From the NCBI GenBank assembly GCA_963823335.1, contig CAWGLD010000001.1, positions 1,152,001 through 1,216,000 on the forward strand: a stretch of DNA of 64,000 bases, written 5' to 3'. The DNA is from an uncultured delta proteobacterium. GTDB lineage: Bacteria > Desulfobacterota > Desulfobacteria > Desulfobacterales > B30-G6. Positions 1 through 64,000 of this stretch are shown piece by piece. Position numbers and translations under genes: made by a program. The notes under the pieces are model-generated. The model saw nothing but the letters and a program-made list of their open reading frames with translations. It was not told the DNA's origin and searched no databases. Position 1 is the stretch's first letter. Every line of letters begins with the position of its first letter.

Positions 1-3000
1 TGATGCTAAAAATTCCAGAGCCCGTCATTAATCCATCCTTGTCATATGAGTAGCCTGTTGTTTCTCCGGCATAGGTAAAGGCTTTTAGATTGAAATCATC
101 GTTATAGGTGTAAACAAGGGCCTGGTTCAGCGTGCCGCTCAAGATTTCCGATGTTAAGAGCCTGCCGTCATATTCAAAGCTGATGCTGTCGGTTCCACTG
201 GTCATGGATTCCAGCTTGTCTCCGCAAAGATAGGTGTAATTGATATTTCCTTCGGGCGCTTGAACCTGCATGAGTCTGGTTTTATCATAGATATTGATAA
301 TCTGGTTTCCTGAAGGAAAATTGATTTGGGTCAACTGTCTGTCTCTGTCAAATTCGAAGCTGTAGCTGCCGCTTATGGGTGTCTGGTAAGTGTTATTCAG
401 ATTGACTTTGTTGTATCCGAATCCATGCTCTATGGTGTTTGGATTTGTAAGCACTGTCATATTGCCGTTGCTGTCGTATGAAAACCAGACCGATGAACTG
501 TCCGGCCTGTCGATACGCATGACACGCCCGATTTCATCGTAAGCATAGACTGTGGTATGGTTTTCCGCATCTGTAATCGATTCAAGAAAGCCCTCAGCAG
601 AATAACCATAAGTGGCTTCCCTGATTCCTGTCATGGTTGAGATCATCCGTCCCCTGTCATCATAGCCATACGTTATTTCGTAGAGACCGGGGATTGATAT
701 GCTGTCTGTCTGCAACGTATCAGGGTTATAAAGCATCGTGGTTGTTCTTCCTTCCGGGGATGTAACTGTTTTTTGAGATTCCAAACTGTCTTCGACGATC
801 GTTGTTTTTCCGTTTATAGTGATCATCTCTGAAATTGAATCAACACCCCCGGTGCTATAATCCGGCACATATATTTTATCTCTGGCAATGGTTCTTTCCA
901 GGCCGGATGGGGTTGTCTCTGTTGTTTTCTTGACGAACGTATACCGGTAATCGGGATCGATATCATTCTGGAAAGAAAGTGCCATGCCACATGACAGCGA
1001 TTTGGCCACACGCAGGCCGTCGTCCGAACGACTGTACACGGTTTCCTCGCCGGAAGGCCCGGTAATGGTGGACGTAAAAGCACCGGTTGATTCAATAACA
1101 TCTCGATATGATGTGTTATTGCCTTCAGCAGAGGTGACCTGGACAAGACTGTCGCCGTTGGCGTCTCGATCCTTGCTGTAAGTCCAGGCACCCTCTTCTT
1201 CGTCGGTTACCAGGATGAGTCGCCCGTTTATGTCGAACTGATGCTCAAACCGGTTTCCCTCGGGCTCGAATTTATTTGTCATCAACCCTTCAAGGTCGTA
1301 TTCAAAATCATAATTGGTTCCGTCCGTATAGGTGATTCGATTCAGGTGATTGTTTTCGTCTATGCTTAAGATTGTTGTAAGGCCATCCTGAGAAGTAATG
1401 GATGTGGGAACACCATTTTCGTCTCTTGAAATAGATATTTCATTGCCAAACCGGTCAACCATGGCAATCAGAAGGCTGCTTTCATCATATTCAAAAGAAC
1501 GGTGAGAAATGCCTGTATGCAAGTCAAAGGTCTTTGTGTGCAAACCTGACGCTGAGATGACATGGCCCAGAAGGTTTTCTTCAGAAAAAACATTTTCACC
1601 GGCCATAATTGTATCTGTGAATGAAGAAGGAAAGGAGACTTTTTTAACCAGATGACTGGTATTGTCGGCAATGAAAATATTTCCATCATCGTCGACCGCG
1701 ATACCCAGTGGATGTCTGAATTTAGCCAGGGTTGCAGGGCCCGTTTTCACATCATAAGCATATACCCCTGAACCGGCAATGGTCGTGATGATTCCACTGG
1801 TATTGACCATCCGGATACGTGAATTGCTATCATCTGCTATATATATATTTCCCACATTGTCCACAGCTACATCTCGGGGATAAAAAAGCTGAGCTTCGAC
1901 AGCCGGACCACCGTCACCACTGAATCCCCGACTGCTTGTTCCGGCAAAGGTGGTGATAATGCCGCCAGTGTCAATTCGCCTGATAACATGGGGTCCATAT
2001 GCACTGACATCGGTAATGTATATATTGCCGGCTTGATCAACGGCAACACCTTCAGGCTGGTAAATCTGTGCATTGACGGCCATTCCACCGTCACCGCTAT
2101 GACCTGCTCCATTGCCACCGACAATTGTTGTAATAATACCATTTGTATCGATTTTTCGGACACAATTATTGTAGCTATCTGCAATGTAAAGGTTCCCGAC
2201 ATCATCAACAGCTACGCCTTTTGGGGAATAAAGCCGTGCCTGTGTTGCCGGTCCGTTATCGCCACCGTAGCCGGATGACCCGGGTATACCTGCAATGGTA
2301 TTGATGATACCATTGGCATCGATTTTTCGAATACAGGAATTCCCAATATCTGAAAAATAGATATTCCCGTTACTATCGACCGCAATTCCCCCACAGCCTT
2401 CAATTCTTGCTTCGACTGCCGGACCTCCATCACCGCTAAAACCCCATCCCTGATACAGTCCAGTAAGGTTATTGAGGATACCGTTTGTATCTATTTTATA
2501 AATCACACCGTAGAAATCTAGTGCTACATAAACATTCCCTTCAGTGTCCACCGCCACCTTATTTGGAAAGCCTAATGGATAAAGGTTACCGGTGCCGGCA
2601 AATCTTTCAATCATACGAACATTGCTGGACACTGTCGTACCATCTCCTTTATGTAACGTGGAAAGATCCTGCGAATTCATATGATGGTGATTTGAAATGG
2701 TCCATCCCTCGGCGAAATCTTTTGTGCCCTTACTTCGGGACGGGTGAATCATGAGGCTGTTGTTTTTGGTTAATATAATTTCCTGGCGAGCGGGGATTTC
2801 TGTGGTTTCGACCCCTGGCTGGCTGAATGCCTGGTCAAAATCACCCGCAGCATAGTATATTGAGTCATAGACAAACCCAACAGTCACATGTGCTGGAATT
2901 GGTGTTTGAAGGAGCCTTCCCAGATAGTCCAAACCATCCCAAAAGAACTCCGCTACTTGATCAGGATCCGGCGGCAGTTCCTGTTTCTGAACCGTACCGG

Positions 3001-5107
3001 CGATGTTAACAGCGACTTCGATTCTTTTCAGGCTATCCGGGACCGTTTCACCGCTTGCAGGAACCGTAATTATGGTGTTATAGCCTTCAGCCCTGTTGCT
3101 GGTGTAATGCAGGGTAATATCTGTTCCAGGGATGGGTATGTCCTCGTGGACAATACGCCCGCGCTCATCTACGAGGGAAGCCGTATAGTTACCATAGCAA
3201 TTTTCATTACCGGCCGGATTCTGATCGGATTCCGGACCGAAAGTTGAATTCGGTCCTATTGCCGTTGGGGGCGTTCCGGATGGAAGGTTCCAATCGCCAG
3301 GTGTAAAATGTGTTGTTTCTACACGCCAATACGTTGTTTCCGGTATATATTGATGCGAATCCTCAAGCCCTGTGACCTCATCTATGAATGACCCATTGTC
3401 ATTGAGATCATCCGGCTGATCATCACCATCCGCATCCAAAGCATCTACAATGGTATCTGCATTGGTATCCAGGAGCCTGACAACAACCCCATTATCTGAT
3501 GGTTCCCATAAGCCCCGAGCCCTGTTATAAAACCCAGCCGGAATAACCTCGCCGACATCAAATCCTAAGAAGTTATCCACCCAAATAATAATGGGATCTG
3601 AAAAACTCACGTTTTTCACACCATCCACGGAAAGTTCTACACAATATGTATAGGCGGAGTTAGGCGGCAGTTCTGCAGGCATTGATTCAGGCGTGGTATA
3701 CTCGGTGGAGCGCGTAGTGATGGTGGTAAGTTCTCCTAATATATTTCCATTCGGGTCAACTTCATAGGCTTTGTTGCTGCCTGTGAATACCGTAGAGCAG
3801 GATCTGCTTCCAAAAGCATCGGTCACCTGGGTGCTTTTATGCGTAATGACCGTGGACGGGTTATCATCAAACGTAAACGTTGTAGAAGCCGGGTCAGGTT
3901 CGATCAGTGCAATGGTTTCACTAACAACAATATCGTTATGACCTGTACGCACCTTTCTTTGACTCGAAAGATAGTCCTCTTTTTGATAGACAATTGTCAG
4001 TGTATCTCCGCCTTCGGCAGGAATGGAAAAACGCCCGGATTGATCTGTTGCAGCCGTGCCATACTCGGGATGATCGAGAATCTTCGTTGTTACGCCTGCT
4101 AAGGGGGTACCGGCAATGTCGGTTACAATCCCGGTTAGAACGATCATTCTTTCTACACTATACGATGGCAAGCTGGCATCTTCCGGGATAAGGTCCTCAT
4201 ACTGTTTTCCGAATGAACCCTCGGGTTGGGGTTCGGGGAGATGCCCACGTACTTTGACGACTGTCGTAAGAAAGAGCGACCCATCAGCATTTGTTGCCGA
4301 CAGAGAATAAGTGGTGGTGTATGCCGGTGTGACAACACGGCTTCCGCTGGGCAATTCTTCACTTACAACTGCACCGTCTTTAATGAAGACAGTATCATAT
4401 CCGTCTGCGGACCAACTCAGGGTTGTAGAATCACCATAGTCCAATTCAGTATCGGATACCACCAGGCCGACCAGGGGTGTTATAACCACTGTAATGGCTT
4501 TTTGTTCAGAAACAATCCCGCCGGGGCCTGTGGCGGTAAGAGTATAGGTGGTCGTTTCGGTGGGTGAAACCGTCATCGAGCCACTATCGACCACCATTCC
4601 GACACCTTGGTCTATTTCGACGGTATCCGCATTCGTTGTTTCCCATGCAAGTACAGACGATTCTCCCTGAAGAATTGAATCGGGATATATGGTAAAATCA
4701 ATCACAGGTGGTGGAATCGGACCGTCTGCATTTTCAATCTTGACATTAATTGAGGCTCCGGGGGTACCCCCAAGAAATGCGGTTAAGTGATTAGAAGCAT
4801 TTAAGGTAATTTCTCTGGACAAATCAATTTCATTTCCAGAAAAGAACTGAATCAGGGGAATGAAGGTGCCATTAAGAAATAGAAAACCAGCGCTGATTAC
4901 CTGACCAGGTGTATTTTTTGTAATGGTTAAAACGCCATCGCCTGGCGTTTGGATTGAAAACGAATACCGGGAGAGATGTAAGTGAAAACTACCTACCTCC
5001 AAATCCTTTGGTCCAAACACGGTCGGTTCATTCGCGTAGGTTATGGATGAAATGATAGAAAACAACATGAAGATGATAATCGGAAAAACAATGGATTTAT
5101 TGTTCAT
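1..5107 (-). CDS. Large secreted teneurin-like NHL/YD (RHS)-repeat protein, 3'-truncated by window edge (>1702 aa)
   Basis: ATG at 5107 with GAGGAGG upstream; N-terminus MNNKSIVFPIIIFMLFSIISSITYA is signal-peptide-like. The segments I translated by hand share one frame, and the ORF track lists no stop-bounded ORF in that frame. NHL repeats (GFSGDGGPA...GVAVDDVGNLYIADSYNNCVRKID) at ~1670-2760; YD repeats (YGYDDRGRM, YAYDEIGRV, YSYDKDGL) at ~1-1600. Confidence 0.9.
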   Translation of the reverse strand, partial: MNNKSIVFPIIIFMLFSIISSITYANEPTVFGPKDLEVGSFHLHLSRYSFSIQTPGDGVLTITKNTPGQVISAGFLFLNGTFIPLIQFFSGNEIDLSREITLNASNHLTAFLGGTPGASINVKIENADGPIPPPVIDFTIYPDSILQGESSVLAWETTNADTVEIDQGVGMVVDSGSMTVSPTETTTYTLTATGPGGIVSEQKAITVVITPLVGLVVSDTELDYGDSTTLSWSADGYDTVFIKDGAVVSEELPSGSRVVTPAYTTTYSLSATNADGSLFLTTVVKVRGHLPEPQPEGSFGKQYEDLIPEDASLPSYSVERMIVLTGIVTDIAGTPLAGVTTKILDHPEYGTAATDQSGRFSIPAEGGDTLTIVYQKEDYLSSQRKVRTGHNDIVVSETIALIEPDPASTTFTFDDNPSTVITHKSTQVTDAFGSRSCSTVFTGSNKAYEVDPNGNILGELTTITTRSTEYTTPESMPAELPPNSAYTYCVELSVDGVKNVSFSDPIIIWVDNFLGFDVGEVIPAGFYNRARGLWEPSDNGVVVRLLDTNADTIVDALDADGDDQPDDLNDNGSFIDEVTGLEDSHQYIPETTYWRVETTHFTPGDWNLPSGTPPTAIGPNSTFGPESDQNPAGNENCYGNYTASLVDERGRIVHEDIPIPGTDITLHYTSNRAEGYNTIITVPASGETVPDSLKRIEVAVNIAGTVQKQELPPDPDQVAEFFWDGLDYLGRLLQTPIPAHVTVGFVYDSIYYAAGDFDQAFSQPGVETTEIPARQEIILTKNNSLMIHPSRSKGTKDFAEGWTISNHHHMNSQDLSTLHKGDGTTVSSNVRMIERFAGTGNLYPLGFPNKVAVDTEGNVYVALDFYGVIYKIDTNGILNNLTGLYQGWGFSGDGGPAVEARIEGCGGIAVDSNGNIYFSDIGNSCIRKIDANGIINTIAGIPGSSGYGGDNGPATQARLYSPKGVAVDDVGNLYIADSYNNCVRKIDTNGIITTIVGGNGAGHSGDGGMAVNAQIYQPEGVAVDQAGNIYITDVSAYGPHVIRRIDTGGIITTFAGTSSRGFSGDGGPAVEAQLFYPRDVAVDNVGNIYIADDSNSRIRMVNTSGIITTIAGSGVYAYDVKTGPATLAKFRHPLGIAVDDDGNIFIADNTSHLVKKVSFPSSFTDTIMAGENVFSEENLLGHVISASGLHTKTFDLHTGISHRSFEYDESSLLIAMVDRFGNEISISRDENGVPTSITSQDGLTTILSIDENNHLNRITYTDGTNYDFEYDLEGLMTNKFEPEGNRFEHQFDINGRLILVTDEEEGAWTYSKDRDANGDSLVQVTSAEGNNTSYRDVIESTGAFTSTITGPSGEETVYSRSDDGLRVAKSLSCGMALSFQNDIDPDYRYTFVKKTTETTPSGLERTIARDKIYVPDYSTGGVDSISEMITINGKTTIVEDSLESQKTVTSPEGRTTTMLYNPDTLQTDSISIPGLYEITYGYDDRGRMISTMTGIREATYGYSAEGFLESITDAENHTTVYAYDEIGRVMRIDRPDSSSVWFSYDSNGNMTVLTNPNTIEHGFGYNKVNLNNTYQTPISGSYSFEFDRDRQLTQINFPSGNQIINIYDKTRLMQVQAPEGNINYTYLCGDKLESMTSGTDSISFEYDGRLLTSEILSGTLNQALVYTYNDDFNLKAFTYAGETTGYSYDKDGLMTGSGIFSI

Positions 5108-5299
5108 GACAGCCCTCCTCAACACTTCATTGAGTGTCTCACCCTAAAGGCGATACGGTTTTATTTTTAGTAAAATCGTTTTATGCTTCTATAGGGTGTA
5201 TGATGCCAAAGGACTATCTAAAATCAATCCTGGTAAAATGCCCTGTTAATGCGGTATAAAATTACGTAGAAGCTGTTGATGTGATTTTGAGGAGCCTGA

Positions 5300-5351
5300 T
5301 TGAACCGCAACAACGAGCGCTAACCCCGTGACTTGCTGCGAGGTTCTTCAA
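5300..5351. repeat. Dispersed TTGAA...TTCAA REP/MITE-like repeat, copy 1
   Basis: ttgaaccgcaacaacgagcgctaaccccgtg...gctgcgaggttcttcaa; similar copies at 31229, 37068, 38715 and 53018. Confidence 0.8.
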
Positions 5352-5395
5352 TTTTACTTCTGTTTGCTAAACTTGATGTGAATTTAGGGTCACCG

Positions 5396-6220
5396 CTAAT
5401 CTGTTTTCTGTCGCAGGACAGCATGCAGGGTAACCGACGAAAGGACAACCATCCCTCCCAGCAGTGCCAAGGGTCCCGGGGTTTCTCCAACCGCCAAAAA
5501 CACCCAGATTGGATTAAAAACAGGTTCGATGGTCTGGGTGATGATGACCTCGATGGCTTTCAGGCGCTTGATAACAATCGTGTATAGAACAAAGGACAGA
5601 CCAGCCCCGATAGTCCCCATCGGTATGATCCAGAACCATCCCGATTCCGGTGGCCCGGAAGCGATGATAAAGGGCAGGCCCAAAAGCGTGCAGATGACAT
5701 GGCCCAGAATTGGAATCTTGAGCGGTGAGTCATCTTTCTGCCTGCGCGAAAAAAGAACAAAAACAGCCCAGCATATGGCGCTGACAATGGCGCATATATT
5801 TCCCCAGAAACCGTCAACGGTGAGGGTGTCGCCAAAAAAGAGCAGCATTCCAGAAAGAATAACGCCGGTGATGACCCAGTCCAGGGTTCTGACGTGTTCT
5901 CCGAGAATCCATCCGGACAGCAGGGCTACATATACGGGGGCTGTCAGTTGCAGAAAGATTGCATTGGCTGCTGTTGTCAGCTTGGTGGCGATGACAAAGG
6001 TGATCAGTGCCCCTGCAAACCCAAAAGCGCCTATCAGGGTGTCGAATGATACCAATTGACGTGGCTTTCCCAGGAAAGGCAGCAATACTGCGGCAGCAAA
6101 AAGGCTGCGCAACCCGGAAATTGACATGGGTGACCATGAAACGAGTTTGATCAACAGTCCATTGGTGCTCCATAGCAACGTGACCAGGACCATGAGAAGA
6201 ATAGCATTTCGTTTTGACAT
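5396..6220 (-). CDS. EamA/DMT family transporter
   Basis: ~274 aa with ~10 hydrophobic segments; LWSTNG...IEPVFNPIWVFLAVGE pattern. Confidence 0.9.
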   Translation of the reverse strand: MSKRNAILLMVLVTLLWSTNGLLIKLVSWSPMSISGLRSLFAAAVLLPFLGKPRQLVSFDTLIGAFGFAGALITFVIATKLTTAANAIFLQLTAPVYVALLSGWILGEHVRTLDWVITGVILSGMLLFFGDTLTVDGFWGNICAIVSAICWAVFVLFSRRQKDDSPLKIPILGHVICTLLGLPFIIASGPPESGWFWIIPMGTIGAGLSFVLYTIVIKRLKAIEVIITQTIEPVFNPIWVFLAVGETPGPLALLGGMVVLSSVTLHAVLRQKTD

Positions 6221-6290
6221 CAATGTGTTTCCGGTATTTCAGGACCGGGATGCGACCGATCCGTGATTCTGGCCATTTATAAAAATTCGA

Positions 6291-6794
6291 TTATTGGTTC
6301 TCGCATATTCTGGCGAGGTCATTCCATTCGATTTTCCGACTCGGCACCTCATATCCGAAGATATCTTTCATCGCTTGTTCTTTCTGTGTGCCTCCCAGTT
6401 TCTCGTAAAACCGTATGGCTTTTTCATTGCTTTCAAATACCCAGAGATAAGCAGTTTTGTGCTCTCTTTTGATGAGTTCTTTCGCGACCGCCTTCATTAA
6501 GGCGGAACCAATTTTTTTAGACCTGTGAGAGGGTTTCACATGCAAATTGTCTATGAATGGAATTGGTCTACACCAAACCGCCGCAAACCCGACCAGCAAA
6601 TCTTCCTCCGCAACCAAGACAATGTCTTGCTCTTGTATTTCGATGTCGCTCCAATGCCGTGATATCTCCTGGTCGATTTGCCCGGTCATGAATTCTGCAG
6701 GCAGGACATCCGAGTAAACGTCTTTCCAACTCTCGACATTAATAGCTGCAATGTCCTGAAGATCAGATTGTGTTGCTCGTCGTATTTTCATCAT
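6291..6794 (-). CDS. GNAT family N-acetyltransferase
   Basis: KIRRAT..DL start, LHVKPSHRSKKIGSALM acetyl-CoA motif, NEKAIRFYEKLG. Confidence 0.9.
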   Translation of the reverse strand: MMKIRRATQSDLQDIAAINVESWKDVYSDVLPAEFMTGQIDQEISRHWSDIEIQEQDIVLVAEEDLLVGFAAVWCRPIPFIDNLHVKPSHRSKKIGSALMKAVAKELIKREHKTAYLWVFESNEKAIRFYEKLGGTQKEQAMKDIFGYEVPSRKIEWNDLARICENQ

Positions 6795-7683
6795 ATTCGA
6801 TTTTAAACGTGTAACGTGGGTCATCGTGTGCCTTCCAATATCCTTCCTGCAATTTTATTGTAACCGGGCCGGGTGTTCCAGGGCCGAGCTTGTGCCCGTC
6901 GATTTTCGTAATCGGTATTACACCTCCAGCGGTACTGGTGACAAACAGTTCATCGGCCATACGGGTCTGGTCAGCAGAAAGATGGTGCTGCATGACCTCG
7001 TAGCCATACCCGGTTGCAAGCTCAATCACAGTTTTGCGTGTGATGCCTTCAAGTATGCCATGCGCCGGGGTCGTGATCGTGTTGCTTTTTACAGCGAATA
7101 TATTAAAGCCGGGACCCTCCACAAGGTTTCCTTGTGCATCAACGACAACGGCAGTTTCGGCGCCTCGATCATAGGCTTCGAAGAGGCTCATAACCATGTC
7201 GAGCCAGTGATAGTTCTTCACGGTAGGGTCAACCGATTCAGGAGCTATTCGCTGCAAGCGGCTGATGCTCAGGTGCAATCCTTCTTTCTGTTTCTCTGGA
7301 TTTGCGATCCATACGAACGGAATTGCAAAGGCAAAAAACCGATTTGTACACTCCCGTGGATCGCGGGATCCTGACCTTGGTATCCCTCGTGTACAGATCA
7401 TTTCGACATAGGCATTGCGCAGCCCACTCGCTTTTACGCACTCAATCAGAATGGAGCGCAAATCGTCACGGTTGTGAGGAATAGACATATGCAGTTTGTC
7501 AATTCCCGAAAAGAAGCGATCCATGTGATCATCGAGTCGGAAAAACCTTCCCTTCCATACATGTACGACATCGTAAGTTGCATCCGAATGGAGGAAACCC
7601 CAGTCAAGGATCGATATTTTCGCCTCTGCAATGGGCACAAATTCTTCATCGACATAGGCAGCACCATTTGAAAAATCAAGCAT
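6763..7683 (-). CDS. Class IV PLP aminotransferase, (R)-amine transaminase-like
   Basis: DWGFLHSDATYDV, AYVEM, DPTVKNYHWLD, EGPGFN, LEGITR, TSTAGG motifs; AAGGAG RBS before ATG 7683. Confidence 0.88.
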   Translation of the reverse strand: MLDFSNGAAYVDEEFVPIAEAKISILDWGFLHSDATYDVVHVWKGRFFRLDDHMDRFFSGIDKLHMSIPHNRDDLRSILIECVKASGLRNAYVEMICTRGIPRSGSRDPRECTNRFFAFAIPFVWIANPEKQKEGLHLSISRLQRIAPESVDPTVKNYHWLDMVMSLFEAYDRGAETAVVVDAQGNLVEGPGFNIFAVKSNTITTPAHGILEGITRKTVIELATGYGYEVMQHHLSADQTRMADELFVTSTAGGVIPITKIDGHKLGPGTPGPVTIKLQEGYWKAHDDPRYTFKIEYDENTTSNTI

Positions 7684-7700
7684 ATGTGTTCTCCTTTGTT

Positions 7701-8993
7701 TCATTCATGCAATTGCCGGCAAAATGTCTCCTTGGCAAAGGTAATAAGAACTGTTCCGAGAATAGATAGGCCAATGATGACACCAAAGGCCAGGTGATAT
7801 GCATTGAGATCATAGATGCGGATGCCATTTTCCAATAATCCACCCCATTTGAGATCGAGGACCAGGCCTATGGCTGGCTGCAAAACCATGGGCCCCATTT
7901 CCATACCCATATTGCTGATGCCTGAAACGGTTCCCACCAAAGCCAAGGGCACGGATTCCTTTACAAACGCCATACCGACAACAATGGCGCCTGTGGCAAA
8001 CCCCACCATGCTGAATAATACAACAAGAAGCCACAAAGGTATGTCCTGCAGGAAAAGGATGGGTATCCAGCCAATCAAGGAAAGACAGAGAGCATAAAAA
8101 TAGATGGGTTTTCTGCGTCCTGTTTTTTCAGATAGAGCGCCCAGAATCGGTGCGCCAAGCGCACAGGCGATTAAAAGTGCGGATATCAGGGTAGCGCTTT
8201 TTACCGGGCTCAAGTCATAATGCGTCGTGAGGTAGGGTACTCCCCACAAACCAGCGAATGCCAAAGCGGGGCCGATCAAGCTGGCTGGCACGATGGTGAG
8301 AATCCATGTGTTTTTATATCGAAATATATCTGACAGATCTCTTAGAATAGACGCTTGGGGTCTATGAATAGATGGTGCAAGGTCTGTGGCATAGCTGTCA
8401 TATCCCTTCTGAACAGGGTCGTCCCGCACGAAAATCCAGATAGCCAGGCAGATGACAAGCGTTATGATACCGGCACCAAAAATGACCGAACGCCACCCGA
8501 ACAGGTTCATTAAGAGTTTCAGGGGAACGCCGGCAGATAAAGCGCCCAAGATACCCAGGCCTAGTGCCAAGCCGGTCACAAGTGCAAATTGGTTTGGCTT
8601 AAACCACCGGGTCGATAATTTTAAGATGGAAACCCAGGCGACCCCCATGGAGGCCCCAATAACAAGTCTGCCCACATTGGCCGTGTGAATCGAGGATGCA
8701 GAGGCAAATATAAAAGCCCCAACACTGGATAAGAGAGCGCCTGCCGTGAGCAATTTCCGGGGTCCCCAGTAATCGGCAAGAATTCCTGTGGGGATTTGAA
8801 CCGCCACGTAGCTGTAGTAATAAAAAGAGGAAAAGTTACCCAGGGACGCCGCTCCTATATTAAAATCCGCCATAAGCTGGTCGGCCATAACGGCCGTGAC
8901 CATTCTATGGAAAAAACCCGAAAAATAGAAAGCGATCCCCAAGCACAGGGTCATCCAGGATTGATACGCAGGGGGATAGTTGTGTCGATGCAT
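7701..8993 (-). CDS. MFS transporter
   Basis: GILADYWGPRK and GALSEKTGRRK MFS loop motifs; ~12 TM segments. Confidence 0.92.
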   Translation of the reverse strand: MHRHNYPPAYQSWMTLCLGIAFYFSGFFHRMVTAVMADQLMADFNIGAASLGNFSSFYYYSYVAVQIPTGILADYWGPRKLLTAGALLSSVGAFIFASASSIHTANVGRLVIGASMGVAWVSILKLSTRWFKPNQFALVTGLALGLGILGALSAGVPLKLLMNLFGWRSVIFGAGIITLVICLAIWIFVRDDPVQKGYDSYATDLAPSIHRPQASILRDLSDIFRYKNTWILTIVPASLIGPALAFAGLWGVPYLTTHYDLSPVKSATLISALLIACALGAPILGALSEKTGRRKPIYFYALCLSLIGWIPILFLQDIPLWLLVVLFSMVGFATGAIVVGMAFVKESVPLALVGTVSGISNMGMEMGPMVLQPAIGLVLDLKWGGLLENGIRIYDLNAYHLAFGVIIGLSILGTVLITFAKETFCRQLHE

Positions 8994-9008
8994 AAAATCA
9001 TTTTTCTG

Positions 9009-9380
9009 TTAATGTATAATTGAAAAGCACTGAATGAATCCGATCTGTTTGCCATCCATATCAAAAGGCGTAACGGTTACACCCAGTTTGTTCTCGCCTC
9101 TTTGGGCCTCGTAATAAAACTCCTTTCTTTTACCCGCATTCAGATCGGATAAGATTCTCTTTATTTTCTCGATACTCTCTGGTTTTTTATGGCAGAATGC
9201 TATGTTTTTGCCGACATATTCCGGTTTTCTGTCAACAAATTTAGCGCAATATTCATTATAGTAAAGAATACGACCCTCATTGTCTATTACGGTTATCCCG
9301 GCAGGGATTTTATCCAACACCATGGCCAGTTGATTTGTGTTAAGGGTAACATTCTTTTCGTCGGGCATCATTTTCTCCAT
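9009..9380 (-). CDS. Stand-alone PAS domain protein
   Basis: LDKIPAGITVIDNEGRILYYN...YVGKNI..CH PAS pattern. Confidence 0.8.
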   Translation of the reverse strand: MEKMMPDEKNVTLNTNQLAMVLDKIPAGITVIDNEGRILYYNEYCAKFVDRKPEYVGKNIAFCHKKPESIEKIKRILSDLNAGKRKEFYYEAQRGENKLGVTVTPFDMDGKQIGFIQCFSIIH

Positions 9381-9673
9381 TTATTTTCTTTGAAATATTG
9401 AGATAAGACCTGACAGACGATGACTTCTCTATTATAATAAATTGATTCTGAGCGGTTAGCCTGCCCCCAACCTTTAAACTTGTCAATAAGAAATGAACCC
9501 GGTTGCCGCAATAACCCAAACCTGTTGTGGCGGCGGTTCATGTCATGGGAAATCCGCCGGAGGCATACTTGTGGACACCCAAAAAAGAGCATCGCAATAT
9601 TTGCATCCTGGTTCAACGTGTGTTAGGGGTAGCGAATTTGATTTCGTAGTACTTCTTCATTGAAAGGCTTACG

Positions 9674-10561
9674 ATGAACACCGATCCTTACCTAATCCTG
9701 CTGCCGTTGATTGTACTCGCCCTGGGTGGTTATATCTGTTCGTGGTTGTTCTCCCTGTCGGAAGATACCCTCGTAAGGGCTGTTACCGATTTTTTTATGC
9801 CCATGCTTGTCTTCTACTCCCTTTATACATCCACCATCAAACTCGATGATACCATGAAAATAGGCGGGGCAGTGGGTTTTGTGCTCTTGTTTCTGTTGAT
9901 TGCGTCGCTGGTTTACTGTCGTGTTTTCAACCTCGATAAACGTGCCTTTCTGCCACCGATTATTTTTATGAACTCCGGCTTTCTCGGAATTCCTTTGATG
10001 GAGTTGTGGGGTGGTGCCGGGGCAGTGAACCAGATCGTCATTTATGATCAGATCCAGACGTTTTTCATTTTTACACTCGGTATCTTCCTGGTGGCAGGGG
10101 GATTCACATTGTCGGGTCTTGTGGAGATGTTTAAAACACCCCTGCTGTGGTCCATCATTTTGGGTTTCTGGTGTCGCTATGCAAACATTGAAATACCACA
10201 ACCCCTGCTGGATGCATGTAAGTACAGTGGTGCCGGAGCTCCGGCGTTGGCGACTTTTGCCCTGGGGTGTTCATTGAGAAAGCGTCGTCCGCGTGCGGAT
10301 CCCCACCTGGTATCGGGGCTGTTGATGCGTTTTGGTTTGGGTTTTATCGCCGGCATGCTGGCGGTGAACATATTCGGCATTACCGGTTCGGCCAGAATCG
10401 TTGTGGTTTCGGCCTCCACCCTGCCATCGGCGGTTTTTTCGGTTGTTCTGCCGCTTCGCTATGGGGTGGATACCCGTTTTGCCGGTGCAATGGTCCTGTT
10501 GTCCACTTTATTGAGTATTTTCACGATTCCGGTCGTGTTCTATTTGTGCAGCAAACTTTAA
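9674..10561 (+). CDS. AEC (auxin efflux carrier) family transporter
   Basis: FMNSGFLGIPL motif, hydrophobic profile, C-terminal STLLSIFTIP. Confidence 0.88.
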   Translation: MNTDPYLILLPLIVLALGGYICSWLFSLSEDTLVRAVTDFFMPMLVFYSLYTSTIKLDDTMKIGGAVGFVLLFLLIASLVYCRVFNLDKRAFLPPIIFMNSGFLGIPLMELWGGAGAVNQIVIYDQIQTFFIFTLGIFLVAGGFTLSGLVEMFKTPLLWSIILGFWCRYANIEIPQPLLDACKYSGAGAPALATFALGCSLRKRRPRADPHLVSGLLMRFGLGFIAGMLAVNIFGITGSARIVVVSASTLPSAVFSVVLPLRYGVDTRFAGAMVLLSTLLSIFTIPVVFYLCSKL

Positions 10562-10591
10562 ATAGAAGTTATGGTGAAAATTGGAGGAGTT

Positions 10592-11923
10592 ATGGAGCGA
10601 GCCATGTGGAACCCGGAAATGGAGACGATTTCTGCGTCCGACCAGGAGAAGCTCGAACAGCAAAAGCTGATGGATCAGATTCAGTATGTCTTTGCCAACA
10701 GCACCATGTACCAGGAGAAATATCGTCAGGCGGGTTTGGCTGTAAAAGATATCACCCGTGTTGAAGATCTTGCCAAACTCCCCTTTACGACAAAAACAGA
10801 CCTGCGTGAATCCCAGGTACGCAAGCCCCCCTATGGCGATTTTTTAGCAGCGACCTCAGAACAGGTTAACCGTGTTCACCGGACCTCCGGCGCTACCGGA
10901 CAATTCATATACACCGCCCTCACCCACAAGGATCTCGAAACCACCAACGACTGCGGGGCAAGAGCATTCTGGGCGGCAGGGTTGCGACCGCACCACCGGG
11001 TAGTCCACTGCTTGAACTACTGTCTGTGGATGGGTGGTTATACGGATCATTCAAATCTGGAACTGACGGGCGCCACGGTATTTCCCTTCGGGGTGGGCAA
11101 CTCACGCCAACTGGTCCGTGTAATTCGGGATGCCGGCATCAGTGTCATCTCATCCACCCCTTCCTATCCGGCTTACCTGGAGGATGTCGTGCGTGACGAA
11201 CTGGGCATCGAGCCAAAGGAGCTGGGTCTTAGACTGGGACTGTTTGGGGGGGAGTCAGGTCTTGAAAACCCGTCCTATCGCAACCGTATTGCGGATACAT
11301 GGGGAATGCAGCCACAAAATGCCAATTATGGCGTATCCGATGTTCTGTGTAACTTTGCATCTGTCTGCAGTGAGAATTATCAACTGCATTTTCTGGCCCA
11401 GGGAGCCTTGCTGGCCCAGTTGATCGATCCGGCCACGGGGAAAGAGATTCCCATCCAAGACGGGGTAAAGGGCGAACTGGTATTGACCCACCTTGAAAAA
11501 GAGGCCCAGCCACTTATTCGATATCGGACCTCAGACATTTTGGAAATATTGGGCACCGGCCCATGCCGCTGCGGCAGGACCGGTTTTCGATTCAGGGTCG
11601 TGGGAAGATCGGACGATATGCTGAATGTAAAAGGAGTCAATGTCTTTCCCAACGGTATTTCACAGGTGATCGAAGAGATGGTCCCGGATTTGAATGGAGA
11701 ATTTCAAATCGTTCTGGACCACCCCTCGCCATATACAGGCCTCAACATTACCGTCGAGTATGGTGCCGGCATCAATCCGGATCAGAAGGATGCGATTGCC
11801 CGGAAACTCGAGGGAAAAGTCAAAGCAGTGCTGAATTTTACAGCCAAGGTTAACCTGGTTCCACCTCAATCCATCCAGCGAACAGAGATGGGAAAGGCTG
11901 TGCGTGTTCTGCGCCGGTATTAG
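10592..11923 (+). CDS. Phenylacetate-CoA ligase family protein
   Basis: LPFTTKTDLR, HRTSGATG, PLIRYRTSD, GRSDDMLNVKGVNVFP; GGAGGAG RBS before ATG 10592. Confidence 0.88.
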   Translation: MERAMWNPEMETISASDQEKLEQQKLMDQIQYVFANSTMYQEKYRQAGLAVKDITRVEDLAKLPFTTKTDLRESQVRKPPYGDFLAATSEQVNRVHRTSGATGQFIYTALTHKDLETTNDCGARAFWAAGLRPHHRVVHCLNYCLWMGGYTDHSNLELTGATVFPFGVGNSRQLVRVIRDAGISVISSTPSYPAYLEDVVRDELGIEPKELGLRLGLFGGESGLENPSYRNRIADTWGMQPQNANYGVSDVLCNFASVCSENYQLHFLAQGALLAQLIDPATGKEIPIQDGVKGELVLTHLEKEAQPLIRYRTSDILEILGTGPCRCGRTGFRFRVVGRSDDMLNVKGVNVFPNGISQVIEEMVPDLNGEFQIVLDHPSPYTGLNITVEYGAGINPDQKDAIARKLEGKVKAVLNFTAKVNLVPPQSIQRTEMGKAVRVLRRY

Positions 11924-12256
11924 ATTTTCATTGACTAAATGAACAGGATTCTATACTTAAATCATGTTAATTTATTGCTTGGCGCAACAGGTAGCCCGGC
12001 ATCAGATGTTTGAGGACACGATTTCTGTGAGTAGGATTTGATCGAAACTAACAACAGGTTTTTGTGCGGCATATCAAGCGATGCCGGAGATAGATTACAA
12101 AATGTTTCGTCCTGCCTACCAGCATTCAACCATGAACCGCTTCTCAGTTTCGCATCTCATTGATGTCCCATAATTTTTTATATTGCACCGGAAAAGTCGC
12201 AGCGGTGCTTTTGGAGTGCACCATTTACTAAAACCCTAAAAACCGGAGTTGTTTGT

Positions 12257-13024
12257 ATGGCAGAATTGCTATTGAAAAAGGTCACCATGAAATTTGGCGG
12301 GCTGCTGGCTGTCGACAACTTGGATCTCGAGGTACCCAGTGGGAAAATATTGAGCTTGATCGGCCCCAACGGTGCTGGAAAGACAACGGTGTTTAACCTG
12401 ATCACCGGTGTGTACAAACCAACCGAAGGAACCATTACTTACAATGGTGAAACACTCAATGGTCTGCACAGCAACAAGGTCGTTTCCCGTGGCATCGCCA
12501 GGACATTTCAGAACATCCGCCTCTTTAATTCCATGACGGTTCTGGAAAATGTACAGGTGGGCTTGCACTGCCGTACCAAAAGCGGTGCCATACGCGCGCT
12601 GTTGAACACCCCTTTTCTGGTACGGGAAGAAAAAGAAATCGCAGAAAAAGCCATGGCGGTGCTCGAATTTCTTGGACTCGAGAAATACCGGAACGACTAT
12701 GCCTCCAGCCTTGCCTACGGCAATCAGCGCCGTCTCGAAATCGCCAGGGCCATGGCGACTGAACCAGGAACCCTTCTGCTCGACGAGCCGGCTGCCGGCA
12801 TGAACCCTAAAGAGACCGCCGAATTGATGGATCTTATCCTCAAAATCCGGGATACCGGGTTGGACATATTTCTGGTGGAGCACGACATGCGACTGGTGAT
12901 GGGAATCTCTGACATGATCACCGTTCTCGATTATGGACAGAAGATTGCCGAAGGAACCCCAAAGGAGATCCAGAACAACGAAACGGTCATCGAAGCCTAC
13001 CTGGGATCGGGTGGGAAAAAATAA
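12257..13024 (+). CDS. livG: Branched-chain amino acid ABC transporter ATP-binding protein
   Basis: GPNGAGKT, GIARTFQNIRLF, LLLDEPAAGMN, EHDM. Confidence 0.93.
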   Translation: MAELLLKKVTMKFGGLLAVDNLDLEVPSGKILSLIGPNGAGKTTVFNLITGVYKPTEGTITYNGETLNGLHSNKVVSRGIARTFQNIRLFNSMTVLENVQVGLHCRTKSGAIRALLNTPFLVREEKEIAEKAMAVLEFLGLEKYRNDYASSLAYGNQRRLEIARAMATEPGTLLLDEPAAGMNPKETAELMDLILKIRDTGLDIFLVEHDMRLVMGISDMITVLDYGQKIAEGTPKEIQNNETVIEAYLGSGGKK

Positions 13025-13126
13025 CCGGAGCTTTTTGTATCTTTGATGCAATTAGAATTGTTTCCCAACTTTTAATTCATAACAAGTCGGGAATGTCAGA
13101 CAAACCCAAAACAAGAAGGAGTTAAG

Positions 13127-14260
13127 ATGAAAAAACTTGGTATTGTTGTATTGTGCATCGCATTGATCGCAAGTTTCAGTGGCATAGCAACCGCTAAAAC
13201 GCTGAAAATAGGAACCATGAGCCCCCTGACAGGTCCTTATGCCCAGGATGGAACCTACATCCTCCAGGGTGTGAAAACCGCCGTGAAAGCGTTTGAGGCC
13301 GGTGGTGGGCTGCCCGGTTATGACAAAATCGAAATTCTGGCCGAAGACAGTGCCTGTGACGGTGGCAAGGCCACCATGGCCGCCAATAAACTTATTCATA
13401 GTGAGGTATCCGCCATCATCGGCTGCTACTGCTCTTCTGCAACCCTGCCGAGTTCGATTCCGGTCGAAGAAGCGGGCATCGTCATGCTCACACCGGCGTC
13501 CACCAATGAACAAATAACGGAACGGGGATTCAAAAATTTCTTCCGCCTGCCGCCCAGAGACGATGTTCAGGGATGGTCTGCGGTAAAGTTTATGGAAAAC
13601 TCTTTGAAAGCCAAAACCGTTGCCCTGATTGACGATCGTCAGACCTACACCGTCGGCCTCGTCGATAATATTAAAAAATTCGCCCAGGAAACCGGAAAAC
13701 TTGAATTTATCGCCCACGAGCACATCACCCCCGGCGACAAAGACTTCACCGCAATATTGACGTCTCTGAAACGGCTGAATCCTGATGTCATCTACATGGC
13801 TATTTATCAGCCCGAAGGCTCCTTGATGGCACGTCAGGTCAAACAGCTCGAAATCACCTCTACGCTGGTCACCGAAGATGCCTGTTATCAGCCTAAATTC
13901 ATCGAGGTGGGTGGAGCGGCCACCGAGGGTATCTACCTGACCTTTGCAGCTCCGGTTGAAGACAACCCGGTTCGAACAGACTTCGTAAAAGCCTACTCCA
14001 GTGACTGGGGTGTCGGTGAAAATGAAATCGGTTCGTTCTCCTTTTTTGCTTACGACGCTACCATGCTGGTGTTGAACGGCATCAAAAAGGGTGGCGTAGA
14101 CAAGCTTGCCGAAACCATCCGGGCAACAAAATCGTTGGGAGCCACTGGAGAAATCGAGTTTAACGAAAAAGGCGACCGTGCCCTGGCCCACGCCGTGTGG
14201 ATCGTCAAAGATGGCGCTTTCGTGCCTTATTACAATCCACTTACGGACAAAATGTACTAA
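13127..14260 (+). CDS. livK: Branched-chain amino acid ABC transporter substrate-binding protein
   Basis: Signal peptide, PLTGPYAQDG, GCYCSSAT, TPASTN, GEIEFNEKGD. Confidence 0.9.
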   Translation: MKKLGIVVLCIALIASFSGIATAKTLKIGTMSPLTGPYAQDGTYILQGVKTAVKAFEAGGGLPGYDKIEILAEDSACDGGKATMAANKLIHSEVSAIIGCYCSSATLPSSIPVEEAGIVMLTPASTNEQITERGFKNFFRLPPRDDVQGWSAVKFMENSLKAKTVALIDDRQTYTVGLVDNIKKFAQETGKLEFIAHEHITPGDKDFTAILTSLKRLNPDVIYMAIYQPEGSLMARQVKQLEITSTLVTEDACYQPKFIEVGGAATEGIYLTFAAPVEDNPVRTDFVKAYSSDWGVGENEIGSFSFFAYDATMLVLNGIKKGGVDKLAETIRATKSLGATGEIEFNEKGDRALAHAVWIVKDGAFVPYYNPLTDKMY

Positions 14261-14269
14261 ATTACCACA

Positions 14270-14299
14270 AACGATCGGGGGTTTTTGCCCCCGATCGTT
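14270..14299 (+). terminator. Intercistronic hairpin after substrate-binding protein gene
   Basis: aacgatcggggg-tttttg-cccccgatcgtt, 12-bp perfect stem; weak U-tail, so possibly an mRNA stabiliser rather than a terminator. Confidence 0.6.
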
Positions 14300-14364
14300 A
14301 ACAACGATCTGCCCTCCAATATGAAGTAAGTCGTCTTTTTGCTCAGTCAAAGGAAGCTTTCCAT

Positions 14365-15285
14365 ATGGATACAACGTCTTTTCTTATTCAGCAATTGATC
14401 AATGCCATTTTTCTGGGCAGCATATTTTCCCTGATCGCCCTCGGCTATACCATGGTATACGGAATTATTCAGTTGATCAATTTCGCTCATGGCGAAATGT
14501 TTACCGCAGGGTCCTTTGCCGGTTTAATTGTGCTGGCGGGTCTTCAAAAATTTGGTTTTGTCGACAGTCATTTTATCTTATCCATGGTTTTGGTTTTCGG
14601 CCTCGGCATGGCCTATGTTGCCGTTCTTGGGGTTTCCATCGAGCAGGTAGCCTATAAACCCCTGCGGAACGCATCACGCCTGGCTGCCATCCTGAGCGCC
14701 CTGGGGATGTCCATCTTTCTGTCCAACGGCATGATGCTGAGCCAGGGTGTTTCCGACCGGGGTTTTCCGGCTGTGCTTGGCTGGGAAGGGTTTAATATCC
14801 TGGGTGCAAAAATTTCCTATGGGCAGGTCTTCATCATCATCTTGGCCTTTGCCCTCATGTATGGTTTGTGGATTTTTGTCACCTCCACCAAGCTTGGCAA
14901 GGCCATGCGTGCCACTGCGCAAAACAAACCCATGGCCAGGATGCTCGGTATCAACGTCGATAAAACCATTCGCGTCACCTTTATGATCGGCCCGGCCTTG
15001 GGTGCCGCCGCCGGAATAATGGTTGGTTTGTATTATGGTTCGGTGCGTTTTGACATGGGTTTCATCTATATGATCAAAGCGTTTGCGGCGGCCATTCTGG
15101 GCGGTATCGGTTCCATACCTGGCGCCATGCTTGGCGGTATGATCATTGGTTTCGTCGAAGTCGCATGGTCGGCATTTCTACCCAGTGAATGGAAAGATGT
15201 AACCACCTTCGTGGTTATGATTCTGGTGTTATACCTGAAACCGAGCGGTCTTTTAGGACAGAGCGCGAGCGAAGAAAAGGTGTGA
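14365..15285 (+). CDS. livH: Branched-chain amino acid ABC transporter permease
   Basis: ALGYTMVYGIIQLINFAHGE, GKAMRA, LGGIGS. Confidence 0.93.
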   Translation: MDTTSFLIQQLINAIFLGSIFSLIALGYTMVYGIIQLINFAHGEMFTAGSFAGLIVLAGLQKFGFVDSHFILSMVLVFGLGMAYVAVLGVSIEQVAYKPLRNASRLAAILSALGMSIFLSNGMMLSQGVSDRGFPAVLGWEGFNILGAKISYGQVFIIILAFALMYGLWIFVTSTKLGKAMRATAQNKPMARMLGINVDKTIRVTFMIGPALGAAAGIMVGLYYGSVRFDMGFIYMIKAFAAAILGGIGSIPGAMLGGMIIGFVEVAWSAFLPSEWKDVTTFVVMILVLYLKPSGLLGQSASEEKV

Positions 15286-15286
15286 T

Positions 15287-16522
15287 ATGGTACAATCGGA
15301 TTTAAAGAAATTTTTTGTATACTCCCTGTTTCTCGGTATCCTTATTCTACCCTTAGTCGGGTTTGCCACCACAACATTCGATGCCTCGCGGGCCTTTACC
15401 GTTTGGGGGTTGTTTGTGGGTGTGCTGGCTTTGGGTTTGATTACAAAAGGAATTCGGCGCAGCGGCGGTTATGTGAATCTTTCCGACAGCCTGGCACCCG
15501 TTCGCAAGCGGATCAGAAACAAACTGACCGCCGTACCGGTCAACTATTACATCACAGCCCTTCTGGCCTTTGCCGTGATCTACCCCATGGTGGCCAACCG
15601 GTATCTGGTGGATGTCGGTATTACCTGCCTGATATATATTGTTTTGGGATTGGGTCTCAATATCGTCGTGGGGCTTGCCGGGCTGCTCGATCTTGGCTAC
15701 ATCGCTTTTTACGCCGTTGGCGCATATACCTATTCACTGCTTAATCTGAATTATGGCATCCCTTTTTGGTTCTGTATACCCATGGGCATCGGTTTTGGCT
15801 GTATTGCCGGATGCATCATCGGTTATCCCACACTTAAAATGCGCGGTGATTATCTGGCTATCGTGACCATGGGGTTTGGTGAAATAATCCGTCTGATGCT
15901 CAACAACTGGGACAACTTGACCGCCGGGCCCAATGGCCTCTATGGCCAGGCCAAACCGGCGCTCATATATCCGTCCATTACCGACGGTGGCTTGACCTGG
16001 GTTACCTTTCATTTGAAATCCCTTGAATCACTTTACTTTCTGGCCCTGATCATTGCAATACTGACGGTTGTCGGCGTACGGCGCTTGGACAGGTCCAGAA
16101 TCGGACGGGCCTGGGTGGCCATACGTGAAGACGAGGTCGCCGCCGAACTGTCGGGTGTACCGACCATGTGGTTGAAACTGCTGGCCTATGCCCTGGGTGC
16201 CTCTTTTGCGGCGGTTGTCGGGGGCTTTTTTGCCGCCAAGTTGAGCTATACAAATCCGAACTTCTTTATTTTCATGGAATCGTGCATTGTTTTATGCATC
16301 GTTGTTCTAGGCGGTGTCGGAAGTACGCCCGGGGTTATTGTGGCTGCGGTCATCTTGTCCGCTGTGCCTGAAATATTCCGGGATCTTCAAAATTATCGCA
16401 TGCTGGCTTTCGGTGCCGCCATGGCGGCCATGATGGTCCTGAGACCGGAGGGGTTGATACCGGCAAGCCGACGTAAACGCGAACTGCACGCAGCCGAACA
16501 GCACCAACACGAGGAATCCTAA
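15287..16522 (+). CDS. livM: Branched-chain amino acid ABC transporter permease
   Basis: GLNIVVGLAGLLDLGY, RGDYLAIVTMGFGEI, AIREDE. Confidence 0.93.
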   Translation: MVQSDLKKFFVYSLFLGILILPLVGFATTTFDASRAFTVWGLFVGVLALGLITKGIRRSGGYVNLSDSLAPVRKRIRNKLTAVPVNYYITALLAFAVIYPMVANRYLVDVGITCLIYIVLGLGLNIVVGLAGLLDLGYIAFYAVGAYTYSLLNLNYGIPFWFCIPMGIGFGCIAGCIIGYPTLKMRGDYLAIVTMGFGEIIRLMLNNWDNLTAGPNGLYGQAKPALIYPSITDGGLTWVTFHLKSLESLYFLALIIAILTVVGVRRLDRSRIGRAWVAIREDEVAAELSGVPTMWLKLLAYALGASFAAVVGGFFAAKLSYTNPNFFIFMESCIVLCIVVLGGVGSTPGVIVAAVILSAVPEIFRDLQNYRMLAFGAAMAAMMVLRPEGLIPASRRKRELHAAEQHQHEES

Positions 16523-16523
16523 T

Positions 16524-17249
16524 ATGGCCAATGAGCAACCAATTCTTCAACTCAAGGATGTGCACACTTACTATGGAAATATTCACGCCCTGAAGGGTGT
16601 GTCGATAGCCATTCCCAAAGGAAAGATCGCTTGCCTGATCGGCGCCAATGGCGCAGGAAAATCCACCACACTCATGACCATCTTCGGCATCCAACGGGCC
16701 GCAAAAGGGAAAATATTCTACAAAGCCCGAGAAATTCATAAGCTTCAACCTGAAGAGGTTGCCGCTCTGGGCGTGGCCCAAAGCCCGGAAGGCCGGCAGA
16801 TTTTTCCCAATATGTCCGTTCGCGAAAACCTGGAAATGGGCGCCTATCTGCGCAAGGACAAAAATGAAATTGCCAAAGATATGGACTGGGTTGTTACGCT
16901 CTTCCCGCGCTTAAAAGAGCGTACCGAGCAGTTGGGCGGCACGTTGAGTGGCGGAGAACAGCAGATGCTCGCCATCGCCCGGGCCCTGATGCAGAGACCG
17001 ACGTTACTCTTGCTGGACGAGCCCTCTTTGGGCCTGGCTCCCAAGCTGGTGGAAGTTATTTTTGAAACCATACAGCAGATCAACCGAGACAGCGGCACGA
17101 CTATCTTTCTTGTGGAGCAGAACGCCAACATGGCTCTGGGAATTTCCGATACAGGCTATGTAATGGAAACAGGCAAGATTGTGCTGACAGACAAGTCTTC
17201 GGTGCTTCTGGAGAGCGAACAGGTCAAAAAAGCCTACCTGGGTGAATAG
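16524..17249 (+). CDS. livF: Branched-chain amino acid ABC transporter ATP-binding protein
   Basis: GANGAGKST, LSGGEQQM, DEPSLGLAP, VEQNA. Confidence 0.93.
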   Translation: MANEQPILQLKDVHTYYGNIHALKGVSIAIPKGKIACLIGANGAGKSTTLMTIFGIQRAAKGKIFYKAREIHKLQPEEVAALGVAQSPEGRQIFPNMSVRENLEMGAYLRKDKNEIAKDMDWVVTLFPRLKERTEQLGGTLSGGEQQMLAIARALMQRPTLLLLDEPSLGLAPKLVEVIFETIQQINRDSGTTIFLVEQNANMALGISDTGYVMETGKIVLTDKSSVLLESEQVKKAYLGE

Positions 17250-17291
17250 CGCGGTAATCACGACATATGCATTGTAATAAGGATAAAAACA

Positions 17292-18059
17292 GTGGAAGCA
17301 TCAACCGTTTTATATCGCCGTGAAGGGAATGTCGGTATCATTACCCTGAATCGCCCCCACCGCCTTAACGCACTGACCGGTGAACTTTTAAAAACGTTCA
17401 TGCAGACACTCGATACGGCCCGGCGCGACAAAGAGGCTGCGGTCATCATTCTTACCGGATCCGGCAAGAGTTTCTGCTCCGGAGAAGACCTGAAAGAGAC
17501 CGCCGAAGGAAAAAGCGCCGAAACCTGGATGGATGAGGCGGATCGGCTTCAGGATGTACAGCGCTATACCTTAAAGCTGGACAAGCCCCTGATTGCCGCC
17601 GTCAAGGGATATGCTGTCGGCGGCGGCTGCGAAATCGCCATGAGTTGCGATATCCGTATCGCTGCTGAATCAGCCGTTTTCGGGTTTCCCGAGACCGGTG
17701 TTGGATTGACCGTAACAAATGCGGGCACAAAACTGCTGACCCATCTAGTGGGTCTTGGAAAAGCCAAAGAATTAATTTTTACGGGCGAATTCATCGGCGC
17801 CAACGAAGCATGTAAAATCGGACTGGCCAATAAAGTGGTTCCCGATGGTGATTTGATGGATGAAACCATGGCGATGGCACAAATAATTGCCCAGCGTTCC
17901 CCAATGGCTTTAAGATTGTCCCGAATTGCCATCGATCAGGGCATGAGCGCCAGTTTCGAAGAAATATTGGAACTCGAAGCCAGCCACCTCCTTACCTGCA
18001 CCCTCGCCGGAAATGAAAAAGCCTTTGTCGAAAAACGCCTGAGGGAAATGAAGAAATAG
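17292..18059 (+). CDS. Enoyl-CoA hydratase/isomerase family protein
   Basis: LNRPHRLNAL, FCSGEDL, GYAVGGGCE, FGFPE. Confidence 0.92.
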   Translation: MEASTVLYRREGNVGIITLNRPHRLNALTGELLKTFMQTLDTARRDKEAAVIILTGSGKSFCSGEDLKETAEGKSAETWMDEADRLQDVQRYTLKLDKPLIAAVKGYAVGGGCEIAMSCDIRIAAESAVFGFPETGVGLTVTNAGTKLLTHLVGLGKAKELIFTGEFIGANEACKIGLANKVVPDGDLMDETMAMAQIIAQRSPMALRLSRIAIDQGMSASFEEILELEASHLLTCTLAGNEKAFVEKRLREMKK

Positions 18060-18125
18060 CCCCGGCGCAGTTCTGCGATATGAAGAAAGCATCGCGTATG
18101 TCTATTTTGAAAGGAGATTTCACCC

Positions 18126-18506
18126 ATGGCAATTAAATCCATCGAGACCAAGCAGGCACCGGCGGCCATTGGCCCCTATTCCCAGGGCATCAGTGCCGGA
18201 GCGTGGCATTTTGTGAGTGGACAGCTGGGAATGGACCCGGATACTGGAGAGCTGGTGAGCGAGAATGTGGCCGGTCAGGCACAGCAGGCCCTGGAGAACC
18301 TGAAGCAGATCGTGGAGGCAGCCGGGTGCAGTCTGAACCAGGTGGTGGCTGTGGATGTGTTCTTGACCGACATGGGAAATTTTCTGGAATTCAACGGCAT
18401 CTACGAAGCGTTTTTTGCCGGCCACAAACCGGCCCGGGCCGTGGTGGAAGTTAGTGCCCTGCCCAAGGGGGGGTGCGTGGAGATCAAGTGTATCGTCAAC
18501 GGATAG
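18126..18506 (+). CDS. ridA: RidA/YjgF family imine deaminase
   Basis: APAAIGPYSQG, VSGQL, PARAVVEVSALP, VEI. Confidence 0.9.
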   Translation: MAIKSIETKQAPAAIGPYSQGISAGAWHFVSGQLGMDPDTGELVSENVAGQAQQALENLKQIVEAAGCSLNQVVAVDVFLTDMGNFLEFNGIYEAFFAGHKPARAVVEVSALPKGGCVEIKCIVNG

Positions 18507-18541
18507 CCTGGTGAGCATTTAAGCTGTGAGCCGCATAATGC

Positions 18542-19030
18542 TTATTGCTCTGGAACATCGACAAGCTGTATTTCATGGCCTGTGCTTTCCAGGAAACGGA
18601 CAAGGTTTTCCCGGGAGATCTCCAGGGTGGCGGTGTTCACCAGGGGGTGACATTGAAAGGATTCCGACGCCCACAGCGCCTGGTCCACGAAGAGTTCCAC
18701 AGCATGGACCTTGTCATTGTAGAGCGCCAGTATGGAAACCGCTCCCGGCTCTATGCCCAGGTGTTTTTTCAAGCGCTCAGATGACCCGAAACTGATTCGT
18801 TTGATCCCCATCCGATCTTTCAACGTTTTCAAATTCACCTGTTTGTGACCAGGTACGACAACCAAGAAATGGCGCTTGCCTTTGTCGTCTCTCAGGAACA
18901 GGTTTTTTGTTTTGGCTGCTGACAGCTCCGGTACGAGCCGGTCGGCTTCTTCCACCGTATAAACCGCTGGATGGTCGTGGCGGGTGTATGCAATCAGGTT
19001 TTCTTCCAGAAATTTAAAAAAAGCTTCCAT
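18542..19030 (-). CDS. ProX/PrdX (YbaK family) prolyl-tRNA editing protein
   Basis: HPAVYTVEE, KNLFLRD, SFGS, LGIEPGAVS, HPLVNTAT. Confidence 0.85.
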   Translation of the reverse strand: MEAFFKFLEENLIAYTRHDHPAVYTVEEADRLVPELSAAKTKNLFLRDDKGKRHFLVVVPGHKQVNLKTLKDRMGIKRISFGSSERLKKHLGIEPGAVSILALYNDKVHAVELFVDQALWASESFQCHPLVNTATLEISRENLVRFLESTGHEIQLVDVPEQ

Positions 19031-19222
19031 GAATTTTTCCTTTGTGCGTATTTTACCATAATTCGTTTGATGCTTATATGTTCTTAAGCATGATATTTCA
19101 AGTCTTACCCACAGGAAAATTTGTGCATTGGAATTGTTGCCCGGAAACCATTTGCATTTTCACACGGCCTCCATTAGAAACATCGTTTGTGATTATCAAT
19201 TTTCTTGTTTTAAGGAGGTCTT

Positions 19223-20200
19223 ATGTCTTCGAACCGTCTGCTCTATCTTTCCCAGCAGGAGGTGGCTTCCGCCGGTGTTACCATGGCGGAAATTATTGAT
19301 CTGCTGGAAATCGCTTTTCAGGAAAAAGGAAACCATCAAACGGAAATGCCGCCAAAACCAGGGATTCATCCGGGCGGCGGTGACAACTTTATTCATGCCA
19401 TGCCGGCCTATATACCGGCAATGAAGGCTGCCGGCATCAAGTGGGTCAGCGGATTTCCGGACAACCTCAAACAAGGCGTTCCCTATATCAACGGGCTGCT
19501 CATTCTAAATGATGCAGAAACAGGTCTGCCAATATCCGTCATGGATTGTGTCTGGCTCACCGGGATGAGAACCGGCGCCGCAACAGCCTTGTCAGCCCGT
19601 TACCTGGCACGGCCCGATTCATCAACTGTCGGCGTGCTTGGATGCGGGGTCCAGGGCAGGACCAATTTCGAAGCATTGAAGGTGCTGTTTCCCCTTCAAA
19701 GCGTGAAAGCCTTTGATGCCCATAAGGGGGCAGCTCAGGCCTATGCAAAAGAGATTCAAGCCCGTTTTGATGTTCATGTGGAAATTGTTGAGACGCCTCA
19801 AGCCGCGGTGACAGGCAGTGACATCATCGTGACGGCCGGTCCGATTCTGAAAAAACCCCATGCCACCATCCAGCCAGGATGGATGTCGGAAGGGGCCTTT
19901 GCTTCACTGGTGGATTTTGATTCTTACTGGCATGCCCATGCCATGAAGGAAGCAGGCAAATTCTGCACGGATGATACGCCTCAGATGCTGCATTACAAAA
20001 CACTGGGGTATTTTCAGGAGATCCCACCCATTCATGCCGACCTGGGAGAACTGGTGACGGGCGAAAAACCCGGGCGCGAGACACGTAAGGAGAAAACCAT
20101 GACCGCAAACCTTGGTCTTGCCATCGACGATATGGCCGTGGCTCCCTTGGTTTTTCAAAAAGCCAGGGAAAAAGGGATCGGGACTTGGTTAGACTTATGA
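19223..20200 (+). CDS. Ornithine cyclodeaminase/mu-crystallin family protein
   Basis: MPPKP, HAMPAY, GIKWVS, LTGMRTGA, GCGVQG, GLAIDD. Confidence 0.9.
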   Translation: MSSNRLLYLSQQEVASAGVTMAEIIDLLEIAFQEKGNHQTEMPPKPGIHPGGGDNFIHAMPAYIPAMKAAGIKWVSGFPDNLKQGVPYINGLLILNDAETGLPISVMDCVWLTGMRTGAATALSARYLARPDSSTVGVLGCGVQGRTNFEALKVLFPLQSVKAFDAHKGAAQAYAKEIQARFDVHVEIVETPQAAVTGSDIIVTAGPILKKPHATIQPGWMSEGAFASLVDFDSYWHAHAMKEAGKFCTDDTPQMLHYKTLGYFQEIPPIHADLGELVTGEKPGRETRKEKTMTANLGLAIDDMAVAPLVFQKAREKGIGTWLDL

Positions 20201-20229
20201 TACCAATGTAAGAAAGGACGGTAACACGT

Positions 20230-21399
20230 ATGACGGAAAAGATAGATATCATCATCATCGGTGGCGGGATCATGGGGAGCGCCACTGCCTATTCACTGCT
20301 GCAGGCGGACAACGGCCTGAAGATAGTAGTGATCGAAAAGGATCCCTCATACACGCGTGCATCCACCACCTTATCCATGTCCAATGCCCGGATTCAGTTC
20401 AGCCTGAAACAGAATATCCGGATATCCCAATATGCTTTTGAGATACTGGAACGGTTCGAGGAGGATATGGGGGTGGGAGACAGACACCCACGCATTGGAT
20501 TCAAGCGGGAAGGGAACCTGTTTGTGGTGGACGCGCAGGGACTCGAATCTGCAAAAGCAGCGATTCAACTGCAAAAGGGACTGGGCTGTGACATCCTGTG
20601 GCAGAGTCCAGAGGAGATCGCGGCACAGTACCCCTTGTACAATATGAAAGAATATGTCGGCGGGTCTTTTGGCCCCCGGGATGGTTATTTCGATGCCTAT
20701 GCCACTCTCATGGGATACAAGGCAAAAGCCATTGCCATGGGGGCACGCTATATAGAAGACGCGGTTGTAAAAATAAACCTTATGAACAAGCAGGTGGATG
20801 GCGTACACCTGGCATCCGGCAACGCCCTTGGGGCCGGTGTCGTTGTCAACTGTGCCGGCGCATGGGCAGCGCAGGTCGCCCGTACAGCCAATGTCGACCT
20901 GCCCATCGATCCGGTCAAGCGCCAGGTGTTTGTACTGGATACGACGGTGAAGCCTGAACGGCCCCTGCCCTTGACGGTTCTTCCATCGGGTCTTTATTTT
21001 AGAACGGAAACAGGGGGCCACATTCTGTTGGGAAAATCCATGGATGAGGATCCGGTCGGCTTTGAATTTTCCTGGGACGAAAAACGGTTTTATGATGTAT
21101 TGTGGCCCGAGCTTGCCGAGTATGTGCCCGCTTTCGATACCCTGAAACTCATCCGGGGATGGGCTGGTCTCTATGCGGTCAACCGGCTGGACAGCAATGC
21201 CATTCTCGGGGAATGGCCTGAAATTGCGGGTCTGTTTTTGGCCAATGGGTTTTCGGGCCACGGTCTGCAGCAGGCCCCGGCGGTGGGGCGCTATCTGTCA
21301 GAAGTTATTTTGGGAAAAGAGCCTGTTTTGGACCTGTCCATATTTTCTCCCCAGCGCATTCTTGAAAACAAACCCTTAACGGAGATGGGGTTGGTATAG
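20230..21399 (+). CDS. FAD-dependent oxidoreductase (DAO/sarcosine oxidase beta/FOXRED1-like)
   Basis: IIGGGIMGSATA, RIQFS, WAGLY, GFSGHGLQQAPAVG. Confidence 0.88.
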   Translation: MTEKIDIIIIGGGIMGSATAYSLLQADNGLKIVVIEKDPSYTRASTTLSMSNARIQFSLKQNIRISQYAFEILERFEEDMGVGDRHPRIGFKREGNLFVVDAQGLESAKAAIQLQKGLGCDILWQSPEEIAAQYPLYNMKEYVGGSFGPRDGYFDAYATLMGYKAKAIAMGARYIEDAVVKINLMNKQVDGVHLASGNALGAGVVVNCAGAWAAQVARTANVDLPIDPVKRQVFVLDTTVKPERPLPLTVLPSGLYFRTETGGHILLGKSMDEDPVGFEFSWDEKRFYDVLWPELAEYVPAFDTLKLIRGWAGLYAVNRLDSNAILGEWPEIAGLFLANGFSGHGLQQAPAVGRYLSEVILGKEPVLDLSIFSPQRILENKPLTEMGLV

Positions 21400-21402
21400 C
21401 AA

Positions 21403-22650
21403 ATGGAAACATCCAAGCACGTCATCATCATCGGTGGTGGTGTCATAGGCGGGTTTGCGGCGTATTACCTGCTGGAGAACGGGTGGTCGGTTACCATCGT
21501 CGACAAAGACCGCTTCGGCCAGGGAGCTTCCAGCGGCAACTGCGGCCTGATCGTCCCCAATCACATTCTGCCCCTCAACTCCCTGGGCACCCTTGTCAAG
21601 GCGCTCACGTGGATGCTGTCTGAAGATTCGCCGCTGTATATCAAGCCGCGATTGGACGCTAATCTGATTAAATGGTTTTGCCAGTTTGCTCGTCATGCAC
21701 ATCCAAAAGCGGTGTTGAGATCTGCGAGAGGCCGTCATGCATTGCTGAAGAGCAGTTTCGAGCTGTATCCGGTGTTTATGGAGGCAGAAAATGTGGCCTG
21801 CGACTGGGATGTGGGCGGTTCCCTTCACATTTATAGATCTGCCAGGGGCTGGAACGATTATCGCAGAACCGATACTTTTTTAAGAGGGTTCGGAATACAG
21901 GCCCAGGCCCTGGACAGGAATACCATCCGTGGCTTTATGCCGGCCCTGGATGAGGGCGTCAGCGGCGGCTGGCTCTACCGGCAGACCGCCCTTCTCCGAC
22001 CCGAACGGCTCATGTCTGAGTTGCGCCGCATTCTTCTAGACCGTGGTGCACGGATTTTAGAGAATTGTCCAGTTCAAACCTTTCGGCAGGAACAAGGTCG
22101 CGCTGTTTCCATTGTGACAAAGGATGGGGAACTTGCAGCCGATGCATTTGTGCTGGCCACAGGGGCCTGGGCGCCTTTTTTTGAGAACGTGCTGGGGTGC
22201 AACCTCCCGATTCAAGCGGGAAAAGGGTATTCTATGACCATGGATCGGCCAGAGAGATTTCCCGGGATCCCATGCTTTTTTGAAGAACAGCGCATGGTAT
22301 CGACACCCTGGCCCGATGCGTGCCGGCTGGGAGGAACCATGGAATTCTCGGGTTATGATACCCAGCTGAACCAACGGCGACTGCGGGCGTTGAAAAGCGG
22401 TTTCGAGGGCTACTCCGAGCAATGGCAATTCAACAGCAAAAAAGAGCAATGGTGTGGTTTCCGGCCCATGACCATGGACGGGTTGCCTTTCATCGATCGT
22501 TCGCCCCGGTTGAAAAATGTCATGATTGCAGCCGGGCATAACATGATCGGCCTGAGTGCGGCGCCGGGAACGGGAAAACTCGTGGCTGAGATCCTGGCAG
22601 GAGCCTCGCCCCATATCGATCCACATCCCTACCGCATTACAAGGCCATAA
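21403..22650 (+). CDS. D-amino acid dehydrogenase (DadA-like)
   Basis: IIGGGVIG, ASSGNCGL, GKGYS, WCGFRPMT.DGLPFI, GHNMIGL. Confidence 0.88.
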   Translation: METSKHVIIIGGGVIGGFAAYYLLENGWSVTIVDKDRFGQGASSGNCGLIVPNHILPLNSLGTLVKALTWMLSEDSPLYIKPRLDANLIKWFCQFARHAHPKAVLRSARGRHALLKSSFELYPVFMEAENVACDWDVGGSLHIYRSARGWNDYRRTDTFLRGFGIQAQALDRNTIRGFMPALDEGVSGGWLYRQTALLRPERLMSELRRILLDRGARILENCPVQTFRQEQGRAVSIVTKDGELAADAFVLATGAWAPFFENVLGCNLPIQAGKGYSMTMDRPERFPGIPCFFEEQRMVSTPWPDACRLGGTMEFSGYDTQLNQRRLRALKSGFEGYSEQWQFNSKKEQWCGFRPMTMDGLPFIDRSPRLKNVMIAAGHNMIGLSAAPGTGKLVAEILAGASPHIDPHPYRITRP

Positions 22651-22889
22651 TGGCATCGCTGGGCGATGTTATTTGACGCGGCTTTGCCGCTTTAAAACAT
22701 GCGGTCATCTATGAAACTGAAATACTATCGAGAGGTTATAGCATTTGTCAAAATACCTTGTCGTGAGTGTTTTTCTTTTAATGAGCAGAAAGCCCCAGGT
22801 GTGATCCGCATACGGGGAATCATCTTGATGGTATAATTATAATCTGCTATCAATTCCATATCATCGTCTTCAGATGGGAGAGCGAAACA

Positions 22890-23984
22890 ATGCATGTGTT
22901 TTTTCGATTTTTTATCCGCATACGGATATGTTTATGCCTGGTATTACTAGCAGGAGCAAATTTCACTTCCTATTCATTTGCCCAGGAACAGAAAAAAACA
23001 CCCCCGGCCATCCCGGTCAAGACAGCGCCAGTCGTAAAAAAAACCGTCAGTGACCAGATTTCTCTGATTGGCACGACAAAGCCCATCCGGGAGAGCGTCG
23101 TTGCATCCGAGGTGTCGGGTCTGGTGGAGATTTTTTACGTCAAGGCCGGGGATTTTATCACCAGGGGAACTCCGCTGGCGGTTCTGGGGTCTACTGGTGC
23201 GCGACTGCGATTGAAGGGCGCCATGGCTGCCCGGTCTGGTATTCAAGCAAGACGTATTCTCGCTGAAAAGGAGTTGCAGCGCATCAGCAACCTCAAGAGT
23301 ACCAACAGCGTGGCGGAAAGACAATATGACGAAGCTTTCTACAATCATAGTGCTCTTGAAAATGAACTTTTAAAAAATGCGGCCGATATCGAGCAACTGG
23401 AATACGAAATTTATAGAAAGGATATTAAGGCGCCTTTTGCAGGTTTTGTCGCATCAGAGCATACCCAGGTAGGGGAATGGGTGGCTGCGGGCGGTCCGGT
23501 TGTTACGCTGGTGGACATGAACCGTATTCTCATCATGGTGGATGTGCCTGAAAGATATGCCGTGGGGATCAAATCCAGCAGCAACGTCCGTGCGGCCATT
23601 GGCAGCCTGGGTACATTACCCCTGTTCGCAAGCGTTTCCGCAATTTTACCCAAGGGGGATCCAAGCGCCAGAACATTCCCTGTACACATCGAACTGCCAA
23701 ATAAAGATTACAGGATCAAGAGCGGCATGGCCGCAACGGTTACATTCAATGTAGGGGAGAAGCGAACGGTCAAGTTGCTGCCCAAAGATGCCGTTGTAAC
23801 TTCCGGAGACACGCGGCTGGTCTATACCGTCGAAAATGGCAAGGCAGTTCCTGTTCCTGTCAAGATCGAGGGCTACTATGACAATGATGCCGCCATCGAG
23901 GGAGCTCTGGAACCGGGCATTCAGGTGGTTATCCGGGGTAACGAGCGCTTGAGGCCAGGTCAGGCCATACAGGTTGTTGACTGA
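22890..23984 (+). CDS. RND efflux periplasmic adaptor (MFP)
   Basis: SEVSGLVE lipoyl-like half, coiled coil, IKAPFAG, VPERY, GNERLRPG. Confidence 0.9.
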   Translation: MHVFFRFFIRIRICLCLVLLAGANFTSYSFAQEQKKTPPAIPVKTAPVVKKTVSDQISLIGTTKPIRESVVASEVSGLVEIFYVKAGDFITRGTPLAVLGSTGARLRLKGAMAARSGIQARRILAEKELQRISNLKSTNSVAERQYDEAFYNHSALENELLKNAADIEQLEYEIYRKDIKAPFAGFVASEHTQVGEWVAAGGPVVTLVDMNRILIMVDVPERYAVGIKSSSNVRAAIGSLGTLPLFASVSAILPKGDPSARTFPVHIELPNKDYRIKSGMAATVTFNVGEKRTVKLLPKDAVVTSGDTRLVYTVENGKAVPVPVKIEGYYDNDAAIEGALEPGIQVVIRGNERLRPGQAIQVVD

Positions 23985-26900
23985 TGAAACTCGTCGATAC
24001 TGCGATCAAAAGACCGGTGACCGTTATTGTGGGTGCTATTCTGCTGGTTCTGTTCGGTTTTATTTCTCTTTACAGAATTCCGATCCAGTTGACGCCCAAT
24101 GTGGATCTACCTGAAGTGTCCGTGGAGACGCGATGGGATGGAGCCAGCCCTCAGGAGGTGGAACGGGAGATTATCGATGTCCAGGAGGAGGAGTTGAAAA
24201 ACCTCGAGGGACTGGACAGCATGGAAAGCGAAAGCCGGGACAGCTATGCGTACATCAACCTGATGTTCGAAATCGGTACGGATCCGGATGACGCGCTGTT
24301 GCGGGTGTCCAAGAAACTGGACCAGGTAAAAAAATATCCAACCGACGCCGACAAACCCCTGATAAAATCCGGTGGGCGGCAAGAGCAGGCCATTGCCTGG
24401 ATGGTGGTGAAGGCTTTAGACGGATACCAGGGTATTTTGAATCAGGAGTTCGACTTTATCAATGATAATGTCAAACCCTTTCTGGAAAGAATCGACAACG
24501 TCGCTTCGGTGAATGTCTATGGGGGTCAGGAAAGGGAGCTTACGGTCATCATCGACACGGAAGCGATGGCCGCCCGCAAAATCACCATACCCGAACTTTT
24601 AAGAGCACTGGCCGTTGAGAACAGAAACGTGAGTGCCGGCAGTTTCGATGAAGGCAAACGAAAGTATGTCACCCGAACGGTGGGTGAGTTCAGGGATGTC
24701 ACCGACGTTGAAAATGTCATCGTCAAACGGGTGAACAATATCCCTGTAAAGGTGGGAGATGTCTCGCGTGTCCAGATTGGGTATGAAAAACTGGACGTGG
24801 TGGTCCGACACGAAGGCTCACCCACCATCGTCATGAATGTCATCCGTGAACCGGGCTCCAATGTGCTGGTTATCATGAGCCGCCTGAAAGAGGTTTTAAA
24901 GGACCTCAACGACTCGGTTCTCAAGGACAGAAAGCTGGCGATCCGTCAAGTCTACGATGAAACCGGCTATATTTACAGCGCCATCGATCTTGTGCGGCAG
25001 AACATCTTTCTTGGAGGGATCCTGGCGATCGTGGTGCTGATTCTATTCTTAAGGAGTCTTGCCAGCACCTTTATCGTTTCCCTGGCGATCCCCATCAGCG
25101 TGATCGCGACTTTTCTGATCATGACCTTGCTGGGACGCAATATCAATGTGGTCAGTCTGGCGGGTCTCAGTTTTGCCATCGGCATGGTGGTGGACAACTC
25201 CATTGTGGTGTTCGAGAACATTTTTCGGCATCGTGAGATGGGCAAATCGCGTGCGACGGCTGCCTATGACGGCACCGTAGAAGTCTGGGGTGCTGTCCTG
25301 GCAAGTACGCTGACCACCGTGGCGGTGTTTCTGCCCATCGTGTTTGTACAGGAAGAAGCGGGCCAGCTATTCCGGGACATTGCCATTGCCATCAGCAGTG
25401 CGGTTTTGTTGAGTCTGATCGTTTCCATAACGGGTATTCCGACGCTATCGGCCAAGATTCTCGGCCGGGTCGATACAACATCTCCGAAAAAGAGAGGCCG
25501 GTTTTCCGTCATCGGAATAGCCGGCGGGTTCGTCAATATGATCACCCGTTTTATCTACTGGATGTGCGGTTATGTGACGGCCAGGATTGTGATGGTGCTT
25601 GTTTTAACCACATTGTCATTCAGTTTTGCCTTAGGGCTGATACCCAAAACAGAGTATCTTCCCCAGGGGAACCGTGAAATGCTGTTCGGTATTCTCATCC
25701 CTCCACCCGGTTATAACCAGGATGAAATGAAGCGTATCGCCATAGAGGTGGAAAAAGACATTCTGCCCTTGATCGATCATGAAGGTGAAAGTAAAATGGC
25801 GTCAGATTTAAATCTTCCTCCGCTGGAGAGCTTCTTCTTTGTGGCGTTCGGACAACAGGCCTTTATGGGGATGATGTCCAAGATTCAAGAACGGACAGCC
25901 GAACTGCTCCCTTATATTTATGGTGCCCTCAGAAAAATACCCGGCATGATCGCCGTGGTTCAGCAGCCGGGCCTTTTCGCACGGGGCATCGGTAAGGGTC
26001 GATCCATCGAGGTCGAGATAACAGGCCCTGATCTGGTTCAGTTGATCAATCTGGGGCGGCAGGTCTTTGGCGGGGCCATGCAGGTCCTTCCCGGAGCCCA
26101 GATTCGACCCATCCCGAGCCTCGACCTGGGGAGCCCGGAAATGCAGATTGTTCCCGACCGGGACCGGCTGACCCGCCTGGGATTGACCACGGCCGATCTT
26201 GGTACAACGGTCGATGTTCTGGTGGACGGTGCTCGTGCCAGCGGATACCGTTTTCTGGGGGAAGAGATTGACCTCATGGTCAAGACGGAAGAAAACAGGA
26301 TATCGACCATTCAGGATTTAGCAGGTCTGCCGATAATTGCCCAATCCGGAGAAACGGTGACCCTGGCATCGGTGGCAGACATAAGCTTGACCGAGGGACC
26401 CAGCCAGATCAACCATATCCGTGCGGAACGGGCCATCACCATACAGATTATCCCACCCTTTGAGATCGCTCTTGAAACGGCAACACAGCTCATCGCCGAA
26501 AAGGTTATCGAGCCTCTGACTGGCAGTGGTGTTCTGGGTACTAGCTATCGTATCGACATGGCAGGCACCGCGGACGACCTGACACGAACCCGGGACGCGC
26601 TCATGTGGAATTTCCTGCTGGCGATGGTTATCAGCTATCTGCTCATGTCAGCTCTGTTTGAAAATTTTCTGTATCCCTTCATCATCATGTTCAGCGTGCC
26701 CCTGGCTGCGGCCGGTGGCTTTGTCGGTCTTTTTCTGCTCAACCGGTTTCTTGTTTACCAGCCCCTGGACATTATTACCATGCTCGGTTTCGTCATTCTG
26801 GTGGGCATCGTGGTGAACAATGCCATTCTTATCGTTCATCAGACACTCAACAATATGCGCGATGCCGCCATGACATCCCGCGAGGCCATCGCCGAGTCGG

Positions 26901-27142
26901 TCCGGTCACGAATACGACCCATCTATATGAGCAGCATCACCACGGTATGCGCCATGACCCCCCTGGTGCTTTCACCCGGGGCCGGTTCCGAATTTTATCG
27001 TGGGCTCGGCAGCGTTGTCATTGGCGGTATCCTGGTTTCCACGATTTTCACCATTTTTCTGATTCCTGCATTGCTGAGCTTGACATTGGATACCGTGTCC
27101 GGCATTAAGAGAAGCTTGCACCTGGAGAACACAGACACCTGA
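23984..27142 (+). CDS. RND (AcrB/AcrD/AcrF family) efflux transporter
   Basis: 1052 aa; GMVVDNSIVVFENI, GIVVNNAIL, RIRPIYM. Confidence 0.95.
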   Translation: MKLVDTAIKRPVTVIVGAILLVLFGFISLYRIPIQLTPNVDLPEVSVETRWDGASPQEVEREIIDVQEEELKNLEGLDSMESESRDSYAYINLMFEIGTDPDDALLRVSKKLDQVKKYPTDADKPLIKSGGRQEQAIAWMVVKALDGYQGILNQEFDFINDNVKPFLERIDNVASVNVYGGQERELTVIIDTEAMAARKITIPELLRALAVENRNVSAGSFDEGKRKYVTRTVGEFRDVTDVENVIVKRVNNIPVKVGDVSRVQIGYEKLDVVVRHEGSPTIVMNVIREPGSNVLVIMSRLKEVLKDLNDSVLKDRKLAIRQVYDETGYIYSAIDLVRQNIFLGGILAIVVLILFLRSLASTFIVSLAIPISVIATFLIMTLLGRNINVVSLAGLSFAIGMVVDNSIVVFENIFRHREMGKSRATAAYDGTVEVWGAVLASTLTTVAVFLPIVFVQEEAGQLFRDIAIAISSAVLLSLIVSITGIPTLSAKILGRVDTTSPKKRGRFSVIGIAGGFVNMITRFIYWMCGYVTARIVMVLVLTTLSFSFALGLIPKTEYLPQGNREMLFGILIPPPGYNQDEMKRIAIEVEKDILPLIDHEGESKMASDLNLPPLESFFFVAFGQQAFMGMMSKIQERTAELLPYIYGALRKIPGMIAVVQQPGLFARGIGKGRSIEVEITGPDLVQLINLGRQVFGGAMQVLPGAQIRPIPSLDLGSPEMQIVPDRDRLTRLGLTTADLGTTVDVLVDGARASGYRFLGEEIDLMVKTEENRISTIQDLAGLPIIAQSGETVTLASVADISLTEGPSQINHIRAERAITIQIIPPFEIALETATQLIAEKVIEPLTGSGVLGTSYRIDMAGTADDLTRTRDALMWNFLLAMVISYLLMSALFENFLYPFIIMFSVPLAAAGGFVGLFLLNRFLVYQPLDIITMLGFVILVGIVVNNAILIVHQTLNNMRDAAMTSREAIAESVRSRIRPIYMSSITTVCAMTPLVLSPGAGSEFYRGLGSVVIGGILVSTIFTIFLIPALLSLTLDTVSGIKRSLHLENTDT

Positions 27143-27154
27143 GGGAAGGAACAT

Positions 27155-29296
27155 ATGAAAGCGTTTAATTTGAAAGACATCACATCACTGACCTATCAAC
27201 GGCCGGATATCGAAAAGGGCTATGCAAACCAAACTCTTTGTGTGGATATTTCAGATCCTGAAATATCCATTAAACCGGTTTCCGACGAAATGAAACGGAT
27301 TTTTGTCGGTGGCAAAGGTTTTGATTTATGGCTGCTGTGGCATGCTGTAACCGGAACCACCCAATGGACAGATCCGGAGAACACCATCTGTATAGCCTCG
27401 GGTCCCATGGGCGGGACACCGTCCTATCCAGGATCAGGGAAGAGTATTGTGACGTCCTTGTCGCCGCTGACAGGGTCGGTTGTCGATTCCAACGTGGGCG
27501 GGTATTTTGGCCCCTATCTTAAATTTTCAGGATTTGATGCCCTGGAGATACAAGGCCAATCTTCCCGGGAAGTGGTTATATACATTGACGGTATCAGCGA
27601 GACCGTGACCATTTTCGAGGCACAGGGCCTGCCTGAAGATGCCTATGAAACCTCGTCTGTATTGACCCGGCATTTTGGAAATGAAAAACCAAGAGGAATT
27701 TCCGTCGTATCCACAGGACCGGGTGCGAAACATACCTTGATGGGCTGCCTGAACGTCACCTGGTACGACCCGAAACGGAAACGGGCTAGATATAAACAGG
27801 CCGGTCGTGGCGGACTGGGCACGGTGTTTGCCCATAAAGGCGTCAAGGCGGTTGTTGTCCGTTGGGACACCGTTTCCATGGATGCCAACAACCCGGCCGA
27901 TTTGGAAACAATGAAAACTGTTGCCAAAAGCTACTCCAGAGAGATCGTGGAACTGGACCCGAAACAGAATGAGATGGCAAAGATCGGTACGACCCATCTG
28001 GTTCCTATTATGAACGATTTTGATCTGCTGCCGACGCATAATTTTAAATTCGGGCAGCATAAGATGGCCGGATTGATTGGAAAGGAGGTTTATAAAGATC
28101 TCTTTGATCCAGGATTTGACGGATGCTGGATGGGCTGTACCGTGGCATGCTCTCATGGTGTAAAGGATTTTGTGCCGCTGACAGGCCCCTACAAGGGCAG
28201 CAAGGTTTTTGTGGACGGGCCCGAATATGAAACCATTGCCGGGTGCGGGTCCAATCTGGGCATCTTTGATCCCTATACTATTATCGAAATCAATTTTTAC
28301 TGTGATGCCTACGGTCTCGATACCATCTCTGTGGGGACTACCATGGCATTTGCCATGGAATGCTTTGAAATGGGTCTCATCGACAAAAGCCATACAGGCG
28401 GGCTGGATCTTCATTTCGGCAATCGGGATGCAGCCCTGGAACTGGTTCATCAAATGGCCAGAGGAGAGGGGTTTGGAACGGTTCTCGGCCAGGGTGTCCG
28501 GCGGATGAAAAAGCAATTTGCCTCGGAATTTGGTGCGGATGCGCAAACCCTGCAGGATATCGGTATGGAGTCCAAGGGGCTCGAATTTTCTGAGTACATG
28601 ACCAAGGAATCCCTGGCCCAGCAGGGTGGATATGGCATGGCTCTCAAAGGACCGCAGCACGATGAAGCATGGCTGATCTTTCTGGACATGGTGCACAACT
28701 ATATGCCAACATTCGAACAGAAAGCAGAAGCCTTGCACTGGTTCCCCATGTTTCGCACATGGTTCGGGCTCTGTGGTCTGTGCAAGCTTCCCTGGAACGA
28801 TATTGTCCCGGAAGACAACAAGGACACCGAGGAACCCGCCAAGGTGATCAAGCATATGACATGGTACGCCCAATATTTTGGTGCGGTAACAGGACGTAAA
28901 GTCGTTCCGGAGGATCTCATCACCATCAGCGAGGCGGTATACAATTTCCAGCGGATCTTCAACCTGAAAATGGGGTTTGGGACAAGGGCCCAGGACATCC
29001 TGCCCTATCGTGCAGTGGGCCCGGTGACGGAAGAGGAATATGAATCCCGTCAGGAACGCTACGACGGCCAGCTGAAAGAGAGGCATGGCGTCGATATCCA
29101 GGGCAAGTCTACAGCAGAAAAGGTGGCTGTTCTGCGCAAACTGCGGGAAGAGCAATATGAACAATTAAAAGATGCGGTATATGAGAGAAGAGGATGGACC
29201 CAGAACGGCATACCGACGGTAAAAACCGTCAAGCGCCTGGGTATCGATTTCCCCGCTGTGCTGGAGATCCTAGAGAAAAACGGAGTAACCACTTGA
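27155..29296 (+). CDS. aor: Tungsten-dependent aldehyde:ferredoxin oxidoreductase family
   Basis: SPLTG..DSNVGG, AGRGGLG, CWMGCTVAC, GPEYET, GLDTISVG, CGLCKLPW. Confidence 0.9.
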   Translation: MKAFNLKDITSLTYQRPDIEKGYANQTLCVDISDPEISIKPVSDEMKRIFVGGKGFDLWLLWHAVTGTTQWTDPENTICIASGPMGGTPSYPGSGKSIVTSLSPLTGSVVDSNVGGYFGPYLKFSGFDALEIQGQSSREVVIYIDGISETVTIFEAQGLPEDAYETSSVLTRHFGNEKPRGISVVSTGPGAKHTLMGCLNVTWYDPKRKRARYKQAGRGGLGTVFAHKGVKAVVVRWDTVSMDANNPADLETMKTVAKSYSREIVELDPKQNEMAKIGTTHLVPIMNDFDLLPTHNFKFGQHKMAGLIGKEVYKDLFDPGFDGCWMGCTVACSHGVKDFVPLTGPYKGSKVFVDGPEYETIAGCGSNLGIFDPYTIIEINFYCDAYGLDTISVGTTMAFAMECFEMGLIDKSHTGGLDLHFGNRDAALELVHQMARGEGFGTVLGQGVRRMKKQFASEFGADAQTLQDIGMESKGLEFSEYMTKESLAQQGGYGMALKGPQHDEAWLIFLDMVHNYMPTFEQKAEALHWFPMFRTWFGLCGLCKLPWNDIVPEDNKDTEEPAKVIKHMTWYAQYFGAVTGRKVVPEDLITISEAVYNFQRIFNLKMGFGTRAQDILPYRAVGPVTEEEYESRQERYDGQLKERHGVDIQGKSTAEKVAVLRKLREEQYEQLKDAVYERRGWTQNGIPTVKTVKRLGIDFPAVLEILEKNGVTT

Positions 29297-29490
29297 TTTC
29301 ACTGGATGGCAAGCAGATGCTCTGGAAAAAAGGCATGACCGTATCGAATTTTTTGCAGGAAATCCCTGATGCCCATCAATATGCCGTGATAAGGGTTAAT
29401 GACCGCTATGTGTCTCGACCCAGTTTTGATACCTATATTATTCCGGATAACGCTGAAATATACTTGATACCAATGATTGCAGGAGGGTAA
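29293..29490 (+). CDS. MoaD/ThiS family sulfur carrier
   Basis: TTG start overlaps the aor TGA stop; 65 aa ending IPMIAGG (C-terminal GG). Confidence 0.85.
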   Translation: MISLDGKQMLWKKGMTVSNFLQEIPDAHQYAVIRVNDRYVSRPSFDTYIIPDNAEIYLIPMIAGG

Positions 29491-29666
29491 ACAGAGTTGT
29501 GGCGAAAATAGAGGGCGGTTGCATCAACGGCCTTGATTTCCCGTTGGATTGGAATTTAACCCTGTACCTGTAATGCCTGAATTGAGCGATCCCAAGAAGT
29601 GCAACGTTCAACTTGGGTAAGCATACCGATGCATTCTATAAACTCACTATTTTATAAGGAGGCGTC

Positions 29667-29963
29667 ATGCTTAAGAAGAATTACACAAAAACAGGCCAAT
29701 TTTGCAGAGTGACATTTAAGGTGCCACCGGATGTCGATGCCAAGAAGGTAATGTTGTGCGGGGATTTTAATGCTTGGGATAGAAAAAAAACCGTCATGAA
29801 GCTTCTTAAAGATGGCAGTTTTTCGGTTACGATCACATTGCCTGCAAACAGCTTGTATCGGTTTAAGTATTACCTTGGCACCCATCGATGGGAGAACGAC
29901 GGGGATGCCGATGGCTACGTCAGCAACGATTTCGGGAGTGAAGATTCCTTGCTCGAGGTTTGA
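29667..29963 (+). CDS. Isoamylase early-set/CBM48 glycogen-binding domain protein
   Basis: LCGDFNAW, YRFKY, WEND, NDFGSEDS; AAGGAGG RBS. Confidence 0.85.
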   Translation: MLKKNYTKTGQFCRVTFKVPPDVDAKKVMLCGDFNAWDRKKTVMKLLKDGSFSVTITLPANSLYRFKYYLGTHRWENDGDADGYVSNDFGSEDSLLEV

Positions 29964-30281
29964 TATGGAATATTACATTCAGTACACAACAGTTGCGTAA
30001 TTGGAGTGCAAATTCCAGACCTTTGGGTACAAGATATCCTATATTTTCTAATATTTTGCAGACAACATACTATATGTTGATCTTGCACGATTTTTGCATT
30101 ATAGGAATTCAGTCAATCCGCAGTGGGTTGATATATTCCCAAAAGTCAGAACGGTGCATGAGGAAATGAAAGACTATTCGGTTCTCAAATCAAGCAGGGA
30201 GGCGCTCCTGAGAAAGGCTGGTTTTCAGGAAGGCCATAACATTTTTGATAGCGGATCCCTAAATCAGACACTCGAATTTCA

Positions 30282-30322
30282 GGTCGTGGGGGATCGGAGC
30301 GATCCGGGTTCCCCCAGCGACC
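30282..30322. other. GC-rich intergenic hairpin
   Basis: ggtcg-tggggga-tcgga-gcga-tccgg-gt-tccccca-g-cgacc. Confidence 0.5.
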
Positions 30323-30581
30323 AGAATTGATATGCGACATCCACGTTTAATGATGTGTTGCATATTCATCTAAGTGTCCGAGAATCTTTTTTTCGTTACT
30401 GGGTCTGATCATCGTTTGCCTATCAAAATGGTACCCTTTACCATTCGTTCGCATATTCCATCATCAAACCGGGAATTGTATCTTTTTAAGAGCACCCCCC
30501 TATATCTTCCCTAATTTTTTATATCAGAGCATATACGCAAACCTGTCATTGAACAAAGAACAGATAAAGGAGGTTAAAAGC

Positions 30582-31229
30582 ATGAGGTATCCGATGTCAA
30601 GATATACCATCTCACTGATATTAATCTGGATGATCATCGCGCTGACCGGGTGCGTCGGGGTGCAAAATATTGGAAGAGATGGAGATTCCAATGTCACGGA
30701 GCCGGTATCCTGGCCCCGGCCGTTCTTTTTGACTGTGGGGGAACACCAAACAGCCCCTGGTCTTTCGGTTGTCTATTTCTATAAAAAAATCAGGCATATC
30801 GATGAAATGTCAAATGATCAATGGACGGCAAAAAATGGTGTGTCTGGCGAACCGATCCCCATAATCGCCCATCAATTCGGGAATGGTGAAGTGTTCGGCA
30901 GCGGAGAAAGGCAGGGGGTTTGTGTGCAGATGCAGGGCTATCTGAATTTTAAGGAACCCGGGATATACCTGATCAAAGCCAACAGCAACGACGGCATTCG
31001 GGTATTTCTGGACAACAAAATGATCCTCAACGATCCGGACCAACATTCAGCGCGTTTTACATCGAAGGCAGAGATCGAGATCAAGCAACCGGGTCACTAT
31101 AGCATCCTGGTGCGGTACTTTCAGAGAAAAGGAACGGCAACCCTGGAAATGTACTGGAAAACACCCGCAACCGAAAGCTTTGACATTATACCGGCCATGG
31201 CTTATTCACACGATAGTAATGCATCCTGA
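30582..31229 (+). CDS. PA14 domain lipoprotein
   Basis: AAGGAGG RBS; lipobox ALTGC; GYLNFKEPGIY, SNDGIRVFLD, YFQRKG, LEMYWKTP. Confidence 0.82.
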   Translation: MRYPMSRYTISLILIWMIIALTGCVGVQNIGRDGDSNVTEPVSWPRPFFLTVGEHQTAPGLSVVYFYKKIRHIDEMSNDQWTAKNGVSGEPIPIIAHQFGNGEVFGSGERQGVCVQMQGYLNFKEPGIYLIKANSNDGIRVFLDNKMILNDPDQHSARFTSKAEIEIKQPGHYSILVRYFQRKGTATLEMYWKTPATESFDIIPAMAYSHDSNAS

Positions 31230-31307
31230 TGAACCGCAATAGCCTGCAAATCAAAATCAGATAGAATTCCTTACGGTCGCTGCTTCGCATGCTGCGCGGT
31301 TCTTCAA
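31229..31307. repeat. TTGAA...TTCAA repeat, copy 2 (divergent middle)
   Basis: tgaaccgcaatagc...gcttcgcatgctgcgcggttcttcaa matches the ends of the 53018 copy. Confidence 0.7.
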
Positions 31308-31336
31308 TCCATTCCTTCCAATATAAGGGGATAGCG

Positions 31337-33718
31337 ATGTTCCGCCCTGTTTCGATTCGAATCAATATTCTCACCAATTTTATACTTGTTATCGTTTTGA
31401 TCGCTGTTTCACTGCTGGGAATGCAGTACTTTTTCAGCCAGCAGTTGGCCATGTCGGCAACGCATAAAAGTTTTGTTCAAACAGCCCGGCAGGTGACCCA
31501 GCATATTCAAGCCCGTGATGCCCTGGCAAAAAACATGCTCTACCTCACGGAATTCTATCCAGAGCTGACGCTCCCGCCCACGGACCCGCGTCATAGCGAT
31601 ACCATTAAGCGCTTTACCGTCAACATGCAACGCGCCACCCATATCTATGCTATGTATATCGGGCATCCTAATGGCGACTTTTTTGAAGTGGTCAATATGG
31701 AAAGTGCCGCTGTGCTGCATACCCATTTCAAGGCACCTTCGGAAACGCGCTGGACGATCATCAAAATATTTGATTCCCCCCAGGGCAGAGTGCTACAATT
31801 TGATTTTCTGAACAGCGCATTGCAGCTGATTTCAACCCGTTCAGAGTCTTCTGAATATCGGGCCAATGAACGGCCATGGTTCCAGCAGGCGTATCAAAGT
31901 GACAACGTGGTGCGGACGGATCCCTATTTATTTTCTCACCTCCAACAAAAAGGGATTACTTTTGCCAAAGTGATCAATGGTTCCCAATCTGTTCTGGCCA
32001 TTGACCTTACCCTTAAAAGGCTTAACGATCTTTTATATGAACAGAAATTTGGTCCAAGCAGTGAGGTCGTGATGTTCGGCAGGGATGGCAGTATTATCGC
32101 GTCATCTGACCTCCGGGCGCCAGATGAAAAGAGCGATGCCTTTCTTGTCCAGGCCCTTGAAAAAGGTCAAACAGACCATCTCCTTCGCTATAAAGAGCAT
32201 GGTGAGGATCTGTTTGCCATGGTCACGACCCTTTCGACTGAAATAAGTACCGATACCCACCTTGGCATCAGCATCGATGCGGATGTCATGCTCAAGCCTT
32301 ACCACGAAAAAATTGTTTATTCCTTGGTCATTGCCGCCATATTCCTGTTTTTGGCAATGCCACTGATCTTCTATACAACCTCGCGTATCGTCAGACCAAT
32401 CAAGGAGCTCATGTTCCAAAATGATAAAATCAAAGCACGCCATTTTGATGAAGTTACACCGATCAAGACCCGTATCTCAGAACTGATTGATCTTTCCGCT
32501 TCGCTGGTTTCCATGACCAAGAGCATCCAGGCCTACCAAAAGGCGCAAGCGGAACTGATGGATTCCTTTATCAAGCTTATCGCTGATGCCATCGATGCCA
32601 AGTCACCTTATACAGGTGGGCACTGTCAACGGGTCCCGGAAGTCGCTATGCTGCTGGCGAAAGCCGCCCATGCTGTAAATGACGGCCCTTTTAAGGCTTT
32701 CCGTTTTGACAATGATGAGGCCTGGAGAGAGTTTGAGACCGGCGCCTGGCTGCATGACTGCGGTAAAGTGACGACGCCCGAGTACGTCGTCGACAAGGCA
32801 ACCAAACTCGAAACCATCCACAACCGGATTCATGGAATCCGGACCCGTTTTGAAGTGATCTGGCGCGATATCGAGATAGAGGCATATGAGCGGCGTCTTC
32901 AGGGTGAAGATGAAATACAGATCAGCACCTGGAAACAAGAAACGCAGCAGGCCCTTGTGGATGATTTTGCTTTTATTGCCGAGTGCAATATCGGCGGAGA
33001 GTTTATGAGTCAGGAGAAACAGGAACGTATCAAAAGTATTGCAGGCCGAACCTGGATACGCCACTTTGATGATCGACTCGGCCTTTCAGACGCTGACATG
33101 CTGCAGTATGAGGGAATTGAAGTGATTCCAGTTCCGGCTGTCGAGCAACTTATGAGCGACAAGCCCGAGCACCTTGTTAAACGACCCAACTTTGACGGGG
33201 AAGCCTACCGCAAACAGGGCTTCAAGCTGGAAGTTCCTGAATTCCTATATAACCATGGTGAAATCTATAACCTCTGTATTGAAAAAGGGACCCTCACGCC
33301 TGAAGAGCGTTTCAAGATCAACGAACATGTCATCATGAGCATCAAAATGTTAGAGCGACTGCCCTATCCTGAAAATATGGAACAGATACCGGAGTATGCC
33401 GGTACCCACCATGAAACCATGATCGGCACAGGATATCCGCGACGGCTTCACAAGGAGGATCTTTCGATACCTGCACGTATCATGGTCATTGCCGATATTT
33501 TTGAAGCTCTGACCGCTTCAGACCGACCATATAAAAAGGGTAAAACACTTTCCCAAGCAATCAAGATAATGCATTTTATGAAAAAAGACGAGCATATCGA
33601 TGCAGAGCTCTTTGACCTATTTTTAACTTCGGGGGTCCATCTCGAGTATGCAAAACGCTATCTGAAACCCGAGCAGGTTGATGAAGTGAAGATAGAAGCG
33701 GAGCCTTCAAACCCGTGA
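31337..33718 (+). CDS. HD-GYP phosphodiesterase with periplasmic Cache-like sensor and HAMP
   Basis: Two TM segments, RPWFQQA, SPYTGGHC, WLHDCGK, HHETMIGTGYP, ADIFEALTASDRPYK. Confidence 0.92.
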   Translation: MFRPVSIRINILTNFILVIVLIAVSLLGMQYFFSQQLAMSATHKSFVQTARQVTQHIQARDALAKNMLYLTEFYPELTLPPTDPRHSDTIKRFTVNMQRATHIYAMYIGHPNGDFFEVVNMESAAVLHTHFKAPSETRWTIIKIFDSPQGRVLQFDFLNSALQLISTRSESSEYRANERPWFQQAYQSDNVVRTDPYLFSHLQQKGITFAKVINGSQSVLAIDLTLKRLNDLLYEQKFGPSSEVVMFGRDGSIIASSDLRAPDEKSDAFLVQALEKGQTDHLLRYKEHGEDLFAMVTTLSTEISTDTHLGISIDADVMLKPYHEKIVYSLVIAAIFLFLAMPLIFYTTSRIVRPIKELMFQNDKIKARHFDEVTPIKTRISELIDLSASLVSMTKSIQAYQKAQAELMDSFIKLIADAIDAKSPYTGGHCQRVPEVAMLLAKAAHAVNDGPFKAFRFDNDEAWREFETGAWLHDCGKVTTPEYVVDKATKLETIHNRIHGIRTRFEVIWRDIEIEAYERRLQGEDEIQISTWKQETQQALVDDFAFIAECNIGGEFMSQEKQERIKSIAGRTWIRHFDDRLGLSDADMLQYEGIEVIPVPAVEQLMSDKPEHLVKRPNFDGEAYRKQGFKLEVPEFLYNHGEIYNLCIEKGTLTPEERFKINEHVIMSIKMLERLPYPENMEQIPEYAGTHHETMIGTGYPRRLHKEDLSIPARIMVIADIFEALTASDRPYKKGKTLSQAIKIMHFMKKDEHIDAELFDLFLTSGVHLEYAKRYLKPEQVDEVKIEAEPSNP

Positions 33719-33782
33719 GGCGCTTTCATTGGCGAAACGTCCTGTTTGTCAATATGCCCATGGTGAAGAGATTTTTATTTCT

Positions 33783-34922
33783 TCAGGCTCTCAAACGTTT
33801 GATAGCGCATGTTACGACATCGATGGCCGTTTCGATCTGTTCCGGTGTCGTCATGCGGCCGGTGGAAAAGCGTAGCGTCCCTTTGGCCCATTCCAGGGGA
33901 ATCTGCATGGCCTCCAGAACATGGGATAGCGTCACCGTGCCTGAATGACAGGCGGCGCCAGCGGAGGCCGCCACTTCCAGGCCGATCTCCTCCAATATGC
34001 GGTTGGCCTCAAGACCCTTGAAAGAGAGGCTCAGGGTGTTGGGCAGGCGTAAATCAGGATGGCCATTGAGGCGCATGTTATCCAACTGTGCCGACAGGCC
34101 GTTGTGCAGCCTGTCGCGCATGGCCGTTAAATAGCTTCCGGTGTAGTCGAGGCTGGCATCGGCCATCTCGCAGGCTTTGCCCAGACCCACGATCTCCAGT
34201 ACATTTTCGGTGCCTGCGCGCCACCCCATCTCCTGGCCTGCCCCATGGCAGAATTTTTCCGGTAACAATCCCTTTTTGATGTATAAGGCACCGATCCCCT
34301 TGGGGGCGTATATTTTGTGTCCGGCGATGGAGAGCAGGTCTATGTTCATTTCCTGAACATCTGTTGCAATTTTTCCTGCGCTTTGGGCCGCATCGGTGTG
34401 GATACAGATGCCTTTCTGTCTGGCCAGCAGGGCAATATCCCGTATGGGCTGAAGGGTTCCCACCTCGTTGTTGGCATGCATAATGGTAATCAATATCGTG
34501 TCCGATCGAATGGCGGCCGCAATATTTTCCAGGCTGACCATACCGGTATCATCCACATCCACGCGGGTGGTATCGAAACCCTCGTTCTTAAGATATTCGC
34601 AGACTTCCAAAACTGCCGGGTGCTCCACGGTGCTGGTGATGATATGGCGGCCTTTGTTCTTCAGGACCCTGGCCATTCCCTTGATGGCGTGGTTGTTGGA
34701 TTCGGTGCCACCGGAGGTAAAAAGGACTTCCTCTGCCTGGCAATTGAGCATATCTGCCACCTGCTGCCGGGCTTTTTCCACGGCTCTCTTGGGGCGGATA
34801 CCGTACCAATGAGAACTGGACGGATTACCGAATTCGGTTTCCAGGAACGGCCGCATGGCCGCAATCACCTCCGGGTCATGGGGTGTGGTACCGTTGTAGT
34901 CCAGATAGATGGGCTGAACCAT
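33783..34922 (-). CDS. Cysteine desulfurase/selenocysteine lyase family (class V PLP)
   Basis: YLDYNGTTP, FTSGGTESNN, HTDAAQ, GHKIYAPKG, SAGAACHSG; GGAGG RBS before ATG 34922. Confidence 0.92.
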   Translation of the reverse strand: MVQPIYLDYNGTTPHDPEVIAAMRPFLETEFGNPSSSHWYGIRPKRAVEKARQQVADMLNCQAEEVLFTSGGTESNNHAIKGMARVLKNKGRHIITSTVEHPAVLEVCEYLKNEGFDTTRVDVDDTGMVSLENIAAAIRSDTILITIMHANNEVGTLQPIRDIALLARQKGICIHTDAAQSAGKIATDVQEMNIDLLSIAGHKIYAPKGIGALYIKKGLLPEKFCHGAGQEMGWRAGTENVLEIVGLGKACEMADASLDYTGSYLTAMRDRLHNGLSAQLDNMRLNGHPDLRLPNTLSLSFKGLEANRILEEIGLEVAASAGAACHSGTVTLSHVLEAMQIPLEWAKGTLRFSTGRMTTPEQIETAIDVVTCAIKRLRA

Positions 34923-34924
34923 CT

Positions 34925-35110
34925 TTATGCCTCCTTTTGAGGGACCGAAAATCCCAGGTCGAAGATGCGATGGCAGGCCGGGCATATGAATAGCCACTCT
35001 GTCTTGTCACCCGATTTTTGAAACATGGAATGGAATCCGTCCCCGTAGCTGCAGACGGGGCAATCCTTGAAGGTCTGATGCATGTCAATTTTCATGATGT
35101 CTTGATCCAT
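34925..35110 (-). CDS. Small CxxC...CxxC zinc-ribbon-like protein (61 aa)
   Basis: GGAGG RBS; CPVC..GDGFH and ICPACH; ends 2 nt before the desulfurase start. Confidence 0.7.
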   Translation of the reverse strand: MDQDIMKIDMHQTFKDCPVCSYGDGFHSMFQKSGDKTEWLFICPACHRIFDLGFSVPQKEA

Positions 35111-35270
35111 TTTAAGCCTCCTTGATAATCGGTTGGGAAAAGGATAGCTGAAAAATGGGTCCATCGCAATCACAAGTTCGCCCCGACTAACTTCACATCG
35201 GCTCAAATGGTTGCATGCGTTTTAAAACGCTATAGCTGAACTTCTAGGTGTTTACAGGGGCTGAATTCCA

Positions 35271-35299
35271 TTGACCATGCTGGTGTATAAAGGTATTCA
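35271..35299 (+). promoter_or_regulatory. Candidate sigma70 promoter for mtbB
   Basis: TTGACC-N17-TATTCA. Confidence 0.35.
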
Positions 35300-35415
35300 T
35301 TCTTTCAAATGTTGAACCGAAAAAGAGAGGCACCCCAGCGACGTGTTGGTACGTGGCGGAATTTCCGGCTTGTCTGGACCGCAGGATTCTTTATTTCCCA
35401 AATAAGGAGAGACAT

Positions 35416-36798
35416 ATGAATAAAATTATATCCCGGATGGGTGATGGTTGGTTGGTGGCGTTCAGTGAGCAGGAATTGAAACGGGAGTTGGAGGAAGGCA
35501 CGCAGGATGCCGCCGCTCAGGGTGATATTGACCCGCTGCTCGAAGATGAATTGGAATATCTCTTTGAAATTTGTCGGTCGGGCAACAAAATGACAGGGGT
35601 TGAAGCCGGCCGAGAGGTTGTCCTCTCCTACGATGGTCCGACGTTTGAAATTAGACGACTGGGGATCCTGGCGAACCGTCAGACGGCATTGCAAATATAT
35701 GAAAGATGTTTTGGTGCCGACACCCTAGAATTTTCCCATATTGATTACAGCTATAAACAGGTGAAACCCATTGTGCATGAGGAGCTGCCCCTCTTTGAAC
35801 AGCTTCAATCCTTGACCGTAGCGCCCATGCTCTATGGCGCCATGCCCAATTTAGGGCTGTACACAAAACCAGACGGCCCGGTTGCCAACCCGAGTGAGTT
35901 GATGCCCCAGGGAAAAATAAAGGATGCCCAGGAGGCTTATGAAGAGGCCGTTGAAATGTCTGTGAACGACATGGTTTTTGTCGCTTCAAAGTTTTATGAG
36001 GCTGGTTGTGACGGTATCAATATCGACACCGTAGGGGCCTCTGGCGACCCTGATTTTAAAGCGGCTCTGTTAGCGACAGAAGCGCTCAGGAATAAATATC
36101 CCGATATCAATATTGAAATTGGAATGGCAGGTGAATTTGTTCTGGGTATGCATGGAGAGATGACACACAACGGGAGACGATTGGCCGGCATGTATCCCCA
36201 TGAACAGGTTAAGCTGGTGGAGGAGGCCGGTGCCCACATATTTGGGGCCGTGGTAAACACACAGACACGCCAGTCCTTTCCCTGGAATCTGGCCAGATCA
36301 GTGACCTTTAGTAAAGCATGCACAGCGGCAGCCAATATCCCAGTACACGGTAATATGGGGATGGGCGTCGGTTCACTGCCCGTTTGCGAGATGCAACCGG
36401 CTGAAACGGTATCCATGGCCTCCAAGGCAATGGTCGAAATTGCCCGTCTTGATGGCTTGTAGGTTGGCACCGGTGATCCTGCCGGTGTGGCCATTACACA
36501 TGCCATGACCTCGGGAATGGGTGGAATACGGACCACAGGAGATCTTGTGGCTCGGATGCAAATTTCGCGGGGCATGAAAATTGGTAAGGCCAAACAATAT
36601 GTAGCAGAAAAATTGGGTGTATCCATCCAGGATATACACGATGCAGTGGCTATGCGAGAGACACGGGAAGACCTCCGTATCGGTGTACTGCAATCGTTGC
36701 CTGGTCACCCAAAAGGCATTGAAGCCAAGTACAATATTGCCAGAGTACTCGGAATTGAATTGAATTCCTTACGTTCTTCAAAAGTCCGTATCGGATGA
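35416..36798 (+). CDS. mtbB: Pyrrolysine-containing dimethylamine:corrinoid methyltransferase (460 aa, TAG at 36460-36462 = codon 349)
   Basis: AAGGAG RBS; SRMGDG, HIDYSYKQVKP, YGAMPNLGLY, WNLARSVTF, GMGVG. Context ..[41 protein letters not shown] continues MtbB homology in the same frame. Confidence 0.93.
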
Positions 36799-36932
36799 GC
36801 CGGCAAAGATCAGTCTGAATCACAACAGAGACTGCACTCCTGTGGCTTGTCGTGTCTGCAAGGCTCTGCTTTGTGCTTTTTGTCAACAGCGGCCCCAAAT
36901 TCTCCAGGCTAAGAATAAACCTTAGGAAAAAA

Positions 36933-36962
36933 TTGACTTCATGGAGAATGAAACGCTATAAT
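36933..36962 (+). promoter_or_regulatory. Candidate sigma70 promoter for mttB
   Basis: TTGACT-N18-TATAAT. Confidence 0.55.
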
Positions 36963-37067
36963 TTCCAGCAACAGGCGAGCGCAACCGGCCAGGGGGATGT
37001 AATAGCGGTTCCCCCTGGTCAAACCCCTGCCCCATAGTATCATTTGTGGTATTGAAAGCCGTTGAGG

Positions 37068-37150
37068 TTGAAGAACCTCGCAGCAGGCTACGAGGAATGT
37101 TCCGCCTTACGGCAGAACCTACGGGGTTAGCGCTCGCTGTTGCGGTTCGG
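37068..37150. repeat. TTGAA...TTCAA repeat, copy 3 (reverse orientation)
   Basis: Reverse complement gaaccgcaacagcgagcgctaaccccgtaggttctgccg... closely matches the 53018 and 5300 copies. Confidence 0.8.
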
Positions 37151-37224
37151 ATTTGGATTCGAGTGTTTCAAGTTTACACTGCTGTAGACAGGATTACTAA
37201 AGATGTCCAAAAAAGGAGAATAAT

Positions 37225-38718
37225 ATGCCAATCGAAACAATAGCCCAGGCAGTAAAAAAATGCGGTGTTGCCATCGAGCCGGCCGTGTCTTTTCGACTGC
37301 AGTGCCTGAGCGATGAGGACTGCCGGAGAATCCATAATGCCACATTGGAAGTCCTGGATCAAACCGGCATTTTTGTTCCCAGCAACAGGGCAACGGAAAT
37401 TTTTGCAGATCATGGCGCCAGGGTGAACAAACACGATCGGCGGGTGTTTTTATCGGCGCACATCGTCGAAAAAGCACTGTCCACCATTCCCGATCAAATT
37501 CGAATCCCCGGACGGGAGCGATCACGGGACTACATCATGGGGGGAGAGTCCCTGGGCTTTATCAATTTCGGGACCACGGTGTTTATAAACGATTTAGCCA
37601 CGGGTGAACGACGTAAATCGACCAAGGAAGATGTGGCCCAGGCGACCCGCGTTTTGGACGCGTTAAACAGCATTGATATATTGATCACCGTATTGAGCTG
37701 TACAGAAAAATCTTCTATGACCGAAACCATGCACGCCACGGCAGCCATGCTCGCAAACACGACCAAACCGGTGGAAGCGGTACCCCCCACGGCCAATTTA
37801 ATTCCCAAAATGGCCCTGATGGGAGAGGCGGCTGTCGGCAGAGATGTCTTTTGCAAAAATCCGTTCTTCTTTACCGGGGTTTGCGTTGTGAGCCCTTTAC
37901 AACTGGTGGACGAGTGCAGTGAAGTGCTGCTGGCATCTGTGGAACATAATTTTGTCACCAGTGTCCTCTCCATGTGCCTGGCCGGAGGGACATCGCCCAT
38001 CCATCTTGCAGGAACAGTGGTCCAGCACAATGCCGAAGTGCTAAGCGGGCTGATTTTGGGACAACTTCTGAAGCCCGGTGCGCCCATGATATACAGCAGC
38101 TCCACCACATCGATGGATATGCTTTTTGGCACCGCTGCCGTCGGGTCCGTGGAAGGCGCTATCCTGAACGCGACCCTGGCCCGCATGGGTCGCTATTACC
38201 ACATACCCGTAAGGGTATCGGGCGGGTAGGTGGACAGTAAACTATGTGACGCCCAAACCGGTTACGAGTCCTTGCTTACAGCGCTTCTTCCCTCATTGGC
38301 AGGTGCCAATCTGGTTTATGGAGCAGGCATGCTGGACAGCGGAATGGTTCTGGATTACGGCAAAATGATTCTTGATGATGAGATCAATCATACTATCAAG
38401 CGCATCGTTAAAGGGGTGCAGGTTACGGAAACATCGCTTTCGGCGGACCTTATCAAGGAGGTAGGGCACACCGGGAATTATTTGACGCATCCGAGCACCT
38501 TGGAGCACTTTTCCGAGTTGGTACAACCCAAACTTATGAACCGGGAAAACTATGAAAACTGGTCGGCCAAAGGTCGAACCGACGTGCACGAAAGGGCATT
38601 GGAAAGAGCCAGGGAACTGGTGGCGAATCATCAGCCTCAGCCTATCAGCGAAAAGGCGCAAAAAGAAATCGATGAAATCATCCGCGAGACTGAAAAAGAA
38701 CTCGATGTGGACAGTTGA
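37225..38718 (+). CDS. mttB: Pyrrolysine-containing trimethylamine:corrinoid methyltransferase (497 aa, TAG at 38227-38229 = codon 335)
   Basis: AAGGAG RBS; IHNATLEVL, VSPLQL, LAGGTSPIHLAGTVVQHNAEVLSG, PGAPMIY. Context VSGG-TAG-VDSKLCDAQTGYE..LAGANLVYGAGML continues in frame. Confidence 0.93.
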
Positions 38719-38767
38719 AGAGTCCTCGCAGCAAGTTACGGGTAACGCGCTCACTGTTGCGGTTCAA
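38715..38767. repeat. TTGAA...TTCAA repeat, copy 4; supplies the mttB TGA stop
   Basis: ttgaagagtcctcgcagcaagttacgggtaacgcgctcactgttgcggttcaa; same orientation as copy 3. Confidence 0.8.
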
Positions 38768-38775
38768 CCAACAGG

Positions 38776-38906
38776 GTCACGGGTTCGACAGGGTCGAATC
38801 GATGCATCTTGAAATAGGAGAGAAAGGGTTTCGCGATACAGATGCAAACGCCGTCAAAACAGCCAAAATTATCGCGACTGCCTTGAACGGCATCAGCTTA
38901 CACTAA
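38776..38906 (+). pseudogene. Possible decayed C-terminal remnant of a methyltransferase corrinoid protein (MttC/MtbC-like)
   Basis: VTGSTGSNRCI, then a frameshift, then EIGEKGFRDTDANAVKTAK resembles the B12-binding domain end GGAPVS..W.EEIGADG..E.A..AVK.AK; judged by eye only. Confidence 0.4.
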
Positions 38907-39012
38907 GCGCGTGGTTGGCCGCAGCGAGGGTCATCAATAATTGAAAAACAGATCATCGAGTAAATGAATCCTCAGGCATCAAGGTCAGAGCTGACTTTTT
39001 ATTAAGTCCAAT

Positions 39013-39032
39013 TAGTAAAGGACGTCCCTAAA
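39013..39032. repeat. Left copy of 20-bp inverted repeat (tagtaaaggacgtccctaaa)
   Basis: 17/20 identical to the reverse complement of 39592-39611. Confidence 0.6.
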
Positions 39033-39069
39033 ATCTCTAAAAGTTTCGGGAGAGAGGAGGAAATACGTT

Positions 39070-39252
39070 ATGCGTGGTGTTTTCATCATCGTTACCCTTA
39101 TCGCAATGCTATTCGCCGTATTTCTGGTTGTCAGGAACTTAAAAACAGACACTGTCGATGGTGTAGACAAAATGGAAACCATCCAAAAGGCGAAAGATAC
39201 CGCCGATATTGTCGATAATGGGGTCAAGAAAATGAAAAAAGCAATGGAGTAA
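39070..39252 (+). CDS. Small single-TM hypothetical protein (60 aa)
   Basis: GAGGAGG RBS; N-terminal hydrophobic helix followed by an amphipathic tail. Confidence 0.65.
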   Translation: MRGVFIIVTLIAMLFAVFLVVRNLKTDTVDGVDKMETIQKAKDTADIVDNGVKKMKKAME

Positions 39253-39300
39253 AATCATAACAATGCATTGGTCCAACGCTACAGTGGCGGTTGATTTATC

Positions 39301-39591
39301 TTAACACACGCTCGTACACTTGTCCCTGGCCATTTTGGCGGGAAGCGTCTCAATGACACGCATGGTTTTCCACTTGCCCTGGTAATAGCGAAGGAAGGAA
39401 GCAGAGCACAGGGAGATCACGTACAAGGTCAGGATGATCCAGCAAGTGTAGATGCCCCATCCCAGGAATCTGACGCCTATGGTGATGGGCAAGATCATGA
39501 TCACAAGGGTGACAATTCCGATACTCCACATGATAAAGCGGGTGTCGCCGGCGCCCTTTAGCACACCGGTAAAGATAAAATATAAGGCAAG
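39301..39591 (-). pseudogene. 5'-truncated MATE efflux transporter (C-terminal ~96 codons only)
   Basis: ALYFIFTGVLKGAGDTRF...RYYQGKWKTMRVIE is a typical MATE C-terminus; homology starts directly after the stop of the upstream gene. Confidence 0.75.
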
Positions 39592-39611
39592 TTAGGGGAC
39601 GTCCTTGACTA
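39592..39611. repeat. Right copy of 20-bp inverted repeat (ttaggggacgtccttgacta)
   Basis: Inverted match to 39013-39032; contains the stop of the upstream CDS and sits at the MATE breakpoint. Confidence 0.6.
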
Positions 39612-41091
39612 TATTGACTAATTTAGAGCGTGTTGTTGCGTGTGTCACTGCATGGCGGATACCCCGCAAGGCCCTTTCTACGTTGGCAAACACCGGAATG
39701 CCGTGGGACTGATATGCCTTGCGCAGGATGCGGGATGTTTTTTCCACATCCACATCCGCAACGGTCACGGCGTGGTTTTCGAAAACAGCAATAATTTCCC
39801 TGCCAGATTTATTTTTCAGCCGTTCGAGCACCGGCAGCATTTCTTCCAGATACGCCCCGGGCGGTCCTGCCGGCACACCAGCCATTTCCATAAAAGAGCG
39901 CACTTCCACCTCAAGGGGTCTTAACAGGAATACCATGATCAGGATATCAATGGGTTCCGAGTCAAGGATAATTTCCAGAGATTTTTCGATAACATCTGCG
40001 GGAACAACAGGTGATCCCGTATCCAGTGGGTTTTGCATGCTGTTGCCGGGTGTGGGATAAAATTGACGAAGCCGCTTTTGTGTTGCAGCACTAAAGTGAT
40101 CCAGGGTCAGGCCTGATCTATGGGACACATCACAGCTGAATACGCCGATGGCACCGCCCCCCCCTACCAGGGCTATTCGAGGTCCCGGTTTTTTGAGGTA
40201 TTTCAGCGCCACGAGGGCATCCATGAGTTCGTCCAGGCCCTGAACAGGGATGGCATGACCCTGTCTGAGAACACCCTTCCATATGTCGGCATCACCTGCC
40301 AGAGAAGCTGTATGACTTTGGGTCGCTCGATTTCCCGGGGGTGTCAGGCCGGCCTTCCAGATCACGACCGGTTTTTGCCGTGTTACCCGGCGGAGTGTTT
40401 CCAAGAATTCTTGCCCATCCCTGACTCCTTCCAGATAGGCGGCTATTACGTCTGTTTCAGAATCGGTAGATAAGTAGTCGAGAATCGCGATGGCGTCCAG
40501 GTCACATCCATTGCCGAATGATACCATTTTGCTGAGATGGATACCTGCCAGACGGGCTTCATACCCGAAATCAGTCGCAACACCGCCACTCTGCGAGAGC
40601 ATGGCAATCGAGCCGGGCTTTTTGGAGAAATCAGCTCCCGGTAACAGAGTGACGCCGCCACGGGGTGAATGAATACCAAAGCAATTGGGACCGACTACCC
40701 GGATTCCCTCACGTGCGATAAGCGCCACTTCTCTCTGCAGGGCGATACTTTCAGCTGAACCGATCTCGGCAAAGCCGGATGAATGAATTTGAGCACCTGT
40801 AACACCATATCGCAGACAGGATCTTAAAATATCGGGTACAAATTTGGCCGGAACCGATATGGACGCCAGATCAACAGGACCTTCCACCTCCTCGATGCAT
40901 TTATAAATTTTGTGCCCGTTCAGTTCTCCGCCCTTGGATGAGATGGGGTATAGCTTTCCCGGATAGCCATATCGGATCAGGCTTAAGGCGATGAGGTTGC
41001 CAAAGGCACCGGGCCTGCTGATTCCGCCAAAAACCGCAATTCCCCTGGGGGCAAAGATTCTGTCCAATGGATTGTTTTTCTTTTTTGTCAT
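39592..41091 (-). CDS. Acyl-CoA synthetase (NDP-forming) alpha-type, CoA-binding protein
   Basis: FAPRGIAVFG, SSGFAE, VVGPNCFG, SQSGG, SFGNGCDL, QSHTASLAG (phospho-His), NPLDT. Confidence 0.88.
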   Translation of the reverse strand: MTKKKNNPLDRIFAPRGIAVFGGISRPGAFGNLIALSLIRYGYPGKLYPISSKGGELNGHKIYKCIEEVEGPVDLASISVPAKFVPDILRSCLRYGVTGAQIHSSGFAEIGSAESIALQREVALIAREGIRVVGPNCFGIHSPRGGVTLLPGADFSKKPGSIAMLSQSGGVATDFGYEARLAGIHLSKMVSFGNGCDLDAIAILDYLSTDSETDVIAAYLEGVRDGQEFLETLRRVTRQKPVVIWKAGLTPPGNRATQSHTASLAGDADIWKGVLRQGHAIPVQGLDELMDALVALKYLKKPGPRIALVGGGGAIGVFSCDVSHRSGLTLDHFSAATQKRLRQFYPTPGNSMQNPLDTGSPVVPADVIEKSLEIILDSEPIDILIMVFLLRPLEVEVRSFMEMAGVPAGPPGAYLEEMLPVLERLKNKSGREIIAVFENHAVTVADVDVEKTSRILRKAYQSHGIPVFANVERALRGIRHAVTHATTRSKLVNIVKDVP

Positions 41092-41264
41092 ATGCCTTAC
41101 ACGGCCTTTTAATGCGTCTGGTATCAAGTGGGCTGCAGCGTCCCATATGTTAAATATAAATCAGTTCTTTCCCTTATCCATTCCATGAGTAAATTGCAAT
41201 TCCTTACTTGAAATGAAGCTATTGAACTACTATGCTGCAATGGTATCTCAAAATGAGAAAAACC

Positions 41265-42617
41265 ATGACTGCAGAACTGAAAGCGAAAACCATGAAACCT
41301 CGAATCGGCCCGCTTTTTGCGGATTTATACCAACTGACCATGGCGGCTGCCTATTTTCAAAAAGGCATGCAAGGGAATGCGACCTTTTCCCTTTTTGTGC
41401 GGGAGTCTGAAGTCCGGAATTTTTTTGTGGCGGCAGGGCTTGATGCGGTTCTGAATGAACTGGCATTTTTCAGGTTTTCTGAAGGAGAGATAGATTATTT
41501 AAAGGAGACAGGTCTTTTCTCGGATTCGTTTCTCTCTTTTCTGAAAAAAGTTCGTTTCAAGGGAAATATTTTCGCCATGCCGGAGGGGTCGATTTTCTTC
41601 CCGGACGAACCTCTACTCGAGGTAACAGCCCATATCGTCGAGGCCCAGATTATTGAAACCTTTTTGCTGAATACCATTGGCTCCCAGACCCTGTTTGCCT
41701 CCAAGGGTGCGCGGTGCATTCATGCGGCTGATGGGCGGCCTCTGGTTGATTTCTCTTTGAGAAGGACACAGGGCCAGGACGCCGGACTGAATGTTGCCAG
41801 AAGCACTTATATTTCGGGGTTTTCCGGAACAAGCAATCTATTGGCCGGACAACGCTACGGCATCCCTGTTTCCGGTACCATGGCGCATTCGTATATTTCA
41901 GCATTTGAACACGAGATCGATGCCTTTCGCACCTATGCAGCCATTTTCCCGGAACATTCTGTATTCCTCATCGACACATACGATACCATCGAGGGAGCCA
42001 GACAGGCGGTGCGTGTGGGCCTGGAAATGAGAAAACAGGGCCACTCACTCAAAGGGGTTCGTCTCGATAGTGGCGACATGATCGACCTGAGTTGCAGGGT
42101 ACGGGAACTTCTCGACAACGCCGGGCTTTCCGATGTTAAAATCTATGCCAGCAGCGGGTTTGACGAGTTTAAAATTCACGAACTGCTGGCAAAAGGTGCC
42201 TGCATCGATGCCTTCGGGGTTGGAACAAAGGTCGGCGTTTCCGCAGATGCGCCTTATTTGGATATCGTTTACAAGCTGGTCAAAATAAATGACAGGCTTG
42301 TGAGGAAATTGAGTTCGGGAAAGCAAACACTGGCCGGTGAAAAGCAGGTATTTCGAAAATATGATGCCCAAGGAAAGTTTGTTGAAGATATCATTGGTTT
42401 GAAAAACGAAACCATTGACGGTGCGACACCGCTGCTGTCAGCTGTGATGCAGCAGGGAAAACGAGTTGACATGCATTCGACCCTTAAGGATATTCAGGTT
42501 TTTTTCAAATCGAATTTCAGCGCATTGCCGGACCATTACAAATCGATCCATAAAAGACATCGCTATCCTGTGCACCTCAGCGGGCAGCTTGTTCTGGCAC
42601 AGAGCAGCATTTCATGA
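41265..42617 (+). CDS. pncB: Nicotinate phosphoribosyltransferase (start uncertain)
   Basis: DLYQLTM, DFSLRR, GTMAHS, LIDTYDT, GVRLDSGD, FGVGT. Confidence 0.93.
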   Translation: MTAELKAKTMKPRIGPLFADLYQLTMAAAYFQKGMQGNATFSLFVRESEVRNFFVAAGLDAVLNELAFFRFSEGEIDYLKETGLFSDSFLSFLKKVRFKGNIFAMPEGSIFFPDEPLLEVTAHIVEAQIIETFLLNTIGSQTLFASKGARCIHAADGRPLVDFSLRRTQGQDAGLNVARSTYISGFSGTSNLLAGQRYGIPVSGTMAHSYISAFEHEIDAFRTYAAIFPEHSVFLIDTYDTIEGARQAVRVGLEMRKQGHSLKGVRLDSGDMIDLSCRVRELLDNAGLSDVKIYASSGFDEFKIHELLAKGACIDAFGVGTKVGVSADAPYLDIVYKLVKINDRLVRKLSSGKQTLAGEKQVFRKYDAQGKFVEDIIGLKNETIDGATPLLSAVMQQGKRVDMHSTLKDIQVFFKSNFSALPDHYKSIHKRHRYPVHLSGQLVLAQSSIS

Positions 42618-42689
42618 CCATCAGCTCAAAGATGAAGATTGGCGGGGAATCTTTTATCGTGCATCTCTAAGAGATTACAAGGAGGCGAC

Positions 42690-43724
42690 ATGACGGCAAA
42701 TGAATTGCCCATCCCATCTTTTTTTAATGCCGCCCGTGTTGGGAAGGTTTGGAGGGTCCCTTATCAGGAAAGAGCCGGTGATGCGCAAAAATGGCGAGCC
42801 CGGTATGGCATCAGAACAAGTGCCCAGGATGTATTCAGAGTATGTCTGATGCTCATCGATGTTCAAAACACATTCTGTGTCCCGGGTTTTGAACTCTATG
42901 TGGGCGGGGCGACCGGAAACGGTGCCGTGGATGACAACCGGCGATTGGGAGCCTTTATCTACCGCAACATACCAGCGATCACGCAAATTTGCCCCAGCAT
43001 GGATACCCATCAGGTAATGCAGATTTTTCACAGTATTTTTCTTGTCAGCGATACCGGAGATCACCCGGACCCCTACACGCCCATATCGCTGGAAGATATC
43101 GAGAAAGGTGTCTGGCGTTTTAATAGAGAACTTATTGAAAGCCTTAAGATCGACGAACGATACGGGCAGGCCCATCTGGTGCACTATGCACGCCAGCTGA
43201 AGGCGGGGGGGAAATACGACCTTACCATCTGGCCCTATCATGCCATGCTTGGAGGTATCGGGCACGCACTGGTGTCAACCGTGGAGGAAGCGATCTTTTT
43301 TCATGCCATGTGCCGGTCCAGTCAACCTGATTTTCAGCTTAAAGGGGTTCATCCCTTTACCGAAAACTATTCTGTACTGCGTCCTGAAATCATCGAAGGC
43401 TTGGACAACAGTGAGCTTGGGGGGATAAATCAGCAACTTATGGACACGCTTCTGACATTTGACGCCCTCATTATTGCCGGGCAGGCAAAAAGCCATTGTG
43501 TGGCCTGGACCGTAGCGGATCTGTTATCTGAAATCGAAAACAAGGACCCGACCCTGGCATCCAAAGTATATCTGCTGGAAGATTGTACCTCCCCGGTGGT
43601 AATACCGGGCGTCATCGATTATACCGAGCCGGCCAATAAAGCATTTGAGCGATTCGAAAAAGCGGGGATGCATATTGTAACGTCCACAGATCCTTTGGTA
43701 AACTGGCCTGGCTTCCCGTCCTGA
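42690..43724 (+). CDS. Nicotinamidase/isochorismatase family protein
   Basis: LIDVQNTFC, MDTH, IWPYH, TENYS, GQAKSHCV, LEDCTS; adjacent to pncB; AAGGAGG RBS. Confidence 0.85.
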   Translation: MTANELPIPSFFNAARVGKVWRVPYQERAGDAQKWRARYGIRTSAQDVFRVCLMLIDVQNTFCVPGFELYVGGATGNGAVDDNRRLGAFIYRNIPAITQICPSMDTHQVMQIFHSIFLVSDTGDHPDPYTPISLEDIEKGVWRFNRELIESLKIDERYGQAHLVHYARQLKAGGKYDLTIWPYHAMLGGIGHALVSTVEEAIFFHAMCRSSQPDFQLKGVHPFTENYSVLRPEIIEGLDNSELGGINQQLMDTLLTFDALIIAGQAKSHCVAWTVADLLSEIENKDPTLASKVYLLEDCTSPVVIPGVIDYTEPANKAFERFEKAGMHIVTSTDPLVNWPGFPS

Positions 43725-43886
43725 TCGATCCCGCCGTGGTGTTATTCAACCTTCGCAGTAGTATACTACGGCTTCAAGTTGAAATGCCTTGCGGCAGAAC
43801 CGATCAGAACGGAAACCGTTTGGGATTTGTCGCAATGGCTCAAATCGGCTTCAGCAAAGCATGTCCCAATTTCCTCTAACAGGCTA

Positions 43887-44038
43887 ATCCGAAGTGGTTT
43901 CAATTACTTCAATTGGGTTCAAGGTCAAGGCGGATTGGAATGTTTAACCGGAAGAATACCCAGGGTATTTTGAGGATTAAACATACCGGTCCAACGCAGA
44001 CATTGGACGCGAGGGGAGTAATTGAAACCACTTCTGGT
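43887..44038. mobile_element. MITE-like element (152 bp) with terminal inverted repeats, flanked by TA
   Basis: gaagtggtttcaattact (43891-43908) and agtaattgaaaccacttc (44017-44034) form a perfect 18-bp IR; TA at 43885-43886 and 44039-44040. Confidence 0.7.
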
Positions 44039-44745
44039 TATATGCCCAGGTAGGCCTTCTTGACATTTTCATCGGCAAGCAGGTTCTGGCTGCTGTCGGA
44101 CAGGGTGATGCGTCCGTTTTCCATGACATATCCCCTGTGGGCAACCTGCAGGGCAAGGTTGGCATTCTGCTCCACAAGAAAGATCGTGGTTTTGTTTTCC
44201 TGATTGATTTTGCGAATAATTCTGAAAATCTGTTTTACGATCAATGGGGCTAGGCCCAGGGAAGGTTCATCCAGGAGAAGGAGCCTGGGTCTTGCCATAA
44301 GGGCCCTTGCGACCGCCAGCATCTGTTGCTCACCACCGCTGAGGGTGCCCCCTGACTGGTGACGCCGCTCAGCCAGGATAGGAAAAAGATCAAAGATATA
44401 TTCCACGTCTTTGTGAATCTCACTGGTATCGTTTCGTAAAAAGGCGCCCATATCAAGATTTTCCATTACGGTAAGATAGGGGAAAATCCGGCGCCCTTCA
44501 GGTACCTGACTGATGCCAAGGGCCACGATCTGGTTGGGAGAAAGTTTCTGGAGTGGTTTTCCCAAAAAGAGGATCTCACCGGATCTCGGGGGCACGATGC
44601 CGGATATGGACATGAGGGTCGTGGTTTTTCCGGCACCATTTGCACCGATCAGGGTAATGATCTCACCTTCTGAGATTTCTAGACTAATTCCCTTTATGGC
44701 CTGAATATTACCATAGTAGGTCTGAATGTTCTTAACCTCAAGCAT
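44038..44745 (-). CDS. livF: Branched-chain amino acid ABC transporter ATP-binding protein
   Basis: GANGAGKTT, LSGGEQQM, DEPSLGLAP. Confidence 0.93.
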   Translation of the reverse strand: MLEVKNIQTYYGNIQAIKGISLEISEGEIITLIGANGAGKTTTLMSISGIVPPRSGEILFLGKPLQKLSPNQIVALGISQVPEGRRIFPYLTVMENLDMGAFLRNDTSEIHKDVEYIFDLFPILAERRHQSGGTLSGGEQQMLAVARALMARPRLLLLDEPSLGLAPLIVKQIFRIIRKINQENKTTIFLVEQNANLALQVAHRGYVMENGRITLSDSSQNLLADENVKKAYLGI

Positions 44746-45526
44746 CCAATTCTTCTCCCAGATACGCTTTTATAACAGCTGGATTGGCCTTGATTTCCCG
44801 GGGTGTTCCTTCGGCAATTTTTTTGCCGTAGTCCACCACATAAATACGATCGGACAGGCTCATCACCAGTTTCATGTCGTGCTCGATAAGCAGGATGGAA
44901 ATATTTTCCTGGTCGCGTATGCGGACAATCAGATCGTCGAGCTCTTTGGTTTCCCTGGCATTCATTCCTGCGGCGGGTTCATCCAGAAGCAGAATCGATG
45001 GGTCCGTTGCCATGGCGCGGGCGATTTCCAGGCGTCGCTGTGCACCGTAGGGAAGGTTTTTTGCGTATTCGTTGACAAATTGTTCCAAACCTATTTTTTC
45101 AAGCACCCTGTAGCTGTCCTCGACAACTTTTTGTTCTTCTCTGACCGTGGCAGGATTTCTGAAAATGGCGCCGGGTATGCCGGCAGACATGCGACAATGA
45201 CGGCCGATCATGACGTTTTCCAGAACCGTCATGTTTTGGAACAGACGAATATTCTGAAACGTACGGGCCATACCGTTTTCAGTAACATGGTTGGGTTTCA
45301 GACCCTTGATAAGTGTTCTTTCTCCCCCGGGCGGGGTGATGGCAACATCCCCTTTTGTGGGTGGATATATACCGGTGATGCAGTTAAAAAAGGTGGTCTT
45401 TCCCGCACCATTGGGGCCAATCAGTGCAACGATTTCACCTTGCCCGACAGTCAGACTGATGTCGTCCAGGGCTCTTAGCCCGCCGAAATCTTTGGTCAGA
45501 TTTGTTACTTCGAGAATCGGTTTCAT
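44738..45526 (-). CDS. livG: Branched-chain amino acid ABC transporter ATP-binding protein
   Basis: GPNGAGKTT, RTFQNIRLF, LPYGAQRRLEIARA. Confidence 0.93.
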   Translation of the reverse strand: MKPILEVTNLTKDFGGLRALDDISLTVGQGEIVALIGPNGAGKTTFFNCITGIYPPTKGDVAITPPGGERTLIKGLKPNHVTENGMARTFQNIRLFQNMTVLENVMIGRHCRMSAGIPGAIFRNPATVREEQKVVEDSYRVLEKIGLEQFVNEYAKNLPYGAQRRLEIARAMATDPSILLLDEPAAGMNARETKELDDLIVRIRDQENISILLIEHDMKLVMSLSDRIYVVDYGKKIAEGTPREIKANPAVIKAYLGEELDA

Positions 45527-45530
45527 ATAC

Positions 45531-46751
45531 TTAAACAGTCGGTTGCTTGCTCTTTAATCCTTTGAACTTGTATGTTTTTCGAACATCCGTAATAATTCCC
45601 CCGGGTCGGAAGACCATCATGATGACCAGCGTGGCTCCAAAAATTAGCATGCGGTACTCGGAAAATGCCCGCAGATATTCCGGCAGAAGAATCAGAACCA
45701 GGGCGCCGAAAATAACACCCAATACAGACCCCATGCCACCCAGGACCACGATACATAAAATAATGATGGATTCCCAGATGGTAAAACTGGCAGGATTGAT
45801 GAACGTGGTTTTTGCTGCAAAGACCACGCCGCCGATGCCGGCCCAGGTAGCACCTAGGGCAAAGGCGCTCAGCTTGGTCCGGGTCTTGTCAATACCCATG
45901 GCCTGACACGCCACCTCGTCCTCCCTGAGGGCAATCCAGGCCCTTCCCAGCCGAGAGTCCTGCAGACGTTTGACCACAAAGATGGTAAAAATGGCCATAC
46001 CGATCATCAGGAAATAAACATAGGTGATGGATTGAGACAGGGAGAACTCCATACCGAAAAAACCGGGTCTGGGGATATTGGCAATGCCGCTGGGTCCAAA
46101 AGAAAAGGCATTCCAGTTTTCCAGAATCAGGCGGATGATCTCACCAAATCCCAGAGTGACGATGGCCAGGTAATCTCCCCGAAGACGGAGGACCGGGAAA
46201 CCCAGCATGACACCGAAAAGAAAGGCGAATGTGGCCCCGATGGGCAGAGCCGCCCAGAACCCCAGCCCGAAATGATGATTGAGCAGGGCGTAACTGTAGG
46301 CACCCACGGCGTAAAACGCGACATATCCCAGATCGAGCAGTCCGGCGAGACCGACAACAATGTTCAGACCCAGCCCGACGACCACATAAATAAGTGCTGT
46401 GGTCATGATGTTGGTTTGATACATGGAAAAGACAAAAGGAAAGGCAATGATGAAAATACCAAGCGCGATGGCAGCGGGAACACTGAATTGCCTGTTCTTG
46501 ATGAGTCTCTGTACAAGGGGCAGGGTTCCGGCCTCCTCGGCTTTTTTTTCACCGGCTTCTTTTCTTTTGTGGAGGTATCGCCAGAGGAATGACAGAAAAA
46601 ACGCACCGATCCCCACCATGAACATTCTTTTCCAGCGCCATTCAATGATATCGTCGATCGTGTTCACACGAATTACCATGATGGGAAAGGTCAGGAACAT
46701 CAGCCACAACGCCACCAGAAACGATTTTCTTATTTCATTGAAACGAAACAT
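45531..46751 (-). CDS. livM: Branched-chain amino acid ABC transporter permease
   Basis: GLNIVVGLAGLLDLGY, RLRGDYLAIVTLGFGEI. Confidence 0.93.
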   Translation of the reverse strand: MFRFNEIRKSFLVALWLMFLTFPIMVIRVNTIDDIIEWRWKRMFMVGIGAFFLSFLWRYLHKRKEAGEKKAEEAGTLPLVQRLIKNRQFSVPAAIALGIFIIAFPFVFSMYQTNIMTTALIYVVVGLGLNIVVGLAGLLDLGYVAFYAVGAYSYALLNHHFGLGFWAALPIGATFAFLFGVMLGFPVLRLRGDYLAIVTLGFGEIIRLILENWNAFSFGPSGIANIPRPGFFGMEFSLSQSITYVYFLMIGMAIFTIFVVKRLQDSRLGRAWIALREDEVACQAMGIDKTRTKLSAFALGATWAGIGGVVFAAKTTFINPASFTIWESIIILCIVVLGGMGSVLGVIFGALVLILLPEYLRAFSEYRMLIFGATLVIMMVFRPGGIITDVRKTYKFKGLKSKQPTV

Positions 46752-46763
46752 AATTTTTTTAAT

Positions 46764-46859
46764 GGTTTTAAGTTTTAGGTTTTAAGTTTTAGGATTGGTT
46801 TTCAGTGAGTATAAATAGCGGGTCTTCATACTTAACACTTAAAACCTAACACCTAAAAC
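46764..46859. repeat. Inverted arrays of tandem heptamers
   Basis: (gttttaa/gttttag)x4 at 46764-46793, facing cttaaca-cttaaaa-cctaaca-cctaaaa at 46831-46859. Confidence 0.75.
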
Positions 46860-46885
46860 ATGATGAATTCATCCGTTTGAATTCA

Positions 46886-47788
46886 TCATACTTTATCTGT
46901 ATCTGATCTGCCCAAAATACCCGAAGGCCTGAATATCAGGGTAAACACCAGAAAGAGGAAAGCGAAGACATCCTCATAATCACTGGAGATATAGCCTGTG
47001 AAAAAGCTTTCCGACATGCCCAGCACCAGGCTTCCCAGCACAGCCCCCGGCATGCTGCCGATGCCGCCCAGCACAGCGGCCACGAAGGCCTTGATGCCGG
47101 CGATAAATCCTATGTAGTAATTGATCTGTCCCGTGTGGGACGCGATCAGGACACCTCCCAATGCGGCGGTGGCGGAACCGACAATAAATGTCATCGAAAT
47201 GACTTTGTTGACATCGACCCCCACCAGCATGGCCATGTTGCGGTCCTGGGCGGTGGCCCGCATGGCTTTTCCGATTTTGGTGAACTTGATGAGAACGGTC
47301 AGGAGAACCATGACGATGGTGGTGGTGACATAGATTACGATTTCGGAGGAGCGGACAATATGTTCAACGGGTTCCAGGAATTTAAAATCCGGAATCAGGT
47401 TGGGGAACGGCATATAATTGGAAGTCTGGGCCAGCAGCACGTAGTATTGCAGAAACATGGACATACCGATGGCGCTGATGAGCGCCGAGAGCCTGGGTGC
47501 CTGGCGCAGCGGTTTATAGGCTATTTTTTCGATGGTGAACCCGTAAGCGGCGGAGTAAACAACCGCTACAATAGAAGCGATAACGAGAATGGCAATCTGG
47601 TTCCAGCCCAGCATAGATAGAATGCCGGCCACGATAAGGGCGGTAAAGGCACCCAGCATGTAAATCTCACCATGGGCAAAATTGATGAGCTGGATGATAC
47701 CGTACACCATGGTGTACCCGAGGGCAATCAGGGCGTAAATACTTCCCCGTGTGAGGCCTCCCAGAAAAAGTTCTATAAAATAGTCCAT
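46886..47788 (-). CDS. livH: Branched-chain amino acid ABC transporter permease
   Basis: ALGYTMVYGIIQLINFAHGE. Confidence 0.93.
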   Translation of the reverse strand: MDYFIELFLGGLTRGSIYALIALGYTMVYGIIQLINFAHGEIYMLGAFTALIVAGILSMLGWNQIAILVIASIVAVVYSAAYGFTIEKIAYKPLRQAPRLSALISAIGMSMFLQYYVLLAQTSNYMPFPNLIPDFKFLEPVEHIVRSSEIVIYVTTTIVMVLLTVLIKFTKIGKAMRATAQDRNMAMLVGVDVNKVISMTFIVGSATAALGGVLIASHTGQINYYIGFIAGIKAFVAAVLGGIGSMPGAVLGSLVLGMSESFFTGYISSDYEDVFAFLFLVFTLIFRPSGILGRSDTDKV

Positions 47789-47804
47789 CGGTAAATTCTT
47801 AATT

Positions 47805-47841
47805 AAAAAAGACAGGGGTCAGGCCCTCATGGCCTGGCCCC
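47805..47841 (-). terminator. Hairpin/terminator between livK and livH
   Basis: ggggtcaggcc...ggcctggcccc stem followed by a T-run on the minus strand. Confidence 0.6.
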
Positions 47842-47865
47842 CGAAGTGTTTGGTGTCATGATGGG

Positions 47866-49020
47866 TTATTTGACTTCATAATAAGCGCCGTTTTTAACCC
47901 GATACATGGAAAAACCGACGCCGGTGGCATCGCCATTTTTGTCAAAGCGGATCTTTCCCAGGGGTGTGTCGACATACTCTGTTTTCAATGCAGTGGTGAT
48001 GGCATTGTAATCCATTTCGCCTTTGTTGATACCCTCGGCACCTGCTTTTTCAATGGCATTCAAAAGTGCCAGGGCTGCAGAATAGGCATTCAGAAAAAAT
48101 GCACCCGGATCCTCACCATAAGCTGCTTTGTGGGCCTCATTGGCTGCTACTGCCATGGGGTTCGAGGATACGTCCTTGGGACCGGTAGCATAAACGCCTT
48201 CAGCATAAACACCGGCTACCTTGATGAAGGTATCGTCCTTAACGCCATCATCGGAGATGAAAATGGTTTTCATTTTTTTCTTGCGCATTTCCATGACAAT
48301 TTTGGATGCTTCCGGGTGATAGCCGCCAAAAATTACGGCTTCCGCACCGGACCGCTTAATCTTTTGAACCACAGCGGCGTAGCTGACAGCGCCAGGTGTG
48401 ACACCTTCATATAGCACCACCTCTGCTTCGGGCTCAGCTTCCAGGAAACTTTTGGCAAATTCTGCCAATCCTTTACCGTAGTCACCCTTGTCATGCAGAA
48501 CGGCGATTTTTTTCACCCTTAGAATATCCAGAGCAAAGTCAACCTCCAGCCGTGCCTGAGCATCGTCTGATGCGATGGTTCGGTAGAAGTTCGGGTAGTC
48601 TCCACTTTGTGTTAATCCAGGATTGGTTGCCGATGGAGACATGACAACGACTTTTGAGCCCATATATATACCGAGGGCTGCCTTGGTGGCACCACTGCAG
48701 ATATGACCCAAGACCACGTTTACGCCTTCCCCGACCAGCTTGGTGGCAGTGTTTGTAGCAACTTCAGGTTTACAGACGTCATCTTCGACCACGAGTTCAA
48801 CCGGTTTTCCCATAACGCCGCCCTTGGCATTGATCTCTTTGACAACAAGCTCTGCGGCTTTGACCGTCGGGATACCGTAAGAGGCTAGATCGCCACTGTG
48901 TGGCCCTGCAACACCCAGTTTGATTGTGTCTGCCGCAAGTGACAAGCCTGACAGGGTCAAGCAGAGAAACGTGGTCGTAAATGCGATCGCGAGTATTTTC
49001 CGGACATGGTTTTTCATCAT
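47866..49020 (-). CDS. livK: Branched-chain amino acid ABC transporter substrate-binding protein
   Basis: Signal peptide, GPHSGDLA, GHICSGAT, SPSATN, GKIRFDKNGD. Confidence 0.92.
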   Translation of the reverse strand: MMKNHVRKILAIAFTTTFLCLTLSGLSLAADTIKLGVAGPHSGDLASYGIPTVKAAELVVKEINAKGGVMGKPVELVVEDDVCKPEVATNTATKLVGEGVNVVLGHICSGATKAALGIYMGSKVVVMSPSATNPGLTQSGDYPNFYRTIASDDAQARLEVDFALDILRVKKIAVLHDKGDYGKGLAEFAKSFLEAEPEAEVVLYEGVTPGAVSYAAVVQKIKRSGAEAVIFGGYHPEASKIVMEMRKKKMKTIFISDDGVKDDTFIKVAGVYAEGVYATGPKDVSSNPMAVAANEAHKAAYGEDPGAFFLNAYSAALALLNAIEKAGAEGINKGEMDYNAITTALKTEYVDTPLGKIRFDKNGDATGVGFSMYRVKNGAYYEVK

Positions 49021-49283
49021 TGCATTTCCTCCTTATATGTTAATAAATAGAATATCCTAACAAGGTTAGAATTTATAAACCCAAGTAGGAGTTGAGTCAA
49101 GCTAAAAGAGGCAGAACCAGTATCACTCAATCATGTTTCCGGGTAAATTTCAAGAATATGATAAAAAATATTGCTGTTTGATGTGCTTCCCGGTAAGAAA
49201 GCAGCATTGTGGAACATCTCCCGGGTCACTGTCGTTATGAAGGCAAACAAGAGCATAAATGCCTGTCTGGAGTCTTTAACGCC

Positions 49284-50141
49284 TTGAAAAAAATAGGAGT
49301 CGTCGTCAAAGAAGATACAGAGGCCATGAACCAGGCCGATAAATTTGAGTCCTGGCTGGTTGCCAATGGGGTTTCCGTCATCCGCAGGAATATCGAGTGG
49401 ACGGATGGCGCCAACCTCGAACGCGGCCCTTCCTGTGCTTCACCGGATCTGTATTGTGTCTTTGCCCTGGGTGGCGATGGAACCTTTCTGAGTGCGGTCC
49501 GCTGGATCGGTGATCAGAAAATTCCCATTCTGGGGGTGAAATTCGGTGAGTTGGGCTTTCTTGCGGAGACAGATGAAAACAGCCTTTTGCGTGTGGGGGA
49601 AGCTGTTTTGAAAGGGGCCTTTAAAACCCGGCCGAGGATGCGGCTTCAGGTCAAGATTGACCGTCATGGTAAGCAAATTTCAAAAGCAACCGTGCTCAAT
49701 GACGTGGTGATCAATCGAGGTGCATCGACGCACCTGGCACATATTCAAACCTATATCGACGAGCATTTTTTAACGGAGTACCGGGCGGATGGACTTATCG
49801 TTTCAACACCCACAGGATCCACCGCATATTCACTGGCCGCCGGCGGCCCGATTGTCCATCCAGGAGTCAACAGCATACTGTTGTCGCCCATCTGCCCATT
49901 TACATTGACAAATCGGCCTTTGCTCGTTCCCGACTCTGTACGGATCAAAATTCAGCTGGCTGAGAGATCTTCAGATGCCATCGTGACCTTTGACGGCCAG
50001 GCCGCGTGCGAAATCGATTCAGGGGATATGATCACCATCCAGAAAGGTGATCATCCCATTTATGTGATTACACTACTGGACCATGACGATTATTTTGACC
50101 TCTTGAAGACCAAGCTCAGGTGGAGCGGTTCGCGGGTTTAA
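49284..50141 (+). CDS. nadK: NAD kinase (TTG start inferred)
   Basis: LGGDGTFL, GELGFL, LNDVV, DGLIVSTPTGSTAYSLAAGGP. Confidence 0.95.
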   Translation: MKKIGVVVKEDTEAMNQADKFESWLVANGVSVIRRNIEWTDGANLERGPSCASPDLYCVFALGGDGTFLSAVRWIGDQKIPILGVKFGELGFLAETDENSLLRVGEAVLKGAFKTRPRMRLQVKIDRHGKQISKATVLNDVVINRGASTHLAHIQTYIDEHFLTEYRADGLIVSTPTGSTAYSLAAGGPIVHPGVNSILLSPICPFTLTNRPLLVPDSVRIKIQLAERSSDAIVTFDGQAACEIDSGDMITIQKGDHPIYVITLLDHDDYFDLLKTKLRWSGSRV

Positions 50142-50211
50142 AACACGAGGGTTTGAGGGTCGCTGTCAGCCACCCTTCGACCCTTCAGTCCTCCACTCCT
50201 CCAACCCTATA

Positions 50212-51249
50212 TTACCTCCGCAATCCAGCATCGGTGTTTTCACCCACCGCTTCTGGGGGTAGATTCGATTTTATGAGGAAATTTTTCTGTAGGGACTGGA
50301 AGACCTTATCTACATTTTCAACGCCATCCCTTATTTCTTGAATACCACGTATGGTGGATGTCGTAATTTCCGGAACATCCTGACTCCCTTTTTCAACATT
50401 TTCCAGGATTGCTTTAATGGTGGGCATATTGGTTTCAATCTGAACCAGGATGTCTTTCAAAATCGCCACACTTTCTGTAACCCCCCTTGTAACATCTTCA
50501 ACACCGGCCAGACTGGTTTGTGCCTGATCCACCGTGCCGGGTGTTTTTGAGCTGGCTTCCGAAAGAGATGCCAGTATTTCACCAACGCTTTTGAGCCGCA
50601 TTAAAATGACGTCCAGCAGCTGGGTCGACGTTAACAGGTTTCCCAGGGTGCCGTCGCCGTCCTCGATTCCCCTCGTTATGGCTTCGACATGTTGGGTTGT
50701 CTTGTTGATGTTTTCAAACGCAGATAAAAGCGGCCCATTGGGATCGTTGAGCGTCTGAGTGAATTCTGCGATATCCTGAATGGCCTGGACAAGCTTCCTG
50801 ACGGTTTCTTCCACCTCAAACTCGGCCATGACATCGGCAATCGATTTTTTAGCTTTTGATGAAATGTCACCTCCCTGGGGTAGCAACGGGGCATCGGCGG
50901 AACCCGGAATGATGGATATGTACTCGGACCCGATTAAAGTGGGACTCTCGACGGTGGCCAGGGTATCTGTACGGATTCTTGATTCATATTTTTCTAAAAT
51001 GACGAGTTTGACCTTGACCTTGTTTTCGACGGTAATGGCCTTGACCGTGCCGATGTTGGTTTTGAACAGTTTCACATCGGCACCGACCTTCAGGTTGTAG
51101 CTTTCATTGAAGGTCGTATAATATGTATTGTACTTCTCAAACCAGTTTTTACCGCGCCCTATGACAATAATGGCTGACAACAACAGTAAAGCGATGGAGA
51201 TAACAAATATACCGACAATTTTTTCTTTTCTGTTATATGTGATTTCCAT
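50212..51249 (-). CDS. MlaD/MCE family protein
   Basis: N-terminal TM, MCE-like LKVGADVK..IGTVKAI, LIGSEYISIIPG, long helical tail. Confidence 0.85.
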   Translation of the reverse strand: MEITYNRKEKIVGIFVISIALLLLSAIIVIGRGKNWFEKYNTYYTTFNESYNLKVGADVKLFKTNIGTVKAITVENKVKVKLVILEKYESRIRTDTLATVESPTLIGSEYISIIPGSADAPLLPQGGDISSKAKKSIADVMAEFEVEETVRKLVQAIQDIAEFTQTLNDPNGPLLSAFENINKTTQHVEAITRGIEDGDGTLGNLLTSTQLLDVILMRLKSVGEILASLSEASSKTPGTVDQAQTSLAGVEDVTRGVTESVAILKDILVQIETNMPTIKAILENVEKGSQDVPEITTSTIRGIQEIRDGVENVDKVFQSLQKNFLIKSNLPPEAVGENTDAGLRR

Positions 51250-51284
51250 GTCTTAGCCTTTTTAGGGTTTAGACTGAAGGCTGT

Positions 51285-51457
51285 TATTGCCTCGGCAGTT
51301 AAACACCCTACGGATGTCATTCCCGCGAAAGCGGGAATCCAGAAAGGCACTGGATGCGCCCGCTAACTAATTGCTGGGGCAGGCTTATCAAGCTTGTCCC
51401 CGACCTGATCGGGGATCCGGCATGACGGTGTTTGGCTATTTAGTTGCCGGGTTAATA
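51285..51457. repeat. Composite REP/MITE-like element with ATTCCC-N8-GGGAAT core
   Basis: gtcattcccgcgaaagcgggaatccag...ctggat...tccccgacctgatcgggga.ccggcatgac; imperfect terminal IR tatt..ccggca..taaa. Confidence 0.7.
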
Positions 51458-51458
51458 G

Positions 51459-52148
51459 CTATCCTCGGCCCCTTGAACCTTCAGTCACTTCCTGGAGTGT
51501 TCCTTTTGATATCACAAGTTTTCTCTTGGAGAAAGTTTCAATAAAATGTCGATACTCGGATAGAAACGCAAAACAAACGTTTTCACCCAGCATGTCGAAC
51601 AATATTGTGTTCAATGTCTCAAGATTGGCTATCCCTATATATTTTTCGGGATATTCCATGAGCAACATCTCTGGTGTTTTGGCGAATTCTCTGACCGTAA
51701 CGGCAAAACGGTAATCAAGACCTGTAAGGGCTTCCGGTCTTAAGTCGAGTTTGTCCTGGAGCGAAAACAGTCTGCAGAGCTCCTGTGTACGCAGATCCAG
51801 TTGCCTGGAAAAAGAATTCGTGAAGTAAGCATCCATGAGGAGCAAATTTTCCCGCACGGTTAGATTGCTTATCAGAGCAGAGTGGGACGTGATGAATCCG
51901 ATATTCTTTTTTGTATCAAGGAGGTTTCTGTAATTCGAAAAATCCAACATGTTTCCTTTGTATCGATAGTCACCGTGCAAAGGACGAATCAGCGTAGCCA
52001 ATGACATTAAAAAGTTGAGAGCGTCATCGGCGGAATCCGTCGAAATCGAAACCACATCACCCGGGGTCATGGAAAAATAAAAGGGCTGGAAGGGGCGGCC
52101 TGTTTTCTTGGAATCAAAAGAATATTCAGTAAGTTCGACGAGTTTCAT
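51459..52148 (-). CDS. MlaF-like ABC ATPase with degenerate catalytic motifs
   Basis: ABC-fold pattern (PGDVVSI, IGFI, NLTVRENL, PEALTG, MLLMEYPE) but no GxxGxGKS/T; lies between mlaE-like and mlaD-like genes. Confidence 0.7.
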   Translation of the reverse strand: MKLVELTEYSFDSKKTGRPFQPFYFSMTPGDVVSISTDSADDALNFLMSLATLIRPLHGDYRYKGNMLDFSNYRNLLDTKKNIGFITSHSALISNLTVRENLLLMDAYFTNSFSRQLDLRTQELCRLFSLQDKLDLRPEALTGLDYRFAVTVREFAKTPEMLLMEYPEKYIGIANLETLNTILFDMLGENVCFAFLSEYRHFIETFSKRKLVISKGTLQEVTEGSRGRG

Positions 52149-52150
52149 TT

Positions 52151-52927
52151 TTAAAGATAGAATAATGCGGATATGGTTGCACTGACGATCAGACAGGCTC
52201 CAAGGCACTGCACGGATGCTTTGGAAGCGGCTACGGGAATCTGGGTAATATGCTGTTTTGTCTTGAATCCATGATAAAGACAAATGACGGTAATGGCAAT
52301 GCCGAACAATATGGCCTTTATAATTCCGACGACAATATCAGCGGCGGATATGTTATTGGCGATCTGAAAAAAATTATCCCCAAGACTGGTATAGGTGACG
52401 AGCCAGACGACGCCATAACCACCCACGATGGCGGTAATGTCGAATACGATAAAAAGAGAGAGAATAGCTGATGTGATGCCCACCAGTCTTGGGACGCATA
52501 TGACCCAGAGTGGGTCGAGTCCCGACATTTCCAGGGCGTCCATTTCATTAAAGACATTCATGTAGCTGATTTCTACTGTAACCGCTGTTGCCGATCGGAG
52601 AATGATCAGGAGGGCCGTCAGGGTCGGCCCTAAATCTCGGATGAGAATCAGGGCGATAATATTCCCAAGCGTTGACTGCCCTGAAACTTTGGAAAACTGA
52701 AGGATAATCATACTGCCGATCAGTATCGCAAAGAGAAGGATAACCGGTAGTGTCTGAACGGCGGTGAAATAGACCTGCTCCAATGTAATGCGGCGGACCA
52801 GGAACATTCCCTTTTTTGGCGGAAAGACCATGGTGCGGAGAATGTGATAAGCAAAGGTAAGGAGTGTGGAAAAACGGTTGGACAAATGGATCGTTCGCCT
52901 GCCTATTGCACCGATGATGGTTTGCAT
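52151..52927 (-). CDS. MlaE family ABC permease
   Basis: LIRDLGPTLTALLIILRSATA, NEMDALEMSGLDP, VPRLVG, KAILFG. Confidence 0.88.
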   Translation of the reverse strand: MQTIIGAIGRRTIHLSNRFSTLLTFAYHILRTMVFPPKKGMFLVRRITLEQVYFTAVQTLPVILLFAILIGSMIILQFSKVSGQSTLGNIIALILIRDLGPTLTALLIILRSATAVTVEISYMNVFNEMDALEMSGLDPLWVICVPRLVGITSAILSLFIVFDITAIVGGYGVVWLVTYTSLGDNFFQIANNISAADIVVGIIKAILFGIAITVICLYHGFKTKQHITQIPVAASKASVQCLGACLIVSATISALFYL

Positions 52928-53017
52928 ACATGCCTTCAGGTTTACAGATCTTGATCTATGACTGCGTGAAGGTTCAGCCGTCAGCACTTTCCGCGAAGCG
53001 TTTATCCGCCAGACAGG

Positions 53018-53093
53018 TTGAACCGAAACAGCGAGCGCATTCCCCGTAGGTTCTGCCGTTCGGCGGTGCTTCGCATGCTGCGGGGCTCTTCAA
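53018..53093. repeat. TTGAA...TTCAA repeat, copy 5
   Basis: ttgaaccgaaacagcgagcgcattccccgtaggttctgccgttcggcgg...gctgcggggctcttcaa. Confidence 0.8.
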
Positions 53094-53111
53094 TCGGGGC
53101 CGGTCTTATTG

Positions 53112-53140
53112 TTGACACAAAAAATCTTACACTATATAGT
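53112..53140 (+). promoter_or_regulatory. Candidate sigma70 promoter
   Basis: TTGACA-N17-TATAGT. Confidence 0.55.
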
Positions 53141-53168
53141 CTAAAAAGGTCAACAAAATTAAGTGAAT

Positions 53169-53411
53169 ATGTTCTGTGGGATTGCCCAATTGATTCTTCC
53201 CGAAGAGATCAAGCGGATTGAATCCATCAAAACAGAATCCAGCGGGGAGGAGATCTTATCTGGAAGCGATTCTGTTTCCCCTCCCGTAACGGCAGCGGAG
53301 AGATATACAGGGTGTGGTGGCGGATGGCTGTGGCAACCCGGGCGCTTCCAGCGGTGGGTGCCGCTGATCGTAGACGAACAGATATATCGTGCTGTCATTG
53401 TACTTGACTGA
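53169..53411 (+). CDS. Hypothetical small protein
   Basis: Lies between the candidate promoter and the TPR gene; no recognisable motif; weak RBS. Confidence 0.3.
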   Translation: MFCGIAQLILPEEIKRIESIKTESSGEEILSGSDSVSPPVTAAERYTGCGGGWLWQPGRFQRWVPLIVDEQIYRAVIVLD

Positions 53412-53423
53412 ACCGGAGGGGAC

Positions 53424-53870
53424 ATGCTTTCTAGTAACTCAATTGTCAATTTCGTGTTTTCGTGTTTTCGTATTTTCGTGATAAAAGATCTTTTGTTTTC
53501 TGTCCGGGTCAGAAGCCTGCTGCCTGTCCTGCCCGTTGTCTGCCTGTTGTTCCTGGTGTCATGCGGACCGGAAACCATTATGCTGAGACCCGGCTTGGAT
53601 ACGCCGTTTCAACATGTTGATAATGGATATAAATTGATGACATATGACAAAACCGACGCTGCCATCAGAGAATTTAATCGAGCGATGGAGCTCGACGCCG
53701 GGTATGCCCCCGCCTATGTAGGGCTTGGAATCGTATATGGAATGAAGGGGGATCTGGGTCAGGGAAGAGCCCTGATGGAGAAAGCAAAAACCTTGGCAAG
53801 AAATGACGAACAGAAAAAGGAAGTTGAGATGGGGTTCGAGCGACTGGATTATATGGAGAAGGGGAACTGA
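53424..53870 (+). CDS. TPR-containing putative lipoprotein
   Basis: GGAGG RBS; lipobox-like LVSC; TPR AIREFNRAMELDAGYAPAYVGLGIVY. Confidence 0.75.
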   Translation: MLSSNSIVNFVFSCFRIFVIKDLLFSVRVRSLLPVLPVVCLLFLVSCGPETIMLRPGLDTPFQHVDNGYKLMTYDKTDAAIREFNRAMELDAGYAPAYVGLGIVYGMKGDLGQGRALMEKAKTLARNDEQKKEVEMGFERLDYMEKGN

Positions 53871-53953
53871 GGGTCCGAGGGTGGCTGAAAGCGATCAGAA
53901 AAAAGTATCTGCCAGGCTACTGCCCAAACCCTAAAAAAGTTATCGAGCGTTAT

Positions 53954-54000
53954 AAAAAAAGCCCTCAGCTATGAGCAACAATCAACTTATAGCTGAGGGC
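53954..54000 (-). terminator. Rho-independent terminator after ahcY
   Basis: gccctcagctatgag...cttatagctgagggc stem plus T7 on the minus strand. Confidence 0.75.
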
Positions 54001-54057
54001 GAATAGCTTACCCTCGAACCCTTGTATCACCCTCCAACCCCTGAATCCTTTTTTTTC

Positions 54058-55320
54058 CTATGTCCCGATATTCCATGAAGAAAGGTATTGTTTCTGTTCA
54101 CGAGTGAGCCGGTCAATCTTGATGCCCATGGAAACCAGTTTTTCTTTTGCTATGGCGGCGTCTATTTTTTCCGGAACCGGGTGCACATCCAAGGCCAGCG
54201 AATCTGCCAGCTTGACCATATGTTCGATACAGAGGGCCTGATTTGCGAAACTCATATCCATAACACTTGACGGATGACCTTCTGCGGCAGCCAGGTTGAT
54301 GAGTCTGCCGTCCCCCAACACATTGATGCGTTTCCCGTCCGCCATCACGTACTCTTCCACAAACGGCCGGATCATCCTTCTGCTTTTGGCCAGTTCGGCC
54401 AGAGACGCGAGGTCCAGTTCGACGTTGAAGTGACCGGAATTGGCCACCATGGCACCATCTTTCATGAGGGAGAAATGTTCTTTACGGATAACATTGATGT
54501 TACCGGTTACGGTACAGAAAAAGTCCCCTACCCTGGCGGCTTTATTCATAGGCATGACGGAGAAACCGTCCATGACCGCTTCCAGTGCTGTCAAGGCATC
54601 GACCTCTGTAACGATGACGTTTCCACCCATTCCTCTGGCCCTCATGGCTAGACCGCGACCACACCAGCCATACCCGCAGACAACAAATATCGATCCAGCT
54701 ATCAAGCGGTTCGTGGCGCGAATAATTCCATCTATGGTACTCTGGCCGGTGCCGTAGCGGTTGTCAAAGAAGTGCTTTGTCTTGGCGTCGTTGACGGCAA
54801 TGATGGGGTACTTCAACACGTGGTCCGCCGCCATGCTCTTGAGCCGGATGACACCGGTTGTGGTCTCTTCCGTGCCTCCCTGAACCAGGTCGATGAGTTC
54901 GGATCGTTCTGAGTGCAGGATGGAGACCAGATCGGCACCATCATCCATAGTATACTGAGGCTTTGTGTCTATAACGGCGTTGATGTGACTGTAATAGGTC
55001 TTGTTGTTTTCACCTTTGATGGCAAAAACGGCAATTTTGTCGGTTTTTACCAGGGAGGCGGCCACGTCATCCTGGGTGCTCAGAGGGTTGGAAGCGCAGA
55101 GGGAAACCTGTGCGCCGCCGGCTTTGAGGGTCTGCATCAAAGAGGCTGTTTCCGTTGTTACGTGAAGACAGGCGCCGATACGTTTTCCCTTCAATGGTTT
55201 TTCTTTTTCAAATCGTGCTTTGATACGATTCAGCACCGGCATGTTTTGATTGGCCCACTCGATGCGCAACTGGCCTCCCTGGGCGAGTTTCAGGTCCTTT
55301 ACATCATGATTCATATTCAT
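54058..55320 (-). CDS. ahcY: Adenosylhomocysteinase
   Basis: [52 protein letters not shown]. Confidence 0.97.
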
Positions 55321-55394
55321 TTTTCTCCTGTTGATTGCTTTCATACTTTTTTATAGGGATCCGCAGAAAAAGAATGCGGTGGAAGTATCTCAGG

Positions 55395-56564
55395 TTATAA
55401 GCCAGCTTTTTTTCTTATCTCTTCTACTTTATTGGTCTTCTCCCATGAAAATTCGGGTTCGGATCGACCAAAGTGACCATATGCGGCTGTTTTACGATAG
55501 ATGGGCCGCAACAGATCGAGGTATTCGATAATAGCGGCAGGGCGCAGATCAAAGACATCATTTACGATATCTTCCACCTGTTGCTTTGGAATCACGCCGG
55601 TTCCCATGAGATCAACCATGATGGAGACCGGCTCGGCAACACCGATGGCATAGGCGATTTGAATTTCACATTTTTTAGACAGTCCGGCAGCAACGATATT
55701 TTTGGCAATATGCCGGCCCATGTAGGAAGCGCTCCGGTCTACTTTAGAGGGGTCCTTGCCGGAAAAGCATCCGCCCCCATGACTCCCCTGGCCGCCATAG
55801 GTGTCGACGATAATTTTTCTTCCGGTGACACCGCAGTCACCCATGGGGCCGCCCACCACAAATTTGCCTGTCGGGTTGATAAAATAACGGGTATCGCCAT
55901 CCCGCAAGTCTGCTGGTATGGTCTTTTTGATGACCTCTTCGATAACGGCTTCCCTGAGGTCTTCATAGGACACATCCGGTTTATGCTGGGTAGACACCAC
56001 CACGGTATCCACTCGCCGGGGCACTCCGTTGTCATATTCGATGGTGACCTGGGACTTGCCGTCCGGTCTCAGAAAATCGAGGGCGCCGCTCTTGCGGATC
56101 CGGGCAAGACGTTTGCACAGGTTATGTGCGAATATGATCGGCATAGGCATGAGTTCAGGTGTTTCATCGGTGGCAAAACCGAACATCAGACCCTGGTCGC
56201 CGGCTCCCTGTTCCTTGTAAAGCCCCTCACCGATGTTGATACCCTGGGCGATATCAGGGGACTGCCTGCCAATACTGGTAATGACGGAACAGGTCTGATA
56301 ATCAAACCCCATCATGGAAGAGCTGTAACCGATGTCACGGATGGTATCACGGACAATTTGGGGCATATCCACATAACATTGGGTGGTGATTTCGCCGGCA
56401 ATAAAGGCAAGACCGGTGGTTACGAGTGTTTCACATGCAACTCGGCAGTTTTTGTCTTCCGCGATAATTGCATCCAAAATCGCGTCAGAAATCGCGTCGG
56501 CCACCTTGTCCGGGTGTCCTTCCGTTACCGACTCGGATGTAAAATAGAATTTTTCTTTTTGCAT
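55395..56564 (-). CDS. metK: S-adenosylmethionine synthetase
   Basis: [46 protein letters not shown]. Confidence 0.97.
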
Positions 56565-56637
56565 GGATCGTCTCCTCTGAATTGGAATCGCCATTTGTTT
56601 GGCAGGCCCGACAGCAACATTCAAGCCCAAACCACAA

Positions 56638-56666
56638 ATAATATGCCTATGGGTTAGAAATGTCAA
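56638..56666 (-). promoter_or_regulatory. Candidate sigma70 promoter for metK-ahcY
   Basis: TTGACA-N17-TATTAT on the minus strand. Confidence 0.6.
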
Positions 56667-56754
56667 TATCTGCAGGTGGTGTTGTTACATCGATGAAAAT
56701 ATCGAAGCGAGATATGACATACGTCTATTCATATGGGGAAGTTATCTCTGCTGT

Positions 56755-57366
56755 TCAGACGCCGATCATTTGGCAAACTAGTTTTTCCGCCATGTTTAAA
56801 TCTATTCGATTCATGTTGAGAACCAAATGATAGAGACCTGGGTTGTCATAATCTTTTTTGTGTAATTTCCGATATAAACTCAAGCGGCGTTTATCCTCAT
56901 TGGTAACGACCTGGTTCGCCTTTTTTGGTGAAAATTGGTAGCGGTCGACCAGAAATTGCACGCGATTTTCAAATTCATCCACCAGGAGAATGTGGAAGGC
57001 ATCTGGATGGTCGTTCAAGATATACTGACTGCCGCGGCCGATAATGACCACATTGTTTTCATCGGCCATCTTGGCGATAATCAGGACAAGGTAGTCGAGA
57101 TATATCTGTTCGTCCAGATAGCCTCGTTCATCTTTAAGGACACGATCGATCCATTTCTGGGAAACCATGGAAGAGATGACGCGCGACAACTTGGTACCGG
57201 CTTCCTTTTCAAACGCTTCGACCCATTGGGGGGAAACATTCGCTTCTCTGGCAATTTCCTGGATGATTTCTGTATCCGCAAACGTATATCCGAGTTTGTC
57301 TGCAATCATTTTTCCGAGGGTTATACCCCCGGCACCGAATTGTCTCGATATGGTGAGAACCGCCAT
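56755..57366 (-). CDS. Cytidylate kinase-like family protein
   Basis: TISRQFGAGG, VIIGRGSQYIL, YHLVLN. Confidence 0.85.
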   Translation of the reverse strand: MAVLTISRQFGAGGITLGKMIADKLGYTFADTEIIQEIAREANVSPQWVEAFEKEAGTKLSRVISSMVSQKWIDRVLKDERGYLDEQIYLDYLVLIIAKMADENNVVIIGRGSQYILNDHPDAFHILLVDEFENRVQFLVDRYQFSPKKANQVVTNEDKRRLSLYRKLHKKDYDNPGLYHLVLNMNRIDLNMAEKLVCQMIGV

Positions 57367-57388
57367 CTATATTACCTCCAAAGGCTGA

Positions 57389-58264
57389 TTATGTTACGGG
57401 TGGTATCAGTAGTGTGGGTATGTCCGTTTTTTCCGCCAGGTACCGGGGGGTGCTCCCGACCAGTTTTTCTTTTAAAGACGGGTTTGAGGACGTGCCGGCA
57501 ATGACCATGGTGGCATTGAACTCTTTGGCCGCCATAACAATTTCCTTAGCCGGATTTCCAACATACACGGCAGGCGATGCGTCTATCCCTTCTGCGATAA
57601 GCAGATCGCATAGTTTATCGAGTTTCCTGCGAATTTTTTTTCTGGTTTTCTGGACTCCCATGGCCGATGGCTCTTTCAAGCTTTTTGGATCCCCCACGTG
57701 GACAATGGTTGCTTTTTTAATGACCGGGGCCAAGGGTTTCAAATAATCGATTACTTTTTGGTTTGTTTTGGAGAAACAGGTGGCAAGGAGGGGTCGTTCA
57801 AATGGCTTTTCTACGGACAGGGTATTGTCGGGTTTGTACTTGTAAACCAGCACCGGTGTTTGAGATCGACGGATGATTCCCAGAATATCCGAAGAGGAAT
57901 AGAGCTGTTCGATACGACCTTTTTTCTTATAACCGACGACGATGAGATCGATATCTTCTTTCTCAGCGGCGGTGATAACCTGTTTTACCAGGCTCCCTAC
58001 AACAATATATGCCCCGACCTCGAGTCCTCTTTCAAACAGGGTTTCGGCCCAGTTGATAAAGCGGATATTGGCCATTTCTTTCAGGCGGACTTCTTCGACT
58101 TTCTGGTACCCTTTTCCTCTTCTCAGGGCGACTTTTTCCCGTTCAATGACATTGAGAAAAACGACATGATCGAAAGAGATTTTTCTTAAATCCATCAGAG
58201 ATTCAACTGCATCAAACCAAAGCTCTTCAAATTTGGTAACAAATAAAATTTTCCGGATATCCAT
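57389..58264 (-). CDS. Tandem universal stress protein
   Basis: Two USP domains: DIDLIVVG...PVLV and GNPAKEIV...VGST...PTLLIP. Confidence 0.88.
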   Translation of the reverse strand: MDIRKILFVTKFEELWFDAVESLMDLRKISFDHVVFLNVIEREKVALRRGKGYQKVEEVRLKEMANIRFINWAETLFERGLEVGAYIVVGSLVKQVITAAEKEDIDLIVVGYKKKGRIEQLYSSSDILGIIRRSQTPVLVYKYKPDNTLSVEKPFERPLLATCFSKTNQKVIDYLKPLAPVIKKATIVHVGDPKSLKEPSAMGVQKTRKKIRRKLDKLCDLLIAEGIDASPAVYVGNPAKEIVMAAKEFNATMVIAGTSSNPSLKEKLVGSTPRYLAEKTDIPTLLIPPVT

Positions 58265-58358
58265 AATGATGGTTCCTTCTTTACCCCCGTGCGTAGCGAG
58301 GTTCAGTCAAAAAGGTGCTTTTGCAACTTGGCGAAACAAAGTGTTTTGGCAGATCGCT

Positions 58359-58751
58359 TTATCCGATAAACTTGTTGATCGCTGCTGAAAGTTCCTCGGG
58401 TTCAACCGGTTTTTCAAGGTAGATTTCGGGTTCCGGCACACTCTCACCGCCAAACTCGGTCAAGGCTTTTTGTGAACGCAGGAATGTTTTTTTTGCAATA
58501 CCGGAAAGAAGAATAACGGGAATATGTTTCAGGGACTTGTCGGTTTTCAAATCTCTGAATAGCCTGATACCGCTCTGTCTCGGCATGAGCACATCCAGAA
58601 TGACAAGGTCCGGTTTCTCTTCTTTCAGCAATTTGAGTCCTTCTTCGCCATTGCTTGCTTCAATGGGTGTAAAACCATTTTCCTCCACCACGGTAACATT
58701 GAACAATCTCACATCAGGGTCGTCATCTACGACAAGTACTTTTTTGCTCAT
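58359..58751 (-). CDS. Single-domain response regulator
   Basis: VLVVDDD, PDLVILDVLMP, YLEKP. Confidence 0.92.
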   Translation of the reverse strand: MSKKVLVVDDDPDVRLFNVTVVEENGFTPIEASNGEEGLKLLKEEKPDLVILDVLMPRQSGIRLFRDLKTDKSLKHIPVILLSGIAKKTFLRSQKALTEFGGESVPEPEIYLEKPVEPEELSAAINKFIG

Positions 58752-58796
58752 GGTAAGGCCTCCCAGTGCCTGAATAAATAGTCTGTCACGACAGTC

Positions 58797-58818
58797 TGTA
58801 TCACCGATCGGTGATACA
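58797..58818. promoter_or_regulatory. Perfect 22-bp palindrome
   Basis: tgtatcaccgatcggtgataca is its own reverse complement. Confidence 0.45.
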
Positions 58819-58910
58819 ATTATCGAGTTGCCAAATTTTATTGATTCTTCTCCACTTTGGCTGGAGAAGAGGATTGAAGAATCTATTTTAGAGTGTATTT
58901 TTCATTATGC

Positions 58911-61900
58911 TTAATCTTCTTTCGGTTTAAAGGCCAACTTCATGATAAACGTCGTACCCTGGTTTAAATTGGAAATAACGTCGATACTTCCATGGTGCTC
59001 TTCAATCAGCTTGCGGGTTACGAGCAACCCCAGTCCGGTACCCTTGGCGCCTTTTGTGCTGAAAAAAGAAGAAAAAAGTTTTGTCTTGACACTGTCGGAC
59101 ATTCCGGAACCGTTGTCCGAGACTTCAAAGCGGATAATTGTTTCCCTTTCGAGAGCGGTCAGGACGCGGACTTCATGTTTTTTATCGACATTGTCGTCGA
59201 AGGTACACGCATCAATGGCGTTGGACACCAGATTTAGCAAGCACTGGTGGACCGTGTTCGGATCCATCCTGACTTCGCCGATGGCGGTCGAGAAATCTTT
59301 GACGATGTGAACACCATGGGTGCTTGCCATTTCCGTTACGAGCTCACAGACGTCATCGGCAATATCGTTAGGGAAGCAATTCTGGTATTCGGGCTCTCTT
59401 TCTTTTGAATAGGACAGAAGATCCATGACAAGATCGGATGTTTGATCGATGTTGCGCTTGATCATCTGCCAGCCATTAATTAGCTTGTCGGTGTTGTTTT
59501 TGTCAATGCCGAGATCTACCAGATAGCGGCCACCTTTAAAACCGGCAAGGATATTTTTTATGCCATGGGCCATGCCTGCTACGGTCTGGCCTATTGCGCC
59601 AAGGCGCTCGGAGTTGATCAGCTCACGCTCGAGTTTTTTGATCTCTGTCAGGTCCTGAAAAAACGCCACACCGCCCATCATCTGATTTTTTTCAAACAGC
59701 GGCATTCCAGAATAGTTGACGGGTATCTGCCGGCCATTTTTGGATTGGATCGTCGCTTCTTTCCACAATGTGAGGGGACGCAGCTCGGGGATGTTTATTT
59801 TTTCTTCGATGGACTGAATGACCTCACCAGGGAGGATGTCTTTTGCGTTAAGGTCTTTGGGGAGCTTGGGCCGGGTGTGTCCGAAAAGCCGTTCCGCTTC
59901 GGGATTGAAAAGAACGATATTCCAGTCTGCGTCGGTTGCCACAATGGCATTGTTAGAGCAACTGATGAGCTTGGACTGAAAATGGGCTTTTCGGCGGATT
60001 TCCTCCTGTAGTATGGAATTTTCAATGGCAACACCCATCCGGTTGCCGATAAGCTCCAGTACTTGGCGGTCTTCAGTGGTGAACTGTTTGAGCTGTCTGC
60101 TACTTGCCCGGATAACACCAAATGTCTTTTTTCCCTTATCCACAAGCGGGATATAGGCCAGGGATTGAAAGCCGACTTTTTTTAGTACGACGATTTCGCT
60201 GTTTTCGCTGCTTTTGATGTCTTCGAAAAGTTTGGCTTGATTGGTTTGGGCTACCTCGAACACCATGCTCTTGTTGTCAGGAAGACCATATTTTTTACAA
60301 AGGTCGCGATACTGGCCATGGCTGTATTTGAGACAGAATCTGCCATCCTCTCCAAGGATAAAAACGCAAATGACATCAAACAAAAATATATCGATAACTT
60401 TCTGTAATGCGTTGTTGATCCTTCCATCCAAATCCAGAGGTGCACTTAGTGTTGAATAGATGGCGCAGAGCGTTGCCAGTTCTCTGTTGCGTCTTTCCCG
60501 TTCTTCCTCGGCCCGTTTTTCATCGGTTCGATCCCAGATGGTTTCGATGGCACCGATCACGGTACCATCCGGATCTGTTATGGGGGCAGCGGTGAAAAGA
60601 ATCCATTTTTTCTCTTCTTCCGAACGGCCAAAATATTCTTCAGCTTCATATGCGCCGTCTATCAACTCCGATTTTTTCCACTGTGTGCCATAATAGCGCC
60701 AGAATTCTTCTTCACCGGCCTTGTCTAAAATAAGATCAGCCATGGTAGGTCTTTTTTCATCCCATGAAGGTTTCCAGTGCTGGTCTGTGCCGATGATTTG
60801 ATCCGCGGCATAGCCAGTCAGTTTTTCACAGGCTTTATTCCAGTGTGTCACGATATGATTTTTGTCTATCACAAAGGTGGGTATGGTGCTCCCCTGGATG
60901 ATCTGAGTCATGGTTTTTTCGCTGGCTTTGAGTGCTTTTGCCTTTTGGGCCAGTTCAACGTTCTGCTTTTCACGTTCTGTCTGAGCCTTTTTCTCTGCGG
61001 TTTTGTCCCAGATGGTTTCGATGGCGCCGATAATTTTGCCTTCCGGCGATCGGATGGGAGCAGCCGTGAAAAAGCACCATTTGCCCCCAGTTCCCAAATT
61101 GGGAAAAAAGACTTCAGCCTCATAAGCCTCATTCAGAAGGGCGGATTTGTGCCATTTTGTCCCATAAAGGCGTTTGATTTCCAGTTCACTGGTCTGATCT
61201 AATATGACGTCAGCCATGGACGGGCGCTTTTGATCGTAAAAGGATTTCCATTGATCCTTGGTGCCCACCATTTCCCGGGAGGGCAGTCCTGTGAGATTTT
61301 CCAGAGCCCTGTTCCAGTGCGTGATAACATGATTGATGTCGATGACAAACGTGGGGATGGTGCTGCCCTGGATGATTTGGGACATGATCTGCTGGCTTGC
61401 GGTTATGGCCCGGGTTTTTTCTGTCAGGGCGATATTGTGCTGCTTCCGCTCTTCATGGGACAATTTTTCTTCTGTTTTGTCCTGGAGTGTCTCGATGGCG
61501 CCGATGGTGATGCCTTGGGCGTTTTTTATGGGTGCAGCCGTAAAAAAAAGCCACTTGCCGTTGTCGCCGAGATGGTCGAAATACTCTTCGGCTTCATACG
61601 CCCCATTGATGAGATCCGATTTCTTCCACTTTGTCCCATAGTAGCGCCAGACCTCTTCCTCCTTTACACCGTCCAAGATCAGATCGGCCATGATGGGCCG
61701 TTCTTTTGATCTGAAAGGTTTCCAGTGGTTGCGGGTACCAACGATCTGTTTGGCGGAATAACCTGTCAGTTTCTCACAGGCCCTGTTCCAGTGGGTAACG
61801 ACATGATTTTTATTGATAAGGAATGTGGCGATGGTGCTGCCCTGAATAGCTTGAAATAAGGCTTTTTCACCGGTCACCATCTCTTTTCGGTTTGTCTGTG

Positions 61901-62372
61901 CGTAGACGTCCTGTTCTGTGGTCAGGTGTATGATGGATTGATAAAACTCCTCAAAGAGAGCCTCAATCTTCGCACCATCGTTTCGAGTTTCGCGGAGTCT
62001 TTTCAACAGCTCAGTTTTTTTTGTCTTTATTGACAATTGCTGCAGAATAAAACGTGCCTCGAAAAAATCGACAAACGCAACCCCGGGAGGTTTGTTTAAT
62101 AGGATATCTTCCCCCAGGTTGATGTCCTTGGTCAGTTCGATAATTAGATCCAGGTTTTCAAGAGTGAAAAGCTCTTTATAATCTGTGGTGGTAAAAATTC
62201 CCATTTCTCGAGCATAGACCAGACCGGCAGCTTCCAGGTTCAGATCGGCCACCCCGAGGACATTGGGCTTTCCGGCATCGAAAGCCTCGCTGAAAATGGA
62301 TTTGAGAAGTGCCAGGCAGAATCGGCCGCCTCCGACGATGACAATATTCGCTTTTTCTAATCGTTCTATCAT
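58911..62372 (-). CDS. Cytoplasmic multi-PAS/GAF sensor histidine kinase
   Basis: N-terminal IVIVGGG Rossmann-like segment; three QGSTI.TF.I...HWN PAS repeats; GAF; PAS; AHGIKN H-box; NLVSNAIDA; FFSTKG..GTGLGL. Confidence 0.92.
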   Translation of the reverse strand: MIERLEKANIVIVGGGRFCLALLKSIFSEAFDAGKPNVLGVADLNLEAAGLVYAREMGIFTTTDYKELFTLENLDLIIELTKDINLGEDILLNKPPGVAFVDFFEARFILQQLSIKTKKTELLKRLRETRNDGAKIEALFEEFYQSIIHLTTEQDVYAQTNRKEMVTGEKALFQAIQGSTIATFLINKNHVVTHWNRACEKLTGYSAKQIVGTRNHWKPFRSKERPIMADLILDGVKEEEVWRYYGTKWKKSDLINGAYEAEEYFDHLGDNGKWLFFTAAPIKNAQGITIGAIETLQDKTEEKLSHEERKQHNIALTEKTRAITASQQIMSQIIQGSTIPTFVIDINHVITHWNRALENLTGLPSREMVGTKDQWKSFYDQKRPSMADVILDQTSELEIKRLYGTKWHKSALLNEAYEAEVFFPNLGTGGKWCFFTAAPIRSPEGKIIGAIETIWDKTAEKKAQTEREKQNVELAQKAKALKASEKTMTQIIQGSTIPTFVIDKNHIVTHWNKACEKLTGYAADQIIGTDQHWKPSWDEKRPTMADLILDKAGEEEFWRYYGTQWKKSELIDGAYEAEEYFGRSEEEKKWILFTAAPITDPDGTVIGAIETIWDRTDEKRAEEERERRNRELATLCAIYSTLSAPLDLDGRINNALQKVIDIFLFDVICVFILGEDGRFCLKYSHGQYRDLCKKYGLPDNKSMVFEVAQTNQAKLFEDIKSSENSEIVVLKKVGFQSLAYIPLVDKGKKTFGVIRASSRQLKQFTTEDRQVLELIGNRMGVAIENSILQEEIRRKAHFQSKLISCSNNAIVATDADWNIVLFNPEAERLFGHTRPKLPKDLNAKDILPGEVIQSIEEKINIPELRPLTLWKEATIQSKNGRQIPVNYSGMPLFEKNQMMGGVAFFQDLTEIKKLERELINSERLGAIGQTVAGMAHGIKNILAGFKGGRYLVDLGIDKNNTDKLINGWQMIKRNIDQTSDLVMDLLSYSKEREPEYQNCFPNDIADDVCELVTEMASTHGVHIVKDFSTAIGEVRMDPNTVHQCLLNLVSNAIDACTFDDNVDKKHEVRVLTALERETIIRFEVSDNGSGMSDSVKTKLFSSFFSTKGAKGTGLGLLVTRKLIEEHHGSIDVISNLNQGTTFIMKLAFKPKED

Positions 62373-62391
62373 AAAATGCTATCCAGCCTTA

Positions 62392-63279
62392 TTATGGAAT
62401 CAGTAGAACCGGGAGTTCAGACAGTTCTGCTATTTGATGAGAAACGCCTCCCAGCCAGTATTCCTGGAACCAGTCTTTTCCTGTTCTTCCCATCACAATC
62501 ATGGAGGCTTTATGGTCTCTTGAAAGCCTTACAAGCTCCGGAACGGTTTTTCCGGCTGACAGGTGATACTCAGCCTGCATACCGGATTGTGCGATCTTCC
62601 GACAGTAGTTTTGGAGCCGTGATTTACTTTCCTTTTCAATCTGGTTGAGTCTGTCGTGATTCATTCCTTTGGTGAGTTTGGCATCAATGACATGCACCAC
62701 GAGAATGGTTTTTGCAAGTCCCTTTAATGCTGACATGCCTTGCCTTGCATTATCTGATGGCTGCGACCAGTCCGTGGCGAGCATCGGTCGTTCAAAAATA
62801 TGTTCGTTGGTTCGTGTTAGCTGCTCGTTTTCCCATTCAAACTGAACCATATATTTGCTCATGAGTACCGGCACCTTACTACGCCGCAGGATATCCATGA
62901 TGTGTGAACCCACGTATACCCTTTCCATCAGGGTTCTTTTTTTCCTGCCGATGACAATCAAGTCAACATCCTCTTTTTCGGCAATGGTCAGAATTTCCGC
63001 ATTCGGGGCACCGACTTCGATCCTGATATGGCTCTCAATGCCATGTTGGGCGATTGTTTCCTGCCAGTCCTCGAACCGCATGCGTGCTTCCGCTTTCAAC
63101 TGGGCTTCTGTTTCCTTGAGATAGCCCCCATATGGAACAAAGGAGACCTCGTCCCGTGGAATGATATGGGTCAGGAAAATCGATTCCAGTCCTGCTTTTT
63201 TCAATTCCAGAATGGTCTTTAGGGAATTGAGTGCCAGTTCTCTGAAATGTGTATGAAATAAAACCTTTCTAAAAATCAT
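62392..63279 (-). CDS. Tandem universal stress protein
   Basis: DVDLIVIG, LATDWSQPS, WLGGVS...LPVLLIP. Confidence 0.88.
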   Translation of the reverse strand: MIFRKVLFHTHFRELALNSLKTILELKKAGLESIFLTHIIPRDEVSFVPYGGYLKETEAQLKAEARMRFEDWQETIAQHGIESHIRIEVGAPNAEILTIAEKEDVDLIVIGRKKRTLMERVYVGSHIMDILRRSKVPVLMSKYMVQFEWENEQLTRTNEHIFERPMLATDWSQPSDNARQGMSALKGLAKTILVVHVIDAKLTKGMNHDRLNQIEKESKSRLQNYCRKIAQSGMQAEYHLSAGKTVPELVRLSRDHKASMIVMGRTGKDWFQEYWLGGVSHQIAELSELPVLLIP

Positions 63280-63293
63280 GAATCAACTCCTTT

Positions 63294-64000
63294 TCAAAAG
63301 AAAATGAGGGAGACAATGGCAAATGTGGGAATGAGAAAAATCATGGAATATTTAAATATGTAGCCAAAGAAGCTCGGCATGGGTGTTCCAGTTTCTTCGG
63401 CAATCGAGCGGACCATGAAGTTGGGCGCATTGCCGATATAACTGCATGCGCCGAAGAAGACTGCCCCTGTTGAGATGGCTTTTAAATAAATTGCATTTTC
63501 GGTCATCAACAGGGGCACGGCCTGAGCTTCGGTGAGGCCGGAATAAAAACTTCCCAGCGCCGTGTTGAAAAAGGTAAGATAGGTGGGAGCGTTGTCCAGA
63601 AAGGCGGACAGCGCGCCGGTAACCCAGAAGTAATGATAGGGTTTTTCCACGATGCTGATCAGGAAAGCCAGATCACCATGGGTGCCAGCCTTCAGTATCA
63701 GCAGACATGGTATCATGGTAATAAATATGCCGATAAAGAGATAGGCCACTTCAATAATGGGAAACCAGGTAAACTCATTGTCCTCCCTGAGTTTAATGGG
63801 TGTCGTAACCAGGGAGGCGACACCCAGCAGAACCAGAAGGCCGTCTCGGAGCCAGTCCTGAATTGCCCTGTGAATTCCCAGGATGTTGATTTCCCCCAGA
63901 TCGACCATGCCGCTCATCAAAACGGAACCCACCACACCGCCAAGAAACAGGAAGTTGTAGGTTCCTTCGATTTTAAGGGCTTCTTTTGCTTCTTCCTTGG
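63294..64000 (-). CDS. Putative sodium:proton antiporter / ion transporter, 5'-truncated by window edge
   Basis: Frame is open to 64000; EVAYLFIGIFITMIP, LSAFLDNAPTYL, YIGNAPNFMV. Confidence 0.8.
   Translation of the reverse strand, partial: KEEAKEALKIEGTYNFLFLGGVVGSVLMSGMVDLGEINILGIHRAIQDWLRDGLLVLLGVASLVTTPIKLREDNEFTWFPIIEVAYLFIGIFITMIPCLLILKAGTHGDLAFLISIVEKPYHYFWVTGALSAFLDNAPTYLTFFNTALGSFYSGLTEAQAVPLLMTENAIYLKAISTGAVFFGACSYIGNAPNFMVRSIAEETGTPMPSFFGYIFKYSMIFLIPTFAIVSLIFF

Follow-up and report, generated by a model that had tools for sequence, protein, structure and literature searches.

Opening Question

Two adjacent open reading frames of an uncultured delta proteobacterium (GCA_963823335.1) are separated by a single in-frame TAG codon. 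They lie in a stretch of 64,000 nucleotides (CAWGLD010000001.1:1152001-1216000), the whole of which was analyzed and is referred to below as the window. The question raised by this locus is whether the TAG codon terminates a broken or truncated gene, or whether it is read as pyrrolysine (Pyl) in a dimethylamine methyltransferase, MtbB, as had been proposed in a sequence-only reading of the same DNA. Our analysis makes it highly probable that this region encodes a methyltransferase of the MtbB family, in which UAG would be read as pyrrolysine and which would act in dimethylamine demethylation and the downstream route described below.

Reading Frame and Family Assignment

The two open reading frames, 35353–36462 (369 aa) and 36487–36798 (103 aa), belong to one frame of the plus strand, which agrees with the sequence-only reading and is confirmed by the ORF listing. 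Between the ATG at 35416 and the TGA at 36796–36798 the sole internal stop is the TAG at 36460–36462 (codon 349). Translation of this interval gave the 460-aa read-through product that had been described before, and the residues around codon 349 read LDGL-O-VGTGDP, where O stands for the TAG. The coordinates of this gene and of the associated features are listed in Table 1.

The TAG is present in the DNA and is not an assembly slip, because contigs assembled from three coded public runs (X2, X3, and X4), belonging to three studies, bridge the site. These contigs carry one or two differences from the window, all of them elsewhere; one of the three runs may be the source sample of the window. 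No variant was found at 36460–36462 among the 40 variant places listed (61 more lie beyond those listed). None of the runs listed for 35416–38718 was an RNA run.

The read-through product matches the family PF09505 (Dimeth_Pyl) over residues 6–453 with 619.8 bits (cut-off 25, E 3.2e-186). The match forms a single HMM stretch on both sides of the TAG, indicating that the two-part ORF is not a product of chance. The product also scores above the cut-off of the NCBIfam equivalog TIGR02368, [dimethylamine--corrinoid protein] Co-methyltransferase (489.6 bits vs 369.1). With both models above their cut-offs across the TAG, the gene can be regarded as a full-length mtbB, in line with the earlier proposal. 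Among 14 control genomes the PF09505 family is represented in Methanosarcina acetivorans only.

Table 1. Features of the mtbB locus (positions counted from the first nucleotide of the window).
Feature	Position	Strand	Details and evidence
Shine-Dalgarno-like AAGGAG	35404–35409	+	6 nt 5' of the ATG at 35416; read directly from the sequence
mtbB CDS	35416–36798	+	460 codons plus TGA, one internal TAG read through; translation, PF09505, TIGR02368
Predicted pyrrolysine codon, in-frame TAG	36460–36462	+	Codon 349; TAG column in paralogs and related loci, RF02509 positions 1–3
Match to Rfam RF02509 PYLIS_2 (pyrrolysine insertion sequence, mtbB)	36460–36559	+	72.9 bits vs gathering cut-off 36, E 1e-16, model positions 1–100 of 100
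Small conserved hairpin	36536–36547	+	4 pairs, loop AGAU, 77–88 nt after the U of UAG; columns 77–80 pair with 85–88 in 86 sequences
Terminator-like stem-loop with T-rich tail	36857–36875	+	3' of the mtbB stop; consensus scan only, number of sites not above shuffles
Dispersed repeat of about 81 bp in the mtbB-mttB spacer	37068–37148	.	No part in gene function; about 75 full or partial copies genome-wide, in both orientations
mttB (trimethylamine methyltransferase)	37225–38718	+	Read-through ORF, in-frame TAG at 38227–38229 (codon 335); equivalog TIGR02369, 553.3 bits vs 525

Conservation of the In-Frame TAG

The sequence-only reading had placed the TAG at the pyrrolysine site of MtbB, and this placement holds. 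RF02509 is a curated Rfam model of 100 nt starting with the UAG of mtbB genes, and its positions 1–3 (UAG) fall on 36460–36462; much of the score of this match reflects conservation of the coding sequence. The comparison with Methanosarcina was made through this model and the NCBIfam equivalog. The genome contains five mtbB genes, each with one in-frame TAG at the same alignment column (5/5). The same column holds TAG in 79 of 79 related loci, which come from species-representative genomes in a contig scan that retained bacterial loci only, and in 10 further copies present in their flanks. The records concerned belong to Thermodesulfobacteriota, Chloroflexota, Bacillota, and Spirochaetota, under the labels Desulfobacterales, Desulfohalobiaceae, Dehalococcoidia, Clostridia, Spirochaetota, and Olavius-associated Delta 1 proteobacterium. 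Within the GTDB family of the window the gene occurs in all 15 genomes, with 1–12 matches each, and exactly one TAG is present in 75 of the 76 best rows.

The 111 codons that follow the TAG are under purifying selection and form part of a functional protein. A comparison of codons 350–460 with the closest relative, L016 (83% identity), revealed 13, 6, and 40 differences at codon positions 1, 2, and 3, respectively, comprising 33 synonymous and 18 non-synonymous changes. The corresponding numbers for the 348 codons upstream of the TAG are 58, 25, and 186. After residue 349, an alignment of 39 sequences contains 26 invariant columns.

Standard annotation had been expected to split or truncate such a gene. 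This is indeed the case for 118 of the 120 best database homologues, which end at about 341–375 aa. In the paralog C1:642724 the TAG is codon 356, and its 120 best homologues are 347–361 aa in length. Codon 356 is also the Pyl position in Methanosarcina barkeri MtbB1, and this paralog is consistent with the figure given in the sequence-only reading, a Methanosarcina MtbB of about 467 aa with Pyl at 356. All of the entries found with the same paralog were unnamed or bacterial and ended at the TAG; none was a named archaeal MtbB. The fragment downstream of the TAG, searched among longer proteins, gave nothing significant.

Family members with another residue in the Pyl column were also recorded. 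In L095 (G011:C365:2175–3530), which comes from another genus of the same taxonomic family and matches MtbB over its full length (636 bits), Ser is encoded at the TAG column and the flanks are altered (VGL for DGL and GDL for GDP). This homologue may have lost Pyl while remaining functional, as a Pyl-free derivative, or may be in decay. The unnamed NCBI/Logan protein P0106 (466 aa, about 50% identity to the window protein) is a full-length member of the MtbB family with Leu in this column (IDGL-L-IGTGDP), and could possibly be a natural Pyl-free relative of MtbB.

Pyrrolysine Machinery and Use of UAG

A search of the genome for pylT, pylSn/pylSc, and pylBCD, which the sequence-only reading had suggested as a check, found all of them, the protein-coding genes above their NCBIfam cut-offs and pylT by ARAGORN. 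The 46 tRNA genes detected by ARAGORN include one tRNA-Sec and one tRNA-Pyl(CUA), the latter located at C2 (c[80111,80184]) and having a 6-bp anticodon stem, a 3-nt variable loop and a small D arm, as in the tRNA-Pyl class. No tRNA gene was detected by ARAGORN within the 64-kb window. Contig C2 also carries pylSc (TIGR02367, 326.5 bits vs cut-off 178.15), pylSn (TIGR03912, 132.2 vs 51.15), pylC (389.6 vs 248.3), and pylD (251.3 vs 150.05). In the region C2:76649–80184, pylT is followed by contiguous same-strand genes in the order pylSc-pylC-pylD-pylSn, and the neighbors of this cluster are a corrinoid protein gene and another mttB-mtbB pair, each gene of which has a TAG. As a caveat, genome completeness is 93.9% and contamination 4.6%, and the window is on C1, a different contig from that of the pyl cluster (C2). 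The remaining gene, pylB (455 bits vs 348.2), was found at C1:1461420–1462460. It is thus on another contig than the other pyl genes, with a pterin-binding ORF about 3.3 kb upstream and ABC-transporter ATPase genes just downstream.

TAG is at the same time an everyday stop codon in this organism. It terminates 557 of 2594 crude long ORFs (21.5%; a greedy ORF set, not the output of a gene caller) and also three of the five mtbB genes, so that UAG is ambiguous, and reading it as Pyl must compete with termination. Ambiguity of UAG in other users of Pyl is described in a recent paper (PMC13663744). The three mtbB genes concerned, at C2:85577, C1:642724, and C7:65480, carry TAG twice, in the Pyl column and as the apparent stop; if the second TAG were read through, the next stop would be reached 3 to 75 codons further on, depending on the copy.

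The TAG column and the pyl set support the earlier reading of a Pyl-type mtbB in a UAG-decoding bacterium. Neither of the two observations named there as refuting it, a TAG outside the Pyl column or a genome lacking pylT/pylS, was made. To judge from these sequence data, the internal UAG almost certainly encodes pyrrolysine. The sequences themselves show an MtbB-family gene, where its TAG lies and how widely this codon is kept, purifying selection beyond the TAG and a full pyl set; translation of UAG as Pyl, dimethylamine as the substrate and the downstream route are inferred.

Alternative Explanations

Were the TAG a true stop, the locus would be a pseudogene or code for a truncated protein of 348 residues, and 36487–36798 would be a remnant. 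The frequency of TAG among the ends of crude long ORFs and the truncation of nearly all best homologues at this point in public gene calls speak for it, but the TAG column is kept in every related locus and paralog, substitutions dominated by third positions continue for 111 codons past the TAG, the HMM match crosses it unbroken, and the genome holds the full Pyl machinery; we consider a true stop very unlikely. The same low probability is given to the reading of the TAG as a standard amino acid, whether through general amber suppression or through reassignment of the code. Database entries with Q (P0092) or L (P0106) in the Pyl column and the Ser codon of the relative G011:C365 would fit such decoding. 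The only tRNA with a CUA anticodon among the 46 is, however, of the Pyl type and lies beside pylSc, and the code is not reassigned, because TAG ends about one fifth of the long ORFs. As for P0092, 11 of the 15 listed members of its cluster are 352 aa long and end at the TAG, and its Q therefore looks like the result of an alternative code applied by the gene caller. A sequencing or assembly error as the origin of the TAG has hardly any probability left: the assembly consists of multiple contigs with an estimated contamination of 4.6%, but contigs of three runs from three studies span the site with no variant among those listed, and the same codon recurs throughout the homologue sets, both in the related loci (79/79) and in the best family rows with one TAG (75/76).

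A different possibility is that the protein does contain Pyl and belongs to the MtbB family, but that the substrate of its subclade is some methylated amine apart from dimethylamine. In a tree of 39 sequences the window copy belongs to a 13-row clade (support 100/99) composed of Thermodesulfobacteriota records only. Members of this clade have T or D at Pyl+2 and the motif P-A-G-V, whereas the other clades have V and P-x-G-M, and the presence of T or D instead of V at this site means that the substrate may not be exactly dimethylamine. Moreover, the five mtbB paralogs of the genome are anciently diverged, and the retention of five such copies suggests a division of labor; of the two copies scored with TIGR02368, that of the window is the lower (489.6 vs 517.9 bits for the C2 copy). 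On the other hand, the window MtbB still exceeds the equivalog cut-off, the residues flanking Pyl (DGL and G.GDP) are retained, and the neighboring gene is a Pyl-mttB, the reaction of which would yield dimethylamine. Since the sequences in the tree had been selected as the closest hits of the window protein, the taxonomic purity of the clade may be a sampling effect. Another substrate is thus improbable, although less so than the explanations discussed above, and dimethylamine is retained here as the predicted substrate of MtbB.

Predicted Structure of MtbB

The AlphaFold model of MtbB, obtained with an alignment of 39 sequences, is a TIM barrel predicted with confidence (pLDDT 90.8, pTM 0.92). 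Residue 349 is located in a predicted beta-strand of the barrel (347–350). In a comparison independent of Foldseek, the predicted barrel, residues 64–396, came closest to barrels of corrinoid-linked methyltransferases, first of all the homocysteine-binding (Hcy) domain of MetH, the cobalamin-dependent methionine synthase (Z 19.0, rmsd 3.2, 253 residues aligned). The methyltransferase 4ay7 of Methanosarcina mazei gave Z 17.6, and unrelated or generic TIM barrels gave Z of about 13–14. The nearest solved folds are thus the MetH Hcy domain and MT2-type barrels (Z 17.6–19.0). A Foldseek search with the model returned generic TIM barrels only, with TM on query of no more than 0.36, and a sequence search with the read-through product revealed no MtbB structure in the PDB. 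The only PDB match below 0.001 in that search, a designed repeat protein aligned to residues 375–423, was taken as spurious.

Structures of two other corrinoid-dependent methylamine methyltransferases, MtmB and MttB, have been solved, with Pyl inside a TIM barrel, and the same report states that the three methyltransferase families have no mutual sequence similarity (Li et al., 2023; PMC9842639). The window MtbB is predicted to share the TIM barrel with MtmB and MttB, residue 349 lying in a barrel strand of the model.

RNA Structure Downstream of the UAG

The window copy matches the RF02509 PYLIS_2 model over its full length from the UAG. The Rfam structure was evaluated on 86 sequences (85 distinct), in which 77.4% of cells are paired, compared to 36–46% with the partners slid. 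The two helices differ in this respect, with 71.8% paired in helix 1 and 86.2% in helix 2; the first hairpin is poorly kept, unlike in the model, and has five non-standard pairs in the window copy. The second hairpin is preserved, with compensatory substitutions at synonymous positions among the 86 sequences. The covariation score is 0.136 vs 0.110 ± 0.006 in shuffled alignments (0/500 as high), a difference that is confounded by coding constraint and by relatedness, of which the latter inflates such figures, and both sides change in only three of the 18 RF02509 pairs. Folded alone, the segment 36460–36570 is no stabler than its shuffled versions (z -1.06; 32 of 200 shuffles as stable).

The small hairpin listed in Table 1 gives the clearest of these signals and lies within codons for a conserved Gly-Asp-Leu. 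Its pair 78:87 is unbroken in all 86 sequences (CG in 64, UG in 17, UA in 3, and AU in 2), and both partners are synonymous third codon positions. The window copy has the A-U variant of this pair, and the Gly codon inside the hairpin is GGA in 86/86 sequences. Co-variation at positions 78 and 87 extends across four bacterial phyla. The hairpin signal fits an earlier report of conserved structure in mtbB (Theil Have et al., 2013; PMC3639795). It could be proposed that the hairpin is a functional recoding signal, favoring the insertion of Pyl over termination in bacteria that also use UAG as a stop, but we regard this as doubtful. According to a recent paper, Pyl can be inserted in the absence of any such element (PMC13663744), so any function of the PYLIS is putative.

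Genomic Neighborhood

The gene mttB is located 426 bp downstream of mtbB and likewise matches a pyrrolysine insertion model, Rfam RF02510 PYLIS_3 (mttB), at 38227–38326, starting from its TAG (63.4 bits vs 38). Among the loci of the T/D subclade this arrangement, with mttB directly downstream of mtbB, is shared only by L016, the mttB of which is 80% identical and in which the gap is about 15–20 nt and the expanded spacer is missing; the other 12 loci checked have different neighbors or none in reach. Scans for promoters and terminators in the spacer found one promoter-like and one terminator-like site, with site counts not above those of shuffled sequences. The spacer also contains the dispersed repeat (Table 1), the summed contig depth of which is very high in four metagenome runs from sediment. 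This repeat is REP- or MITE-like, and a weak match to a REP-associated tyrosine transposase was noticed at C2:73870–75090 (70.1 bits, below the cut-off of 80).

Upstream of mtbB the window encodes a Cache/HD-domain protein and a divergent class-V aminotransferase, and the genes downstream of mttB are unrelated. The products of 27155–29296 and 39592–41127, an aldehyde:ferredoxin oxidoreductase (AFOR_N/AFOR_C) and an ADP-forming acyl-CoA synthetase-like protein (CoA_binding_2 and Succ_CoA_lig), are unrelated to methylamine use. Neither a corrinoid protein (MtbC) nor an activase is encoded within the 64-kb window. The closest gene for a corrinoid protein, at C1:1091266, lies at a distance of about 96 kb, and the mtbB copy on C2 is 4.7 kb from a corrinoid protein gene. 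Adjacency to mtbC is usual in the MtbB family, although not required.

Comparison with Known Pyrrolysine-Containing Methyltransferases

The window protein resembles MtbB of Methanosarcina in its membership of the same family above the equivalog cut-off and in its similar length, 460 aa vs about 467 aa for archaeal MtbB. The local context is also like that of the Rfam mtbB PYLIS consensus, in which UAG is followed by codons for I-G-V-G-D-P, with a single in-frame UAG. The differences from the Methanosarcina enzyme are the bacterial host, in which tetrahydrofolate would probably accept the methyl group for oxidation, instead of coenzyme M for methane formation, the lack of an adjacent mtbC, and Thr in place of Val at Pyl+2.

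Counterparts are also found among marine bacteria. The delta-1 symbiont of Olavius algarvensis is reported to have six MtbB and two MttB Pyl genes and pyl genes with a split pylS (Zhang and Gladyshev, 2007; PMC1976440). Dimethylamine methyltransferase with in-frame Pyl in marine Deltaproteobacteria is reported in a later study (Kivenson et al., 2021; PMC8318568). The occurrence of Pyl-MtbB in Desulfobacterales-type bacteria is therefore not new, having been in print since 2007 and again in 2021, and the genome lists in the supplement of PMC8318568 may already include this lineage. The type of lineage, multiple UAG-containing mtbB and mttB genes, the split pylSn/pylSc and the presence of both tRNA-Sec and tRNA-Pyl are shared with the Olavius delta-1 symbiont and marine Desulfobacterales. 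One of the related loci, L086, comes from an Olavius Delta 1 record and likewise has its TAG in the Pyl column. The genome of the window differs in its number of genes, five mtbB and six full-length mttB genes with TAG vs eight Pyl genes in delta-1 (PMC1976440), and in having pylB apart from the other pyl genes, unlike the comparison set of the Olavius delta-1 symbiont and marine Desulfobacterales. The window MtbB and the Olavius copy are only about 58% identical.

Since the biology is known for marine Desulfobacterales, the value of this locus is in correct annotation rather than in discovery. Standard gene callers cut Pyl genes at UAG, as seen from the 118 truncated entries among the 120 closest ones in the database.

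Proposed Methylamine Metabolism

In addition to the five mtbB genes, the genome contains six full-length genes of the MttB family with one TAG, and 13 without TAG. Two corrinoid proteins score above the TIGR02370 cut-off and two just below it, and there are four matches to RamA-type activases, three to pterin-binding proteins and one to dsrA (615.8 bits). The presence of corrinoid proteins, activases, pterin-binding proteins and dsrA means that parts for a route from dimethylamine to tetrahydrofolate and to oxidation with sulfate are in place.

The following sequence of events can be proposed. PylB, PylC, and PylD would make pyrrolysine, the split PylSn/PylSc synthetase would load it onto the tRNA-Pyl(CUA) of the organism, and this tRNA would decode the UAG at codon 349 of MtbB. 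If the Methanosarcina enzymes are taken as a guide, the residue would lie inside the TIM barrel and activate dimethylamine, and a corrinoid protein, encoded in another part of the genome, would receive one methyl group on its Co(I). From there the methyl group would probably pass to tetrahydrofolate and be oxidized, with sulfate as the electron acceptor. This uncultured marine-sediment bacterium, a relative of sulfate reducers that carries dsrA, thus has genes to demethylate dimethylamine and trimethylamine by means of the 22nd amino acid, and it would compete with methylotrophic methanogens for methylamines.

The only ORF of the MtmB family in the genome (PF05369, 291.7 bits), located on the minus strand at C7:374563–375909, has no in-frame stop and is a non-pyrrolysine homologue of MtmB; it adjoins a corrinoid protein gene at C7:376242–376826.

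Follow-up and report, generated by a model that had tools for sequence, protein, structure and literature searches.

The gene mttB described here is supported as a real pyrrolysine (Pyl)-encoding gene. It lies in a window of 64 kb (the whole stretch of DNA that was analysed, corresponding to C1:1152001-1216000 of a 4.37-Mb genome in 11 contigs), and its frame is interrupted by a single UAG that was retained in every orthologue examined. We infer its read-through, its substrate, and its corrinoid partner from sequence, and on this basis we consider it quite likely that the gene encodes a full-length, Pyl-containing enzyme of the MttB family, most likely a trimethylamine:corrinoid methyltransferase, whose UAG335 would be decoded by the Pyl system of the host itself. 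The features of the region are collected in Table 1.

Table 1. Features of the mtbB-mttB region, in coordinates of the window
Feature	Position	Strand	Evidence
mtbB (dimethylamine methyltransferase), one internal TAG (36460-36462)	35416-36798	+	Pfam Dimeth_Pyl, TIGR02368, translation
Rfam RF02509 PYLIS_2 (mtbB), from the mtbB UAG	36460-36559	+	72.9 bits (gathering 36)
Terminator-like hairpin (36857-36875) with T-run and sigma-70-like promoter (36933-36962; 11/12) in the mtbB-mttB spacer	36857-36962	+	Pattern matches only
Shine-Dalgarno-like AAAGGAGA, 5 nt 5' of the mttB ATG	37212-37219	+	Read from the sequence
mttB, one internal TAG read as pyrrolysine	37225-38718	+	Translation, Pfam MTTB, TIGR02369, PDB 7XCL/7XCM
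UAG codon 335, pyrrolysine site	38227-38229	+	Opposite X334 of 7xcl_A; same column as the TAGs of five paralogues
Rfam RF02510 PYLIS_3 (pyrrolysine insertion sequence mttB), from the UAG, model positions 1-100	38227-38326	+	63.4 bits (gathering 38)
Hairpin ATTGGC-AGGT-GCCAAT, codons 357.3-362	38295-38310	+	Synonymous constraint, pairing

An in-frame UAG at the pyrrolysine site and the host Pyl system

Translation of mttB gave a single frame of 497 codons running from ATG to TGA, with codon 335, a TAG, as the sole internal stop (VSGG*VDSK). In the list of table-11 open reading frames, the gene is represented by two ORFs that adjoin in frame (37225-38229 and 38230-38718), which confirms the preliminary description of a 497-residue MttB with a TAG at this codon. 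The predicted protein matched Pfam MTTB (PF06253) with 317.6 bits and the NCBIfam equivalog TIGR02369 (trimeth_pyl) with 553.3 bits, for a cut-off of 525. This TIGR02369 score (about 551-553) was the lowest among the six TAG-containing paralogues of the genome, the others reaching 578-762. Furthermore, the cut-off was also passed by one non-Pyl paralogue (592 bits) and by the Tyr-substituted protein P0065 (561 bits), and the HMM score is thus no proof of substrate.

The best matches among solved structures were those of Methanosarcina barkeri MttB, 7XCM (E 7e-82) and 7XCL (E 4e-81), covering residues 24-491, and the glycine betaine enzymes 9YCE and 2QNE ranked below them (E 2e-62). In this alignment, codon 335 stands opposite X334 (Pyl334) of 7xcl_A, as had been proposed when the TAG was assigned to the Pyl site of Methanosarcina MttB. 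The available account of the M. barkeri enzyme (PMC9842639) names Gly110-Thr111, Met249, Pyl334, and Tyr364 as active-site elements. Residues G116-T117, M250, and Y365 of the window MttB align with Gly110-Thr111, Met249, and Tyr364, respectively. Within the mttB clade, position 117 holds Thr or Ser, M250 does not vary, and 21/21 sequences have Y365.

We then analyzed the paralogues of the same genome. PF06253 gave 26 matches, from which 7 fragments were dropped and 19 full-length proteins were kept. Six of these are encoded with one TAG and 13 with none, and the six TAGs share one alignment column. In the 13 sense-codon paralogues, this column is occupied by V, S, A, V, C, G, T, A, M, A, C, N, and L. 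Tyr is found at the Tyr364 column in 6/6 TAG paralogues but in only 1/13 of the sense-codon paralogues. The window mttB is 36-41% identical to the five other Pyl-mttB genes, and its clade reads SGG-O-VDSK around the Pyl, whereas the canonical bacterial paralogues read AGG-O-GDSK. Because of these clade-specific residues, the substrate could be other than trimethylamine.

A second, independent TAG-containing gene had also been claimed, and it proved to be a Dimeth_Pyl gene, mtbB (35353/35416-36798 on the forward strand), with a single TAG of its own. Reading TAG as a residue across the window also fuses 35353-36798 into one frame. This frame contains a GTG at 35353, and the likely start is the ATG at 35416, orthologues starting at the equivalent Met. 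The predicted MtbB scored 619.6 bits against Pfam Dimeth_Pyl and 489.1 bits against TIGR02368 (cut-off, 369.1), and a PDB search for a solved MtbB structure returned nothing relevant, only a spurious match to a designed repeat protein. All five mtbB matches in the genome harbor one TAG.

The components required for Pyl decoding are encoded in the same genome. Contig C2 carries a tRNA-Pyl (anticodon CUA) followed by PylSc (326.5 bits), PylC (389.6 bits), PylD (251.3 bits), and PylSn (132.2 bits), every one above its NCBIfam cut-off. The neighbors of this cluster are a corrinoid-protein gene, a Pyl-mttB of the canonical type (764.7 bits), and a Pyl-mtbB. PylB is unlinked to the pylT-Sc-C-D-Sn cluster and is encoded at C1:1461420-1462460 (455.1 bits; cut-off, 348.2). 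The genome also encodes dsrA, four corrinoid proteins, and four RamA-like activases. Of 2,623 non-overlapping ORFs with 200 or more codons, a crude set, 559 (about 21%) end in TAG, and UAG is thus still an ordinary stop, with no global reassignment. No RNA sequencing run was found for the organism among 20 runs listed in 10 studies, every one of them being DNA.

Conservation, phylogeny, and gene neighborhood

Upon searching 40 related genomes, we found orthologues of mttB (80-90% identity), each with one TAG, in six of the nine congeneric genomes; after these, the best matches fell to 44% identity and were other Pyl-mttB genes. TAG was present at codon 335 in 6/6 orthologous genome contigs. 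A scan of metagenomes returned 45 loci, of which 33 were counted and 12, distant or fragmentary, were left out. In 33/33 of these site-spanning contigs (66-100% identity), the sole in-frame stop was a TAG at the same place, in the motif IPVR[VI]SGG-TAG-VD[SA]K. The Pyl site is therefore occupied by TAG, and never by a sense codon, in 39/39 orthologues (6 genome and 33 metagenome contigs), which are also free of other stops and frameshifts. The recurrence of the same TAG in 6/6 and 33/33 contigs indicates that it reflects neither chance nor an assembly error, in good agreement with the earlier argument that a chance nonsense mutation was unlikely.

Past the UAG, the frame stays open for about 160 codons in 39/39 orthologues. 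Nei-Gojobori estimates of dN/dS for 21 pairs from 7 sequences ranged over 0.043-0.111 upstream of the TAG and 0.064-0.126 downstream, in a set in which dS ranged from 0.27 to above 2 and one segment was saturated in four pairs. The similarity of the two ranges points to the same purifying selection on the 160 downstream codons, and the sequence past the UAG appears to be translated. In the protein database, we found 63 clusters (64-91% identity) with lengths of 286-345 residues, mostly exactly 334, as expected if gene callers stop at the TAG throughout the clade.

To place the gene, we built an unrooted tree (IQ-TREE quick, LG+C20) of 38 rows, comprising the 19 paralogues of the genome, 9 clade members, 5 neighboring non-Pyl MttB, 4 Pyl-mttB of relatives, and P0065, archaeal and Firmicutes references not being included. 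All 19 TAG rows together with P0065 were found on one side of a branch with an SH-aLRT support of 82, so that the window mttB falls with the TAG-bearing MttB and not with the non-Pyl ones. The window clade itself comprises 10 rows (support 100). P0065 is its sister (support 99) and has a Tyr at the Pyl column and a His at the Tyr364 column. Judging by this tree, the window mttB is a member of a separate, well-supported subclade of divergent Pyl-MttB. Homologues from a plasmid collection were tried as Pyl references by tblastn and rejected, as they were only non-Pyl alphaproteobacterial proteins of about 30% identity.

In the window, a 426-nt spacer separates mtbB from the downstream mttB. The spacer contains a terminator-like and a near-consensus promoter-like pattern, and the scan that detected them gave counts no higher than in shuffles. 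The spacer lacks conservation in orthologues, and the 300 nt upstream of mttB could not be aligned among 12 of them. Because of this, and with nothing found in Rfam at E <= 1, a conserved 5' leader or riboswitch before mttB was rejected. The gene order varies among relatives: in locus L055, mtbB and mttB are separated by 14 nt; two genome-contig orthologues at about 80% identity have mtbB upstream of mttB; and the four closest genome-contig orthologues have a nifS-like gene immediately before mttB, mtbB being absent. We then considered 23 metagenome loci, in which 44 of 90 flanking ORFs were scanned with Pfam. A Dimeth_Pyl gene adjoins mttB in 14 of these loci (5 upstream and 9 downstream), and a non-Pyl MTTB gene does so in 8. 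The adjacency in 14/23 loci suggests that mtbB linkage is the rule for this mttB subclade, and this fits a stepwise demethylation of trimethylamine and then dimethylamine. No corrinoid-protein gene was detected by Pfam within the 64-kb window or, except in L088, beside the mttB orthologues.

A hairpin downstream of the UAG

Sixty-eight nucleotides past the T of the TAG begins a 16-nt hairpin with a 6-bp stem. The 21 distinct full-length genes of the clade share 173 conserved columns with at least four-fold degeneracy, and among these, zero entropy was seen only at L358 (TTG), A359 (GCA), and A361 (GCC). N362 was always encoded by AAT in the same 21 genes. The background frequencies of these codons are 0.16-0.23 for TTG, 0.21-0.24 for GCA, and 0.42-0.49 for GCC. 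The hairpin is invariant at synonymous sites in 20/20 clade genes. Its nucleotides are also present in canonical Pyl-mttB genes, and they are found in 0/6 non-Pyl paralogues having the identical LAGA[ND] peptide. Among 33 genes encoding this peptide, the sequence is TTGGCAGGNGCC in 27 and, in a compensated form, TTAGCAGGTGCTAA in one. Similarly, six further Pyl genes have the hairpin and two further non-Pyl genes lack it. A search of 200 further Desulfobacterota genomes (E <= 1e-170) yielded one more canonical Pyl-mttB (G216), also with the hairpin. Among the genes compared, the hairpin was thus found only in UAG-containing mttB.

When 58 Pyl-mttB genes were compared over 63 conserved columns, the lowest codon entropies were again those of A361 (0.61) and A359 (0.76), for a mean of 1.79 (sd 0.33). 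We also analyzed pairing in 60 distinct sequences, three rows with a one-codon offset being excluded. In this set, 92.8% of the hairpin cells were paired, compared to 20-50% when the partner was slid, and the closing pair was A-U in 38 sequences, G-C in 11, and G-U in 2, with no pair in the other 9. In 13 cells, both partners had changed, compared to 3.0 ± 1.3 in shuffles (0 of 500). All these figures are inflated by relatedness, and the G-C closing-pair variants may represent a single event. The terminator-like scan flagged the same 38295-38310 hairpin. As a separate observation, the codon following the TAG is GTG in 31 of 33 distinct contexts and GTT in 2.

PYLIS_3 and PYLIS_2 are curated Rfam families that cover the 100 nt following the Pyl UAG in mttB and mtbB, respectively. 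The hairpin is located inside the PYLIS_3 match, yet the consensus structure of this family does not contain it, and the PYLIS_3 consensus, which includes cUaGCaGGugCaAAc, would not form the hairpin of the window. The PYLIS_3 gathering score was also weakly passed by two non-Pyl paralogues (45.3 and 42.2 bits), indicating that the model largely tracks coding sequence. A larger PYLIS-like fold was rejected, as the 144 nt surrounding and following the UAG were no more stable than shuffles (z = +0.56) and the RNAalifold covariation term was weak (-1.89). In the available portions of a 2007 study (PMC1976440) and a 2013 paper, no structure shared by the sequences 3' of bacterial or mttB UAGs was reported. 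We tentatively raise the idea, doubtful as it is, that (A/G)UUGGC-AGGN-GCCAA(U/C) represents a functional cis-element of Desulfobacterota Pyl-mttB mRNAs that might modulate UAG read-through or mRNA fate.

Proposed function, alternative readings, and known systems

The gene content of the genome suggests the following route. UAG335 would be decoded by the host tRNA-Pyl(CUA), charged by the split PylS (PylSc and PylSn), and pyrrolysine would be supplied by PylB, PylC, and PylD. If the enzyme works like M. barkeri MttB, trimethylamine would add to Pyl335 at its pyrroline imine, assisted by Tyr365 and by the Gly116-Thr117 backbone, and Met250 would gate the pocket. The methyl group would then be passed to Co(I) in a corrinoid protein, for which the four corrinoid-protein genes outside the window are candidates, and from there to tetrahydrofolate, its oxidation presumably being coupled to sulfate reduction. 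The product of the adjacent Pyl-mtbB would demethylate the resulting dimethylamine. The subclade with the retained TAG occurs in uncultured Desulfobacterales and relatives.

The nature of the substrate is where another reading deserves most attention. The enzymes of the subclade could contain Pyl but act on a tertiary amine other than trimethylamine, for instance, the demethylation product of a quaternary amine, in a cassette with Pyl-MtbB and, in many relatives, an upstream non-Pyl MttB. Indeed, the subclade is separate (support 100), its members carry a clade-specific motif around the Pyl, and the window gene shares only 36-41% identity with the other Pyl-mttB genes of the genome. In addition, the order non-Pyl MTTB, this gene, Dimeth_Pyl was observed in L071, L074, L077, L080, and L081, and the downstream type of MtbB scores lower (431-436 compared to 477-489 bits). 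However, all catalytic residues named for the M. barkeri enzyme are retained, and mttB beside mtbB is the usual arrangement for the stepwise demethylation of trimethylamine. We therefore regard a different amine as rather unlikely and favor a trimethylamine methyltransferase.

Two further readings dispense with pyrrolysine altogether. If translation stopped at the UAG and restarted at the GTG at 38230, polypeptides of 334 and 162 residues could assemble without it. The G-rich Gly-Gly codons just 5' of this GTG would be compatible with such a restart, as would the codon itself, which is GTG in 31/33 distinct contexts with an unusually constrained third base. However, GTT, which is no start codon, occupies this position in 2/33 contexts, arguing against obligatory re-initiation there, and in the five other Pyl-mttB paralogues, the TAG is followed by GGC or ACG. 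Moreover, such a split would cost the enzyme its catalytic residue, and the genome maintains a complete Pyl system, so that we hold a split gene to be very improbable. The gene could also be a pseudogene, once a sense-coded MttB homologue and then hit by a chance nonsense mutation, or the TAG could be a sequencing or assembly error, since TAG is the ordinary stop of about a fifth of the long ORFs of the genome and gene callers split mttB at the TAG. This reading is refuted by the conservation data and retains a practically negligible likelihood: the TAG occupies the same codon in 39/39 independent contigs while synonymous sites are saturated, dN/dS past the TAG is about 0.06-0.13, and other stops or frameshifts are absent. 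A Pyl-containing MttB thus remains our preferred interpretation.

Read in this way, mttB adds a further well-supported natural expansion of the genetic code in uncultured marine sulfate reducers. Since these bacteria presumably compete for trimethylamine with methanogens, this has a bearing on methane and nitrogen cycling in sediments. Because gene callers trim the whole subclade to 334-residue proteins, databases under-report it. The hairpin, in turn, offers a mutable target for the question, not settled by the 2007 and 2013 analyses, of how bacteria that use UAG as a stop distinguish Pyl codons.

The closest characterized system is M. barkeri MttB (7XCL/7XCM/7XCN; PMC9842639), with which the window protein shares a full-length alignment, the UAG at the position of Pyl334, and the Gly-Thr, Met, and Tyr residues. 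Unlike this methanogen enzyme, the window MttB belongs to a bacterial sulfate reducer, its Pyl is flanked by SGG-O-VDSK rather than AGS-O-SDAK, and its gene lacks adjoining mttC and mttP operon partners. The presumed methyl acceptor also differs, being tetrahydrofolate instead of coenzyme M by inference from the consulted sections of PMC8318568. The Desulfitobacterium hafniense glycine betaine enzyme MtgB (2QNE, 9YCE), an example of the quaternary-amine methyltransferases in the non-Pyl MttB superfamily, is of the same fold family (E 2e-62), and 13 such full-length paralogues are encoded here, but these non-Pyl enzymes differ in having a sense codon at the Pyl column, usually lack an equivalent of Tyr365, and stand apart on the tree.

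Genes of this type are already in print. The available text on the 2007 dataset of the delta-1 symbiont of Olavius algarvensis (PMC1976440) describes a split pylS along with 10 MtbB/MttB sequences that contain Pyl, and that of PMC8318568 describes marine-sediment Desulfobacterales with Pyl-mttB, most genomes encoding up to five trimethylamine methyltransferases and a Pyl dimethylamine methyltransferase. According to these portions of the two reports, those marine Deltaproteobacteria have the same phylum and lifestyle as the organism studied here and share with it several Pyl-mttB, Pyl-mtbB, split pylSc/pylSn, and many non-Pyl MttB paralogues. Since such genes were published in 2007 and 2021, the window gene represents a further case of a known type. 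Novelty is confined to the distinct, divergent subclade that mttB represents; within its own genome, mttB shares 36-41% identity with the canonical copy beside the pyl cluster.

The TIGR02369 model and the sister lineage of the subclade

The NCBIfam equivalog model TIGR02369 (trimeth_pyl) has a curated cut-off of 525 bits, and we found that a sense-codon MttB paralogue encoded in the same genome passes it with 592 bits. TIGR02369 alone therefore does not tell Pyl from non-Pyl enzymes. The database protein P0065 (486 aa), which represents the sister lineage of the TAG-keeping subclade to which the mttB gene belongs, also scores over the cut-off (561 bits). P0065 carries a tyrosine at the pyrrolysine column and a histidine at the Tyr364 column (M. 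barkeri MttB numbering). A single base change converts TAG to TAY, and the P0065 lineage looks like a case of secondary pyrrolysine loss.

Gene order around the subclade genes

At five metagenome loci (L071, L074, L077, L080 and L081) we observed the same repeated order, namely a non-Pyl MTTB gene followed by the subclade Pyl-mttB and then by a lower-scoring type of Pyl-mtbB. Locus L088 has two more genes downstream, one ornithine-aminotransferase-like and the other for a corrinoid protein, and a GntR/FCD regulator adjoins the methyltransferase genes at L070, L073 and L087. The mtbB gene is retained in the window and in orthologues of about 80% identity. It is absent from the contigs of the four closest orthologues (L051 to L054, 88-90% identity), where a nifS-like gene lies immediately 5' of mttB; this absence points to a recent loss or rearrangement.

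Genes encoded elsewhere in the window were also recorded. A very large open frame (>1708 aa) with teneurin-like NHL, TTR, YD-shell and RHS repeats extends past the window edge. Separately, two DAO-family FAD oxidoreductases lie in tandem after a gene of the ornithine cyclodeaminase family. The two oxidoreductases are probably separate genes rather than one read-through, since the first ends in a TAG that stands 3 nt 5' of the next ATG.

The pyl genes and other methyltransferase loci of the genome

The pyl cluster lacks pylB, which sits in another contig region. The genome also encodes an MtmB-family homologue, possibly a non-Pyl MtmB relative, with an adjoining corrinoid-protein gene. The group II intron domain adjoins a non-Pyl MttB paralogue.

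Features of the source genome (G000; C, contig) and of the window
Feature	Location	Remarks
tRNA-Pyl, pylSc, pylC, pylD, pylSn	G000:C2 about 76650-80185 (L030 6650-10185)	
pylB	G000:C1:1461420-1462460	
Sense-codon MttB paralogue	G000:C7:57982	
MtmB-family (monomethylamine methyltransferase) homologue	G000:C7:374563-375909	291.7 bits; no internal stop
Corrinoid-protein gene	G000:C7:376242-376826	
Group II intron domain RF02005	L020 942-1136 (G000:C5, near 307866-308060)	87.5 bits
Short mttB fragment with TAG	G000:C5:313321-313494	about 5 kb from RF02005
RHS-repeat frame	window 2-5125 (-)	
Ornithine cyclodeaminase-family and DAO-family genes	window 19223-22650 (+)	
Codon directly 3' of TAG	window 38230-38232	
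Hairpin ATTGGC-AGGT-GCCAAT, 16 nt	window 38295-38310	68 nt past Pyl UAG

Sequence context 3' of the pyrrolysine UAG

Of 33 distinct contexts among the orthologues, 31 have GTG as the codon that directly follows the TAG, and the remaining two have GTT. Unlike this GTG, the Val and Gly codons nearby are freely variable, and the preference could represent a context for UAG decoding. Further downstream, the hairpin shows no variation at synonymous sites throughout the subclade, and non-Pyl paralogues with the identical LAGAN peptide do not have it. The Rfam PYLIS_3 region (RF02510) encloses the hairpin, which is not part of the structure of that model, and the same hairpin is common to most canonical Pyl-mttB genes of Desulfobacterota.
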